Source: Escherichia coli (lineage in GTDB: Bacteria; Pseudomonadota; Gammaproteobacteria; Enterobacterales; Enterobacteriaceae). From it: DNA of 64,000 bases. Positions 1 to 64,000 of the stretch are shown here, piece after piece. The translations under genes were made by a program, and so were the position numbers. The notes beneath the pieces are model-generated. The model was not told the origin of the DNA and ran no database searches. It saw only the letters and a program-made list of their open reading frames with translations. The DNA lies in assembly GCF_044324785.1 (NCBI RefSeq), contig NZ_CP172127.1; one strand, written 5' to 3'. Each line of letters opens with the position of its first letter. The stretch's first letter is position 1.

Positions 1-1641
1 GCCACCTGGATCGCGCCGAATATGGGCACCGACGTGGCTCTGATGTTAGGTATCGCGCATACCCTGATGACACAAAGCAAACACGATAAAGTGTTCCTTG
101 AAAAATACACCACCGGGTATCCGCAGTTTGAAGAGTATCTGACAGGTAAGAGCGATAATACGCCGAAGAGCGCGGCCTGGGCGGCGGAAATTACTGGCAT
201 ACCGGAAGCGCAGATAGTCAAACTCGCTGAACTGATGGCGGCAAATCGCACAATGCTGATGGCAGGCTGGGGAATTCAGCGCCAGCAATATGGTGAACAG
301 AAACACTGGATGCTGGTGACGCTGGCGGCGATGTTAGGGCAGATTGGTACACCGGGCGGCGGTTTTGGTTTCTCTTATCATTACTCCAACGGTGGCAACC
401 CGACGCGTGTTGGCGGCGTGCTGCCGGAAATGTCTGCGGCGATTGCCGGACAGGCCAGCGAGGCCGCTGATGATGGCGGAATGACGGCGATTCCTGTTGC
501 CCGTATCGTTGATGCGCTGGAAAATCCTGGCGGCAAATATCAGCATAACGGTAAAGAACAAACGTATCCGAATATCAAAATGATCTGGTGGGCGGGTGGC
601 GGTAACTTTACCCATCACCAGGATACTAATCGTCTGATCAAAGCATGGCAGAAACCGGAGATGATCGTCGTTTCTGAATGCTACTGGACCGCAGCTGCTA
701 AACATGCAGATATCGTATTACCGATCACCACATCGTTTGAGCGCAATGACTTGACGATGACCGGTGATTACAGCAACCAGCATATTGTGCCGATGAAGCA
801 GGCTGTTGCTCCGCAATTTGAAGCGCGAAACGATTTTGATGTGTTTGCCGATCTTGCGGAATTACTCAAACCTGGCGGAAAAGAGATCTATACCGAAGGT
901 AAAGATGAAATGGCGTGGCTGAAATTTTTCTATGATGCCGCTCAGAAAGGTGCCCGTGCGCAACGCGTCACTATGCCAATGTTTAATGCCTTCTGGCAGC
1001 AAAATAAACTGATCGAAATGCGCCGCAGCGAGAAGAACGAACAGTACGTTCGTTATGGTGATTTCCGCGCCGATCCGGTGAAAAATGCGCTGGGTACGCC
1101 AAGCGGCAAAATTGAGATTTACTCCAAAACGCTGGAAAAATTTGGCTATAAGGATTGCCCGGCACACCCAACCTGGCTTGCGCCTGATGAGTGGAAAGGT
1201 TCCGCCGACGAGAAGCAGTTGCAGCTTCTGACCGCACATCCGGCACACCGTTTACACAGTCAGCTTAACTATGCGGAACTGCGTAAAAAATATGCGGTTG
1301 CCGATCGTGAACCGATCACTATTCACACCGAAGATGCTGCTCGCTTTGGTATTGCGAATGGCGATCTGGTGCGTGTCTGGAACAAACGTGGTCAGATTCT
1401 GACAGGCGCGGTGGTGACTGACGGGATCAAAAAAGGCGTGGTATGCGTGCATGAAGGTGCATGGCCAGATCTGGAAAATGGCTTGTGTAAAAACGGCAGT
1501 GCGAACGTGTTAACGGCGGATATCCCCAGCTCTCAGCTGGCAAATGCCTGTGCCGGTAACTCTGCGCTGGTGTATATCGAAAAATATACGGGCAATGCAC
1601 CGAAGTTAACGGCGTTTGATCAGCCAGCTGTTCAGGCATAA
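1..1641 (+). CDS. torZ: Trimethylamine-N-oxide reductase 2 catalytic subunit (molybdopterin oxidoreductase), C-terminal part; 5' end lies outside window
   Basis: ORF 22..1641 continues in frame to position 1; protein recognisable as TorZ/BisZ C-terminus; followed by REP cluster and cmoB as in K-12. Confidence 0.85.
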
Positions 1642-1692
1642 GACGTGAAAAGCGCCCGGAAACGGGCGCTGAGGTTATGCAAACGTAAAACT

Positions 1693-1797
1693 GCCTGATG
1701 CGCTATGCTTATAAGGCCTACATAGTCCCTGCAATATATTGAATTAGCAAGATTTTGTAGGCCGGATAAGGCGTTCACGCCGCATCCGGCAGTAATA
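1693..1797. repeat. REP/BIME cluster (two REP-like palindromic units) in torZ-cmoB convergent spacer
   Basis: gcctgatgcgc...ataaggcctac and gccggataaggcgttcacgccgcatccggca match the E. coli REP consensus. Confidence 0.7.
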
Positions 1798-1805
1798 CCA
1801 GACCT

Positions 1806-3953
<2,148 letters not shown>

Positions 3954-4005
3954 ACAAACTCCCTTTAAAATGGCCGATGGCACCTGTCTATGATAGGTGG
4001 CAAAT

Positions 4006-4824
4006 TCAGAAAAGAGAAGATTGCTGTGGAATAGCCGGAACTGCTCCGATCTCTGGAAGCGTTTTACGTAAGTCTTCCCACAGGGTATGTACCAGTTCCG
4101 GGGCCTGGGCAATATCTGGCGTATGTAAAAAAAGATAAGGCGTAGTGGTCTGATGCCACTGCGCTAATTTTTGTAACCAGACCTGAAATAATTCCCGGTT
4201 TTGCGTCATATCATCACTACCGATAAAACGGATCAGCGGATTTGTCGCCGTCAGTACAGCATGTACCGGAACTTTAGGTTTTTTTCGTTGAGCGTCGCGA
4301 ATAGCTTCACTGTGTGGACGTGCTGCATGAACCGGGCGGCTGTCTAAAATCACCCGATTAACGCCGCGCTGATGTAAACCGCGATTAAGTGTTTGTTCCT
4401 CTTCCCCTTTGGCGAAAAACTGTGGATGGCGGACTTCCACACCATAATTAAACTCGCCGGGAAGAGAGTCGAGAAAATGCCAAAGCGCAGGCAGATCCCG
4501 TGGGCCAAATGTGGCAGGCAGTTGCAGCCAGTATTGCCCAATGCGCGGCGCTAACGGTGACATGCGGGTCAAAAATTCAGTCACTAAATCATCGCAATGC
4601 CGTAATGCTGCCTGATGCGAAATGGTCGCCGGAAACTTAAAACAGAAGCGAAAATTATCTGTGGTCTGCTCACGCCAGCGCAGGACAACCTCGGATTTCG
4701 GCAGGGCGTAAAGCGTGGTGTTGCCCTCCACACAGTTAAAGTGGCGGGCATACTCTTCAAGGCTGGTGATCCCCAACCGCACCCATTTAGGATGCGACCA
4801 TTGCGGCAGACCGATGTAAATCAT
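4006..4824 (-). CDS. yecE: UPF0759 family protein
   Basis: 272-aa ORF recognised as YecE; 4-nt overlap with yecD. Confidence 0.88.
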
Positions 4825-5387
4825 AATGCGTGGAGGATCTCTTCCACACTGCGCACACGGGCGATGCGTGGGTAGATATGGGTGATGCTGTTATTGTGCT
4901 GCTCGGCGCTGGCGGCGCTGCAGGCGTCTTCGGCAATCACCAGATTAAAACCGAGTTCCCAGGCATTGCGGGCGGTGGATTCAACACCGATATTGGTCGA
5001 GATCCCACATAATACTATTGTATCGATACCCCGGCGGCGTAATTGCAACTCCAGATCCGTACCGTAAAACGCACCCCATTGACGTTTGATGATTTCGATA
5101 TCACTGTCAGTTGCACCTAATGCAGCAGGATGTTGCCACCAGTTTTCGGGCAACACTTTAGCGGGGGAAGGGGCATCAACCGGCTGTTTTAATGCTTCGG
5201 CATAATCGGCAGACCAGCCAACGCGCACCAGAAACACGGGCTGACCGCTGGCGCGAAATTTCGCCGCCAGCTGCCCGGCGCGAATAACCACCTCATCGGC
5301 AGTATGTGGACCTCCGGCAAAAGGTAAGATGCCTTCTTGTAAATCAATCACCACCAGCGCGGTGGTTTTAGCATTAAGTTCAAGCAT
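4821..5387 (-). CDS. yecD: Isochorismatase-family hydrolase
   Basis: ORF 4821..5402 begins at TTG; trimmed to ATG at 5387 (188 aa) preceded by AGGAG SD. Confidence 0.85.
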
Positions 5388-5696
5388 GATGACTCCTGAC
5401 AAAACAAAATCGTGCCTCTCACCTTAATGCGATTAGCCGATGGCGGAACGACAAATTTTGTTAATTTTTATGAGTTCGGGCAACACCTTTATAGCAAACT
5501 GGCGTAGAGTCTGATTTCAGGCCCGATATAAAGTGGTAACGAGGCGTTCCAGCGCGGGCCAGGCTCTTACGGTGCGGCAGAATTTCCAGTATAATAGCCG
5601 CCTTTTTTCATTCAGTTGTGACATACAGCTAACGCTGCGACTTGGTCACCTGCGCAGCAGGGGGCATCCGCCGGCAGCTAAGTTAAGGGATATCTC

Positions 5697-7469
5697 ATGC
5701 GTACAGAATATTGTGGACAGCTCCGTTTGTCCCACGTGGGGCAGCAGGTGACTCTGTGTGGTTGGGTCAACCGTCGTCGTGATCTTGGTAGCCTGATCTT
5801 CATCGATATGCGCGACCGCGAAGGTATCGTGCAGGTATTTTTCGATCCGGATCGTGCGGACGCGTTAAAGCTGGCCTCTGAACTGCGTAATGAGTTCTGC
5901 ATTCAGGTCACGGGCACCGTACGTGCGCGTGACGAAAAAAATATTAACCGCGATATGGCGACCGGCGAAATCGAAGTGCTGGCGTCCTCGCTGACTATCA
6001 TCAACCGCGCAGATGTTCTGCCGCTTGACTCTAACCACGTCAACACCGAAGAAGCGCGTCTGAAATACCGCTACCTCGACCTGCGTCGCCCGGAAATGGC
6101 TCAGCGCCTGAAAACCCGCGCTAAAATCACCAGCCTGGTGCGCCGTTTTATGGATGACCACGGCTTCCTCGACATCGAAACTCCGATGCTGACCAAAGCC
6201 ACGCCGGAAGGCGCGCGTGACTACCTGGTGCCTTCTCGTGTGCACAAAGGTAAATTCTACGCACTGCCGCAATCCCCGCAGTTGTTCAAACAGCTGCTGA
6301 TGATGTCCGGCTTTGACCGTTACTATCAGATCGTTAAATGCTTCCGTGACGAAGACCTGCGCGCTGATCGTCAGCCTGAATTTACTCAGATCGATGTGGA
6401 AACTTCTTTCATGACCGCGCCGCAAGTGCGTGAAGTGATGGAAGCGCTGGTGCGTCATCTGTGGCTGGAAGTGAAGGGCGTGGATCTGGGTGATTTCCCG
6501 GTAATGACCTTTGCAGAAGCAGAACGCCGTTATGGTTCTGATAAACCGGATCTGCGTAACCCGATGGAACTGACCGACGTTGCCGATCTGCTGAAATCCG
6601 TTGAATTTGCAGTATTTGCAGGTCCGGCGAACGATCCGAAAGGCCGTGTTGCCGCTCTGCGTGTTCCGGGTGGCGCATCGCTGACCCGTAAACAGATCGA
6701 CGAATACGGTAACTTCGTTAAAATCTACGGCGCGAAAGGTCTGGCTTACATCAAAGTTAACGAACGCACGAAAGGTCTGGAAGGTATCAACAGCCCGGTA
6801 GCGAAGTTCCTTAATGCAGAAATCATCGAAGCCATCCTGGATCGTACTGCCGCGCAAGATGGCGATATGATTTTCTTCGGTGCCGACAACAAGAAAATTG
6901 TTGCCGACGCGATGGGTGCACTGCGCCTGAAAGTGGGTAAAGACCTTGGTCTGACCGACGAAAGCAAATGGGCACCGCTGTGGGTTATCGACTTCCCGAT
7001 GTTTGAAGACGACGGTGAAGGCGGCCTGACGGCAATGCACCATCCGTTCACCTCACCGAAAGACATGACTGCTGCAGAACTGAAAGCTGCACCAGAAAAT
7101 GCGGTGGCGAACGCTTACGATATGGTCATCAATGGTTACGAAGTGGGCGGTGGTTCAGTACGTATCCATAATGGTGATATGCAGCAGACGGTGTTTGGTA
7201 TTCTGGGTATCAACGAAGAGGAACAGCGCGAGAAATTCGGCTTCCTGCTCGACGCCCTGAAATACGGTACTCCGCCGCACGCAGGTCTGGCATTCGGTCT
7301 TGACCGTCTGACCATGCTGCTGACCGGCACCGACAATATCCGTGACGTTATCGCCTTCCCGAAAACCACGGCGGCAGCATGTCTGATGACTGAAGCACCG
7401 AGCTTTGCTAACCCGACTGCACTGGCTGAGCTGAGCATTCAGGTTGTGAAGAAGGCAGAGAATAACTGA
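5697..7469 (+). CDS. aspS: Aspartate--tRNA ligase
   Basis: 590-aa ORF; class II aaRS, recognised as AspS. Confidence 0.97.
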
Positions 7470-7586
7470 TATGACTCAAATACACGAAATCATTCGCGTT
7501 GCATCGAGGCGGCAACTGAGTGAACTCCCATGAGCATAGATAACTATGTGAATGGGATGAGCGAAGGCAGTCAACGAAGAGGCAGC

Positions 7587-8039
7587 GTGAAGGATAAAGT
7601 GTATAAGCGTCCCGTTTCGATCTTAGTGGTCATCTATGCACAAGATACGAAACGGGTGCTGATGTTGCAGCGGCGTGACGATCCCGATTTCTGGCAGTCG
7701 GTAACCGGCAGCGTGGAAGAGGGTGAAACCGCGCCGCAAGCTGCCATGCGCGAAGTAAAGGAAGAGGTCACCATCGATGTTGTCGCTGAACAACTGACCT
7801 TAATTGACTGTCAGCGCACGGTAGAATTTGAAATTTTTTCACATTTACGTCATCGCTATGCGCCGGGCGTGACGCGTAATACGGAATCATGGTTCTGTCT
7901 TGCGCTCCCGCACGAACGCCAGGTCGTCTTCACTGAACATCTGGCCTACAAGTGGCTTGATGCGCCTGCTGCGGCGGCGCTCACTAAGTCCTGGAGCAAC
8001 CGGCAGGCGATTGAACAGTTTGTCATTAACGCTGCCTGA
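7587..8039 (+). CDS. nudB: Dihydroneopterin triphosphate diphosphatase (Nudix)
   Basis: ORF 7530..8039 trimmed to GTG at 7587 (150 aa); Nudix box [21 protein letters not shown]. Confidence 0.85.
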
Positions 8040-8067
8040 ACAGGCAGGGCTATCTGGAGATATTTTT

Positions 8068-8808
8068 ATGGCAGGTCATAGTAAATGGGCCAACACCAGA
8101 CATCGTAAAGCTGCGCAGGATGCTAAGCGCGGTAAAATCTTCACTAAAATCATTCGTGAGCTGGTAACTGCAGCTAAGCTCGGCGGTGGCGATCCGGACG
8201 CTAACCCGCGTCTGCGTGCAGCAATTGATAAAGCATTGTCTAACAACATGACCCGTGACACTCTGAACCGCGCAATTGCACGTGGTGTGGGCGGTGATGA
8301 TGATGCAAACATGGAAACCATCATCTACGAAGGTTACGGTCCTGGCGGCACGGCAATCATGATTGAATGTCTGTCTGACAACCGCAACCGTACCGTTGCT
8401 GAAGTGCGTCATGCATTCAGCAAATGTGGCGGTAACCTCGGTACTGATGGTTCCGTAGCTTATCTGTTCAGCAAAAAAGGCGTGATCTCCTTCGAGAAAG
8501 GCGATGAAGACACCATCATGGAAGCAGCACTGGAAGCAGGTGCTGAAGACGTTGTGACCTATGATGACGGCGCGATTGATGTCTACACTGCATGGGAAGA
8601 AATGGGTAAAGTGCGCGACGCTCTGGAAGCGGCAGGTCTGAAAGCAGACAGCGCGGAAGTTTCCATGATCCCGTCCACCAAAGCTGATATGGATGCAGAA
8701 ACCGCACCGAAACTGATGCGTCTGATCGATATGCTGGAAGATTGCGACGACGTGCAGGAAGTCTACCATAACGGTGAAATCTCTGATGAGGTTGCAGCGA
8801 CTCTCTGA
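8068..8808 (+). CDS. yebC: YebC/PmpR-family transcriptional regulator
   Basis: ORF trimmed to ATG at 8068 (246 aa, [10 protein letters not shown]...). Confidence 0.9.
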
Positions 8809-8842
8809 TGGGGCCTGCTAAACAGCAAAACGGAGACGCGTG

Positions 8843-9364
8843 ATGGCTATTATTCTCGGCATTGACCCGGGTTCGCGCGTGACCGGCTATGGCGTCATCC
8901 GCCAGGTAGGCAGGCAATTGTCCTACCTGGGTAGCGGATGCATACGCACCAAAGTGGATGATTTACCGTCTCGTCTGAAGCTCATCTATGCGGGCGTGAC
9001 GGAAATCATCACCCAGTTCCAGCCTGATTATTTCGCCATTGAACAAGTCTTTATGGCGAAGAACGCTGACTCAGCCCTGAAACTGGGTCAGGCGCGCGGC
9101 GTGGCGATTGTGGCGGCGGTGAATCAGGAATTACCAGTATTTGAATACGCGGCACGTCAGGTAAAGCAAACGGTGGTAGGTATTGGTAGTGCCGAAAAAA
9201 GCCAGGTGCAGCATATGGTCCGCACCTTGCTGAAACTGCCCGCTAACCCGCAGGCGGACGCCGCCGATGCGTTAGCTATCGCGATTACCCACTGCCACGT
9301 CAGTCAGAATGCGATGCAGATGAGCGAATCGCGGCTGAACCTGGCGAGAGGGCGACTGCGTTAA
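8843..9364 (+). CDS. ruvC: Holliday junction resolvase RuvC
   Basis: 173-aa protein [18 protein letters not shown]...; recognised RuvC. Confidence 0.95.
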
Positions 9365-9365
9365 G

Positions 9366-9968
9366 TTATACCGCCTCGGTCAGTTCCGGCTGAGGCGTTT
9401 CCACTCCCTCCGCATGAATCAACACCAAACCCGGATGATGCCACAAACTGGCTGGCGTGACGGTTTTACGCTCCCACGGAATAGAACCTAAGAACCAGAA
9501 TTTCCAGAAAGTGAGTTTTGCATTCGGATTGCTATTTAACAGTTCTCCAAACGTCTCTATTTCACCCACCGGAATACATAGCGCCTCTTTATAAATATCA
9601 AAAACAAATTTTGAACAGAACTGGCGCGAAGATTCGTATTTAAAACCGGTGTGGTAAAGTTTGCGTAACCGGGAGGGAACCTGTTCAACAATTCGTTGTT
9701 TTTGTTGTTGTGTTAGCCCGGCGTCTAATCGTTTTATAGCATAGCGTTGATTAGCAGAACGTTTAATAAAACGAGACAGCGTGGTGATAGTTGAAAGGGG
9801 AACCCGGCTTTCTGCAACCAGGAAGTCTTCACCGTTATGACCGATAATGATCCCGACGTGATTACTCCAGCAATTTGATGCAGCTGATATTTGACCAAAT
9901 AAGGCAGCACCTATACATGTAAAGACGATATCACCAATTTCATATTCAGCAGGGTAATTAATATTCAT
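9366..9968 (-). CDS. yebB: Uncharacterised protein YebB (probable permuted papain-like amidase family)
   Basis: ORF 9366..10067 trimmed to internal ATG (200 aa); AT-rich gene on opposite strand between ruvC and ruvA. Confidence 0.75.
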
Positions 9969-10038
9969 GTTGTCATTCCATTGAAATAGATATGAATATA
10001 CGTAATAGCATAAATAATTTATTTTTTCAGGAGGCGCA

Positions 10039-10104
10039 ATGTATATTTTAATTACGCATTTCTTCACTGAATATGTAATATTTAAATATTTGCTTCCAAT
10101 ATAA
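10039..10104 (+). CDS. Candidate 21-aa small hydrophobic protein ([21 protein letters not shown])
   Basis: ATG preceded by AGGAGG at 7-nt spacing; below ORF-track size cutoff; may correspond to the annotated small protein yobI, but this is from memory and not verified. Confidence 0.4.
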
Positions 10105-10175
10105 CCTGTAGAAAAAATTCTACTGCGTCATTTTTCAGAACATCGGGACGCCTCGCAAGTTTTCTTCATCCTTCG

Positions 10176-10191
10176 CTGGATATCTATCCAG
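10176..10191 (+). promoter_or_regulatory. LexA (SOS) box upstream of ruvAB
   Basis: CTGGATATCTATCCAG palindrome matching the CTG-N10-CAG LexA consensus, about 50 bp upstream of ruvA. Confidence 0.75.
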
Positions 10192-10242
10192 CATTTTTTT
10201 ATCATACAGCATTATCTTTGATTCATTACGCAGGAGCGTCAT

Positions 10243-10854
10243 GTGATAGGCAGACTCAGAGGCATCATCATTGAAAAACAACCCCCGCTGGTGTTAATTG
10301 AAGTGGGCGGCGTAGGCTATGAAGTGCATATGCCGATGACCTGTTTTTATGAACTCCCTGAAGCGGGTCAGGAAGCGATCGTTTTCACCCACTTTGTGGT
10401 GCGTGAAGACGCGCAATTGCTGTACGGTTTTAACAATAAACAAGAGCGCACGTTGTTCAAAGAGTTGATCAAAACCAACGGCGTCGGCCCGAAGTTGGCG
10501 CTGGCGATCCTCTCTGGAATGTCAGCGCAGCAGTTCGTTAATGCCGTTGAGCGTGAAGAAGTGGGGGCGCTGGTGAAACTGCCGGGTATTGGCAAAAAAA
10601 CCGCCGAACGCTTGATTGTTGAAATGAAAGACCGATTTAAAGGTTTGCATGGCGATCTCTTTACGCCAGCCGCCGACCTGGTACTCACATCACCTGCCAG
10701 CCCGGCGACCGACGATGCTGAACAGGAAGCGGTTGCCGCGCTGGTGGCGCTGGGCTATAAACCACAAGAAGCAAGCCGCATGGTGAGCAAAATCGCTCGC
10801 CCTGACGCCAGCAGTGAAACATTAATTCGCGAAGCCCTACGCGCCGCGTTATGA
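10243..10854 (+). CDS. ruvA: Holliday junction branch migration complex subunit RuvA
   Basis: 203-aa ORF with GTG start; recognised RuvA. Confidence 0.95.
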
Positions 10855-10859
10855 GGTAA

Positions 10860-11873
<1,014 letters not shown>

Positions 11874-11877
11874 GTCG

Positions 11878-12012
11878 GATTGGTCGCTCGCGGTGCATCC
11901 GACACTGGCAGTGTTGCCTGATGCGCCGCTATTCGCGTCTTATCAGGCATATACCAGAGATAGCGAACCATAGGTCGGATAAGGCGCTCGCGCCGCATCC
12001 GACAAATGTGTT
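11878..12012. repeat. REP/BIME cluster between ruvB and znuB
   Basis: Three REP-like units (ggtcgctcgcggtgcatccgaca; gcctgatgcgccgc...gcgtcttatcaggc; ggtcggataaggcgctcgcgccgcatccgaca). Confidence 0.7.
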
Positions 12013-12022
12013 CAGCGATAGA

Positions 12023-12808
12023 TTAGCTGGCTTGCTTTTTCATCATACTGATAATAAATAACAGTGCCGCACATAGCACCACCGACGGACCCGCCGGCGT
12101 ATCGTAAAATGCGGAAAAGGTTAAACCGCCAGTTACTGCCACCATTCCCACCAAAACAGCGACACCGGCCATCTGTTCCGGCGTGCGGGCAAAGCGACGC
12201 GCAGTAGCTGCAGGAATAATTAGCAACGAAGTAATAATCAACGCGCCGACAAATTTCATCGCTACACCAATCGTCAATGCCGTCACCAGCATCAACAACA
12301 ATTTCACGCGCTGTAATTTCACTCCATCAACAAACGCCAGATCCGGGCTAATCGTCATCGACAGCAAATTGCGCCATTGCCAGAACAAAATCGCCACCAC
12401 GATGACCACGCCAATTGCAATAGAGATGAGATCTTCTGGCGTCACTGCCAGCAAATCACCGAACAGGTAAGCCATCAAATCAACACGAATATTAGACATC
12501 AGACTAACGACAACCAGGCCCAGCGACAGGGCACTGTGCGCCATAATCCCTAATAACGTGTCGATCGCCAGCTGTGGACGCTTCTCCAGCCATACCAGAC
12601 CGCCCGCCAGCAGCAGCGTAACTGCAATCACCGCATAGAATGGATTCACGTCCAGCAACAAACCAAACGCGACGCCAAGTAATGAGGCATGAGCCAGCGT
12701 ATCACCGAAATAAGACATACGACGCCAGACCACAAACGAACCCAGCGGACCCGCGGCACAGGCGAGCATGATCCCGGCTAACCAACCGGGAAATAATAAT
12801 TCAATCAT
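12023..12808 (-). CDS. znuB: Zinc ABC transporter permease
   Basis: 261-aa membrane protein; 4-nt overlap with znuC. Confidence 0.93.
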
Positions 12809-13560
12809 GAGCGATCATTTCCCCGACGCAAAACAATTCGTCCCTGTAAATCGTGACGATGATTATGATGATGGCGATAGATACCCAGTTGTTCAGCACC
12901 ACGAGGACCAAACATAGAAATAAACTCCGGATGCAGGGAAACAACTTCCGGTGTACCGGAACAACAAATGTGGTGATTCAGGCAAAGCACTTCATCGGTT
13001 TTTGCCATTACCAGATGCAGATCGTGAGAGACCATTAAAACGCCACAATCCAGTTCGCGACGCAACTGGTCAATAAGGTCATATAACGCCACCTGACCAT
13101 TCACATCCACGCCCTGAGTGGGTTCATCCAGCACTAATAATTGCGGTCGATTTAACAATGCTCGCGCTAACAATACACGCTGTGTTTCGCCACCCGAGAG
13201 CTTTTGCATCGGTGCGTTAATCAGATGCCCGGCCTGGACACGTTTCAGTGCAGGCAAAATATCTTCTTTATGTGTGCCAGGGCGTAAGCGTAAAAAACGG
13301 TTTACGGTCAGTGGCAACGTGGTGTCGAGATACAGCTTCTGCGGTACATAGCCGATGCGCAGTTTTCCGTTGCGCTTGATAACCCCTTCATCGGGTGTTA
13401 CCAGCCCGAGCACTACCCGTACCAGTGTCGACTTACCTGCGCCATTTGGCCCAAGTAAAGTCAAAATTTTTCCAGGTTTAAGTTCCAGCGACACATCAGA
13501 GAGGACGCGGCGTTGGCCAAAAGAAACCGAGACATTTTCCAGGGAAACCAGACTTGTCAT
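12805..13560 (-). CDS. znuC: Zinc ABC transporter ATP-binding protein
   Basis: 251-aa ABC ATPase (Walker [10 protein letters not shown], signature LSGGETQR). Confidence 0.93.
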
Positions 13561-13586
13561 GTTAATTTTAGTCTTGCAGTAGTCAT

Positions 13587-13609
13587 GAAATGTTATAATA
13601 TCACACTTC
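13587..13609. promoter_or_regulatory. Zur box in divergent znuCB/znuA promoter region
   Basis: GAAATGTTATAATATCACACTTC resembles Zur consensus GAAATGTTATANTATAACATTTC; sits between the divergent start codons. Confidence 0.65.
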
Positions 13610-13638
13610 TCATATTCATTACGATGATTGGTCGCATT

Positions 13639-14571
13639 ATGTTACATAAAAAAACGCTTCTTTTCGCAGCATTATCCGCCGCTCTCTGGGGCGGTGCAAC
13701 ACAGGCCGCAGATGCTGCCGTTGTCGCTTCGCTTAAACCCGTTGGGTTCATCGCTTCTGCCATTGCTGATGGGGTAACAGAAACGGAGGTTTTACTACCT
13801 GACGGCGCTTCAGAACATGATTATTCACTGCGTCCATCAGATGTAAAACGCTTACAGAACGCGGACTTAGTCGTTTGGGTTGGCCCGGAGATGGAAGCGT
13901 TCATGCAAAAACCGGTAAGTAAATTACCTGAAGCGAAACAGGTAACGATTGCGCAGCTAGAGAATGTGAAACCGCTGCTGATGAAAAGTATTCACGGCGA
14001 TGATGATGATCACGACCACGCGGAAAAAAGTGACGAAGATCACCATCACGGCGATTTCAACATGCATCTTTGGCTTTCCCCAGAGATAGCGCGGGCTACA
14101 GCGGTTGCAATCCATGGAAAATTAGTGGAACTTATGCCGCAAAGTCGAGCCAAACTTGACGCCAACCTGAAGGATTTTGAGGCACAATTAGCCTCAACCG
14201 AAAAGCAGGTTGGTAACGAGCTCGCGCCGCTCAAGGGGAAAGGTTATTTCGTTTTTCACGATGCTTACGGCTATTTCGAAAAACAGTTCGGACTGACACC
14301 GCTTGGTCATTTTACCGTTAACCCTGAGATTCAACCTGGCGCGCAGCGTTTACATGAAATAAGAACACAGTTGGTTGAGCAAAAAGCAACCTGCGTTTTT
14401 GCTGAGCCACAGTTCAGGCCAGCGGTCGTTGAGAGCGTCGCACGAGGGACATCCGTTCGTATGGGAACGTTGGATCCCCTGGGGACGAATATCAAACTGG
14501 GTAAAACAAGCTATTCAGAATTCCTGAATCAATTAGCCAACCAGTATGCGAGCTGCCTGAAAGGAGATTAA
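13639..14571 (+). CDS. znuA: Periplasmic zinc-binding protein ZnuA
   Basis: ORF 13513..14571 trimmed to ATG at 13639 (310 aa, signal peptide [23 protein letters not shown]); His/Asp-rich loop [21 protein letters not shown]. Confidence 0.9.
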
Positions 14572-14586
14572 TGAGGAAGTGATTAC

Positions 14587-15909
14587 GTGCAACAGATAGC
14601 CCGCTCTGTCGCCCTGGCGTTTAATAATTTACCGCGACCACACCGCGTTATGTTGGGGTCGCTCACCGTTCTTACTCTGGCCGTCGCTGTCTGGCGGCCC
14701 TATGTTTATCACCGCGATGCCACGCCAATTGTCAAAACCATTGAGCTGGAACAGAACGAAATTCGTTCGCTCTTACCTGAAGCCAGTGAGCCGATTGATC
14801 AAGCTGCACAAGAAGATGAAGCCATTCCCCAGGATGAACTGGATGACAAAATCGCCGGTGAAGCGGGCGTGCATGAATATGTTGTTTCCACTGGCGATAC
14901 GCTAAGCAGCATTCTCAATCAGTATGGTATTGATATGGGTGATATCACCCAACTGGCTGCTGCCGACAAAGAATTGCGTAACCTGAAAATCGGTCAACAA
15001 CTCTCCTGGACATTAACCGCGGACGGCGAACTGCAGCGCCTCACTTGGGAAGTGTCTCGTCGTGAAACCCGAACCTATGACCGTACTGCCGCTAACGGTT
15101 TTAAAATGACCAGCGAAATGCAGCAAGGAGAGTGGGTTAACAATCTGCTGAAAGGTACCGTCGGGGGAAGCTTTGTTGCCAGCGCCAGAAACGCCGGTTT
15201 AACCAGCGCTGAAGTGAGCGCAGTGATTAAAGCCATGCAGTGGCAAATGGATTTCCGCAAACTGAAAAAAGGCGATGAATTTGCGGTGTTAATGTCACGA
15301 GAAATGCTTGATGGTAAACGTGAGCAAAGCCAGCTGCTGGGCGTACGTTTGCGTTCAGAAGGTAAAGATTATTACGCAATCCGCGCTGAAGATGGCAAAT
15401 TCTACGATCGTAACGGTACTGGTCTGGCGAAAGGATTCTTGCGATTCCCGACGGCGAAACAGTTCCGTATCTCGTCTAACTTTAACCCGCGTCGTACTAA
15501 TCCGGTGACTGGTCGTGTTGCGCCACACAGAGGTGTTGATTTCGCCATGCCACAGGGTACGCCGGTGCTTTCAGTGGGTGACGGTGAAGTGGTGGTTGCC
15601 AAACGCAGTGGCGCAGCAGGTTATTATGTGGCTATTCGTCATGGTCGCAGCTACACCACGCGTTATATGCACTTGCGCAAGATCCTGGTGAAACCGGGAC
15701 AGAAGGTGAAACGTGGCGACCGTATCGCGCTTTCCGGTAATACCGGACGTTCAACCGGGCCGCATCTGCACTATGAAGTATGGATAAACCAGCAGGCCGT
15801 AAACCCGCTGACGGCAAAACTGCCGCGTACCGAAGGGCTGACCGGCTCCGATCGTCGCGAATTCCTGGCGCAGGCCAAAGAGATTGTGCCGCAGCTACGG
15901 TTTGATTAA
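14587..15909 (+). CDS. mepM: Murein DD-endopeptidase MepM (M23 peptidase, LysM domain)
   Basis: 440-aa ORF, GTG start; M23 motifs HRGVDF and HLHYEV. Confidence 0.9.
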
Positions 15910-15925
15910 TTAACATCCATTCGCA

Positions 15926-15956
15926 GCCGGTACGCAGTCAGTACCGGCTTTTTTTA
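15926..15956 (+). terminator. Rho-independent terminator after mepM
   Basis: gccggtac-gcagtca-gtaccggc hairpin followed by T7 run. Confidence 0.75.
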
Positions 15957-16028
15957 TTTGGTGCGGGGCAAGTTGCGCCGCTACACTATCACCAGATTGA
16001 TTTTTGCCTTATCCGAAACTGGAAAAGC

Positions 16029-17000
16029 ATGGAAACGAAAAAAAATAATAGCGAATACATTCCTGAGTTTGATAAATCCTTTCGCCACACGCGCTACTGG
16101 GGAGCATGGCTGGGCGTAGCAGCGATGGCGGGTATCGCTTTAACGCCGCCAAAGTTTCGCGACCCCATTCTGGCACGGCTGGGACGTTTTGCCGGACGAC
16201 TGGGAAAAAGCTCACGCCGTCGTGCGTTAATCAATTTGTCGCTCTGCTTTCCAGAACGTAGTGAAGCTGAACGCGAAGCGATTGTTGATGAGATGTTTGC
16301 CACCGCGCCGCAAGCGATGGCAATGATGGCTGAGTTGGCAATACGCGGGCCGGAGAAAATTCAGCCGCGCGTTGACTGGCAAGGGCTGGAGATCATCGAA
16401 GAGATGCGACGTAATAACGAGAAAGTGATCTTTCTGGTGCCGCACGGTTGGGCCGTCGATATTCCCGCCATGCTGATGGCCTCGCAAGGGCAGAAAATGG
16501 CAGCGATGTTCCATAATCAGGGCAACCCGGTTTTTGATTATGTCTGGAACACGGTGCGTCGTCGTTTTGGCGGTCGTCTGCATGCGAGAAATGATGGTAT
16601 TAAACCATTCATCCAGTCGGTACGTCAGGGCTACTGGGGATATTATTTACCCGATCAGGATCATGGCCCAGAGCACAGCGAATTTGTTGATTTCTTTGCC
16701 ACCTATAAAGCGACGTTGCCCGCGATTGGTCGTTTGATGAAAGTGTGTCGTGCGCGCGTTGTACCGCTGTTTCCGATTTATGATGGCAAGACGCATCGCC
16801 TGACGATTCAGGTGCGCCCACCGATGGATGATCTGTTAGAGGCGGATGATCATACGATTGCGCGGCGGATGAATGAAGAAGTCGAGATTTTTGTTGGTCC
16901 GCGACCAGAACAATACACCTGGATATTAAAATTGCTGAAAACTCGCAAACCGGGCGAAATCCAACCGTATAAGCGCAAAGATCTTTATCCCATCAAATAA
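16029..17000 (+). CDS. lpxM: Lipid A myristoyltransferase
   Basis: 323-aa ORF recognised as LpxM/MsbB. Confidence 0.93.
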
Positions 17001-17026
17001 AAAAAGCCTCTCGCGAGGAGAGGCTT
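17001..17026 (-). terminator. Hairpin terminator (T-run on minus strand) in lpxM/pykA convergent spacer
   Basis: agcctctc-gcgag-gagaggct stem with A5 on plus side (U-run for minus-strand transcript). Confidence 0.5.
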
Positions 17027-17084
17027 CCGCCGTGTGATAAGTTCAAGTTTGCTTCAGAAGATTCGAAATCTGTTGAACTATCAT

Positions 17085-17128
17085 TGAACTGTAGGCCGGA
17101 TGAGGCGTTTTCGCCGCATCCGGCAACG
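17085..17128. repeat. REP element
   Basis: gtaggccggatgaggcgttttcgccgcatccggca matches REP consensus. Confidence 0.7.
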
Positions 17129-17131
17129 TAC

Positions 17132-18574
17132 TTACTCTACCGTTAAAATACGCGTGGTATTAGTAGAACCCACGGTACTCATCACGTCGCCCTGGGTGAC
17201 AATCACCAGGTCACCAGACATCAAGTAACCTTTATCGCGCAGCAGATTAACCGCTTCGCTGGCAGCTGCTACGCCGTCATTAGCGCTATCGAAGTGCACC
17301 GGCGTAACGCCGCGATAGAGAGCAGTCAGGTTCAGCGTACGTTCATGACGTGACATGGCGAAAATCGGCAGACCGGAGCTGATACGGGAGGTCATCAGCG
17401 CGGTACGACCCGATTCGGTCATGGTGATGATCGCCGTAACGCCTTTCAGGTGGTTAGCCGCGTACATTGCTGACATGGCAATAGCTTCTTCCACATTGTC
17501 GAACTGCACGTCCAGACGGTGTTTAGAAACGTTGATGCTCGGGATTTTTTCCGCACCCAGGCAAACGCGCGCCATGGCTGCAACAGTTTCTGAAGGATAC
17601 TGACCAGCAGCAGTTTCTGCGGACAGCATCACAGCGTCAGTACCATCCAGAACGGCGTTTGCTACGTCCATGACTTCTGCACGCGTCGGCATCGGGTTAG
17701 TAATCATTGACTCCATCATCTGGGTCGCCGTGATTACTGCGCGGTTAAGCTGACGCGCACGACGGATCAATGCTTTCTGAATGCCGACCAGTTCCGGATC
17801 GCCAATTTCCACACCGAGGTCGCCGCGAGCAACCATTACCACGTCAGAGGCGAGGATGATGTCATCCATTGCATCCTGGCTGCAAACGGCTTCCGCACGT
17901 TCAACCTTGGCAACAATTTTCGCATCACATCCTGCATCGCGTGCCAGCCGACGGGCATAGTTCAGATCTTCGCCGCAGCGTGGGAAGGAGACAGCCAGGT
18001 AATCTACGCCAATTAACGCCGCAGTCTTAATGTCTGCTTTGTCTTTTTCGGTCAGCGCTTCAGCCGACAAACCGCCGCCAAGTTTGTTGATACCTTTATT
18101 GTTGGAGAGGGGACCACCGACGGTCACTTCGGTGAACACTTTCATACCCTGAACTTCCAGTACTTTTAACTGAACGCGACCATCGTCCAGCAGCAGGATG
18201 TCACCAGGCACAACGTCAGCAGGCAGGCCTTTGTAGTCGATACCGACTTTTTCTTTGTCGCCTTCACCTTTACCCAGGTTGGCGTCGAGCAGGAATTTAT
18301 CCCCGATATTGAGGAAAACTTTGCCTTCTTTAAAGGTGGATACACGGATTTTGGGCCCCTGGAGGTCACCCAGAATAGCCACATGACGCCCCAGTTTTGC
18401 GGCAATCTCACGAACTTTATCCGCGCGCATTTTGTGATCTTCAGGCGAGCCGTGAGAAAAGTTCATACGTACAACGTTTGCACCCGCTGCGATAACTTTT
18501 TCAAGGTTATTATCGCGATCTGTTGCTGGGCCTAACGTGGTAACGATTTTTGTTCTGCGAAGCCTTCTGGACAT
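17132..18574 (-). CDS. pykA: Pyruvate kinase II
   Basis: ORF 17132..18715 trimmed to ATG at 18574 (480 aa, [19 protein letters not shown]...). Confidence 0.93.
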
Positions 18575-18701
18575 GTAATACTCCGTTGACTGAAACAACC
18601 AGGTGTTGCTTGAACATGAAATCCGAATGAAATAACGCCGCGATGGCGATAAATTAATCTCATTCGGATGTCGTATAAGATTAGAACAGTGACAGTCGCT
18701 T

Positions 18702-19571
18702 TTAGCGATCGTCACTTAAATTAAGTAACTGCTTATCAAAACGCGATTCCTTCAGCGCTTCCTTGACCCGCTTCAAGTTATCTCTGAATTTTGCACCGCG
18801 TCGCAAAGTAAATCCTGTCGCCAGCACATCTATCACGGTCAGCTGTGCAAGTCGAGAAACCATGGGCATATAAATGTCAGTATCTTCCGGTACGTCGAGG
18901 GTAATTGCCAGCGTTGCTTCCCGGGCGAGCGGGGTACCCGCAGAGGTGAGGGCAATCACCATGGCGTCGTTTTCGCGAGCCAGCTGCGCCAGCTCGACCA
19001 GATTTTTTGTTCTTCCAGTGTGAGAAATCAGCACCACCACGTCTCCGTCGCTACAATTCATACAACTCATGCGTTGCAGCACGATATCATCGGAGTACAC
19101 CACCGGAACATTAAAACGAAAGAACTTATTCATCGCATCGTGGGCAACGGCGGCTGAAGAGCCTAATCCGAAAAAGGCGATTTTTTTTGCCTGAGTGAGC
19201 AAGTCGACGGCGCGGTTGATGGCAGATTTATCCAGTGAATGACGGACATGATCGAGCGTTGCCATTGCGGACTCAAATATTTTCCCCGTGTATGATTCAA
19301 CGCTGTCATCTTCATTGACGTTGCGATTAACATAGGGAGTGCCATTCGCCAGACTTTGTGCCAGATGAAGTTTAAAATCAGGAAAACCGCGCGTGTCCAT
19401 GCTGCGACAGAAACGATTCACCGTCGGTTCGCTAACATTGGCTTCCAGCGCCAGAGCAGCAATACTCGAATGGATCGCGTTATCGGGCGAAGCCAGAATG
19501 ACCTCGGCAACTTTGCGCTCTGATTTGCTCAAATGTTCCAGCTGAGACTGGATTTTTTCCAGCATATTCAT
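18702..19571 (-). CDS. hexR: RpiR-family transcriptional regulator HexR
   Basis: 289-aa ORF, HTH + SIS domain; divergent from zwf. Confidence 0.92.
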
Positions 19572-19908
19572 GATGTAAAGAGACTCACGGGTAATGACGA
19601 TTTCCGCACTGAAAGAAATCGAAATGCAGTTTTGTCAGATATTACGCCTGTGTGCTGTGTTAATGACAAAAGCAGATAAAAAAGTTGTTATTTTTTTTCA
19701 TAACATGATCAGTGTCAGATTTTTACCCAATGGAAAACGATGATTTTTTTATCAGTTTTGCCGCACTTTGCGCGCTTTTACCGTAATCGCACGGGTGGAT
19801 AAGCGTTTACAGTTTTCGCAAGCTCGTAAAAGCAGTACAGTGCACCGTAAGAAAATTACAAGTATACCCTGGCTTAAGTACCGGGATAGTTAACTTAAGG
19901 AGAATGAC

Positions 19909-21384
19909 ATGGCGGTAACGCAAACAGCCCAGGCCTGTGACCTGGTCATTTTCGGCGCGAAAGGCGACCTTGCGCGTCGTAAATTGCTGCCTTCCCTGTA
20001 TCAACTGGAAAAAGCCGGTCAGCTCAACCCGGACACCCGGATTATCGGCGTAGGGCGTGCTGACTGGGATAAAGCGGCTTATACCAAAGTTGTCCGCGAG
20101 GCGCTCGAAACTTTCATGAAAGAAACCATTGATGAAGGTTTATGGGACACCCTGAGTGCACGTCTGGATTTTTGTAATCTCGATGTCAATGACACTGCTG
20201 CATTCAGCCGTCTCGGCGCGATGCTGGATCAAAAAAATCGTATCACCATTAACTACTTTGCCATGCCGCCCAGCACTTTTGGCGCAATTTGCAAAGGGCT
20301 TGGTGAGGCAAAACTGAATGCTAAACCGGCACGCGTAGTCATGGAGAAACCGCTGGGGACGTCGCTGGCGACCTCGCAGGAAATCAATGATCAGGTTGGC
20401 GAATACTTCGAGGAGTGCCAGGTTTACCGTATCGACCACTATCTTGGTAAAGAAACGGTGCTGAACCTGTTGGCGCTGCGTTTTGCTAACTCCCTGTTTG
20501 TGAATAACTGGGACAATCGCACCATTGATCATGTTGAGATTACCGTGGCAGAAGAAGTGGGGATCGAAGGGCGCTGGGGCTATTTTGATAAAGCCGGTCA
20601 GATGCGCGACATGATCCAGAACCACCTGCTGCAAATTCTTTGCATGATTGCGATGTCTCCGCCGTCTGACCTGAGTGCAGACAGCATCCGCGATGAAAAA
20701 GTGAAAGTACTGAAGTCTCTGCGCCGCATTGACCGCTCCAACGTGCGCGAAAAAACCGTACGCGGGCAATATACAGCGGGCTTCGCCCAGGGCAAAAAAG
20801 TGCCGGGATATCTGGAAGAAGAGGGCGCGAACAAGAGCAGCAATACAGAAACCTTCGTGGCGATCCGCGTCGACATTGATAACTGGCGCTGGGCCGGTGT
20901 GCCATTCTACCTGCGTACTGGTAAACGTCTGCCGACCAAATGTTCTGAAGTCGTGGTCTATTTCAAAACACCTGAACTGAATCTGTTTAAAGAGTCTTGG
21001 CAGGATCTGCCGCAGAATAAACTGACTATCCGTCTGCAACCTGATGAAGGCGTGGATATCCAGGTACTAAATAAAGTTCCTGGCCTTGACCATAAACATA
21101 ACCTGCAAATCACCAAGCTGGATCTGAGCTATTCAGAAACCTTTAATCAAACGCATCTGGCAGATGCCTATGAACGTCTGCTGCTGGAAACCATGCGTGG
21201 TATTCAGGCACTGTTCGTACGTCGCGATGAAGTGGAAGAAGCCTGGAAATGGGTAGACTCCATTACTGAAGCGTGGGCGATGGACAATGATGCGCCGAAA
21301 CCGTATCAGGCCGGAACCTGGGGACCCGTTGCCTCAGTGGCGATGATTACCCGTGATGGTCGTTCCTGGAATGAGTTTGAGTAA
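19909..21384 (+). CDS. zwf: Glucose-6-phosphate 1-dehydrogenase
   Basis: 491-aa ORF; NADP-binding [10 protein letters not shown]; recognised Zwf. Confidence 0.97.
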
Positions 21385-21463
21385 TATCTGCGCTCATCCT
21401 TTATGGTTATTTTACCGGTAACATGATCTTGCACAGATTGTAGAACAATTTTTACACTTTCAG

Positions 21464-21497
21464 GCCTCGTGCGGATTCACCCACGAGGCTTTTTTTA
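21464..21497 (+). terminator. Rho-independent terminator after zwf
   Basis: gcctcgtg...cacgaggc hairpin followed by T7. Confidence 0.75.
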
Positions 21498-21618
21498 TTA
21501 CACTGACTGAAACGTTTTTGCCCTATGAGCTCCGGTTACAGGCGTTTCAGTCATAAATCCTCTGAATGAAACGCGTTGTGAATCATCCTGCTCTGACAAC
21601 TCAATTTCAGGAGCCTTT

Positions 21619-23430
21619 ATGAACCCACAATTGTTACGCGTAACAAATCGAATCATTGAACGTTCGCGCGAGACTCGCTCTGCTTATCTCGCCCGGATAG
21701 AACAAGCGAAAACTTCGACCGTTCATCGTTCGCAGTTGGCATGCGGTAACCTGGCACACGGTTTCGCTGCCTGCCAGCCAGAAGACAAAGCCTCTTTGAA
21801 AAGCATGTTGCGTAACAATATCGCCATCATCACCTCCTATAACGACATGCTCTCCGCTCACCAGCCTTATGAACACTATCCAGAAATCATTCGTAAAGCC
21901 CTGCATGAAGCAAATGCGGTTGGTCAGGTTGCGGGCGGTGTTCCGGCGATGTGTGATGGTGTCACCCAGGGGCAGGATGGAATGGAATTGTCGCTGTTAA
22001 GCCGCGAAGTGATTGCGATGTCTGCGGCGGTGGGGCTGTCCCATAACATGTTTGATGGTGCGCTGTTCCTCGGTGTGTGCGACAAGATTGTCCCGGGTCT
22101 GACGATGGCAGCCCTGTCGTTTGGGCATTTGCCTGCGGTGTTTGTGCCGTCTGGACCGATGGCAAGCGGTTTGCCAAATAAAGAAAAAGTGCGTATTCGC
22201 CAGCTTTATGCCGAAGGTAAAGTGGACCGCATGGCATTACTGGAGTCAGAGGCCGCGTCTTATCATGCGCCGGGAACATGTACTTTCTACGGTACTGCCA
22301 ACACCAACCAGATGGTGGTGGAGTTTATGGGGATGCAGTTGCCAGGCTCTTCTTTTGTTCATCCGGACTCTCCGCTGCGCGATGCTTTGACCGCTGCAGC
22401 TGCGCGCCAGGTTACGCGCATGACCGGTAATGGTAATGAATGGATGCCGATCGGTAAGATGATCGATGAGAAAGTGGTGGTGAACGGTATCGTTGCACTG
22501 CTGGCGACCGGTGGTTCCACTAACCACACAATGCACCTGGTGGCGATGGCACGCGCGGCCGGTATTCAGATTAACTGGGATGACTTCTCTGACCTTTCTG
22601 ATGTTGTACCGCTGATGGCACGTCTCTACCCGAACGGTCCGGCCGATATTAACCACTTCCAGGCGGCAGGTGGCGTACCGGTTCTGGTGCGTGAACTGCT
22701 CAAAGCAGGCCTGCTGCATGAAGATGTCAATACGGTGGCAGGCTTTGGTCTGTCTCGTTATACCCTTGAACCATGGCTGAATAATGGTGAACTGGACTGG
22801 CGGGAAGGGGCGGAAAAATCACTCGACAGCAATGTGATCGCTTCCTTCGAACAACCTTTCTCTCATCATGGTGGGACAAAAGTGTTAAGCGGTAACCTGG
22901 GCCGTGCGGTTATGAAAACCTCTGCCGTGCCGGTTGAGAACCAGGTGATTGAAGCGCCTGCGGTTGTTTTTGAAAGCCAGCATGACGTTATGCCGGCCTT
23001 TGAAGCGGGTTTGCTGGACCGCGATTGTGTCGTTGTTGTCCGTCATCAGGGGCCAAAAGCGAACGGAATGCCAGAATTACATAAACTCATGCCGCCACTT
23101 GGTGTATTATTGGACCGGTGTTTCAAAATTGCGTTAGTTACTGATGGACGACTCTCCGGCGCTTCAGGTAAAGTGCCGTCAGCTATCCACGTAACACCAG
23201 AAGCCTACGATGGCGGGCTGCTGGCAAAAGTGCGCGACGGGGACATCATTCGTGTGAATGGACAGACAGGCGAACTGACGCTGCTGGTAGACGAAGCGGA
23301 ACTGGCTGCTCGCGAACCACACATTCCTGACCTGAGCGCGTCACGCGTGGGAACAGGACGTGAATTATTCAGCGCCTTGCGTGAAAAACTGTCCGGTGCC
23401 GAACAGGGCGCAACCTGTATCACTTTTTAA
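21619..23430 (+). CDS. edd: Phosphogluconate dehydratase (Entner-Doudoroff)
   Basis: 603-aa ORF; ILVD/EDD family. Confidence 0.97.
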
Positions 23431-23466
23431 GACGACAAATTTGTAATCAGGCGAGAGAAAACTCTG

Positions 23467-24108
23467 ATGAAAAACTGGAAAACAAGTGCAGAATCAATCC
23501 TGACCACCGGCCCGGTTGTACCGGTTATCGTGGTAAAAAAACTGGAACACGCGGTGCCGATGGCAAAAGCGTTGGTTGCTGGTGGGGTGCGCGTTCTGGA
23601 AGTGACTCTGCGTACCGAGTGTGCAGTTGACGCTATCCGTGCTATCGCCAAAGAAGTGCCTGAAGCGATTGTGGGTGCCGGTACGGTGCTGAATCCACAG
23701 CAGCTGGCAGAAGTCACCGAAGCGGGTGCACAGTTCGCAATTAGCCCGGGGCTGACCGAGCCGCTGCTGAAGGCTGCTACCGAAGGGACTATTCCTCTGA
23801 TTCCGGGGATCAGCACTGTTTCCGAACTGATGCTGGGTATGGACTACGGTTTGAAAGAGTTCAAATTCTTCCCGGCTGAAGCTAACGGCGGTGTGAAAGC
23901 CCTGCAGGCGATCGCGGGTCCGTTCTCCCAGGTCCGTTTCTGCCCGACGGGTGGTATTTCTCCGGCTAACTACCGTGACTACCTGGCGCTGAAAAGCGTG
24001 CTGTGCATCGGTGGTTCCTGGCTGGTTCCGGCAGATGCGCTGGAAGCGGGCGATTACGACCGCATTACTAAGCTGGCGCGTGAAGCTGTAGAAGGCGCTA
24101 AGCTGTAA
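23467..24108 (+). CDS. eda: KDPG / KHG aldolase
   Basis: 213-aa ORF recognised as Eda. Confidence 0.97.
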
Positions 24109-24113
24109 AAGTC

Positions 24114-24143
24114 AAAATGCCCGATCGAGGATCGGGCATTTTT
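24114..24143. terminator. Bidirectional rho-independent terminator between eda and purT
   Basis: A4-tgcccgatc-gagg-gatcgggca-T4: hairpin flanked by A and T runs. Confidence 0.8.
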
Positions 24144-24162
24144 GTAGCGTTTTTCGCCGGGG

Positions 24163-25341
24163 TTAAGCTTGTACTTTTATCTGTGCTGCGGCGTGCTTTG
24201 CGCGCTCAATCGCTTCATCAACACTCTCTGCAGTAGCCAGTGCCACCCCCAGACGACGGCTGCCATCAATTTCCGGCTTACCAAATAAACGAATCTGTAG
24301 GCCTGCGCCTACGGCATTCTGCACATTATCAAACGTGACATTCTGACTGGTCAGTTGTGGCAGGATAACGGCAGAAGCTGCAGGACCATACTGACGGATC
24401 CCGCCAACCGGAAGTCCGAGGAAGGCACGTACATGCAGGGCAAACTCCGAGAGATCCTGAGAAATTAACGTCACCATCCCGGTATCATGTGGGCGAGGGG
24501 AGACCTCACTGAAAATCACCTCATCACCACAGACAAACAGCTCGACACCAAACAGACCATAACCGCCCAGTGCCAGCACCACTTTACGGGCAATCTCTTG
24601 CGCACGCTCCAGAGCAAGCGGGCTCATTTGCTGTGGTTGCCAGGATTCACGGTAGTCGCCATCTTCCTGGCGATGACCTACCGGTGCACAGAAATGGACG
24701 CCATCCACCGCGCTGACGGTTAGCAGGGTAATTTCGAAGTCAAACTTAACGACGCCTTCAACAATTACGCGGCCCGCTCCGGCGCGACCGCCTTGCTGAG
24801 CGTACTCCCATGCCTGAGCAAGTTGCTCTGCAGAGCGAATAAACGTCTGCCCCTTGCCGGAGGAACTCATCACCGGTTTAACAATACAGGGGTAGCCAAT
24901 GGCGGCAACCGCCTCGCGGAAAAGGTTTTCGCTATCGGCAAAACGATAAGTGGAAGTGGGCAGCTGCAGCTCTTCTGCCGCCAGGCGACGAATACCCTCG
25001 CGATTCATCGTTAATTTCGTTGCGCGAGCGCAGGGGACAACATTCAGCCCTTCCTCTTCAAGTTGGATCAGCATATCGGTGGCAATAGCTTCGATCTCCG
25101 GCATGATATAATGTGGTTTTTCCAGTTCAACCACACGGCGTAATGCATCACCATCAAGCATATTAATGACATGGGAGCGATGCGCGACATGCATGGCTGG
25201 TGCGTCGGCATAGCGATCAACGGCAATCACTTCTACGCCGAGACGCTGACACTCGATTGCCACTTCTTTACCCAGTTCACCGGAGCCTAATAACATCACG
25301 CGAGTTGCTGCCGGACGCAGCGCAGTGCCTAATAACGTCAT
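24163..25341 (-). CDS. purT: Formate-dependent phosphoribosylglycinamide formyltransferase
   Basis: 392-aa ATP-grasp protein recognised as PurT. Confidence 0.95.
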
Positions 25342-25378
25342 AACGAATATCCCCTGATTAATTCCGCGCGCAGTATAA

Positions 25379-25394
25379 ACGAAAACGTTTGCGC
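25379..25394. promoter_or_regulatory. PurR operator (PUR box) upstream of purT
   Basis: acgaaaacgtttgcgc; reverse complement GCGCAAACGTTTTCGT matches PUR box consensus ACGCAAACGTTTTCNT. Confidence 0.7.
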
Positions 25395-25437
25395 GTGTCT
25401 TTATTGCTGATGTTGATTTCCCAACCGAAAAGAAATA

Positions 25438-25457
25438 TACTGTATAAAATCACAGTT
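25438..25457 (+). promoter_or_regulatory. LexA (SOS) box upstream of yebG
   Basis: TACTGTATAAAATCACAGTT, near-perfect CTGT-N8-ACAG LexA box about 20 bp upstream of yebG. Confidence 0.85.
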
Positions 25458-25474
25458 ATTATGAGAGGCTGCAA

Positions 25475-25765
25475 ATGGCGGTTGAAGTTAAATACGTAGT
25501 CATTCGTGAGGGCGAAGAGAAAATGTCGTTTACCAGCAAAAAGGAAGCCGATGCTTATGACAAAATGCTTGATACGGCGGATCTGCTTGACACCTGGCTG
25601 ACAAATTCTCCAGTGCAAATGGAAGACGAGCAACGTGAAGCCCTTTCGCTATGGCTGGCAGAACAAAAAGATGTGCTGAGCACCATTCTGAAAACCGGCA
25701 AATTACCGTCCCCACAGGTCGTCGGTGCTGAATCCGAAGAGGAAGATGCCTCACACGCGGCCTGA
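25475..25765 (+). CDS. yebG: DNA damage-inducible protein YebG
   Basis: 96-aa ORF preceded by LexA box. Confidence 0.9.
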   Translation: MAVEVKYVVIREGEEKMSFTSKKEADAYDKMLDTADLLDTWLTNSPVQMEDEQREALSLWLAEQKDVLSTILKTGKLPSPQVVGAESEEEDASHAA

Positions 25766-25783
25766 AGCAACTTGCGCTCCTGA

Positions 25784-26188
<405 letters not shown>

Positions 26189-26514
26189 TGGCCTCTGATA
26201 ATTCGATTGACCGTCGGCGGATGCGGCGCGAGTGCCTGGTCCGCCCTACAAGGCACCTCAATCGGAGGCCTGAGAAGACGCAACAGCGTCGCATCGGGCA
26301 ATCAGCATCAAACAATGCCACTCAAAACGTCAAATTACTTTCACCTAAAATACCCTTATCACCTGATATACAGTGAACACCTTACCTGGCGCGAATTTCT
26401 TTGAATAACGGCCTGCCGACCCGCTTATTTGCGCATCTTTTGTCTCGATATACATTTTCTGACATCCTCATCCGCTATGCTACAGGCACTAAAAATGGTT
26501 ATTGAGGAGCAAAT

Positions 26515-27174
26515 ATGGCTAACTGGTTAAATCAACTGCAATCCCTGCTTGGGCAAAGCAGTTCTTCTACCTCCTCGTCTGCGGATCAGGGATTGGGCAA
26601 ACTTTTAGTGCCTGGCGCATTAGGCGGACTGGCTGGGCTGCTGGTCGCAAATAAATCAGCACGTAAACTTCTTACGAAATATGGCACCAACGCGTTGCTG
26701 GTTGGCGGCGGAGCGGTAGCGGGTACGGTGCTGTGGAATAAATACAAAGATAAAATTCGCGCGGCGCATCAGGACGAACCGCAGTTTGGCGTGCAGAGTA
26801 CGCCGCTGGATGAGCGTACGAAACGTTTGATCCTTGCGCTGGTCTTTGCCGCTAAAAGTGATGGTCATATTGATGCCAAAGAACGTGCGGCAATCGACCA
26901 GCAATTGCGTGAAGCCGGCGTGGAAGAGCAGGGGCGTGTACTCATTGAGCAGGCAATCGAACAACCGCTGGATCCACAACGCCTGGCTACCGGGGTCCGC
27001 AATGAAGAAGAGGCGTTGGAAATCTATTTCCTGAGCTGCGCGGCTATTGATATTGACCATTTTATGGAACGCAGTTACCTGAATGCACTGGGTGACGCGC
27101 TGAAAATCCCGCAGGATGTTCGTGAAGGCATTGAACGCGATCTCGAACAGCAAAAACGCACTTTGGCGGAATAA
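26515..27174 (+). CDS. yebE: Inner membrane protein YebE (DUF533)
   Basis: 219-aa ORF recognised as YebE. Confidence 0.9.
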
Positions 27175-27306
27175 TTCCGCTCTCTGGATAGCCTGAAGTT
27201 GACGATTTCGGGCTATCCAGAACCGCACAGCCATTTGAGCAGGCTGATTTTCTCTGTCTGCATAACATTCGATATCCGCGCCATTACCTGTCATCATGTG
27301 ACTGCT

Positions 27307-27326
27307 CCCCGCCCTGTCGGGCGAGG
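27307..27326. repeat. Right-end subterminal hairpin of the IS (CCCCGCCC-tgtc-GGGCGAGG)
   Basis: Imperfect palindrome 12 nt past the tnpB stop codon; near-identical copy at the other end. Confidence 0.65.
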
Positions 27327-27337
27327 CTTCCCACTTC

Positions 27338-28507
27338 TTAAGCCGCAACCGTCTGTGTGACGGATTTACGCTGGCCTCCATGGGCAGAAACGACGAGTCC
27401 CGCCGCTTGTAATTCCAGTATGCCCTTGCGTTTGATGTTGAGCGCCGCGTTGATATCGCGGTCATGTTCAACTCCACACTCTGGACACTGCCAGATGCGC
27501 TTATGTAATGGCATCTCCGACATTTTGTGACCGCAGCAGTGGCAGGTCTTCGAACTGGCGAACCATTGATCCAGTTTCACCAGATGCACACCTTTCTCTG
27601 TTGCTTTGTATTCCAGTTTTGTGATGAATCCAGACCATCCAGCATCGCCTATCGCACGAGCCAGATGGTGATTTTTCATCATATTTGCCGTTTTCAATGT
27701 CTCGACAATTACCGCTTGGTTTTCGTCAACAATTGCGCGAGATAACTTGTGCTGGAAATCGGCACGGGCACTAGCTACCCGTTCGTGAACGGCTGCAAGT
27801 TGTATTCTGGCTTTGCGCCTGTTTGCGCTCCCTTTTTTCTTACGGGACAGTGCTTTCTGCTTCCGGCGCAGGTTGCGACTTGCATTGATTAGGTGGCGGG
27901 GACTGGCAATTTTATTGCCGTCCGATTTGATGACAAAATGCGCCAGCCCCATATCCAGCCCTGTCACATTTGATATCAGTGCGGGCTTTGCCGGCGCTTC
28001 CATCCCGTCGTCACAGAGTAACGACGCGTAGTATTTCCCGGTTGCGCTGCGGCTCAACGTGATACTTTTCAGCATTCCCGTAATTTCACGATGTAAACGC
28101 GCTTCAATCGGCAAGATTTTCGGTATTTTTATCGCACCATCAAGGACTTTTATGCCAACACAATGATAGCTCGATTGTCTGCCGTGTTTACTTTTAAAGG
28201 TTGGTTTACCTGCTTTCAGTTTCGGATTGAAAAAGTTAGAAAAAGCCACGTCGAGGTTAATTACCGCCTGCTGCAACGCAATAGAATCATATTCTTTAAG
28301 CCATCCATACCGGCGGGATTTCTTCGCCACTGCAAGCAGTGGTTTGAGGTCTTTACGCGGGTTTAAATTTACGCGGTGCCGCTGGTAAGAATGTTTCTTG
28401 ATATGCAGAGCTTTGTTGTACGCAAAACGCACTGCACCGAACTGGGCGTTGATAAATTCAGCCTGTTCTGGTGTCGGGTAGATGCGTACTTTTGTTGCTC
28501 TTAACAT
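27338..28507 (-). CDS. tnpB: TnpB (IS605 OrfB family; RuvC-like RNA-guided endonuclease)
   Basis: 389-aa ORF; RuvC-I GLDMG, RuvC-II E in VIVETL, zinc finger CHCCGH...CPECG, RuvC-III HDRDINAALNI. Confidence 0.9.
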   Translation of the reverse strand: MLRATKVRIYPTPEQAEFINAQFGAVRFAYNKALHIKKHSYQRHRVNLNPRKDLKPLLAVAKKSRRYGWLKEYDSIALQQAVINLDVAFSNFFNPKLKAGKPTFKSKHGRQSSYHCVGIKVLDGAIKIPKILPIEARLHREITGMLKSITLSRSATGKYYASLLCDDGMEAPAKPALISNVTGLDMGLAHFVIKSDGNKIASPRHLINASRNLRRKQKALSRKKKGSANRRKARIQLAAVHERVASARADFQHKLSRAIVDENQAVIVETLKTANMMKNHHLARAIGDAGWSGFITKLEYKATEKGVHLVKLDQWFASSKTCHCCGHKMSEMPLHKRIWQCPECGVEHDRDINAALNIKRKGILELQAAGLVVSAHGGQRKSVTQTVAA

Positions 28508-28563
28508 AATCAGCGCTCATTGATATAATGCTTTTATTTTAACACTTTAGGTGGATATATCAA

Positions 28564-28989
28564 TTGAGTAATCATGATGATTTACTGGCGGGATTTCTCC
28601 GCAAACGACACAGTGTCAGTAAGCTGGTTGTGCACCTTATTTTTACGACAAAGTATCGACGCAAACTATTCGACAGTCAGATGATCGCTCAGTTGCGTGA
28701 GGCTTTTGGCTCCGCTGCGGCAAAGCTTGAATGCGAAATTATTGAGATGGACGGGGAGCCAGACCATGTACACCTGCTGGTTGCCTACCCGCCAAAACTG
28801 GCGGTCAGTGTGATGGTCAATAATTTAAAATCGGTATCATCACGTTTGCTACGCCAGCAGAACGCGCATTTACGTATGCAGAGTAAAACGGGGCTTTTGT
28901 GGTCGAGATCGTACTTTGTCTGTAGCACCGGAGAGGCAACGATTGAAACGCTCAGAGCCTACGTTCAGAGTCAGTCAACACCTGATTGA
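28564..28989 (+). CDS. tnpA: IS200-type Y1 (HuH) transposase TnpA
   Basis: 141-aa ORF; TTKYRR block, HuH motif HVHLLV, C-terminal catalytic Tyr (RAYVQSQ); only in-frame start is TTG at 28564. Confidence 0.85.
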   Translation: MSNHDDLLAGFLRKRHSVSKLVVHLIFTTKYRRKLFDSQMIAQLREAFGSAAAKLECEIIEMDGEPDHVHLLVAYPPKLAVSVMVNNLKSVSSRLLRQQNAHLRMQSKTGLLWSRSYFVCSTGEATIETLRAYVQSQSTPD

Positions 28990-29022
28990 TCTTTAAAGCC
29001 CTGCGGGCTTTTCGCCTTATAT

Positions 29023-29044
29023 CCCCGCCCGCATTGGGCGAGGG
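29023..29044. repeat. Left-end subterminal hairpin of the IS (CCCCGCCC-gcatt-GGGCGAGGG)
   Basis: Near-identical to hairpin at 27307-27326; lies just beyond the tnpA terminator-like hairpin (28994-29011). Confidence 0.65.
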
Positions 29045-29118
29045 TTTACGGCGTTTTTCGCTAAGCAATGACTACCCTGTTTCGCTTGCATCTCCGGTGA
29101 GTTTTGCCACCCTTATAA

Positions 29119-31865
<2,747 letters not shown>

Positions 31866-31888
31866 GGCATGCTCCAGGCCGAAAAAGC

Positions 31889-32545
31889 CTAGCGTAATGG
31901 AATGATATCGCCTTGCCAACCCTGTGATGAACGCTGACCGACTAACAATAATGAACCACGATCGGCGCGAACGATGAGACGACCATGTTCATCCCATAGT
32001 GCACTGTTACCACGGGCATTTGCCATCAGCACGGCAATTGAGTACTGATGTGAAAAAAATTGTAAGCGGCGGGTAGATGCCAGTAGGTCGGGTTCCCCCA
32101 GACATTGCCCTGTCGTAAACAGTGAACAGGTCGGGTCCATATCCATACCTTGCGGTTGTTCATCGACCACCGTGATGGTTCTGGAACGACGGCCCAGACA
32201 TGCACCATGACTCTGATGGTAGATCCCTGGCGTTTTTCGCCACGGTGCGAACACCGCAATTCCACGAATAAAGCGATCGTTATATTCAACGGGAAGGCCG
32301 GCAATGATGGTCATTCGCCAGGTCGTTGCAGCATAACAAAGCGGGTCTAACAGCGAGAGATCGGGTGGGGCAGGAAGGGCACGTCGCGAATAATCACACC
32401 CCAGTAAAGAAAGCGATGGAAAAACTAACAGCTGACATTGTTGCCTGGCGGCGGCCCTCACAAACTCCAGATGATGAGCTACCTGTTCGGTGAGTGAGGT
32501 TTTACGAGGCTCATATTGCGCTGCTGCAACTTTCCAGAACGACAT
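31889..32545 (-). CDS. yobB: Carbon-nitrogen hydrolase family protein
   Basis: 218-aa ORF recognised as YobB. Confidence 0.85.
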   Translation of the reverse strand: MSFWKVAAAQYEPRKTSLTEQVAHHLEFVRAAARQQCQLLVFPSLSLLGCDYSRRALPAPPDLSLLDPLCYAATTWRMTIIAGLPVEYNDRFIRGIAVFAPWRKTPGIYHQSHGACLGRRSRTITVVDEQPQGMDMDPTCSLFTTGQCLGEPDLLASTRRLQFFSHQYSIAVLMANARGNSALWDEHGRLIVRADRGSLLLVGQRSSQGWQGDIIPLR

Positions 32546-32646
32546 AATGACTTCCTTTTCAAAATGACTGCAAATTATGGGGGCGGTTTAGAAAATACTC
32601 ATAATTTAGCAGGCGTTATGTAAGAAAGTGTAACTCTGTATAAGTT

Positions 32647-32877
32647 TTATTTAAGTTTGGGCTCGTAAGGTAAACGTGACAGATTGACCGAAGCCAAACG
32701 GTGGGCGATAAGCCGCTCGCGAAACCAGCTGCGCAAATGTTCAGGCTGTTCACGTTCAACTGCTTCAGCGATCACCGGCATATTGTAGCGTTCTTTAAAT
32801 GCCACCCCGGCCGCAGCCAAATCGACATTCACTTTATCCATTTCTGTTTGATCCAGTTTAGCCAGATTCTTCAGCAT
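32647..32877 (-). CDS. holE: DNA polymerase III theta subunit
   Basis: ORF 32647..32964 trimmed to internal ATG (76 aa, [31 protein letters not shown]...). Confidence 0.88.
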
Positions 32878-33015
32878 TCTTAATCTCCTCATCATTCGCG
32901 GGCAAAAGTTACTAAGAGTGAGCCTGGATGGCAAGCCGGAATTGATGATCCTCGACTCAGACATTAGACAGGGTTATGCTCTGTAAAAAAGTTATTACAA
33001 AAAGGAATAGATAAT

Positions 33016-33390
33016 ATGACTTCAACTGCACGCACCCTTCGCTACGCGCTGGCAATCCTGACCACTTCGTTGGTGACACCTTCCGTCTGGGCACATGCGC
33101 ATTTAACGCATCAGTATCCTGCGGCAAACGCGCAAGTGACAGCTGCCCCGCAGGCAATTACTTTAAACTTCTCGGAAGGCGTTGAAACAGGATTCAGTGG
33201 TGCAAAAATCACGGGGCCAAAAAACGAAAATATTAAAACATTACCGGCGAAGCGGAATGAGCAGGACCAAAAGCAACTGATTGTTCCACTGGCCGATTCG
33301 CTGAAACCCGGAACCTACACCGTTGACTGGCATGTTGTTTCGGTGGACGGGCATAAAACGAAAGGACACTACACCTTTAGCGTGAAATAA
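33016..33390 (+). CDS. yobA: CopC-family periplasmic copper-binding protein
   Basis: 124-aa ORF with signal peptide; mature N-terminus HAHL typical of CopC. Confidence 0.88.
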   Translation: MTSTARTLRYALAILTTSLVTPSVWAHAHLTHQYPAANAQVTAAPQAITLNFSEGVETGFSGAKITGPKNENIKTLPAKRNEQDQKQLIVPLADSLKPGTYTVDWHVVSVDGHKTKGHYTFSVK

Positions 33391-33393
33391 ATC

Positions 33394-34266
33394 ATGCTGG
33401 CGTTTACCTGGATCGCGCTGCGATTTATCCATTTCACCTCGCTGATGCTGGTTTTTGGCTTCGCAATGTACGGTGCCTGGCTGGCCCCCTTAACGATTCG
33501 TCGCTTGCTGACGAAGCGTTTTCTGCGTTTACAACAGCACGCTGCCGTCTGGAGTTTGCTCAGTGCCACTGCAATGCTCGCCGTTCAGGGCGGGTTGATG
33601 GGAACGGGATGGACAGATGTATTTTCGCCAAACATTTGGCAGGCTGTTTTGCAAACGCAGTTTGGTGGCGTCTGGTTATGGCAAATTGTTCTCGCCCTCG
33701 TAACGTTGATCGTCGCCCTTATGCAACCGCGGAATATGCCACGTTTGCTGTTTATGCTCACTACCGCGCAATTTATTCTGCTGGCGGGAGTCGGGCATGC
33801 GACGCTGAATGAAGGGGTAACGGCGAAAATCCATCAGACTAATCACGCGATTCACCTGATTTGTGCGGCGGCGTGGTTTGGGGGATTACTGCCGGTGCTC
33901 TGGTGTATGCAACTCATCAAAGGCCGTTGGCGACACCAGGCTATTCAGGCGCTGATGCGTTTTTCCTGGTGCGGGCATTTTGCGGTGATCGGCGTACTGG
34001 CAAGCGGCGTTCTTAATGCATTGTTGATTACCGGATTTCCCCCCACGCTTACGACTTACTGGGGCCAACTCTTATTGCTCAAAGCTATCCTGGTGATGAT
34101 TATGGTGGTCATCGCGCTGGCTAATCGTTATGTTCTTGTACCGCGCATGAGGCAGGATGAAGATCGTGCGGCTCCCTGGTTTGTGTGGATGACTAAACTC
34201 GAATGGGCGATAGGTGCGGTAGTGCTGGTGATCATCAGCCTGCTTGCGACTCTCGAACCTTTTTGA
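33394..34266 (+). CDS. yebZ: CopD-family inner membrane protein
   Basis: 290-aa polytopic membrane protein, 3-nt spacing after yobA. Confidence 0.88.
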   Translation: MLAFTWIALRFIHFTSLMLVFGFAMYGAWLAPLTIRRLLTKRFLRLQQHAAVWSLLSATAMLAVQGGLMGTGWTDVFSPNIWQAVLQTQFGGVWLWQIVLALVTLIVALMQPRNMPRLLFMLTTAQFILLAGVGHATLNEGVTAKIHQTNHAIHLICAAAWFGGLLPVLWCMQLIKGRWRHQAIQALMRFSWCGHFAVIGVLASGVLNALLITGFPPTLTTYWGQLLLLKAILVMIMVVIALANRYVLVPRMRQDEDRAAPWFVWMTKLEWAIGAVVLVIISLLATLEPF

Positions 34267-34278
34267 TGGATTACGAAA

Positions 34279-34620
34279 ATGATGAAAAAAAGTATTCTGG
34301 CGTTTCTGTTACTCACCAGTTCTGCAGCGGCGCTGGCTGCACCGCAGGTGATTACCGTCAGCCGTTTTGAAGTGGGTAAAGACAAATGGGCGTTTAATCG
34401 CGAAGAGGTGATGCTGACTTGCCGACCGGGTAATGCTTTGTATGTCATTAACCCAAGTACCCTCGTGCAGTATCCGTTAAACGATATTGCACAAAAGGAA
34501 GTCGCCAGCGGGAAGACTAAAGCCCAGCCCATTTCGGTGATTCAGATTGATGATCCTAACAATCCCGGCGAAAAAATGAGTCTGGCACCGTTTATAGAGC
34601 GAGCTGAAAAACTCTGTTAA
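34279..34620 (+). CDS. yebY: DUF2511 periplasmic protein YebY
   Basis: 113-aa ORF with signal peptide; third gene of yobA-yebZ-yebY cluster. Confidence 0.85.
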
Positions 34621-34650
34621 TTACCTAAAATAGCCTTTTGATTTCCAATA

Positions 34651-34690
34651 AAAAACCGCCTCAGCTCTTTCACCAGAACGGGCGGTTTTT
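34651..34690. terminator. Bidirectional rho-independent terminator (yebY and probably RyeA)
   Basis: A5-ccgcc...ggcgg-T5: hairpin flanked by A-run and T-run. Confidence 0.75.
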
Positions 34691-34777
34691 AACATTTAAG
34701 CTGATGACCACCGCGCTTTTTATTGACCATTTTGCACGCAAACTGGAAAACCTGGCGTCGTCATCTATTCTTAAAGG

Positions 34778-34880
34778 GCAAGGCAACTAAGCCTGCATTA
34801 ATGCCAACTTTTAGCGCACGGCTCTCTCCCAAGAGCCATTTCCCTGGACCGAATACAGGAATCGTGTTCGGTCTCTTTTT
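34778..34880 (+). ncRNA. sdsR: SdsR (RyeB) sigma-S-dependent small RNA
   Basis: Sequence gcaaggcaactaagcctgcattaatgcc...gaccgaatacagg-aatcg-tgttcggtc-TCTTTTT recognised as SdsR; sigma-S-like -10 CTATTCTTAA just upstream; terminator hairpin plus U-run at 3' end. Confidence 0.85.
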
Positions 34881-35014
34881 ATCTGTTAAAAGCCAGAAGC
34901 ATTCCCTTCGCTGACTTTATAGTCAACCATAACACACACTCTACTGTCTGAGTCCAGCGTTTTTTAACATTCTTGTTAAGATTATGTGATCTTTAGCGCG
35001 GGAGGAAAATATTG

Positions 35015-35671
35015 ATGAAACAGCCTGCGCCCGTTTATCAGAGAATTGCGGGTCATCAATGGCGACATATCTGGCTTTCAGGCGATATACACGGTTGTCT
35101 TGAGCAGTTGCGCCGCAAATTATGGCATTGTCGTTTTGATCCGTGGCGAGATTTACTTATCTCAGTGGGAGATGTTATCGATCGTGGGCCGCAAAGTTTA
35201 CGTTGTCTGCAGTTACTGGAACAACATTGGGTTTGTGCGGTAAGAGGCAATCATGAACAGATGGCGATGGATGCGCTGACATCTCAGCAGATGTCTTTGT
35301 GGTTGATGAATGGCGGCGACTGGTTTATTGCGCTGGCAGATAATCAACAGAAACAAGCGAAAACGGCGCTGGAAAAATGTCAGCATTTGCCCTTTATTCT
35401 TGAAGTACACAGTCGCACCGGCAAACATGTTATTGCTCATGCCGATTATCCAGATGATGTTTATGAATGGCAAAAGGACGTTGATTTGCATCAGGTCTTG
35501 TGGAGCCGCTCGCGATTAGGTGAACGCCCAAAAGGGCAGGGAATTAAAGGTGCTGATCATTTCTGGTTTGGTCATACACCGTTGCGACATCGCGTGGATA
35601 TTGGCAACCTGCATTATATTGATACCGGTGCTGTCTTTGGGGGCGAACTGACTCTTGTGCAATTGCAATAA
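35015..35671 (+). CDS. pphA: Serine/threonine protein phosphatase 1 (PPP family)
   Basis: 218-aa ORF; metallophosphatase motifs GDIHG, GDVIDRG, GNHE; GGAGG SD 9 nt upstream. Confidence 0.92.
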   Translation: MKQPAPVYQRIAGHQWRHIWLSGDIHGCLEQLRRKLWHCRFDPWRDLLISVGDVIDRGPQSLRCLQLLEQHWVCAVRGNHEQMAMDALTSQQMSLWLMNGGDWFIALADNQQKQAKTALEKCQHLPFILEVHSRTGKHVIAHADYPDDVYEWQKDVDLHQVLWSRSRLGERPKGQGIKGADHFWFGHTPLRHRVDIGNLHYIDTGAVFGGELTLVQLQ

Positions 35672-35863
35672 TTAAAAATCACCGTACTCCTGTGCTGGTC
35701 GCCAGAAACCATCAATAAAATCCTCGATTGGAAAACAACCGCCATGGCGGATCCGTTGATCGCTCATAGAATAAAGACACTGCTGTTCCGTGTTGTAGAC
35801 ATCCACAACAATATCTTCACAACCGCCATCCAGGTAGCAAACAAAAAGTACCAGCGCGAACAT
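35672..35863 (-). CDS. yebW: Uncharacterised small protein YebW
   Basis: ORF 35672..35947 trimmed to internal ATG (63 aa); abuts pphA stop. Confidence 0.7.
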   Translation of the reverse strand: MFALVLFVCYLDGGCEDIVVDVYNTEQQCLYSMSDQRIRHGGCFPIEDFIDGFWRPAQEYGDF

Positions 35864-35967
35864 TTCATCCCCGAAGTGTGGTGCCGTACCGTTAAGTTTA
35901 GGAGAGATTTTACAACGGGGGAATAACCAGGACAAATAACCCGCCATGCCGACGGGTTCTTTTTGGA

Positions 35968-36204
35968 TCAGGCAAGACGCATAATCCAGGCATCAGATTG
36001 TTGATCGTAACGGGTACGGTAAAGGACAGAGTGTTCGCCATTTAGCAGGGCAGGAATACTGGTTTCAGCATCCCAGGCATCCAGTTGCATACATAAATCG
36101 GGGTCTGATTTACAAGGAATGGTTAACGTTCGATCACCCGGCGATTCACCGTGTAATTCGCCGTCGTCGATTTCAAAAGCGCCTATGCGCACACTGGTTT
36201 TCAT
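35968..36204 (-). CDS. yebV: Uncharacterised protein YebV
   Basis: ORF trimmed to MKTSVRIGAF... (78 aa). Confidence 0.75.
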   Translation of the reverse strand: MKTSVRIGAFEIDDGELHGESPGDRTLTIPCKSDPDLCMQLDAWDAETSIPALLNGEHSVLYRTRYDQQSDAWIMRLA

Positions 36205-36321
36205 CTTCGTGCTCTCCATTTAGCTGCCGATTGTGGTACGACCAGTCCGATCGCACCATTTTTCAGCCTAGTTGAGGCAGCCGAATGTGCCAGTCAAAAA
36301 GTGCGCTTTTTTTGTGCGCTG

Positions 36322-37761
36322 TCAGGCGTTACCGGTAAAAAGTTTCCCATCTCGCACCAGTTCACGCGGGTAGCTGTTTTTCAGTCGCGAACCAATTCGT
36401 TTGGCTAAACCAATCGGCTGATGCTGGAAAGTAACTAATACATCATCCGCTACTGGCGCGGCTTGCGGGTAAACATCGCGCCCGCGATACCACTCTTCCG
36501 CTTCCTGCGGTGTCAGTTCAAAAGCGTTCACATTGTCGGGGGAGGCAAGGGCAATAACCGCTTCATGCTGCCAGCGATAACCTTTATTATGCGTTTCGGC
36601 AAGTTTAATCCCCAACCGAGAAAATCGGACTTTACCGATCAGGGCTTCAATGCCTACCGGGAACAACCACAGTTCTTTGTCGCGTTGCCAGAGTCGCAGG
36701 TTTCCATCCCAGTTTAAGCCAACACTTGCAGCCGCCTGACGAATTTGTCCGGCTTCGCGATCTTTTACCGGGCTAAACGGAAAATTGCCCACTTTGTATT
36801 TTGGGGCGGGTAACGCAGGAATCGCCTTGGTTTTACGCAGACGAGCAACGAAGAAGCCTTCGCAGTCGTAAATTTGTGGGAAAACATGCAAAAAACCTTC
36901 TTCGGTCAACGCCTTGTTTGCACCAGGGAAGAGATCGCCAAGCGGTAAAAACTCTACTGCGTCGGGGTAAGTCTCTTTCAGCCACAGGCAAACAGCTTCG
37001 TTTTCTTCCTTGTTTAAGGTACAGGTTGAGTAGACCAGCGTACCGCCAGTACGTAAAGCGTGAAAGGCACTGTCGATCAGTTCTCGCTGGGTCGCCGCAA
37101 TTTCCTGATTGCTTTCCGGTGACCAGTTTTTCAGTGCGTCGGGATCTTTGCGCACTACGCCTTCGCCAGAGCAGGGGGCGTCCAGCAGAATGGCATCGAA
37201 CATTTCTGGTAACGCCGCACCAAAGACGCGACCATCAAAATGAGTCAGAGAGACGTTACGGATACCGCAGCGACTGATATTGGCATGTAACACTTTTACC
37301 CGGCTGGCAGAAAACTCATTGGCAAGGATCGCCCCTTCGTTATTCATCCTCGCGGCAATTTGCGTCGTTTTTGAGCCTGGCGCGGCAGCGACATCCATCA
37401 CCCGCTGTGGTGCATTACCGTCAGCAAACAAGGCGGCGACGGGCAACATTGAACTGGCTTCCTGAATATAAAACAGGCCACTTAAATGCTCGGCGGTACT
37501 ACCCAATGGCAAGGCATCTTCATCGTCGCGTTCAATCCAGAAACCTTCTTCACACCACGGAATTGGCGTAAGCGTCCAGCCATAAGGGGCGGTTAATTGC
37601 AGGAAATCAGCAACGGAGATTTTCAGCGTATTAACGCGAATACTGCGGCGCAACGGGCGCTGACAGGCGGCAAGAAAATCATCAAATGAGAGCGTCGAAG
37701 GCATCGCTTCGCGCATTTGTGTCAGAAAGGCGTCCGGGAAATAAACGGTGTGTTGGGCCAC
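36322..37761 (-). CDS. rsmF: 16S rRNA m5C1407 methyltransferase
   Basis: About 479-aa NOL1/NOP2/Sun-family methyltransferase; probable GTG start. Confidence 0.92.
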
Positions 37762-37840
37762 GAGCATGTACCACTGGCAAAAAAACAGGCGCGCAGTTTA
37801 GCATAAACGCTCCGGCGCAGGCACGCCGGAGCAGTGAGCA

Positions 37841-40474
37841 TTATTTGGGAAGCGCTGTTCCCCATTCACGCCACTCTTTCGGTTCACTTTCCTGCAACAG
37901 GAAGTGCTTGCCTTCCTGAGCTTTCGGTGCCAGCGGCGTACCCGGAGGCGTAGCGAAGGCGATGCCGCCACGGATAAACTGGTTAAAGGTGCCGGTTTTT
38001 ACTACGCCGCCCGTCAGACCAAAGTCCAGACTGTAACCCGATGCCAACCAGAAGACGGAATTGTTACGCACCAGGTGTTGATAGCGTTTACTGATGCGCA
38101 TCGCAATCATCACGCGATCTGACAATGTCCCCAGCGTCATTCCGGTAACCGTACCGACTTCCAGACCACGGAACAGCACAGGTGTACCGATACCTAACGA
38201 ACCGGCTTCCGGCGCTTCAACAATAATGCTTAAGCCATCCAGGTAACGCGAATCAGTTATGGTGGCCTCTTGTAATTCAAAGTCGCGGCGAGGATTGCCC
38301 CGGCCTGGTTCGACGTTGATATACGGCTGGAGGATAGTATCAAGATGCTCAACGCCAGCTGCCGAAATTTGCGGTGTGACCACTGAGAAGCGCGTACCAC
38401 CGCGAGCAAAGGTCTGGACATATTCCGGATAGAGCACCGCCTTTGCCTGTACTTCATTGCGCGCGGTAATCAGATCCAGCGTCTGGATTTGCCCGATATC
38501 AATACCGAGATAGCGAATTGGCATCCCGACCGCCAGTTTTCCGGCATCGAAAGCGTGAAGCGTAATCTGCCCGCCAACCGCACGGGCTGCTGTTTCGGAA
38601 GCATACAGAATACGCTTATCGCCTTTACGCTGACTGGCGCTGGCACCGCTGAGGTTATCGAAGCTAATGGCTCCCTTTAATGCTCTGGAGAGCGGGGATG
38701 CCTGTACGGTCAGGCCACTACCATTCAGCTGAACTTTCGCCCCGCCTTCTGCCCAGAACACGCTATTGCTGGTCAGAAGGTTGCGATACTCCGGCTTAAT
38801 ATGCAGATCGATATCAAACGCGTTAGCTCGCGGACGCACAGTAATAACTTCACCAACTTCAAATTTACGGTACAGCACTACCGATCCTGCCTGCACATCC
38901 GGCAGTGTCTCTGCACTCAAACTTACGGTTGTGGTGGGTAAATCGCTAAGGCTGTTCTCCAGCGCTTTTTCCAGATTGGCATACAGTGGATAGCTGGCTT
39001 TCATCTCGCCTTTATCGCCCGGCAGAATACGTATCCCGCCGTTAATCCATTCTGAGGCGCTGGCACCGAGAAACTCAACGCCATCCAGCCCCACCTTCAC
39101 GTCGACACGGCTGTTGACGACAAATTTGCTATCGCCTTTTACCAGTTCGCGATGCTGAGGCTCGATGGCGACGGTAAAGGTGACGCCTTTGCTGGTGAGT
39201 TTACGATCAATAACCTGGCCTACCTGCACGCCGTGAAGAATGAGCGGCTGACCAGCATCAATGCCGTAACTTTCTGGTGCTGTCAGGGTCAGTGTCAGAA
39301 CATCCGGCTCTTGTAGCAGGGCTTTTTCACCTGGCACAACAACGAACTCTTTGCGTGGCTCGCCATCGCCGGGCACCAACTCAAAGGTTTTTCCGGTCAG
39401 CAGGGCGCTGAGATTGGCATCGCTAAGGGATAATTTCGGATTACGTAATTCGATGCGGGTATTTTCACGAAGCAGGGTGACGACGCTGGGATCAACGGTC
39501 ATTTCTCCGGTGACTTTACCACCAGGATTTAAATCCAGTTTAGTCAGCTGTCCGACTTCCAGCCCCTGATACATTAACGGCGTCGAGTCGGCGGTTAATC
39601 CGGCCCCACTCGGCAGTTCCAGTTTTATTATTACGCCACGCTGGCTGTGGGCGAGATCTTCATACAGACCAAAGGTATCTTCCGCCTCGGCAGGTTTCGA
39701 CTCTTCAGGTGAATCGAAGGCAATCGCACCGTTAACCAGTGCCGCCAGACTTTCCAGTTTCACCTTCGCGCCACTGATACTGACGTTGGCATCAACGCCG
39801 GAAACGTTCCAGAAACGGCTACCTTTTTTCACCAGGTCGGTAAAACGCCGCTCGATCAGGACATCAATCACCACACCTTGCTTGTTGGGATTGATGGCAT
39901 AGTCGTAGACTTTTCCGACCGGGATCTTGCGGAAATAGACCAATGAACCGCTGTTCAGCGAACCGAGATCGGGGGCTTGCAGGTGGATCATCAAATCGCC
40001 ATTGTCCAGCCGATATTTCGGTTGGGTATCGAGTGCGACAAAGTGATCCTGCTCTTTACCTTTACCTGGCATCATGCCGATATAGTTACCACCGACGAGG
40101 GCGTCCAGCCCGGAGACACCTGCCAGCGAGGCCTTTGGCGTCACCAGCCAGAACTGTGTCTCTTCGCGCAGCGCATCTTTCATATCGGACTTGATGCTGA
40201 CCTTGACTTCAATCTTACGAAGATCGTCGCTCAGGCTGATATCCTGCACAGTTCCGACTTCAACGCCCTGATAACGAACAGGCGTACGGCCTGGAACAAT
40301 ACCATCCGCCGACATAAAGTCGATGGTGACGGTATTGCCCCGGTCCTGATAACTGTCCCAAATCAGCCAACCAGCAATCATTAGCGCGATGAACGGCAGC
40401 AGCCAGAAAGGTGAGATACGGCGTTTGTTTTTAATCTGCGCTTCAGTCGTCGAAGCGGGCGTTTCCTGACTCAT
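37841..40474 (-). CDS. letB: Lipophilic envelope-spanning tunnel protein LetB (multi-MCE domain)
   Basis: ORF 37841..40516 trimmed to MSQETPAS... (877 aa); repeated MCE domains. Confidence 0.93.
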
Positions 40475-41726
40475 GTGCATCCCAAAGTAAGCGGCTGTCC
40501 AGCCATTCCACAGCAAGAATAGTCAAAATTACCGCTGCGCCGAAATAAAACGCAGCCGGTCCCATAGTAAAAGCGAGGATCTGATCGCGATTAATCAGCG
40601 ACATGGTTAAAGATATGACAAACAGGTCGAGCATCGACCAGCGACCAATCCAGGTCACCATCCGCAGTAACAGAATGCGTGTGCGTAAACCTTGCTGGCA
40701 TTTAAAATGAATACTCAACAGTAAAGTGAACATGACGATCACTTTAGTAAACGGTACCAGAATACTGGCGATAAACACGATTCCCGCAACGGCAATGTTG
40801 CTACTTGCCAGCGACATAATTCCGGAAAGAATTGTATCTTCCTGCCGTCCTCCGTTCAGATAAATGATAGAAATAGGCAACAGGTTGGCAGGTAACAACA
40901 AAACGATTGACGCTAACAGCGCCGCCCAGCATTTTTGCAGACTATGACGGCGACGCAGGCGTAGCGGGATATGGCAACGCGGGCAGCGACCACGCTGATC
41001 AGGATAGCCGGTAAAATGGCACCCAAGACAGACACGGAGTTTCTCGTCCCTACGCGTAGCGGGGCGCTGCGGATAAAATCGCTCCCACAGTTCTTCGACA
41101 TTGAGATGTGACAACGTCACCGTCGTTAAAATCACCAACGCCACAAAAGAGAACAAGCCGACACCCGCCTGGATATGGGCATAATCCTGCACCTTTATAG
41201 AAGCAACGCCAATGCCGACCAGGTAGATATCGAGCATTACCCACTCTTTCAGTCGTTCAAGCATCAGCAGTACCGGACGTAAATTCATTCCCAGTCGGTT
41301 ACCAAACCATAAATAAGCTATGGAGGTCACCAGAATGAGGGGGGCACCGATAACGCAGAAAAAGACCATCGACCCCGTTATCGCATCGCCCTGTTTGGTC
41401 ATTTGCCAGATGCCTTGCATAACGTTGGCGTCAATACGAATGCCTAACAGCCAGATATGCAACAGCGGTTCGCCCCAGGCAAACGGCATAAGCAACAGCA
41501 TGGTGAAGGCCATTGCCGCCAGGCGCGTTAGCGACCAGTCGCGCCCGTCACGAATTTTTGCCTGACAGCGCGGACAATAGGCACTTTGATGAGAATTTAT
41601 CTCGGGCAGGCTAAACAGCATGTCACATTGCGGGCAACGTTGGTAATCACCACGCGGCAGTTCCTCACCGATAGCCCTCACTGTTATCTTTTTTGTCGGC
41701 GTAATTTGTGGTGTGTTAAGAGCCAT
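40443..41726 (-). CDS. letA: Inner membrane protein LetA (PqiA-like)
   Basis: 427-aa polytopic membrane protein with paired Cys zinc-ribbon motifs; overlaps letB start by 32 nt. Confidence 0.92.
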
Positions 41727-41855
41727 GACGTGCCAAATGTAATAAGAATTAACATTAATCTTAACCCATGATGGGAATGATCTTGAGCATTAACGCATTT
41801 AATGCTTATTTTAATAGGCTGGCAGTTCCTGGTAAGACAACCAAGTGATTATATA

Positions 41856-42353
41856 ATGAACAAAACAGAATTTTACGCGGATTTAAATCGCGACTTTAAC
41901 GCGCTGATGGCAGGAGAAACCAGTTTTCTGGCAACGCTTGCGAACACCAGTGCGTTGTTATATGAGCGTCTCACTGACGTAAACTGGGCAGGTTTTTATT
42001 TGCTTGAGGACGATACACTGGTGCTCGGACCATTTCAGGGCAAAATTGCCTGTGTCCGGATACCCGTCGGGCGCGGCGTGTGCGGTACTGCGGTTGCCCG
42101 CAATCAAGTGCAGCGTATCGAGGATGTTCATGCGTTTGACGGGCATATTGCCTGTGATGCGACGAGTAATTCTGAAATTGTTCTGCCGCTGGTGGTGAAA
42201 AATCAGATTATTGGTGTTCTCGACATCGATAGTACCGTCTTCGGTCGCTTTACAGACGAGGACGAGCAAGGCTTACGTCAGCTTGTGGCACAGCTTGAAA
42301 AGGTGCTTGCAACGACGGATTACAAAAAATTCTTTGCGAGCGTCGCAGGATAA
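41856..42353 (+). CDS. msrC: Free methionine-(R)-sulfoxide reductase (GAF domain)
   Basis: ORF trimmed to MNKTEFYADL... (165 aa). Confidence 0.9.
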   Translation: MNKTEFYADLNRDFNALMAGETSFLATLANTSALLYERLTDVNWAGFYLLEDDTLVLGPFQGKIACVRIPVGRGVCGTAVARNQVQRIEDVHAFDGHIACDATSNSEIVLPLVVKNQIIGVLDIDSTVFGRFTDEDEQGLRQLVAQLEKVLATTDYKKFFASVAG

Positions 42354-42449
42354 TCAACGGATAACGTAGCATTTACTGATAGCGTCATTATAATGACGCC
42401 TGTTCATGCCTGCGCTTGTTGGCTACGTCCGTTGTAATCAGGAAATTTC

Positions 42450-43148
42450 ATGGAAAATCAACCTAAGTTGAATAGCAGTAAAGAAGTAATCGCGTTTCTG
42501 GCCGAACGTTTTCCCCACTGTTTCAGTGCGGAAGGTGAAGCGCGTCCGCTGAAAATCGGTATTTTTCAGGATTTGGTCGATCGTGTTGCCGGGGAAATGA
42601 ACCTGAGCAAAACGCAATTGCGATCCGCTTTACGTCTCTACACTTCGAGCTGGCGTTACCTTTACGGTGTTAAACCCGGCGCAACGCGTGTCGATCTTGA
42701 CGGCAACCCATGCGGTGAGCTGGACGAGCAACATGTAGAGCATGCTCGCAAGCAGCTTGAAGAAGCGAAAGCGCGTGTTCAGGCACAGCGTGCTGAACAG
42801 CAAGCGAAAAAACGCGAAGCTGCCGCAGCTGCTGGTGAGAAAGAAGACGCACCGCGCCGTGAACGCAAGCCACGTCCGACCACGCCACGCCGCAAAGAAG
42901 GCGCTGAACGTAAACCTCGTGCGCAAAAGCCGGTAGAGAAAGCGCCAAAAACAGTAAAAGCACCTCGCGAAGAACAGCACACCCCGGTTTCTGACATTTC
43001 AGCTCTGACTGTCGGACAAGCCCTGAAGGTGAAAGCGGGTCAAAACGCGATGGATGCCACCGTATTAGAAATCACCAAAGACGGCGTCCGCGTCCAGCTG
43101 AATTCGGGTATGTCTTTGATTGTGCGCGCAGAACACCTGGTGTTCTGA
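42450..43148 (+). CDS. proQ: RNA chaperone ProQ
   Basis: 232-aa ORF; FinO-like N domain, Lys/Arg/Ala/Glu-rich linker. Confidence 0.95.
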
Positions 43149-43167
43149 AACGGAGGCCGGGCCAGGC

Positions 43168-45216
43168 ATGAACATGTTTTTTAGGCTTACCGCGTTAGCT
43201 GGCCTGCTTGCAATAGCAGGCCAGACCTTCGCTGTAGAAGATATCACGCGTGCTGATCAAATTCCGGTATTAAAGGAAGAGACGCAGCATGCGACGGTGA
43301 GTGAGCGCGTAACGTCGCGCTTCACCCGTTCTCATTATCGCCAGTTCGACCTCGATCAGGCATTTTCGGCCAAAATCTTTGACCGCTACCTGAATCTGCT
43401 CGATTACAGCCACAACGTGCTGCTGGCAAGCGATGTTGAACAGTTCGCGAAAAAGAAAACCGAGTTAGGCGATGAACTGCGTTCAGGAAAACTCGACGTT
43501 TTCTACGATCTCTACAATCTGGCGCAAAAGCGCCGTTTTGAGCGTTACCAGTACGCTTTGTCGGTACTGGAAAAGCCGATGGATTTTACCGGCAACGACA
43601 CTTATAACCTTGACCGCAGCGAAGCGCCATGGCCGAAAAACGAGGCTGAGTTGAACGCGCTGTGGGACAGTAAAGTCAAATTCGACGAGTTAAGCCTGAA
43701 GCTGACAGGAAAAACGGATAAAGAAATTCGTGAAACCCTGACTCGCCGCTACAAATTTGCCATTCGTCGTCTGGCGCAAACCAACAGCGAAGATGTTTTC
43801 TCGCTGGCAATGACGGCGTTTGCACGTGAAATCGACCCGCATACCAACTATCTTTCCCCGCGTAATACCGAACAGTTCAACACTGAAATGAGTTTGTCGC
43901 TGGAAGGTATTGGCGCAGTGCTGCAAATGGATGATGACTACACCGTTATCAATTCGATGGTGGCAGGTGGCCCGGCAGCGAAGAGTAAAGCTATCAGCGT
44001 TGGTGACAAAATTGTCGGTGTTGGTCAAACAGGCAAGCCGATGGTTGACGTGATTGGCTGGCGTCTTGATGATGTGGTTGCCTTAATTAAAGGGCCGAAG
44101 GGCAGTAAAGTTCGTCTGGAAATTTTACCTGCTGGTAAAGGGACCAAGACCCGTACTGTAACGTTGACCCGTGAACGTATTCGCCTCGAAGACCGTGCGG
44201 TTAAAATGTCGGTGAAGACCGTCGGTAAAGAGAAAGTCGGCGTTCTGGATATTCCAGGTTTCTATGTGGGTTTGACAGACGATGTCAAAGTGCAGTTGCA
44301 GAAACTGGAAAAACAGAATGTCAGCAGTGTCATCATCGACCTGCGTAGCAATGGCGGTGGGGCGTTGACTGAAGCGGTATCGCTCTCCGGTCTGTTCATT
44401 CCATCCGGTCCGATTGTTCAGGTCCGTGATAACAACGGTAAAGTTCGTGAAGACAGCGATACCGATGGGCAGGTTTTCTATAAAGGCCCGCTGGTGGTGC
44501 TGGTTGACCGCTTCAGTGCTTCGGCTTCAGAAATCTTTGCCGCGGCAATGCAGGATTACGGTCGTGCGCTGGTTGTGGGTGAACCGACGTTTGGTAAAGG
44601 CACCGTTCAGCAATACCGTTCATTGAACCGTATTTACGATCAGATGTTACGTCCTGAATGGCCAGCACTGGGTTCTGTGCAGTACACGATCCAGAAATTC
44701 TATCGCGTTAACGGCGGCAGTACGCAACGTAAAGGCGTAACGCCAGACATCATCATGCCGACGGGTAATGAAGAAACGGAAACGGGTGAGAAATTCGAAG
44801 ATAACGCGCTGCCGTGGGATAGCATCGATGCCGCGACCTATGTGAAATCGGGAGATTTGACGGCCTTTGGACCGGAGCTGCTGAAGGAACATAATGCGCG
44901 TATCGCGAAAGATCCAGAGTTCCAGAACATCATGAAGGATATCGCGCGCTTCAACGCTATGAAGGACAAGCGCAATATCGTTTCTCTGAATTACGCTGTG
45001 CGTGAGAAAGAGAATAATGAAGATGATGCGACGCGTCTGGCGCGTTTGAACGAACGCTTTAAGCGCGAAGGTAAACCGGAGTTGAAGAAACTGGATGATC
45101 TACCGAAAGATTACCAGGAGCCGGATCCTTATCTGGATGAGACGGTGAATATCGCACTCGATCTGGCAAAGCTTGAAAAAGCCAGACCCGCGGAACAACC
45201 CGCTCCCGTCAAGTAA
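43168..45216 (+). CDS. prc: Tail-specific (C-terminal processing) protease Prc
   Basis: ORF 43120..45216 trimmed to MNMFFRLTALAGLLAIAGQTFA signal peptide (682 aa). Confidence 0.95.
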   Translation: MNMFFRLTALAGLLAIAGQTFAVEDITRADQIPVLKEETQHATVSERVTSRFTRSHYRQFDLDQAFSAKIFDRYLNLLDYSHNVLLASDVEQFAKKKTELGDELRSGKLDVFYDLYNLAQKRRFERYQYALSVLEKPMDFTGNDTYNLDRSEAPWPKNEAELNALWDSKVKFDELSLKLTGKTDKEIRETLTRRYKFAIRRLAQTNSEDVFSLAMTAFAREIDPHTNYLSPRNTEQFNTEMSLSLEGIGAVLQMDDDYTVINSMVAGGPAAKSKAISVGDKIVGVGQTGKPMVDVIGWRLDDVVALIKGPKGSKVRLEILPAGKGTKTRTVTLTRERIRLEDRAVKMSVKTVGKEKVGVLDIPGFYVGLTDDVKVQLQKLEKQNVSSVIIDLRSNGGGALTEAVSLSGLFIPSGPIVQVRDNNGKVREDSDTDGQVFYKGPLVVLVDRFSASASEIFAAAMQDYGRALVVGEPTFGKGTVQQYRSLNRIYDQMLRPEWPALGSVQYTIQKFYRVNGGSTQRKGVTPDIIMPTGNEETETGEKFEDNALPWDSIDAATYVKSGDLTAFGPELLKEHNARIAKDPEFQNIMKDIARFNAMKDKRNIVSLNYAVREKENNEDDATRLARLNERFKREGKPELKKLDDLPKDYQEPDPYLDETVNIALDLAKLEKARPAEQPAPVK

Positions 45217-45221
45217 TATCA

Positions 45222-45252
45222 ATCAGGCACAAGAAATTGTGCCTGATTTTTT
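45222..45252 (+). terminator. Rho-independent terminator after prc
   Basis: atcaggcac-aagaaatt-gtgcctgat hairpin followed by T6. Confidence 0.8.
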
Positions 45253-45330
45253 AACAGCGGCAAGATGCTGTAAATCAGATGCTACAAAATGTAAAGTTGT
45301 GTCTTTCTGGTGACTTACGCACTATCCAGA

Positions 45331-45357
45331 CTTGAAAATAGTCGCGTAACCCATACG
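45331..45357 (+). promoter_or_regulatory. Candidate sigma-32 heat-shock promoter of htpX
   Basis: CTTGAAA (-35) and CCCATAC (-10) resemble the sigma-32 consensus CTTGAAA / CCCCATNT about 50 bp upstream of htpX. Confidence 0.45.
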
Positions 45358-45407
45358 ATGTGGGTATCGCATATTGCGTTTTGTTAAACTGAGGTAAAAA
45401 GAAAATT

Positions 45408-46289
45408 ATGATGCGAATCGCGCTCTTCCTGCTAACGAACCTGGCCGTAATGGTCGTTTTCGGGCTGGTACTGAGCCTGACAGGGATACAGTCGAGCAGC
45501 GTTCAGGGGCTGATGATCATGGCCTTGCTGTTCGGTTTTGGTGGTTCCTTCGTTTCGCTTCTGATGTCCAAATGGATGGCATTACGATCTGTTGGCGGGG
45601 AAGTGATCGAGCAACCGCGTAACGAAAGGGAACGTTGGCTGGTCAATACTGTAGCAACCCAGGCTCGTCAGGCGGGGATCGCTATGCCGCAAGTGGCTAT
45701 CTACCATGCGCCGGACATCAACGCTTTTGCAACCGGTGCGCGCCGTGATGCCTCTCTGGTTGCTGTCAGCACCGGTTTGCTGCAGAACATGAGCCCGGAT
45801 GAAGCCGAGGCGGTAATTGCTCATGAAATCAGCCACATCGCCAATGGTGATATGGTCACCATGACGCTGATTCAGGGCGTGGTGAACACCTTCGTTATCT
45901 TTATTTCCCGTATTCTGGCGCAGCTTGCCGCGGGTTTTATGGGCGGAAATCGTGATGAAGGTGAAGAGAGCAACGGCAACCCGCTGATCTACTTTGCGGT
46001 TGCAACGGTTCTGGAACTGGTGTTTGGTATTCTGGCGAGCATTATCACCATGTGGTTCTCGCGTCATCGTGAATTCCACGCTGATGCGGGTTCAGCAAAA
46101 CTGGTTGGTCGCGAGAAAATGATTGCTGCATTGCAGCGCCTGAAAACCAGCTATGAACCGCAAGAAGCAACCAGCATGATGGCTTTCTGCATTAACGGTA
46201 AGTCGAAATCGCTCAGTGAGTTGTTCATGACTCACCCGCCGCTGGATAAACGTATTGAAGCTCTGCGTACGGGTGAATACCTGAAGTAA
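45408..46289 (+). CDS. htpX: Membrane zinc metalloprotease HtpX
   Basis: 293-aa ORF; HEISH zinc-binding motif. Confidence 0.96.
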
Positions 46290-46304
46290 TATGAAGTAAA
46301 TACT

Positions 46305-46336
46305 AAAAAGCGCGTCCTGATCGACGCGCTTTTTTT
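46305..46336. terminator. Bidirectional terminator between htpX and yebQ
   Basis: A5-gcgcgtc-ctgatc-gacgcgc-T7; the T-run overlaps the yebQ stop codon. Confidence 0.75.
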
Positions 46337-47708
46337 ATGCCCTGGCTCGTGGCTGAGTGATACGTAAACCACTGACACAGGCAGCAATCACTGCCAGAAT
46401 AGCCGCAGCCATCAGCGAGACGTGCGTACCATTATCACCAAACTGATTTAGCATTAGCGCCACCAGCGCCGCGCCGCTACTCTGACCCAGTAGACGAGCC
46501 GTCCCTAACATGCCACTGGCTCCACCGCTACGTTCACGAGGAGCAGAGGTAATAATGGTGTGGTTATTGGGTGACTGGAATAAGCCAAATCCAGCACCAC
46601 ATAAGATCATCGGCCAGATAATATTGATATCCGCAGGTGACGCGGGTAGTAGAACCAGGGAAAAAAGCCCCGCAGCCATGATTAACAATCCTAAAGCACC
46701 CAGCAATCCTGCATGTACGCGTTCAATCAAATAGCCTGCCAGCGGAGCCATCACCATTGTTGCTAACGGCCACGGTGTCAGAAGTAAACCTGTTTCGACT
46801 TCACTACGCCCGAGCACGGTTTGCAGGTAAAAGGGCAGGGAAACCATTGCCAGCATTTGTGCGCAGAAAGAGCAAACAGATGTGCAAATAGAAAGTGTAA
46901 ACAGCGGGATACGCAGTAAATCCACCGGTAGCAGCGGTACGGGAAGAGAAAGCTGGCGGCGAATAAAGAAAATACCAACGACAACCATTACCACCAGTTC
47001 CGCACCAATCAATGTCAGCGATTGCCCCTGAGCGAAACCACTCAACGCAGTGATAAGCAGGCCGAAGGTTAACGCGTTCATCACGGCGCTGGGCAGGTCG
47101 AAACGGGGTTTACTGGCGCGAGAACCATTGGGTGGCAGAAAACGCATTGCCAGAAGCAGGGCGATAATTCCCAACGGTACGTTGATTAAAAATAACCATT
47201 TCCAGGATGCGATGGAGAGGATTGCTGCAGCAATTGTCGGCCCGGCAGCAGAAGAGACGGCAACAATAAACGAGTTTATGCCCATCCCTCTACCCAGAAA
47301 ACGTTGTGGATAGATCAGGCGGATAAGTGCGGTATTAACGCTCATCAAAGCTGCACCGCCGAAACCTTGTATGACACGCGCAAGGGTGAGCATTTGCAGC
47401 GAATCAGAAAGGGCGCAGAACAGTGAAGACAACAGAAAAACGACCAGACCGCATTTATAAACACGTCGATAGCCAAACATATCCCCCAGAAACGAAAACG
47501 AGAGCAGGGAGATGACAATGGCGATTTGATAGGCGTTCACTACCCAGATGGAACTGGCCGGTGTGGCATGAAGGTCTGTGGCGATTGTTGGCAAGGCGAC
47601 GTTGGCGATTGCACCGTCAAGCACAGCCATCGAAATACCAATCACAATGGTTAATATCGCACCGTATCGCTGGGGCAACGGCAGGCCGTCGGCCTGAACT
47701 TTTGGCAT
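46335..47708 (-). CDS. yebQ: MFS transporter (drug:H+ antiporter family)
   Basis: ORF 46335..47819 trimmed to MPKVQADGLPLPQ... (457 aa); polytopic. Confidence 0.85.
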   Translation of the reverse strand: MPKVQADGLPLPQRYGAILTIVIGISMAVLDGAIANVALPTIATDLHATPASSIWVVNAYQIAIVISLLSFSFLGDMFGYRRVYKCGLVVFLLSSLFCALSDSLQMLTLARVIQGFGGAALMSVNTALIRLIYPQRFLGRGMGINSFIVAVSSAAGPTIAAAILSIASWKWLFLINVPLGIIALLLAMRFLPPNGSRASKPRFDLPSAVMNALTFGLLITALSGFAQGQSLTLIGAELVVMVVVGIFFIRRQLSLPVPLLPVDLLRIPLFTLSICTSVCSFCAQMLAMVSLPFYLQTVLGRSEVETGLLLTPWPLATMVMAPLAGYLIERVHAGLLGALGLLIMAAGLFSLVLLPASPADINIIWPMILCGAGFGLFQSPNNHTIITSAPRERSGGASGMLGTARLLGQSSGAALVALMLNQFGDNGTHVSLMAAAILAVIAACVSGLRITQPRARA

Positions 47709-47884
47709 AGGAATTTTATATCTTTGGTGAATAATCAACAGGGGTAAGATTCTAGCACTGATATTCACGGTGGATGTCGCAGAATTGTAACTAACCGGCA
47801 AAAGATGGATTGCGACCACCCAGGTGCGAAATTATAATAAAAAACAGTTCTGATTTTTATAAAACACTCGCAATGAGGTGATAA

Positions 47885-48676
47885 ATGGCTAACGCAGATC
47901 TGGATAAACAGCCTGATTCTGTATCTTCCGTGCTAAAAGTTTTTGGCATTTTGCAGGCGCTGGGTGAAGAGCGCGAAATAGGGATAACCGAGCTGTCGCA
48001 ACGCGTCATGATGTCAAAAAGCACCGTTTATCGCTTTTTACAGACCATGAAAACCCTGGGTTATGTGGCGCAGGAAGGGGAGTCGGAGAAATATTCCCTG
48101 ACCCTGAAATTGTTTGAACTGGGCGCTCGCGCGTTACAAAACGTCGATTTAATTCGTAGCGCAGATATCCAGATGCGTGAGATCTCCCGCCTGACGAAAG
48201 AAACTATCCACCTCGGCGCACTGGACGAAGACAGTATTGTTTACATTCACAAAATTGACTCTATGTACAATTTGCGCATGTATTCACGGATTGGGCGTCG
48301 TAATCCGCTGTACAGCACCGCGATTGGTAAGGTACTGCTGGCATGGCGCGATCGCGATGAAGTGAAGCAAATTCTTGAGGGCGTGGAGTATAAACGCAGT
48401 ACCGAGCGGACCATCACCAGTACAGAAGCGTTATTACCCGTTCTGGACCAGGTGCGCGAGCAGGGGTATGGCGAAGATAACGAAGAGCAGGAAGAAGGGC
48501 TGCGATGCATTGCGGTACCGGTATTTGATCGCTTTGGCGTGGTCATTGCCGGTTTGAGCATCTCCTTCCCGACGTTGCGTTTCTCTGAAGAGCGTTTAAA
48601 GGAATATGTCGCAATGTTGCATACCGCAGCGCGCAAAATTTCTGCCCAAATGGGTTATCACGACTATCCATTCTGA
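47885..48676 (+). CDS. kdgR: IclR-family transcriptional regulator KdgR
   Basis: 263-aa ORF recognised as KdgR. Confidence 0.93.
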   Translation: MANADLDKQPDSVSSVLKVFGILQALGEEREIGITELSQRVMMSKSTVYRFLQTMKTLGYVAQEGESEKYSLTLKLFELGARALQNVDLIRSADIQMREISRLTKETIHLGALDEDSIVYIHKIDSMYNLRMYSRIGRRNPLYSTAIGKVLLAWRDRDEVKQILEGVEYKRSTERTITSTEALLPVLDQVREQGYGEDNEEQEEGLRCIAVPVFDRFGVVIAGLSISFPTLRFSEERLKEYVAMLHTAARKISAQMGYHDYPF

Positions 48677-48683
48677 TGAGAGT

Positions 48684-48723
48684 AAGAACCTGTCTGAATA
48701 TCAAACAGACAGGTTCTTTATTT
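48684..48723 (+). terminator. Rho-independent terminator after kdgR
   Basis: aagaacctgtctg-aatatcaa-acagacaggttctt hairpin followed by T-rich run. Confidence 0.75.
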
Positions 48724-48819
48724 AGCATGAGAAAAATAAAGTTGAAGGTGGCGTTATATTAAACGCACTTCCGATAAGAATATTTTACTCATGAGTGAGA
48801 ATCTGGTTATTTATTACCC

Positions 48820-49059
48820 TTAACCATTATCGACCACAATATTGCTTTTACGTAACAACGGGCAATCTGTTATCCCCAGAAAACCACTTTTAGTGTGCAG
48901 GTATTGTACCGTGCTGGTGCCTCTGGCGGTCAGATAGGTACATTGCAAACCTAATCCCGCGGCATTCTCTTTGCTTCCAATCAAAACGCCATATCCGCTG
49001 AGTAATAATCCTATCCATACCAGTGCTATCAGCATAACTGTGCGAATGATGAATCGCAT
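48820..49059 (-). CDS. yobH: Uncharacterised small membrane protein YobH
   Basis: 79-aa ORF with N-terminal hydrophobic segment. Confidence 0.8.
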   Translation of the reverse strand: MRFIIRTVMLIALVWIGLLLSGYGVLIGSKENAAGLGLQCTYLTARGTSTVQYLHTKSGFLGITDCPLLRKSNIVVDNG

Positions 49060-49217
49060 TACAACCTCTTCTCTTTTTATGTTCGCTTAATCGTAGCGGC
49101 AATATGCGCTGAAGCAAGCGACTCATTCTGAAAAAGCACGAATATCGACATAGTTAGGCGCTGTTTAACTAACGCATGCTAGTTTAATGACATAAGGTAG
49201 GTGAAACGGAGATTGGA

Positions 49218-49361
49218 GTGAAAAAGTTTCGATGGGTCGTTCTGGTTGTCGTGGTGTTGGCTTGCTTGCTGCTTTGGGCGCAGGTATTCAACATGATGTG
49301 CGATCAGGATGTACAATTTTTCAGCGGAATTTGTGCCATTAACCAGTTTATCCCGTGGTGA
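49218..49361 (+). CDS. mgrB: PhoQ-inhibitory small membrane protein MgrB (47 aa)
   Basis: GTG start; encodes [47 protein letters not shown]; below ORF-track cutoff, found by direct reading. Confidence 0.85.
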
Positions 49362-49435
49362 TATCATTTTTTCAGCACTAGATTTTCTTCCTCTCCAGCA
49401 GTGGTAGAATAGCGCCTCTACTCAGAGGTGGTGAA

Positions 49436-49723
49436 ATGAACGAAGTTGTAAATTCAGGCGTGATGAACATTGCGTCTTTGGTTGTATCGGTGGTGGTTCT
49501 TCTTATCGGGCTCATCTTGTGGTTTTTTATCAATCGTGCCAGTTCACGGACTAACGAACAGATTGAACTGCTTGAGGCGTTGCTGGATCAGCAAAAACGT
49601 CAAAATGCACTGTTACGTCGTTTGTGCGAAGCAAACGAACCAGAGAAAGCAGATAAAAAGACCGTTGAGAGTCAAAAATCGGTTGAAGACGAAGATATTA
49701 TTCGTCTGGTCGCCGAACGATAA
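49436..49723 (+). CDS. yebO: Uncharacterised membrane protein YebO
   Basis: 95-aa ORF with N-terminal TM helix. Confidence 0.85.
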   Translation: MNEVVNSGVMNIASLVVSVVVLLIGLILWFFINRASSRTNEQIELLEALLDQQKRQNALLRRLCEANEPEKADKKTVESQKSVEDEDIIRLVAER

Positions 49724-50392
49724 TCCTTCCTCAATCTTGAGTAACCCCGTCGTTGAAGGGTTACTCAATTCATCCTGATTATACGCACTGCCATGGTGCA
49801 ACTGCTTCAAATTAAAACTCTGGTCTGACTTCAAATAATTATCATATTATTTATTTGCGTAACGGGATATCAGAAAAAGATATTTAGCCCATTAATTTAT
49901 TAGGATGTTTACATCGGATTTGTGATTAAGTGTGGTATTATTTATTAGCGAAACGTTTCTCTCTTGATTTTTTTGCGCATTCATCAATTTTTCTTATTTT
50001 AAATTTACAATACCTTTGGCGATTGACTTCTCTTTGGGGTGATTGATAGCCGTTAACTGACTGTTTTATGAGAAAAAGTGATATAACTTTTTATTCATTG
50101 CATAGCAGAAAATGTGATATTGCACGCACTATGTAATAACTTCTCCCATTGGCCTGGAACAACTGAACTTATTGAACTATGTTAGAAAATACGTCAGTTT
50201 AAGTATCTGCCTGAACTGGCAAGGTTAAGCACAATGATATATCGGCGCGTATTCCGTTGCATAAGTGTGCAAAAAAAGTGGAAGACGTATCGAGATTTGT
50301 GCGTCTGATCGAGACATGTTTAAAAATGGCTTGCCATAATTAACGTTGTATGTGATAACAGATTTCGGGTTAAACGAGGTACAGTTCTGTTT

Positions 50393-50536
50393 ATGTGTGG
50401 CATTTTCAGTAAAGAAGTCCTGAGTAAACACGTTGACGTTGAATACCGCTTCTCTGCCGAGCCTTATATTGGTGCCTCATGCAGTAATGTGTCAGTTTTA
50501 TCTATGTTATGCCTGCGGGCGAAGAAAACAATCTAA
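50393..50536 (+). CDS. yobF: Small protein YobF (47 aa)
   Basis: ATG..TAA encoding [47 protein letters not shown], 12 nt upstream of cspC; below ORF-track cutoff. Confidence 0.8.
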
Positions 50537-50548
50537 GGAATTTTTCAA

Positions 50549-50758
50549 ATGGCAAAGATTAAAGGTCAGGTTAAGTGGTTCAACGAGTCTAAAGGTTTTG
50601 GCTTCATTACTCCGGCTGATGGCAGCAAAGACGTGTTCGTACACTTCTCTGCTATCCAGGGTAATGGTTTCAAAACTCTGGCTGAAGGTCAGAACGTTGA
50701 GTTCGAAATTCAGGACGGTCAGAAAGGTCCGGCAGCTGTTAACGTAACAGCTATCTGA
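50549..50758 (+). CDS. cspC: Cold-shock-domain protein CspC
   Basis: 69-aa ORF; RNP motifs KGFGFI and VFVHF. Confidence 0.96.
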
Positions 50759-50803
50759 TCGAATCCACTGATCTGAAGTGTGAATACGCTTCAATCTCGC
50801 TAT

Positions 50804-50830
50804 AAAGCCTCGTCGAATGCGAGGCTTTTT
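50804..50830 (+). terminator. Rho-independent terminator after cspC
   Basis: aaagcctcg-tcgaat-gcgaggcttt hairpin followed by T-run. Confidence 0.8.
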
Positions 50831-50923
50831 ACTTTGCTTTCTCTTCGCTCCAGTCGTTCGGATATTTGCCCGCCGCGTGATTCGCGTTACACTTGCGGCC
50901 TTTAGTATCCTGCCGGAGTTGTC

Positions 50924-51733
50924 ATGTCGTTTTCCTGTCCACTTTGCCATCAGCCTCTTTCGCGTGAAAAAAACAGCTATATCTGTCCCCAGCGACATCA
51001 GTTTGATATGGCGAAAGAAGGGTATGTCAATCTGCTGCCCGTTCAGCATAAACGGTCTCGTGATCCGGGCGACAGCGCGGAAATGATGCAAGCACGCCGC
51101 GCATTCTTAGATGCCGGACATTATCAGCCGCTGCGTGATGCAATTGTCGCTCAACTGCGGGAACGGCTTGATGAAAAGGCCACAGCGGTGCTGGATATTG
51201 GCTGTGGTGAAGGGTATTACACACACGCATTTGCCGATGCGCTGCCCGAAATCACCACGTTTGGCCTGGATGTCTCGAAGGTAGCGATAAAAGCGGCGGC
51301 GAAACGCTATCCGCAGGTCACTTTTTGTGTTGCTTCCAGCCACCGTTTGCCGTTTTCCGATACCAGTATGGACGCCATAATACGTATTTACGCGCCGTGT
51401 AAAGCAGAAGAATTAGCGCGAGTAGTGAAGCCTGGCGGTTGGGTCATTACTGCCACGCCGGGACCGCGACATTTGATGGAGCTGAAGGGGCTGATTTACA
51501 ATGAAGTACATCTTCATGCACCACATGCAGAACAACTGGAAGGTTTTACATTACAGCAGAGTGGTGAGTTGTGTTATCCGATGCGTCTTCGCGGTGACGA
51601 AGCCGTCGCATTATTGCAGATGACGCCGTTTGCCTGGCGTGCGAAGTCAGAAGTCTGGCAAACACTGGCAGCAAAAGAAGTGTTCGACTGCCAGACGGAC
51701 TTTAATATTCACCTCTGGCAGCGTTCTTATTAA
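50924..51733 (+). CDS. rlmA: 23S rRNA m1G745 methyltransferase
   Basis: 269-aa ORF; N-terminal Cys4 zinc motif (CPLCH...CPQRH), SAM motif LDIGCGEG. Confidence 0.92.
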
Positions 51734-52296
51734 CCGTGGAAGTGCGTCCAGAGGATCTGGACGCCGATGCCGATCAGTACCAGCCCACCGAGAATTTCCG
51801 CTTTTTTCCCAATAATTGAGCCGATAAAGCGACCAACCATCATCCCTAATGTCGACATAATCAAGGTTGCACAACCAATGGCCAATGCGGTCGCGATAAT
51901 GTTGACCTGCAGAAAGGCGAGACCAACACCCACAGCCATGGCATCCAGGCTGGTGGCAATCGCGGTGGTTACCAGTAGCCAGAAACCGTGTCGACGGCGC
52001 GGTTCTTGATCTTCATCATCTGCGCCACGAAAACCCTCAATAATCATTCGCCCGCCGAGGAATATCAGCAGCACAAACGCAATCCAGTGGTTCCATTCAA
52101 GGACAAACCGGCTGGCTAACATGCCCATTCCCCAGCCGATCAGCGGCGTCAGGGTTTCGACGGCACCAAAAATAAGGCCGGTTCGCAACGCTTCAGAAAA
52201 TTTCGGTTTATGGAGGGTGGCACCTTTACCGATTGATGCAGCAAATGCATCCATCGACATACCAAACGCAAGAAGAACAGTAGCAGTGATATTCAT
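51730..52296 (-). CDS. mntP: Manganese efflux pump MntP
   Basis: ORF 51730..52350 trimmed to [18 protein letters not shown]... (188 aa); convergent 4-nt overlap with rlmA. Confidence 0.9.
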
Positions 52297-52329
52297 GACA
52301 ACGTCCTGACCGGGGTATCCATAAAACAC

Positions 52330-52521
52330 ATCATCGCCCCCAGCAAACATGCATACATGAACGACAAACCGCGATGGTTTTCGCGTTCATGCAGGCATAG
52401 CGATTGATGTGCATATGGTCTCGCCTGACTGAAAGTGTTCAGTCCGTACGTGCCACGTTTTGCAACGAGTATGTTGACACGTACATTTCCGGAATCTGGA
52501 AATCGGCTACTCCCCAAATGA
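52330..52521 (-). promoter_or_regulatory. yybP-ykoY family Mn2+ riboswitch in mntP 5' leader
   Basis: Long leader between mntP start and promoter; minus-strand sequence contains the conserved GGGGAGUAG element; established that E. coli mntP has this riboswitch. Confidence 0.6.
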
Positions 52522-52724
52522 GGGCGCAACCTTAACATATTTTGAGAATATAAAACAACTGTTGGAATATATTATTTCATTGCTTTATTGATAACGATTT
52601 TCATTTAGATTTATATATCAATGAAACGTTAAAATAAATAACAAATAAGGGAAGGGGTAATATAGCCTAAGCTATGTCTGATTATTAAAAATACACTAAA
52701 CATAGCTTTGGCTAAATTGATAAC

Positions 52725-53183
52725 TTATTGAGTTGAAACGAGAAGCTTATAAATTTTTTCCAGATCGTCGATATTTCGAACGCGGATTAACAGCCGACGC
52801 TGTTCTAATTGCATCACCAACACGCCATCTTCCGACAAGTTCATCGCTTTGATTCGGCTATATTCAATCCAGACATTGGCGAAGAAAAAACCTTTTTGTT
52901 TAAAGATGATCTTCGGAACGCGGATCCAGAATATATAAAAACCCATCAGAGCCAGTGCACTTAATAACCATGTTGTTATTAGCGCGCCATGATTCGTGAC
53001 GTTGTTATAGATAAGAATGACAATCAATCCGACGAAGATAACGCTATCGATGCGACCACGCCGGAGCAAAGGAATTGCCAGCAGAGTGGGGCCGTTACGG
53101 CGGGGCATGATGAACTGATCGTAGATCGCGAAGGCCAGGAGTGCGGCGATGAAAAGAATCAGTACCAGGTCCGTGATTGTCAT
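52725..53183 (-). CDS. yobD: UPF0266 inner membrane protein YobD
   Basis: 152-aa ORF; GGAGG SD upstream. Confidence 0.85.
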
Positions 53184-53195
53184 TAATCCTCCAGA

Positions 53196-53221
53196 TAAAA
53201 AAACGGGGCCAAAAGGCCCCG
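53196..53221 (-). terminator. Rho-independent terminator of manXYZ operon
   Basis: ggggcc-aaaa-ggcccc hairpin with A7 on plus strand (U-run for minus transcript). Confidence 0.8.
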
Positions 53222-53237
53222 GTAGTGTACAACAGTC

Positions 53238-54089
53238 TTACAGTCCCAGCAGGCCGCAAGCGTAACCAGCGATACCGATGACGAAGAAGCCAACGATGAT
53301 CCACAGCGGGTTAACTTTTTTGCGTAGTAGCCACATACAGGCAAAGGTCAGCAGCAGTGGTACCAGGCCTGGCATTAACTGGTCCAGAATAGTCTGAACA
53401 GTGGTAACGTGTTCTTTGCCCGTCTGGTCAGTAATGCGAGAGACAACCAGCGGGATGTTGACATGCGTCCACTTGTTAACTAATGCCCCCATGACAAACA
53501 GGCCGAGGATAGACGCCCCTTCCGTCAGTTTTTGCAGGAAACCACCACCCATATCTTTAACGATATCGATACCTTTGGAGTAACCATACGCTACGCCGTA
53601 GTAACGGGTTGCCAGACGCACCAGGTTAAACAAGATGAAGAACAGCAGCGGACCTAACAGGCTGCCGCTCATTGCGATACCGGCACCAAGCGCTGCAAAT
53701 ACCGGACGTACGGTTCCCCAGAAGATCGGGTCGCCTACACCAGCCAGCGGCCCCATCAAACCGACTTTGATACCGTTGATAGCACCGTCATCGATCTCTG
53801 CGCCATTAGCACGCTGTTCTTCCAGCGCCAGGGTTACGCCGAGAATCGGCGCAGCCACGAACGGCTGGGTGTTAAAGAACTCCAGGTGACGGCGAATAGC
53901 TTGTTTACGAGCTTCGTTGTTCTCAGGGTAGAGGCGACGAATTGCCGGTACCATAGAGAAGCAGAAACCCAGTGCCTGCATACGTTCGAAGTTCCATGAA
54001 CCCTGGAAGAGGTTAGAACGCAGGAAGACGCCACGAATATCACTTTGAGTGAGTTTTTTCTCGGTGGTAGTTTGAGTTGTATCAACCAT
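53238..54089 (-). CDS. manZ: PTS mannose-specific EIID component
   Basis: ORF 53238..54098 (286 aa); start may be the ATG at 54089. Confidence 0.93.
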   Translation of the reverse strand: MVDTTQTTTEKKLTQSDIRGVFLRSNLFQGSWNFERMQALGFCFSMVPAIRRLYPENNEARKQAIRRHLEFFNTQPFVAAPILGVTLALEEQRANGAEIDDGAINGIKVGLMGPLAGVGDPIFWGTVRPVFAALGAGIAMSGSLLGPLLFFILFNLVRLATRYYGVAYGYSKGIDIVKDMGGGFLQKLTEGASILGLFVMGALVNKWTHVNIPLVVSRITDQTGKEHVTTVQTILDQLMPGLVPLLLTFACMWLLRKKVNPLWIIVGFFVIGIAGYACGLLGL

Positions 54090-54101
54090 TTCGCTCACCT
54101 G

Positions 54102-54902
54102 TTAGTCCAGTTCGTTATCGAGATCGTTGTTACCAGCAGCCTGAGCAGGCGCACCGGCTACGCGGTTGTATTTCGGGCTAAGTTGGATGTAGAGCACTGC
54201 CATAACAGTACCAATCACACCCAGAGCAACCAGGTTAAAGTTGGTGAATGCTGCGGTTACGAAGCCGAGGTAGAAGAACGGCATCAGGTAGCCAGCACGC
54301 ATCATGTTGATAACCATCGCATAACCAACCACCACGATCATGCCACCGGCGATATTCAGACCATTGGTCACCACTTCCGGAATCGCATTCAGCATGTTCT
54401 GTACTTCGCTGGTACCAACAGACAACGCAACGATGACGGCCGGAATAGCCACACGCATTGCTTGCAGGAACAGAGAAGAAACGTGGATCCAGGAAATCGC
54501 TGTCAGGTTGCCGTTATCAGCAGCCTTATCCGCAGCGTGCTGGAAAGCAACGGTAATAGTACGAACGATGATGGTCAGTACCTGGCCCGCAGCGGCCAGA
54601 GGGATTGCCAGTGCGATACCTGCACCAATGCTCTGATGACCTGCGATAACCAGAATAGTAGAAATGATGGAAGCCAGAGCGGCGTCAGGCGCAACTGCAG
54701 CACCGATGTTCATCCAGCCCAGCGCGATCATTTCCAGCGTACCACCGATAATAATACCGGTTTTCATATCGCCAAGAACGATACCCACCAGGGTACACGC
54801 GATTAGCGGACGGTGAAACTGAAATTCATCGAGGATTGATCCCATACCTGCGATACAGGCTACGATAAATACCAGCACAATTTGAAGAGTGGTAATCTCC
54901 AT
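54102..54902 (-). CDS. manY: PTS mannose-specific EIIC component
   Basis: 266-aa polytopic ORF. Confidence 0.95.
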   Translation of the reverse strand: MEITTLQIVLVFIVACIAGMGSILDEFQFHRPLIACTLVGIVLGDMKTGIIIGGTLEMIALGWMNIGAAVAPDAALASIISTILVIAGHQSIGAGIALAIPLAAAGQVLTIIVRTITVAFQHAADKAADNGNLTAISWIHVSSLFLQAMRVAIPAVIVALSVGTSEVQNMLNAIPEVVTNGLNIAGGMIVVVGYAMVINMMRAGYLMPFFYLGFVTAAFTNFNLVALGVIGTVMAVLYIQLSPKYNRVAGAPAQAAGNNDLDNELD

Positions 54903-54964
54903 TGTACTTCTCCTGTTTACGTAAGACTAAAGTGTGAAAACTGAGTGATAATCAACACAATACG

Positions 54965-55936
54965 TTACTTATCGATTTTGCTGATCAGATCCATCATTTT
55001 CAGTTTCGGATCGGTGGAAACCTTACGGACTTCCAGCTCAATACCGCGCGCATTCAGTTTCTTGAACGCCTCGATATCTTTTTCATCAACCGAAACCGCG
55101 TTATTCACCTGGGTTTTACCCTGACGGAATGCCATACCACCGACGTTAACAGAGGTGATTTTCACGCCGCCTTCAACGAGACGCTCTACATCTGTTGGGT
55201 TGGTAAATAACAGCATTACACGTTCGCCAGCATATTTCGGGTTGTTGTAGACGCGAATCATTTTGGCAACATCAACTACGTGTGCTGTTACGCCCGGAGG
55301 TGCAACCTGGGTGAGCAGTGTCTTACGAACGGTATCCGCAGCCACTTCATCACTAACAACAATAATACGGGAGACATTGGTTTCTTTGGTCCAGCGGGTG
55401 GCGACCTGACCGTGAATCAGACGGTCGTCGATACGCGCAAGGCCAATAACCATGTAGTCGTTTGGCCCCATTGGTTTTGCCGGAGTTGGAGCCGCTTTTG
55501 GTGCTGCGGCAGCGGGTGCTGGCGCAGCTTTTTCAACCGGTTTGGCTTTCAGTGCTTTCACGCCTTCACGGCCTGTTTCTACTGCCAGCGCAACCAGTTC
55601 ATCAAAGCTTGGGTCATCATCACGGGCCATTAACGTTTCCACGAGCATTGGAATGTTAACGCCTGCAATGACTTCATAATGCTCTTTGTCGACGACAATG
55701 CGGCTGGCAGCATTGAACGGGCTGCCTCCCCATGTATCAACGAGAAACAGCACGCCTTTAGTGGTGTCGAGTTTTGCCAACTGAGCGTTGTACTTTTCAA
55801 TCAGCGTTTCGGCATTTTCACCTGGAACGAAATCGATCCAGCCGACGTTTTCCTGCTCGCCTAACAGCATTTCTGCCGTTTTAAGCAACTGCTCTGCAGC
55901 CCAACCATGTGTGCCTATAACAATAGCAATGGTCAC
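54965..55936 (-). CDS. manX: PTS mannose-specific EIIAB component
   Basis: 323-aa ORF, GTG start preceded by AGGAGG; Ala/Pro-rich linker between IIA and IIB. Confidence 0.95.
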   Translation of the reverse strand: MTIAIVIGTHGWAAEQLLKTAEMLLGEQENVGWIDFVPGENAETLIEKYNAQLAKLDTTKGVLFLVDTWGGSPFNAASRIVVDKEHYEVIAGVNIPMLVETLMARDDDPSFDELVALAVETGREGVKALKAKPVEKAAPAPAAAAPKAAPTPAKPMGPNDYMVIGLARIDDRLIHGQVATRWTKETNVSRIIVVSDEVAADTVRKTLLTQVAPPGVTAHVVDVAKMIRVYNNPKYAGERVMLLFTNPTDVERLVEGGVKITSVNVGGMAFRQGKTQVNNAVSVDEKDIEAFKKLNARGIELEVRKVSTDPKLKMMDLISKIDK

Positions 55937-56054
55937 TTGCTACCTCCTTTATTATCGTTAACACCTCAACGTGCCAGATGTATTTTTGAATCGTCGTCCA
56001 CAATCGAATCGATTCAGATAAGGGCTACAACCAAAAACCCCTGCGTTTCGCGAT

Positions 56055-56075
56055 TTATTTTAGATATCGAAAAAA
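56055..56075 (-). promoter_or_regulatory. Candidate Mlc/NagC-type operator in manX promoter region
   Basis: TTATTT-tagatatcg-AAAAAA about 120 bp upstream of manX; resembles Mlc/NagC sites; not verified. Confidence 0.3.
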
Positions 56076-56398
56076 TTATTTTATGTGATGAAGATCCGTA
56101 ATTTAACTTTCGATTAGCAGAAATTTCGAAAGGTAAAATATCCTTGTCACATTCGTTTGCAAAGGAAGGTAAATCTTTGCCAAATCAGAGGCGTCTCTGA
56201 TATGTTTAACTCCCGTTTAACAACCATGGAGTATAGGGCAGTAGCCCGCAGTATGGATCGTCACCGACGTCATTTCAGCATCAGGCCTTTTAACGCCTGC
56301 CTTTCTGGCACTCTATGCCGCACCTTTCGTTTGCATTTTGTCGTTACGCCTGCATTATTTCTGGCGTCGAATAGCTATTCCTTAAGCAGGAGCTTGTC

Positions 56399-57955
56399 AT
56401 GGAATTCTTAATGGACCCCTCAATTTGGGCGGGGCTACTCACGCTTGTTGTTCTCGAAATTGTGCTGGGTATCGATAACCTGGTCTTCATCGCCATTCTT
56501 GCTGACAAACTGCCGCCAAAACAACGCGATAAAGCGCGTTTGCTGGGATTATCACTGGCGCTGATTATGCGTCTGGGGCTGCTGTCGCTGATTTCATGGA
56601 TGGTCACGCTGACCAAACCGCTATTTACCGTCATGGATTTCTCCTTCTCCGGACGTGACCTGATTATGTTGTTCGGGGGAATATTCTTGCTGTTCAAAGC
56701 AACAACCGAACTGCATGAACGGCTGGAAAACCGCGATCATGATTCCGGTCACGGTAAAGGCTACGCCAGTTTCTGGGTGGTCGTCACACAGATCGTCATC
56801 CTTGACGCCGTCTTCTCGTTGGATGCGGTAATTACGGCAGTAGGGATGGTTAACCATCTGCCAGTGATGATGGCGGCGGTAGTGATTGCGATGGCGGTTA
56901 TGCTGCTGGCATCGAAACCGCTGACGCGATTTGTTAACCAGCATCCAACGGTGGTGGTGCTCTGTCTGAGCTTCCTGTTAATGATTGGTCTGAGTCTGGT
57001 GGCAGAAGGTTTCGGTTTCCACATTCCGAAAGGTTACCTGTATGCCGCGATTGGCTTCTCGATCATCATCGAAGTGTTTAACCAGATTGCGCGTCGCAAC
57101 TTTATTCGTCACCAGTCGACTTTGCCGCTGCGAGCGCGTACTGCCGATGCCATCCTGCGTTTGATGGGCGGGAAACGTCAGGCCAATGTTCAGCACGATG
57201 CCGATAACCCGATGCCGATGCCGATCCCGGAAGGTGCATTTGCCGAAGAAGAACGTTACATGATTAACGGCGTACTCACGCTGGCGTCGCGTTCTCTGCG
57301 CGGGATCATGACGCCGCGCGGTGAAATAAGCTGGGTTGACGCTAATCTCGGGGTCGATGAAATCCGCGAGCAGCTGCTCTCCTCACCGCACAGCCTGTTC
57401 CCGGTATGTCGCGGTGAACTGGATGAAATCATCGGAATCGTACGTGCTAAAGAACTGCTGGTGGCGCTGGAAGAGGGCGTTGATGTGGCGGCGATTGCTT
57501 CGGCGTCTCCGGCGATTATCGTCCCTGAAACCCTCGATCCGATCAACCTGCTGGGCGTGCTGCGTCGTGCTCGCGGGAGCTTTGTTATCGTGACCAACGA
57601 GTTTGGTGTGGTACAAGGCTTGGTCACGCCGCTGGATGTGCTGGAAGCCATTGCGGGTGAATTCCCGGACGCTGACGAAACGCCGGAAATCATTACTGAT
57701 GGTGACGGCTGGCTGGTAAAAGGCGGTACAGATTTGCATGCCTTGCAGCAGGCGCTTGATGTTGAGCACCTTGCCGATGACGATGATATCGCGACGGTCG
57801 CGGGCCTCGTGATCTCGGCAAATGGTCACATTCCCCGTGTGGGCGATGTGATTGATGTAGGTCCACTGCATATCACCATCATTGAAGCCAATGATTATCG
57901 TGTTGATCTGGTTCGCATTGTTAAAGAGCAACCGGCGCACGATGAAGATGAGTAA
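56399..57955 (+). CDS. yoaE: TerC-family membrane protein with CBS and CorC domains
   Basis: 518-aa ORF recognised as YoaE. Confidence 0.92.
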
Positions 57956-57958
57956 GCG

Positions 57959-59557
57959 TTAACGTAACGGCATAACGGGCGTGATATGTCCATTATGCCG
58001 GGCGGGCGGCGGTTGGCTGCCCGCCAGCCATTTGGGAAAATCACGTAGCGGCATCGGCTGTGCGTACAAATACCCTTGCAAAATATGCACGCCATGACGG
58101 CGCAAATACTTCGCCTGTTCTTGCGTTTCCACGCCCTCCGCCACCAGTTCAATATTCAGTCTTTGCCCCAGCGCGATGATGATATCGGTCACCGTCGAGT
58201 TAACCGCGTCAGAACCTATAGCTGCGGTAAATGACTTATCAATTTTCAGCACGTCAGGACGTAATGTTTCAAGCCAGGAAAACGAGCTGTTGCCGGTGCC
58301 GAAGTCATCAATCGCCAGTTTGACGTTTTTACGATGCAGCTCGCGGGCAATCCGATAATCCACATCCAGTAAGGCATCGCGTTCGGTGATTTCGAGGATC
58401 AGTTGCTGAATCGGGTGAGCGCTAAACCAGTACTGATTGAGATCTTTTATCAGCACACCACGGCGAAAATGGCTGGGTGCGACGTTAATGCCAACATGAA
58501 ACTGACTACTCATAGGGAAAACATGGCGCTGACGAATGGTTTCTGCCATCACATAGCGGGTCAGTGGCACAATTAAATGATGTTCTTCCGCGATAGGAAT
58601 AAACACATCCGGTGAAATCCAGCCCTGACGCGGATTGTTCCAGCGCAGCAAAATCTCTACACCAATACATTGCTGGCTGCGCGCATTAAGCAAAGGCTGA
58701 CAGAACAATTCGAACTCATGTTGCGCCAGGCCCAGATTGATTTCACGGGAAAAACTCATCCGGTAAGCGGTCGCCAGCCAGGCGATATAGCCCACAAGTA
58801 AACTTAGAAGCACCGCCAGCGGTAATTGTGTTGGAAGATAGTGCCATGCCAGCGCCGTAGCCCCCGGACCATTAACGTTAATGGTAAAAGGAAAGCGTTG
58901 CGAAGAAACCTGATAGTTTTCATTGTCTTCAGGTTGCGGAAGGGTATCTACCAGCCCATTACCATAGAGCAAATGCCGATTGTCCACCGTCAGGCTGGCG
59001 CTACTGATTTGCGGCAGTTGTGGCTCAAGCAGCATTGCCGCCAGTAAGTCGATGTTAATCATCTCCATGACCCCAGCATTGCTACTGCCCGCTGCTGGCG
59101 TCCATTGAATCAAAACCGGACTGCCTTTAATCAGGGCACGGTCGATCGTCAGGCGTAAAAGTGGTTGCGGTGCAGGAAGTTCAGCCAGAATGTCCACGAC
59201 GGGCACATTGCGATAACCAAAAATGCTGGAGCAATAAAGTGTGCCGTCTTGCACCAGGCCAATGGATCGCACAGTTTGGAGTTTTGCCGCCTGTTTACGT
59301 AATGGCAAATGGGCGACAGAGCAGGGCAGACCAATTAGCGGAAGTAAGACTTCGCTACCTGCCTGTAGGGGAAGCAGTACTTTATCTAATTCCTCTACAG
59401 CGTGATTGGCGAATTGTACTACCCGTTGTTGATTTAAGTTACGCTGTGAAATAAATCGCACGCTCAGGGTCGAAGCGAGCGTAACGAGTGCGCAAATCGT
59501 ACAAACAATCATTCGATTACGGCGATAGGTTTTAATGATCCGTTGTGCTTTTTGCAT
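57959..59557 (-). CDS. pdeD: c-di-GMP phosphodiesterase (CSS-motif sensor + EAL domain)
   Basis: ORF 57959..59587 trimmed to ATG at 59557 (532 aa); EAL signature EVLLRW. Confidence 0.88.
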   Translation of the reverse strand: MQKAQRIIKTYRRNRMIVCTICALVTLASTLSVRFISQRNLNQQRVVQFANHAVEELDKVLLPLQAGSEVLLPLIGLPCSVAHLPLRKQAAKLQTVRSIGLVQDGTLYCSSIFGYRNVPVVDILAELPAPQPLLRLTIDRALIKGSPVLIQWTPAAGSSNAGVMEMINIDLLAAMLLEPQLPQISSASLTVDNRHLLYGNGLVDTLPQPEDNENYQVSSQRFPFTINVNGPGATALAWHYLPTQLPLAVLLSLLVGYIAWLATAYRMSFSREINLGLAQHEFELFCQPLLNARSQQCIGVEILLRWNNPRQGWISPDVFIPIAEEHHLIVPLTRYVMAETIRQRHVFPMSSQFHVGINVAPSHFRRGVLIKDLNQYWFSAHPIQQLILEITERDALLDVDYRIARELHRKNVKLAIDDFGTGNSSFSWLETLRPDVLKIDKSFTAAIGSDAVNSTVTDIIIALGQRLNIELVAEGVETQEQAKYLRRHGVHILQGYLYAQPMPLRDFPKWLAGSQPPPARHNGHITPVMPLR

Positions 59558-59687
59558 GCGGGCCACCCTGTAAGCGTATGGCGACAAACGCCTGACGCAA
59601 CAGTGGAAGTGTAGTGGGGAAAATTACAGCAGACGAGAAAGCGGGGATAAATTCGCCCATCCGTTGCAGATGGGCGAGAAAGAAGTA

Positions 59688-61052
59688 TTAGTCACACTGG
59701 ACTTTGATTGCCAGACCACCGCGTGAGGTTTCGCGGTATTTGGCGTTCATGTCCTTACCGGTTTCGTACATCGTTTCGATAACCTTATCTAGCGAGACGC
59801 GCGGTGCGCTGGTGCGGCGCAGAGCCATCCGTGCGGCGTTAATCGCCTTCACAGAGGCAATAGCATTACGCTCAATGCACGGCACCTGAACCTGCCCTGC
59901 AACAGGGTCACAGGTCAGACCGAGGTTGTGCTCCATGCCAATTTCCGCCGCCACACAAACCTGTTCCGGGCTACCGCCCAACAGCTCGGCAAGGCCCGCA
60001 GCAGCCATTGAACAGGCAACACCCACTTCGCCCTGGCAACCAACTTCCGCACCGGAAATAGAGGCGTTCATTTTATACAATGCACCAATCGCGCCCGCTG
60101 CCATAAAGTAACGGGTATAGATGTCCGGGCTGACCGATTCAATAAAGTGGTCATAGTAAGCCAGCACTGCCGGAACGATACCGCAGGCACCGTTGGTTGG
60201 CGCAGTTACCACACGACCACCGGCGGCGTTTTCTTCGTTAACTGCCAGCGCAAACATGTTTACCCAGTCAATGACATTCATCGGATCGTTAGACAGTTTA
60301 TCGCTGGAAACCAGCATCCGGCGCAGGGCAGACGCACGACGCGGCACGCGCAGCGGGCCTGGCAGTACGCCTTCGGTGTTCATCCCGCGATCGATACATG
60401 CCTGCATGGTTTGCCAGACATGCGCGAAATACTCGTCGATCTCTTTCTTGCTGTGCAGCGCCAGTTCATTCTGCATAGCGAGACCAGACAGCGAATAGCC
60501 GGTTTCGTTACAGTACGCGAGCAGTTCGGTGGCAGATTTGAACGGATACGGCACGCTCACTTCGTTGGCGGCATCCTGACCAAAGTGTTCTTCATCGACG
60601 ATAAAACCGCCGCCGATGGAATAATAAGTTTTGCTGTAGACGACTTCATCGCCATTATAGGCGTGGATTTGCATACCGTTTTCATGCAGCGGCAGGTTAC
60701 CGTTATGAAAACGCATCCCGTTGTCGCGCGGGAAATCCACTTCATGCCGTCCCTGTGCCAGCAGCAGACGTTCGCGCTCTTCTACGTCGCGAATAAAACC
60801 GGGAATACTGTCGATATCCACGGTGGCAGGTTCGTTACCTGCAAGACCCATAATAATGGCGATATCGGTGTGGTGGCCTTTACCCGTCAGCGACAGTGAA
60901 CCATAAACGTCCACGGCAACGCGAGTAACGCTATCCAGTAAGCCTTTTTCGACCAGATCATCGACGAACTGTTTACCCGCCTTCATAGGCCCTACGGTAT
61001 GGGAAGATGAGGGACCAATCCCCACCTTAAACATGTCGAATAGACTAATCAC
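59688..61052 (-). CDS. sdaA: L-serine dehydratase 1
   Basis: 454-aa ORF, GTG start; recognised SdaA. Confidence 0.96.
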
Positions 61053-61235
61053 GATAATACTCCTGACAAGGTGACTGGACTTCCAGTAACGAACTAATAA
61101 CAGCGCATAGTGTAAGAGGGAACGCGGCGACTGGCTTAACTATTCACATGAATTAAACTAATCAAAAACCGCGATTTAACTAATATTGCGATGATTGTCT
61201 CAAGTAGTGTTTTGTAGATGTAAAGATAAGTATAG

Positions 61236-61814
61236 TCAGGGTTTCACACCAATTTGCAGCGCCAGTTCACGAATTATGCCTGCGGTCATTCCCCATACAA
61301 AATACTGTTCGTACCAGGACAGCCATACCCGATGTGAATCGCCACGGCGGTAGATATCTAAAGGGTGATAACGACCCAGATGTAATGCCTGGGCGAGCGG
61401 CATTTCAAACACCGCCGAGACTTCATCTTCACTGGCGCGATACGGCAGATCGGGCGGGATAATGCCGACCACCGGGGTTACCTGGTAGCCAGTTACGCTA
61501 TCGACGGGCGGCAGCACGCCGATAACTTCAACGGCGGAAGGCGGTATAGCGACCTCTTCTTCAGCTTCGCGCAGCGCGGCGGCGATAACTGATGTGTCCG
61601 TGTCATCGACTGCACCTCCAGGGAATGCCACTTGTCCGGCGTGTTTACGCAGATGAATCGAACGCTGAGTCAGCAATAACCCCGGTTGCGGTCGACGGAC
61701 GATGGGGATTAACACGGCAGCCTGACGATGATTTAGGGTTTCCCGGTTAATTTGCGGGCGCAAAAGTTGAAAGCGCGATAAAAAATCATCAAGCGTCAGG
61801 CTACGGTATTCCAC
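61236..61814 (-). CDS. nudL: CoA pyrophosphatase (Nudix)
   Basis: 192-aa ORF; Nudix box; 3-nt spacing after pabB. Confidence 0.9.
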
Positions 61815-61817
61815 GTC

Positions 61818-63179
61818 TTACTTCTCCAGTTGGCGTAATATCTTATTAACTTTATCAAAAGTTTCCTGATATTCCGCTTCTTCCTGGCTATCGGCGACAA
61901 TTCCACCGCCCGCAGAGCAGTAAATTTGTCCGTTAATGGCAGTCAGCGTGCGGATAGTAATGCTGGTGTCCATGTTGCCGCAAAAGCTCAAATAGCCAAT
62001 GCTGCCGCACCAGGCATTGCGTCGGTGCGGTTCCAGTTCGTCGATAATTTCCATAGCCCGTACTTTCGGAGCCCCAGTTATTGAGCCACCAGGAAAAGCT
62101 GCGCGCAGCAGATCGCTGGCGTGTAACTGTTCTGGTAGCCGCGCCGTTATGGTGCTGACCAGATGATGCACGGCAGGGAAGGGTTCGACCACGAACAGCT
62201 CTGGTACTTTTACCGAACCAGCTACGGCAACGCGACCGATATCATTACGCATTAAATCAACAATCATCAGATTTTCAGCGCGATCTTTCGCTGAGTTCGC
62301 CAGTTTTTCTGCTTGTTTGCTATCTTCCTGAGGATCGGGCAGGCGTGGTAGCGTGCCTTTAATCGGGCGGGTCTGGATTTCACTATTATCACAAAGGATA
62401 AACCGCTCTGGCGAAAGGCTTAAAATCGCACCCTGTTCAAGACGTAAAAAAGCGCTAAACGGCGCGCGGTTGGCCTGATTAAGCTGAAGGAATGCCTGCC
62501 ATTCATCGCCAGAATAGGTCGTATGAAAACGCTGGGCGAGATTCACCTGATAGCAATCACCACTGTGCAGATATTCCTGTACCTGGCGAAATTTTTCGCC
62601 GTACTGCTCGCGGGTCATATTGGATTGCCAGTCGGAAGTGAGCGTGAAATCTTCCTGCGGCGAGAATTGCTGGCTTTCCAGCCAGGCCCGACGAGCATTG
62701 ACATCATTATGACTCAGCAAAGAAACTGTTTGACGCTGGTGGTCAACAACCAGCGCCCAGTCGTAGATACCCACTACCATATCAGGCAGAACGATATCTT
62801 GCTGCGCAATTTCTGGCAGTGACTCAAAACGGCGGCCCAGATCGTAGCCAAACAACCCCAGCGCGCCGCCCTGAAATGGCAAATCTTCGTTATGCGCTGG
62901 GCGAATGTCTGCGCGATCCAGCACCTGCTGGAGCACCTGTAGCGGGTCATCAGTGGTCGTTGTGCGTTTTTCGCTTTCACTAACAACGGTTTCTTTACCG
63001 AAAGTGGTTAAAGTGCAAATCGGCTCGGCGACCACAATATCAAAGCGGCTATACGGATGATCGGCATAGCCGGAGTGTAAAAGCATCGCCCACGGCAGGT
63101 GGCTTAAGCGGGAGAAATAAAATTCAGCGGCGTCCTGACGCCAGGGTAAAGTAATCACAGCGGGAGATAACGTCTTCAT
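61818..63179 (-). CDS. pabB: Aminodeoxychorismate synthase component I
   Basis: 453-aa chorismate-binding enzyme recognised as PabB. Confidence 0.95.
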   Translation of the reverse strand: MKTLSPAVITLPWRQDAAEFYFSRLSHLPWAMLLHSGYADHPYSRFDIVVAEPICTLTTFGKETVVSESEKRTTTTDDPLQVLQQVLDRADIRPAHNEDLPFQGGALGLFGYDLGRRFESLPEIAQQDIVLPDMVVGIYDWALVVDHQRQTVSLLSHNDVNARRAWLESQQFSPQEDFTLTSDWQSNMTREQYGEKFRQVQEYLHSGDCYQVNLAQRFHTTYSGDEWQAFLQLNQANRAPFSAFLRLEQGAILSLSPERFILCDNSEIQTRPIKGTLPRLPDPQEDSKQAEKLANSAKDRAENLMIVDLMRNDIGRVAVAGSVKVPELFVVEPFPAVHHLVSTITARLPEQLHASDLLRAAFPGGSITGAPKVRAMEIIDELEPHRRNAWCGSIGYLSFCGNMDTSITIRTLTAINGQIYCSAGGGIVADSQEEAEYQETFDKVNKILRQLEK

Positions 63180-63252
63180 CAGTCCTGACTCTACTGGCTA
63201 TGTGCCGGGTAGCATGAAATAATTAGCGCCAACAATTTAGCAGGAGTTAACA

Positions 63253-63432
63253 ATGTTTGCAGGTTTACCTTCACTCACCCATGAACAGCAGCAAAAAGCC
63301 GTCGAGCGGATCCAGGAACTGATGGCACAAGGGATGAGCAGCGGCCAGGCAATCGCGCTGGTGGCAGAAGAGCTGCGTGCCAACCATTCCGGCGAGCGAA
63401 TCGTGGCGCGTTTTGAGGATGAAGACGAGTAA
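63253..63432 (+). CDS. yoaH: UPF0181 small protein YoaH (59 aa)
   Basis: ATG..TAA encoding [59 protein letters not shown]; SD AGGAG upstream; below ORF-track cutoff. Confidence 0.8.
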
Positions 63433-63485
63433 CACACTTATCCGTATCGTTTTCGTTATAGAAGCCGATGGTTATTTGATTGTGA

Positions 63486-63524
63486 GAAAAAGGACGCTTT
63501 TCATATGTGATTAAAAGCGTCCTG
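63486..63524 (-). terminator. Hairpin terminator downstream of yoaC
   Basis: aggacgctttt / aaaagcgtcct 11-bp stem with A5 on plus side. Confidence 0.55.
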
Positions 63525-63551
63525 ACCCATTTATGCTGATGTAAATTTAAC

Positions 63552-63851
63552 TTAGACCAGTGCTTTTAGTTCTTCCTGCATATATGTTGAAAAGTATTCA
63601 GGATTTTTAATCACAGAGCGTTCACCTGTCTCCATTTTTTTTGCCCATCCAACCATTTTTTCCGTGAACCCAGGGTTCCAGCCTTCCTGGTCAGCTCGCG
63701 CCGTAATATCAGCGGCACTCGCGGGTACTCCCAGTTCTTTTAAATATTTAAAGATTCCCTTCGCCGTGCTTTCATTCATCGAACTTGGTGTTGGCGCTGA
63801 TACATCCATGGCACCAATGAAATCCAGGGCTTTATCTATTACAGCAGGCAT
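63552..63851 (-). CDS. yoaC: DUF1889 family protein YoaC
   Basis: ORF 63552..63911; start uncertain, set to internal ATG giving 99 aa. Confidence 0.7.
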   Translation of the reverse strand: MPAVIDKALDFIGAMDVSAPTPSSMNESTAKGIFKYLKELGVPASAADITARADQEGWNPGFTEKMVGWAKKMETGERSVIKNPEYFSTYMQEELKALV

Positions 63852-64000
63852 ATTCTTATCCTTAAAATTAACCATGTTATCGATAAGGCTATATATGACC
63901 TTAATTTGCATCTAATATCAAAGGGATTATAACGATATGGCACGAGTTAACCTGTTGACATTCAGGTGTTTTAAAGGTAGCAGCTCATGGTGTGTTATCC

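Follow-up and report, generated by a model that had tools for sequence, protein, structure and literature searches.

The Escherichia coli mntP control region: a published manganese riboswitch that scores just below the Rfam gathering threshold

Introduction

What does the DNA in front of mntP, the gene of a Mn2+ exporter, contain, and is there a manganese riboswitch in it when an Rfam scan with default thresholds reports none? We addressed this question in a 64-kb stretch of E. coli DNA (referred to as the window), where an initial annotation made from the sequence alone had proposed a Mn2+ riboswitch in the mntP leader and a Fur-like box further upstream.

We are very confident that this DNA is the entire control region of E. 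coli mntP, as already characterised. Its anatomy does not depart from the published mntP system, and every feature of sequence or structure that we tested was present, with the sole exception of a score above the Rfam cut-off. The riboswitch, also described under the gene name yebN (Dambach 2015; Price 2015; Kalita 2022 and 2024; Stephen 2025), and the control of its promoter by MntR, Fur, and H-NS are known and published. The mntP leader is among the best characterised metal riboswitches, so that there is little biology to gain from it. Our analysis is based on sequence identity, on the fold and covariation of the aptamer, on a conserved alternative helix, and on conserved protein boxes, while the Mn2+ response, the action of Rho, the control by Fur, MntR, and H-NS, and the crystal structure are taken from the papers.

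The yobD-mntP gap is nearly identical to that of K-12

The minus strand carries manZ, yobD, and mntP in this order, and rlmA on the plus strand is convergent with mntP. According to the list of open reading frames and to the RefSeq records of K-12 and an identical strain, the regulated gene mntP covers 51730-52296 (minus strand) and encodes 188 aa beginning with MNITAT. Since mntP runs from 52296 to 51730 and the 3′ end of yobD lies at 52725 on the same strand, the non-coding gap between the two genes extends from 52297 to 52724 and comprises the 428 bp given in the initial annotation, whose other sequence items were likewise all found at their positions. At the opposite end of mntP, its 3′ end (minus strand) overlaps that of rlmA (plus strand) by 4 bp (51730-51733), and therefore there is no space for an intergenic terminator.

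The 601 bases around the mntP leader show 100% identity to several complete E. coli genomes and are found in 5422 of 5426. Compared to K-12 MG1655, eight of the 428 positions in the gap differ (99% identity), one of which is located in the P4 loop of the aptamer. Within the 225-nt leader, five nucleotides are substituted relative to K-12: this P4 loop position, three positions in a hairpin of the expression platform, and one between the Shine-Dalgarno sequence and the AUG. L1, L3, and P1.1 are all untouched.

The mntP leader begins with a four-way-junction aptamer

The yybP-ykoY Mn2+ aptamer occupies 52412-52521 on the minus strand (nt +1 to +110) and is organised as a four-way junction. Helix P1.1 is formed by 52514-52520 and 52412-52418. 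It is followed by the 5′ strand of L1, GGGGAGUAG, with its extruded adenosine (52507-52515, minus strand), and this strand corresponds to the GGGGAGTAG element that had been attributed to yybP-ykoY in the initial annotation. P1.2 pairs 52505-52507 with 52423-52425, P2 spans 52485-52503, P3.1-L3-P3.2 spans 52446-52484 with L3 at 52468-52474, and P4 spans 52427-52444 (all minus strand). The partner of the L1 strand is the 3′ strand GGCGAGACC (52417-52425, minus strand), which follows the pattern G(C/A)(G/A)AGACC; both GGGGAGUAG and GGCGAGACC are invariant or nearly invariant in the seed alignment. The L3 motif, CAACAUAC (52469-52476, minus strand), is of the mntP type and carries the Mn2+-contacting adenosine A48, which is the first L3 nucleotide, as published. 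Folding of nt 1-117 alone yielded the four-way junction with P1.1, P1.2, P2, P3.1-L3-P3.2, and P4 as the minimum-free-energy structure (−37.5 kcal/mol, z = −3.3). The aptamer lies in the 5′ UTR of the Mn2+ exporter gene, and its P1.1 can pair alternatively with the expression platform.

Homologues were collected by scanning genome contigs for GGGGAGTAG-N20-50-TCAACATAC, which gave 120 loci from Proteobacteria, cyanobacteria, Firmicutes, and others. A covariance model, R1, was built on the E. coli structure from 22 of these loci, the window sequence being included in the seed. R1 has a single match in the 64 kb, at 52408-52523 on the minus strand (109 bits, E = 7e-27), and yielded 99 matches in the first 99 of the loci. 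In the resulting 100-sequence alignment, 92.8% of the cells are in standard pairs, compared to 30–42% when the 3′ partners are slid, and 29 of the 34 pairs change on both sides. The covariation score of 0.676 compares with 0.05–0.12 for the slid versions and was reached by none of 500 shuffles. This alignment was fitted to R1, and both L1 and L3 were demanded by the search pattern, so that the conservation of L3 among the homologues is given by construction; the covariation signal is carried by the helices, which the pattern did not demand.

Identity to K-12, the fold, covariation among 100 homologues, and the literature thus support the initial proposal of a Mn2+ riboswitch. The proximal mntP leader is the K-12 mntP yybP-ykoY riboswitch itself, with the four-way junction of the mntP type and not the three-way junction of alx. 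The K-12 mntP aptamer has been crystallised (PDB 4Y1M; Price 2015) and is Mn-responsive. The K-12 leader confers Mn-dependent expression on a translational reporter, and it is from this K-12 leader, which differs at 5 of 225 nt, that the Mn response is known.

The Rfam gathering score narrowly excludes the riboswitch

A scan of the whole window with Rfam 15 at gathering thresholds gave no match to a manganese riboswitch (yybP-ykoY). With E-value reporting on the 601 bases around the leader, the same family, RF00080, matches 52427-52523 on the minus strand with 41.9 bits (E = 6e-10), which is 3.1 bits short of its gathering score of 45 bits, and this shortfall is why the default scan stays silent. 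Scanning with the Rfam yybP-ykoY model, the check suggested along with the initial proposal, is therefore positive by E-value and blank by gathering threshold. The score is statistically strong and misses an operational cut-off, and this does not refute the riboswitch. The RF00080 alignment is good over L1, P2, P3 with L3, and P4. It deletes most of the long hairpin loop at the end of the model, which itself has no pairing for P1.1. Of 13 relatives with the same architecture, 11 pass the gathering score, C. werkmanii only barely with 45.4; the sequences of E. albertii and E. cloacae fall below it like that of E. coli.

The consequences are visible in public annotation. Among 30 complete RefSeq E. 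coli genomes sampled to be spread, not one carries a riboswitch feature over the mntP leader, the place being blank in 26 and assigned to a hypothetical protein in four, while annotation of the btuB cobalamin riboswitch does occur in this collection. The gap probably stems from the RF00080 score, which at 41.9 stays below the gathering score of 45. The gathering score thereby narrowly excludes a riboswitch that has been validated both experimentally and crystallographically, which leaves the RefSeq leader blank or, in some strains, called a hypothetical protein, and scans at default thresholds will continue to report the mntP riboswitch as absent.

Elsewhere in the window, matches above the gathering score comprise the overlapping antisense sRNA pair SraC/RyeA (34740-34884, minus strand) and SdsR/RyeB (34781-34880, plus strand), a cspA-type leader match that spans yobF-cspC (50373-50833, plus strand), and ES036 (1714-1755, minus strand).

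Published numbering places the transcription start just 5′ of P1.1

The transcription start was placed from the numbering used in the literature, where A11 denotes the ligand-sensitive adenosine of L1, A48 opens L3, and transcripts of ∼124 nt contain the whole aptamer, which ends at about nt 110 once the 14-nt polymerase footprint is subtracted. Only with +1 at 52521 do all three fit, which gives a 5′ UTR of 225 nt (52297-52521, minus strand). One paper quotes a UTR of 229 nt, corresponding to a start at 52525. Both positions are just 5′ of P1.1, with 52521 one base before this helix, and the start implied by the published numbering is thus not downstream of the aptamer, which would have spoken against the initial proposal.

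Upstream of the start, a putative core promoter is located at 52529-52558 (minus strand), with TTGTTT as −35 box (52553-52558), a spacer of 18 bp, and TGtTAAGGT as extended −10 box (52529-52537). Escherichia, Citrobacter, and Enterobacter show hardly any variation in the block 52521-52558; a simple promoter scan did not list the mntP core promoter. We infer from the hexamers a plausible extended −10 promoter, from which transcription would start at about 52521.

The small open reading frames over the leader are unlikely to be genes

An open reading frame of 81 codons (52293-52538, minus strand) from the mechanical ORF list covers the leader and had been called most likely spurious. The ATG of this frame falls within the −10 region, before the transcription start, and the frame overlaps the structured aptamer. 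In E. albertii, a deletion of 13 nt shifts the frame (94 aa, frameshifted), and in Citrobacter and Enterobacter it stops after 51, 33, 32, or 25 codons. The start position and the changes of frame and length among species bear out that the ORF is not a gene. An in-frame N-terminal extension of mntP was rejected as coding as well.

Several shorter frames are present in the same stretch. The 3′ strand of P1.1 contains an AUG (+108 to +110) that begins an upstream ORF of 27 codons (52332-52414) and that Citrobacter and Enterobacter lack. This ORF is lengthened to 40 aa in O157 and O145 strains (L132:517-639; Z1504 of O157:H7) by a 1-nt insertion in the loop of the platform hairpin, and the longer version ends at a UGA that overlaps the mntP AUG.

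Could a small protein be encoded here, by the 81-aa ORF or by a shorter one upstream of mntP that ends at the UGA overlapping the mntP AUG? The 81-aa frame is open in E. coli, and some O157 and O145 genomes carry a PGAP annotation of a 40-aa hypothetical protein at this place. Against this, the 81-aa start codon is upstream of the transcription start, the frame and length vary among strains and species (81, 94, 51, 33, 32, and 25 aa, with the O157 ORF arising from the 1-nt insertion), and conservation tracks RNA pairing rather than codons. We therefore regard a coding function as extremely improbable, and the 40-aa ORF of O157 and O145 is an artefact of an RNA-constrained sequence.

An alternative helix in the expression platform competes with P1.1

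The expression platform extends from 52297 to 52411 (minus strand) and contains the Shine-Dalgarno sequence AGGA (52304-52307) in front of the start codon (52294-52296). When the full leader is folded without constraints, a long alternative helix replaces P1.1: the strand +185 to +203 (52319-52337) pairs with +104 to +122 (52400-52418) and captures the 3′ strand of P1.1 (minus strand), while the GGGG of L1, released in this way, pairs with CCCC (+207 to +210). In an alignment of 14 Enterobacterales leaders made with MAFFT and fitted to no structure, 84% of the cells of this helix are paired, compared to 33–54% when slid, and nine pairs change on both sides; the CCAUA/UAUGG part gives no covariation signal because it never changed on both sides. 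The position of the helix agrees with the published switching point, as co-transcriptional probing has shown that, in the absence of Mn, L1 and P1.1 are disrupted once the transcript reaches ∼205 nt.

Two further elements of the platform were noted. At ∼52352-52400 (minus strand), Escherichia and Citrobacter have an extra hairpin of ∼50 nt that is absent from Enterobacter leaders and that holds three of the five substitutions relative to the K-12 leader as well as a weak terminator-like stem. As a terminator, this site (52370-52385) was rejected: its stem has five pairs, K-12 carries substitutions in the 3′ arm and the tail, and the hairpin is missing from Enterobacter.

On the basis of these structures and the literature, the switch is best described as follows. 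The first 110 nt fold into the four-way-junction aptamer, and P1.1 is locked by Mn2+ bound between L1 and L3. Without Mn2+, the strand +185 to +203 invades and captures the 3′ half of P1.1; with Mn2+, the invasion is blocked, and the leader would then adopt a translation-competent fold from which mntP is translated, with partial relief of the termination by Rho in the leader and the first part of the coding region. Published data show that deletion of +1 to +19 abolishes the Mn response, that translational induction of mntP by Mn requires the native polymerase speed, and that, as long as the switch is off, Rho stops transcription in the leader and at the beginning of the coding region. At the ribosome-binding site itself, enforcing the aptamer fold in thermodynamic folding did not expose the Shine-Dalgarno sequence more (unpaired probability 0.21 vs. 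0.28), and published in vitro probing likewise showed no clear Mn-dependent change there.

The leader might instead act chiefly as a Rho-dependent transcription attenuator, with a secondary effect of Mn on translation. Bicyclomycin raises mntP ∼20-fold, Rho terminates in vitro in the UTR and early coding region with partial suppression by Mn (both published), and in W3110 RNA-seq data a feature then annotated between yobD and mntP (Y75_RS09590) has ∼2.5–3 times the signal of mntP. The same bicyclomycin paper, however, attributes termination by Rho to the poor translation in the off state, and translational fusions respond to Mn. We thus consider a predominantly transcriptional switch improbable and favour the translational switch, to which Rho adds a second layer; the two layers are coupled and not exclusive.

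Two palindromes upstream of the promoter resemble the MntR box of mntH

The initial annotation had mentioned MntR and Fur control of mntP. The Fur-like box was found, while two MntR boxes outside the interval that it covered (52297-52620) had been overlooked. As operator criterion we used the mntH-type inverted repeat AAACATAGC-N4-GCTATGTTT. Box 1, distal to the promoter, reads CAATTTAGCCAAAGCTATGTTT (52698-52719, −177 to −198), and the proximal box 2 reads AGACATAGCTTAGGCTATATTA (52658-52679, −137 to −158); both are palindromes and are given as read on the minus strand. They share the palindromic core TAGC-N4-GCTAT, which has four matches in the window compared to 0.33 expected, three of the four falling in these two boxes, and which is also the core of the K-12 mntH box AAACATAGCAAAGGCTATGTTT, as taken from the K-12 sequence. 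Both boxes are conserved across Escherichia, Citrobacter, and Enterobacter. Judged by their sequence, the two palindromes are MntR sites. Weak matches to miRNA families at 52648-52729 were discarded, as they are far below their gathering scores and reflect the inverted repeat of the two MntR palindromes.

A review that cites Dambach 2015 describes binding of MntR and Mn-loaded Fur to the mntP promoter, which relieves repression by H-NS. The promoter would accordingly, per the literature, be silenced by H-NS and activated by upstream binding of Mn2+-loaded MntR and Fur.

The Fur-like box is a probable site of Fur action

The Fur-like box GATAACGATTTTCATTTAG covers 52590-52608 (−69 to −87) and is overlapped by a second register at 52584-52602. 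It contains most of TGATAACGATTTTCATT, the plus-strand sequence at 52589-52605 to which the initial annotation had pointed. Scored against the 19-bp Fur consensus GATAATGATAATCATTATC, the box matches 14 of 19 positions, which is the joint best value in the 64 kb (four sites reach 14), and the second register, 6 bp away at 52584, matches 13 of 19. In the 7-1-7 form, which was scored as well, 12 of 14 specified positions match, again a joint-best value for the window. When the intergenic region was dinucleotide-shuffled, the score of the box was equalled in ∼4% of cases for the 19-mer and ∼1% for the 7-1-7 form. Conservation provides stronger evidence: across eight sequences from Escherichia, Citrobacter, and Enterobacter, 52589-52613 (TAAATCtAAATGAaAATCGTTaTCA) forms a conserved island in diverged DNA, and the box of Enterobacter sp. 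BIGb0383, TGATAATCGTTATCA, is nearer to the consensus. The second-best Fur-like sequence of the window lies far from mntP at 12044-12068, with TGATAATAAATAACA at 12049 and 14 of 19 matches at 12044.

Published data connect Fur with this promoter. In the Fur pan-regulon data, deletion of fur lowers mntP expression by 1.9–3.6 log2 units (∼4- to 12-fold) in eight strains, with no significant change in MG1655. The W3110 ChIP-exo peak at 1907085-1907097 maps to 52601-52613 of the window and overlaps the box. The peak attributed to mntP lies inside yobD in BL21, W, 042, and CFT073 (+148 to +176, ∼53008-53034). The Crooks peak maps to ∼52736-52748, and that of KO11FL is placed there too by its spacing from the yobD peak. 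A Fur peak reported for MG1655 in 2014 falls in the mntP leader when mapped via an inferred offset of 1976 bp between genome versions, and the mapping of the Sakai peak depends on the record version used by the authors. In sum, only the W3110 ChIP-exo peak overlaps the box, and the others lie 130 to 430 bp upstream or in the leader. Inside yobD, the stretch ∼53008-53036 (+148 to +176) carries published Fur ChIP-exo peaks in eight E. coli strains, and the DNA there is moderately Fur-like (12 of 19 at 53013, GATAAGAATGACAATCAATC).

These positions leave room for a second explanation, namely that the box is a chance match in AT-rich promoter DNA and that Fur acts indirectly or via other sites, inside yobD or near the yobD stop codon. 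The shuffles that reach 14 of 19 (∼4%) and the peaks inside yobD (BL21, W, 042, CFT073) or at ∼52736-52748 (Crooks, and KO11FL by spacing) would fit this. Yet conservation of the box stands out sharply from its variable flanks in three genera, and the box approaches the consensus more closely in Enterobacter sp. BIGb0383, has two overlapping registers 6 bp apart as in Fur arrays, and is overlapped by the W3110 peak. A chance match therefore appears unlikely. The resemblance to a Fur box noted at the outset is borne out by the joint-best score, the conserved island, the W3110 peak, and the fall of mntP in fur mutants; the box is plausible and probably functional, and 52590-52608 is a good candidate for the operative Fur site, a candidate because other strains have their ChIP-exo peaks at other positions of yobD-mntP.

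Between MntR box 2 and the Fur box lies another conserved island of 17 bp, TTATTTATTTTAACGTT (52625-52641, minus strand, −104 to −120), present in Escherichia, Citrobacter, and Enterobacter. It is conceivable but very doubtful that it serves as the site of a further, undescribed factor or as an H-NS nucleation site displaced by MntR and Fur. If true, the scattered Fur ChIP-exo positions across yobD-mntP would represent an extended Fur anti-silencing array and not one box.

Comparison with known systems

The closest counterpart is E. coli K-12 mntP, which is the same locus and the same element, with a leader that is 99% identical and an aptamer that is the same but for one base in the P4 loop. 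The Mn2+/pH riboswitch of alx (ygjT) belongs to the same family and organism and likewise acts on translation, again of a Mn exporter gene. In contrast to the mntP element of the window, which has P2, the mntP-type L3 CAACAUAC, and no intrinsic terminator in P4, alx is described in the literature as lacking P2 (three-way junction), with a different L3, an intrinsic terminator in P4, and a response to alkaline pH.

The crystallised switches of Lactococcus lactis yoaB and Xanthomonas oryzae likewise have a four-way junction, a metal core formed by L1 and L3, and P1.1 as switch helix, and a Xanthomonas homologue (L104) aligns to R1 with 99 bits. The L. lactis switch controls an intrinsic terminator, whereas in the mntP platform a long helix precedes the ribosome-binding site and the transcriptional layer is provided by Rho.

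At the level of the promoter, the K-12 mntH gene has the same two types of boxes, AAACATAGCAAAGGCTATGTTT for MntR and TGATAATCATTCTC for Fur. The mntH boxes overlap the promoter and repress, whereas the mntP boxes are located upstream of the −35 box (−69 to −198), where the proteins activate, reportedly by displacing H-NS. At ftnA, Fur sites upstream of the promoter are likewise said to raise expression by countering H-NS. The Fur-like box of mntP may be likened to the anti-silencing sites of ftnA, by analogy with a different gene.

Follow-up and report, generated by a model that had tools for sequence, protein, structure and literature searches.

In Escherichia coli, manX of the mannose-transporter operon and yoaE, a gene for protection against magnesium, are read away from each other, and the locus raises the question of what controls the two from the short stretch that separates them, and of whether an open reading frame (ORF) that leaves this stretch and runs into yoaE belongs to that control or arose by chance. 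We analyzed a window of 64,000 nucleotides (the whole stretch of E. coli DNA examined; positions are counted from its first nucleotide), in which the ORF list and the sequence place the manX-yoaE gap at 55937-56398 (462 bp). These coordinates are exactly those of the original prediction, which had called the gap a divergent control region of manX and yoaE, and they agree with RefSeq, where an identical E. coli record has the genes annotated as manX, yoaL, and yoaE.

We consider it very probable that the region is the known back-to-back control of manXYZ (leftward) and yoaL-yoaE (rightward), in the full layered form described below. The locus is already known, and its central elements have all been published previously: the literature has shown the operators, CRP dependence, the Hfq and small RNA (sRNA) sites, CpxR and PhoP binding, synthesis of YoaL, and the drop in yoaE-lacZ when yoaL carries a stop codon. 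Our additions are modest and testable, namely, a reading of PhoP action as occlusion, an open frame that appears to be selected without conservation of its peptide, covarying hairpins, and a rut-like composition. As a textbook case of layered control, the locus combines four or five transcription factors, two Hfq-dependent sRNAs, and a leader ORF in 462 bp.

The region and its flanking genes

ManX matched the NCBIfam equivalog model NF011670 with 611.7 bits (cutoff, 400), and a manX orthologue lies directly downstream of the region; its start codon has been described as a "weak GTG start" (PMC5861419). On the plus strand, yoaE begins with an ATG at 56399 and encodes a protein with TerC plus CNNM/CorC domains (NCBIfam search), which is named MgpA in Salmonella (Salmonella MgpA paper). 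A 751-bp stretch around the gap is found at an identity of at least 99% in 5,422 of 5,426 complete E. coli genomes, and the gap itself is unchanged in 5,423 E. coli genomes. Wider conservation was read from an alignment of the manX-yoaE region from 78 Enterobacteriaceae (alignment A1), and the motif counts expected in the 64-kb window were obtained from Markov-1 simulations. A terminator scan of the region found none, and no terminator-like or pause element was identified in it. The features discussed below are collected in Table 1.

Table 1. Features of the manX-yoaE region, with positions in the 64-kb window and the basis of each assignment
Feature	Position	Strand	Basis
manX start codon GTG	55934-55936	-	ORF list; NCBIfam NF011670
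manX 5' UTR, 115 nt, transcription start 56051	55937-56051	-	PMC3089445, PMC5861419, and numbering check
manX -10, TAAAAT	56057-56062	-	Hexamer identical in 78/78 species
Promoter-proximal NagC/Mlc operator, -3 to -25, covers manX -10	56054-56076	.	Pattern, matrix, conservation
Distal NagC operator, -69 to -91 of manX	56120-56142	.	Published 'man distal' site, matrix
CRP site; core TGTGATGAAGATCCGT at 56084-56099, center -40.5	56081-56102	.	Sequence, conservation, position
Cra-like palindrome CGAATCGATTCA, +36 to +47 of manX transcript	56005-56016	.	1 mismatch to TGAAWCGWTTCA
manX Shine-Dalgarno GGAGG (55943-55947) and Hfq-binding AUAAUAAA (55948-55955)	55943-55955	-	Hfq footprint, conservation
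SgrS pairing site (55900-55913) and DicF pairing site (55885-55902)	55885-55913	-	PMC5861419 numbering
CpxR box GCAAA-GGAAG-GTAAA, directly upstream of yoaL -35	56159-56173	+	1 mismatch to GTAAA-N5-GTAAA
Predicted yoaL-yoaE promoter: -35 TTGCCA (56177-56182), 18-bp spacer, extended -10 TGaTATGTT (56198-56206)	56177-56206	+	
PhoP box TGTTTA-ACTCC-CGTTTA, overlaps -10 and inferred start	56203-56219	+	Consensus, conservation, footprint
SD-like (A/U)GGAG (56227-56231) and putative hairpin GGGC-AGUA-GCCC (56236-56247), upstream of yoaL AUG	56227-56247	+	Highly conserved
yoaL, 52 codons, stop TAA at 56409-56411, 13 nt inside yoaE	56253-56411	+	RefSeq WP_001327808.1
Predicted hairpins inside yoaL: 56256-56271, 56282-56299, 56307-56319, 56347-56366	56256-56366	+	RNAalifold, 40 leaders
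Predicted hairpin around yoaE ribosome-binding site	56367-56402	+	Anti-SD UUCCU (56378-56382) pairs with SD AGGAG (56388-56392)

NagC/Mlc operators and a CRP site at the manX promoter

The manX transcription start at 56051 is secure because the published base numbering fits the window at every named base: with +1 set at 56051, the bases given in PMC5861419 (A97-A103, U91-C95, C139-G152, and G150-C167) all agree. Measured from this published start, which yields a 5' UTR of 115 nt (PMC3089445, PMC5861419), the operator and the CRP site named in the original prediction fall at -3 to -25 and at a center of -40.5, respectively.

More specifically, the 64-kb window has a single copy of the predicted Mlc/NagC-type pattern TTATTT-N9-AAAAAA, located over the manX -10 (56055-56075), with 0.03 copies expected. 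Using a NagC matrix made from nine published operators with the man site left out, we found that the proximal operator (56054-56076) scored 12.0 bits and ranked 7th of 63,978 window positions, and that it exceeded the window's 99.9th percentile in 77 of the 78 Enterobacteriaceae. The motif scan thus bore out the operator that had been noted, and its top-scoring site, 56120-56142, was one that the original prediction had not included. This distal operator (15.7 bits with a matrix lacking this site) matches the published 'man distal' NagC site GATATTTTACCTTTCGAAATTTC exactly when reverse-complemented and lies above threshold in 63 of the 78 species. The motifs at the manX promoter exceed chance. 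Elsewhere in the window, the second-best matrix score (15.1 bits) was found at 59433-59455, inside the 5' coding part of pdeD, and the third-best (13.8 bits) at 61135-61157, in the sdaA-nudL intergenic stretch upstream of sdaA.

The TGTGA half-site that had been placed at about 56083, as a possible part of a CRP site, was found at 56084-56088, where it forms the good half of a site at class II distance. The left half of the core is perfect and the right half carries 3 mismatches to the consensus, and a CRP consensus scan allowing up to 2 mismatches does not recover the site at 56084-56099. We retained it on position and conservation (the 16-mer is identical in 63 of the 78 species), not on score. 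Plumbridge reportedly placed the manX CRP site at -40.5. Repression of manXYZ by Mlc and its activation by CRP are attributed to Plumbridge 1998 by papers that cite that work.

In the account that we propose, manX is transcribed from 56051 by a CRP-dependent promoter with CRP centered at -40.5; NagC and Mlc shut this promoter from the 23-bp operator over the -10, and NagC additionally occupies the second operator, at -80.

A Cra-like palindrome and an Hfq/sRNA layer in the manX leader

Like the distal NagC operator, a Cra-like palindrome and the Hfq/sRNA layer on manX had been absent from the original prediction. A search of the region with the Cra pattern RSTGAAWCSNTHHW, allowing up to 1 mismatch, returned no match and was uninformative in the window (16 matches versus 13.4 expected); the palindromic form TGAAWCGWTTCA (TGAAWC|GWTTCA) was used in its place, and this has 4 matches in the window versus 1.07 expected. 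The copy in the manX leader stays within 1 mismatch in 67 of the 78 species, and positions 56004-56025 are among the best-conserved blocks of alignment A1. In Salmonella (2023), deletion of cra raises manXYZ mRNA, a Cra box has been predicted, and Cra-His6 shifts a 331-bp manX promoter fragment. The palindrome at 56005-56016 is likely the seat of this reported repression, judging from its sequence and conservation.

A second copy of TGAATCG (55987-55993) lies 12 bp from the palindrome (56005-56017), and in the minimum-energy fold of the manX mRNA UGAAUCG (56017-56011) pairs with CGAUUCA (55993-55987). Both arms are conserved, and the intervening loop varies in length and sequence. Since the arms do not covary, their conservation could reflect either Cra binding to the DNA or pairing in the RNA, and the two reasons are inseparable. 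The folding energy of the manX leader was no better than that of shuffled sequences (z = +0.24). In Citrobacter amalonaticus S646, the manX 5' UTR carries an insertion of ~120 bp (about columns 353-470 of alignment A1) that separates the region of the ribosome-binding site from the Cra-like block.

At the end of the leader, the published Hfq footprint covers A97-A103 with the motif AUAAUAAA (PMC5861419), and across 55939-55955 the majority base is found in 80 to 100% of the 78 species. The sRNAs SgrS and DicF pair with C139-G152 and G150-C167, respectively, counted from the start site (PMC5861419); both sites lie inside the first manX codons, outside 55937-56398, and are part of manX control. 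Hfq on AUAAUAAA, beside the manX ribosome-binding site, blocks translation when SgrS or DicF pairs just inside the coding region.

CpxR and PhoP boxes at the predicted yoaL-yoaE promoter

On the yoaE side, the original prediction had named neither a promoter nor the CpxR and PhoP boxes. Here, of the promoter-like sites on the plus strand, TTGCCA-18-TGaTATGTT alone is conserved, and TGnTATGTT is kept in 75 of the 78 species; from this consensus match and its conservation we infer that yoaL-yoaE transcription starts near 56212-56215. The CpxR half-sites are kept in 77 of the 78 species, with a spacer that varies. At the equivalent place in Salmonella, CpxR-P gave the footprint GCAAAGAGATGT, and CpxR activates yoaE in that organism. 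CpxR-P would likewise activate the extended -10 promoter here, from the GCAAA-N5-GTAAA box that abuts the -35. In the window as a whole, GTAAA-N5-GTAAA with up to 1 mismatch was counted 13 times versus 3.6 expected.

The PhoP box differs at one position from the direct repeat (T/G)GTTTA-N5-(T/G)GTTTA, and 65 of the 78 species have it with no more than 1 mismatch and a variable spacer. In Shigella, PhoP-P shifted and footprinted a sequence identical to 56203-56219. The Shigella paper gives this footprint as -107 to -83 of yoaE and relists the same site, reverse-complemented, as a 'manX' PhoP site; counted from the yoaE ATG at 56399, the listed sequence falls at -196 to -180.

The Shigella expression data are given in Table 4 of that paper as "Expression ratio (mutant/WT)," with values of 7.14 (array) and 3.18 (qRT-PCR) for yoaE in phoPQ; from these ratios, yoaE is higher without PhoPQ. 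A later Salmonella CpxR paper describes yoaE as 'upregulated by PhoP,' a statement that is at odds with the primary table and is not supported. In S. Enteritidis, yoaE was among the candidates for EMSA, and those reported as shifted were only ompF and acnA. According to the Salmonella MgpA paper, mgpA'-'lacZ was higher at 10 mM than at 0 to 0.05 mM Mg2+, at neutral or alkaline pH. Because the box covers the -10, the arrangement suggests that PhoP-P represses the yoaL-yoaE promoter by occupying the -10 and the start, which would fit both the mutant/WT data and the induction of mgpA'-'lacZ at 10 mM Mg2+.

The box might instead activate a second, PhoP-dependent promoter with a start near 56244, in which case yoaE would be induced at low Mg2+. 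Its direct-repeat form and orientation are of the activator type, PhoP boxes usually replace a -35, TATAGG/GAGTAT is conserved 9 to 12 bp downstream of it, and yoaE is classed as PhoP-activated by the later paper and by a regulon list. We nevertheless regard activation as quite unlikely, given the primary ratios of 7.14 and 3.18 and a reporter that is expressed more at 10 mM than at 0 to 0.05 mM Mg2+; moreover, transcripts begun near 56244 would have just ~9 nt ahead of the yoaL AUG and would lack part of a conserved hairpin. At the sole promoter-like site, it is the conserved extended -10 that the box overlaps, and the expression data point to repression. With repression by occlusion as the preferred reading, the assembled map offers a testable account of the rise of yoaE/mgpA at high Mg2+ and alkaline pH.

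The ORF entering yoaE is the leader gene yoaL

The original prediction also held that an ORF at 56157-56411 runs into yoaE in a different frame and is probably not coding. The ORF exists, with 84 aa, a TTG start, and an end 13 nt inside yoaE in another frame. As for its coding status, the prediction holds for the 5' third (56157-56252), which lies over the yoaL promoter, and fails for 56253-56411: this 3' part of the 84-codon ORF is yoaL, a RefSeq CDS. YoaL has been detected as a tagged protein, under an earlier annotation of 69 aa from the ATG at 56202. According to Weaver et al. 2019, ribosome profiling shifted the yoaL start downstream, and replacing that start with a stop "strongly decreased" yoaE-lacZ. 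The Salmonella MgpA paper refers to YoaL as a leader peptide and calls its regulation unclear.

Sequence comparison gave the same answer. An ATG followed by MD(R/P)HRR stands at the aligned position in all 78 species, the length of yoaL ranges from 40 to 55 codons with every difference a multiple of 3, and its stop falls 13 nt into yoaE in 76 of the 78. Of 76 distinct leaders, 74 have no stop in the yoaL frame; the other two frames are open in 15 and 0. A purely noncoding divergent control region, with a chance ORF running into yoaE, would accord with the promoter, CpxR box, and PhoP box being covered by the 5' third of the ORF, with a TTG start that is not conserved, and with an NCBIfam search that found no YoaL model. 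For 56253-56411, however, such a reading is already refuted by the tagging, the lacZ experiments, and the conservation of the frame, and as an explanation of the region we find it hardly credible: yoaL is annotated, its protein is detected, a stop codon strongly lowers yoaE-lacZ, and the frame stays open across length differences that are multiples of 3 in 78 of 78 species. The practical lesson for genome scans is not to discard ORFs that cross out of frame into a neighboring gene, since the one found here is a functional leader gene.

Upstream in-frame ATGs at 56202-56204 and 56226-56228 are not conserved outside Escherichia, and other genera have TCAGGAG where Escherichia has CCATGGAG. The first of these ATGs yields the 69-aa form annotated earlier, and the second a possible 61-aa form. 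The Weaver preprint puts the old start 13 codons upstream of the likely one; we counted 17 codons from the ATG at 56202 and 9 from that at 56226. The 'yoaL' of PMC11429745 is a misprint of YoaI.

Conservation was also compared by codon position. Codons 8 to 38 of yoaL scored 0.65/0.69/0.68 at the three positions, with no periodicity, compared with 0.95/0.96/0.63 for yoaE and 0.96/0.98/0.79 for manX. Codons 1 to 7 (MDRHRR plus H/Q/L) scored 1.0/0.99/0.83, the periodicity of a selected peptide. From the open frame and the absence of periodicity in codons 8 to 38, this comparison therefore indicates that translation of yoaL is selected and that most of the peptide is not.

YoaL might nonetheless matter as a protein acting in trans (e.g., on YoaE or another membrane protein), not merely by being translated. 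Tagged YoaL accumulates to a level visible on a blot, and the periodicity of the first seven codons is what a selected peptide would give. We think such a role improbable, in view of the missing periodicity in codons 8 to 38 and a length that ranges from 40 to 55 codons; overlap with the yoaE SD and start accounts for the conserved C terminus, and in codons 3 and 5 the synonymous bases that never vary pair with each other in a stem (U56261-A56267). A ligand-sensing arrest peptide of the SpeFL kind (HRRH versus HIRRxxH) was also rejected: the likeness is one of three residues at the extreme N terminus, in an ORF of 40 to 55 codons. We thus prefer the reading in which being translated is what matters about yoaL.

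Conserved hairpins are predicted throughout the yoaL-yoaE leader

Structure was predicted with RNAalifold on 40 distinct gap-free leaders. When all 77 leaders were aligned with MAFFT and folded with RNAalifold, a single hairpin was recovered, since indels throw the variable middle out of register. Just upstream of the yoaL AUG, all cells of the 56236-56247 hairpin pair in 77 sequences, with pairs that are almost invariant, and the hairpin would shorten the 21-nt spacing between the SD-like sequence and the AUG to 9 nt. At the other end of the leader, the outer stem of the 56367-56402 hairpin reaches the yoaE AUG (56399-56401), and its SD/anti-SD pairs hold in 31 to 40 of the 40 gap-free leaders.

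Across 78 sequences, 85.8% of cells were paired, compared with 31 to 46% when the partners were slid by 1 to 3 columns, and 119 cells were double-changed, compared with 35 to 65 in the slid controls, both counts being scored on the sequences from which the structure itself was derived. In the 56347-56366 hairpin, 5 of 6 pairs carry compensatory changes (e.g., U-A in 26 and C-G in 20). A structure drawn earlier by eye gave the same picture. The hairpins at 56236-56247 and 56256-56271 never vary, and their constancy is no proof of pairing. The case for leader structure is a comparative one because the fold of the E. coli yoaL leader is no better than that of shuffled sequences (z = -0.26).

Within 56259-56269, none of 77 sequences differs at the 4-fold degenerate third base of Arg3 (CGT) or of Arg5 (CGA, a rare codon). 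The U56261-A56267 pair lies in a mini-hairpin, CGUC-ACC-GACG, and the synonymous sites in its loop and flank vary. Two long-range helices proposed by alifold (56213-17/56410-14 and 56227-32/56404-09) were given no weight; they are rich in G-U pairs and join blocks that are conserved for other reasons.

How translation of yoaL could promote yoaE expression

The yoaL-yoaE transcript encodes yoaL first, and ribosomes translating yoaL are needed for expression of yoaE. The most likely reason is that these ribosomes melt the conserved hairpin in which the yoaE SD and AUG are paired; they would terminate 13 nt past the yoaE AUG. The layout is that of translational coupling: the ORF overlaps the yoaE start and is open across species without conservation of its peptide, and the SD and AUG are sequestered in a predicted hairpin within yoaL.

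A further possibility is that ribosomes on yoaL keep Rho off a C-rich stretch. In corA/corL and mgtA/mgtL of Salmonella, translation of the leader prevents Rho-dependent termination, and preventing such termination could likewise be the main role of yoaL translation, rather than unmasking the yoaE ribosome-binding site. This is a live alternative because the central part of yoaL is rich in C and poor in G (C, 0.30; G, 0.19). The best 78-nt segment of the leader has 33 to 35% C and 17 to 18% G, C exceeds G in all 77 orthologues, and the published yoaL-stop experiment does not separate polarity from coupling. Set against this are a leader packed with conserved hairpins, which disfavor Rho loading, a scan that identified no terminator-like or pause element, and the classical coupling layout itself, in which a conserved hairpin holds the yoaE SD and AUG and the yoaE start is overlapped by the stop of yoaL. 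We regard Rho protection as a possible but doubtful main role and retain unmasking of the yoaE start as the preferred mechanism.

In this mechanism, PhoP would leave the -10 at high Mg2+, CpxR would activate, and translation of yoaL would open the yoaE start. Going a step further, we tentatively suggest, with more doubt than conviction, that the yoaL-yoaE leader is a structured cis-regulatory unit that sets MgpA/YoaE levels in response to Mg2+/cations and pH, together with PhoP occlusion and CpxR. Its parts may be the invariant MDRHRR start, the four covarying hairpins, the C-rich rut-like body, and the masked yoaE ribosome-binding site. If true, this would answer the question that the Salmonella MgpA paper left open, and it would place yoaE among the rare genes that PhoP represses, with a leader working in the opposite sense to those of mgtA and corA.

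Comparison with known systems

The manX side is the same locus as that described for E. coli K-12 manXYZ (Plumbridge & Kolb 1991; Plumbridge 1998), with the 'man distal' site present and the proximal operator and CRP over the promoter. The 115-nt leader, GTG start, Hfq motif, and sRNA sites agree base for base with the published manX leader (Rice & Vanderpool 2011; Azam & Vanderpool 2018). We see no difference from classical manXYZ in sequence logic; the Cra-like leader palindrome lies outside the classical description. The nagE-nagBACD locus is likewise divergent, with two 23-bp NagC operators flanking a CRP site, one of them over the promoter. Unlike at nagE-nagBACD, the operator centers here are 66 bp apart, Mlc is the main repressor, and yoaL-yoaE, the partner, is not an amino-sugar gene and receives inputs of its own from CpxR and PhoP.

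YoaE shares a TerC-type N-terminal domain with the products of the yybP-ykoY Mn2+ riboswitch genes (alx, mntP, and ykoY), its matches to the 'R_switched_YkoY/YjbE' models lying below the curated cutoffs, and yoaE responds to alkaline pH as alx does. A yybP-ykoY riboswitch in the yoaE leader was ruled out by an Rfam scan of 55700-56700 at E values up to 10, which gave no match to yybP-ykoY (RF00080), to a riboswitch, or to a known sRNA and returned only three chance, unrelated matches.

Closer parallels are found among the leader ORFs of Weaver et al. 2019 (pssL-pssA, baxL-baxA, and argL-argF) and in translational coupling, where a small ORF ends inside the next gene in another frame. As in those cases, blocked translation of yoaL lowers yoaE, and the yoaE SD lies in a predicted hairpin inside the upstream ORF. 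Unlike those leaders, yoaL is long (40 to 55 codons) and has a conserved six-residue N terminus and four covarying hairpins.

The Mg2+-transporter leaders of Salmonella mgtA/mgtL, corA/corL, and mgtCBR/mgtM-mgtP likewise carry short ORFs. By analogy, the yoaE leader seems to resemble them in preceding a cation-homeostasis gene, in its translated short ORF, in a structured, C-rich, Rho-compatible leader, and in its PhoP/Mg2+ link. It has no evident proline or Mg2+-sensing element, and it differs from them in direction, in that PhoP appears to repress yoaE and expression rises at high Mg2+.
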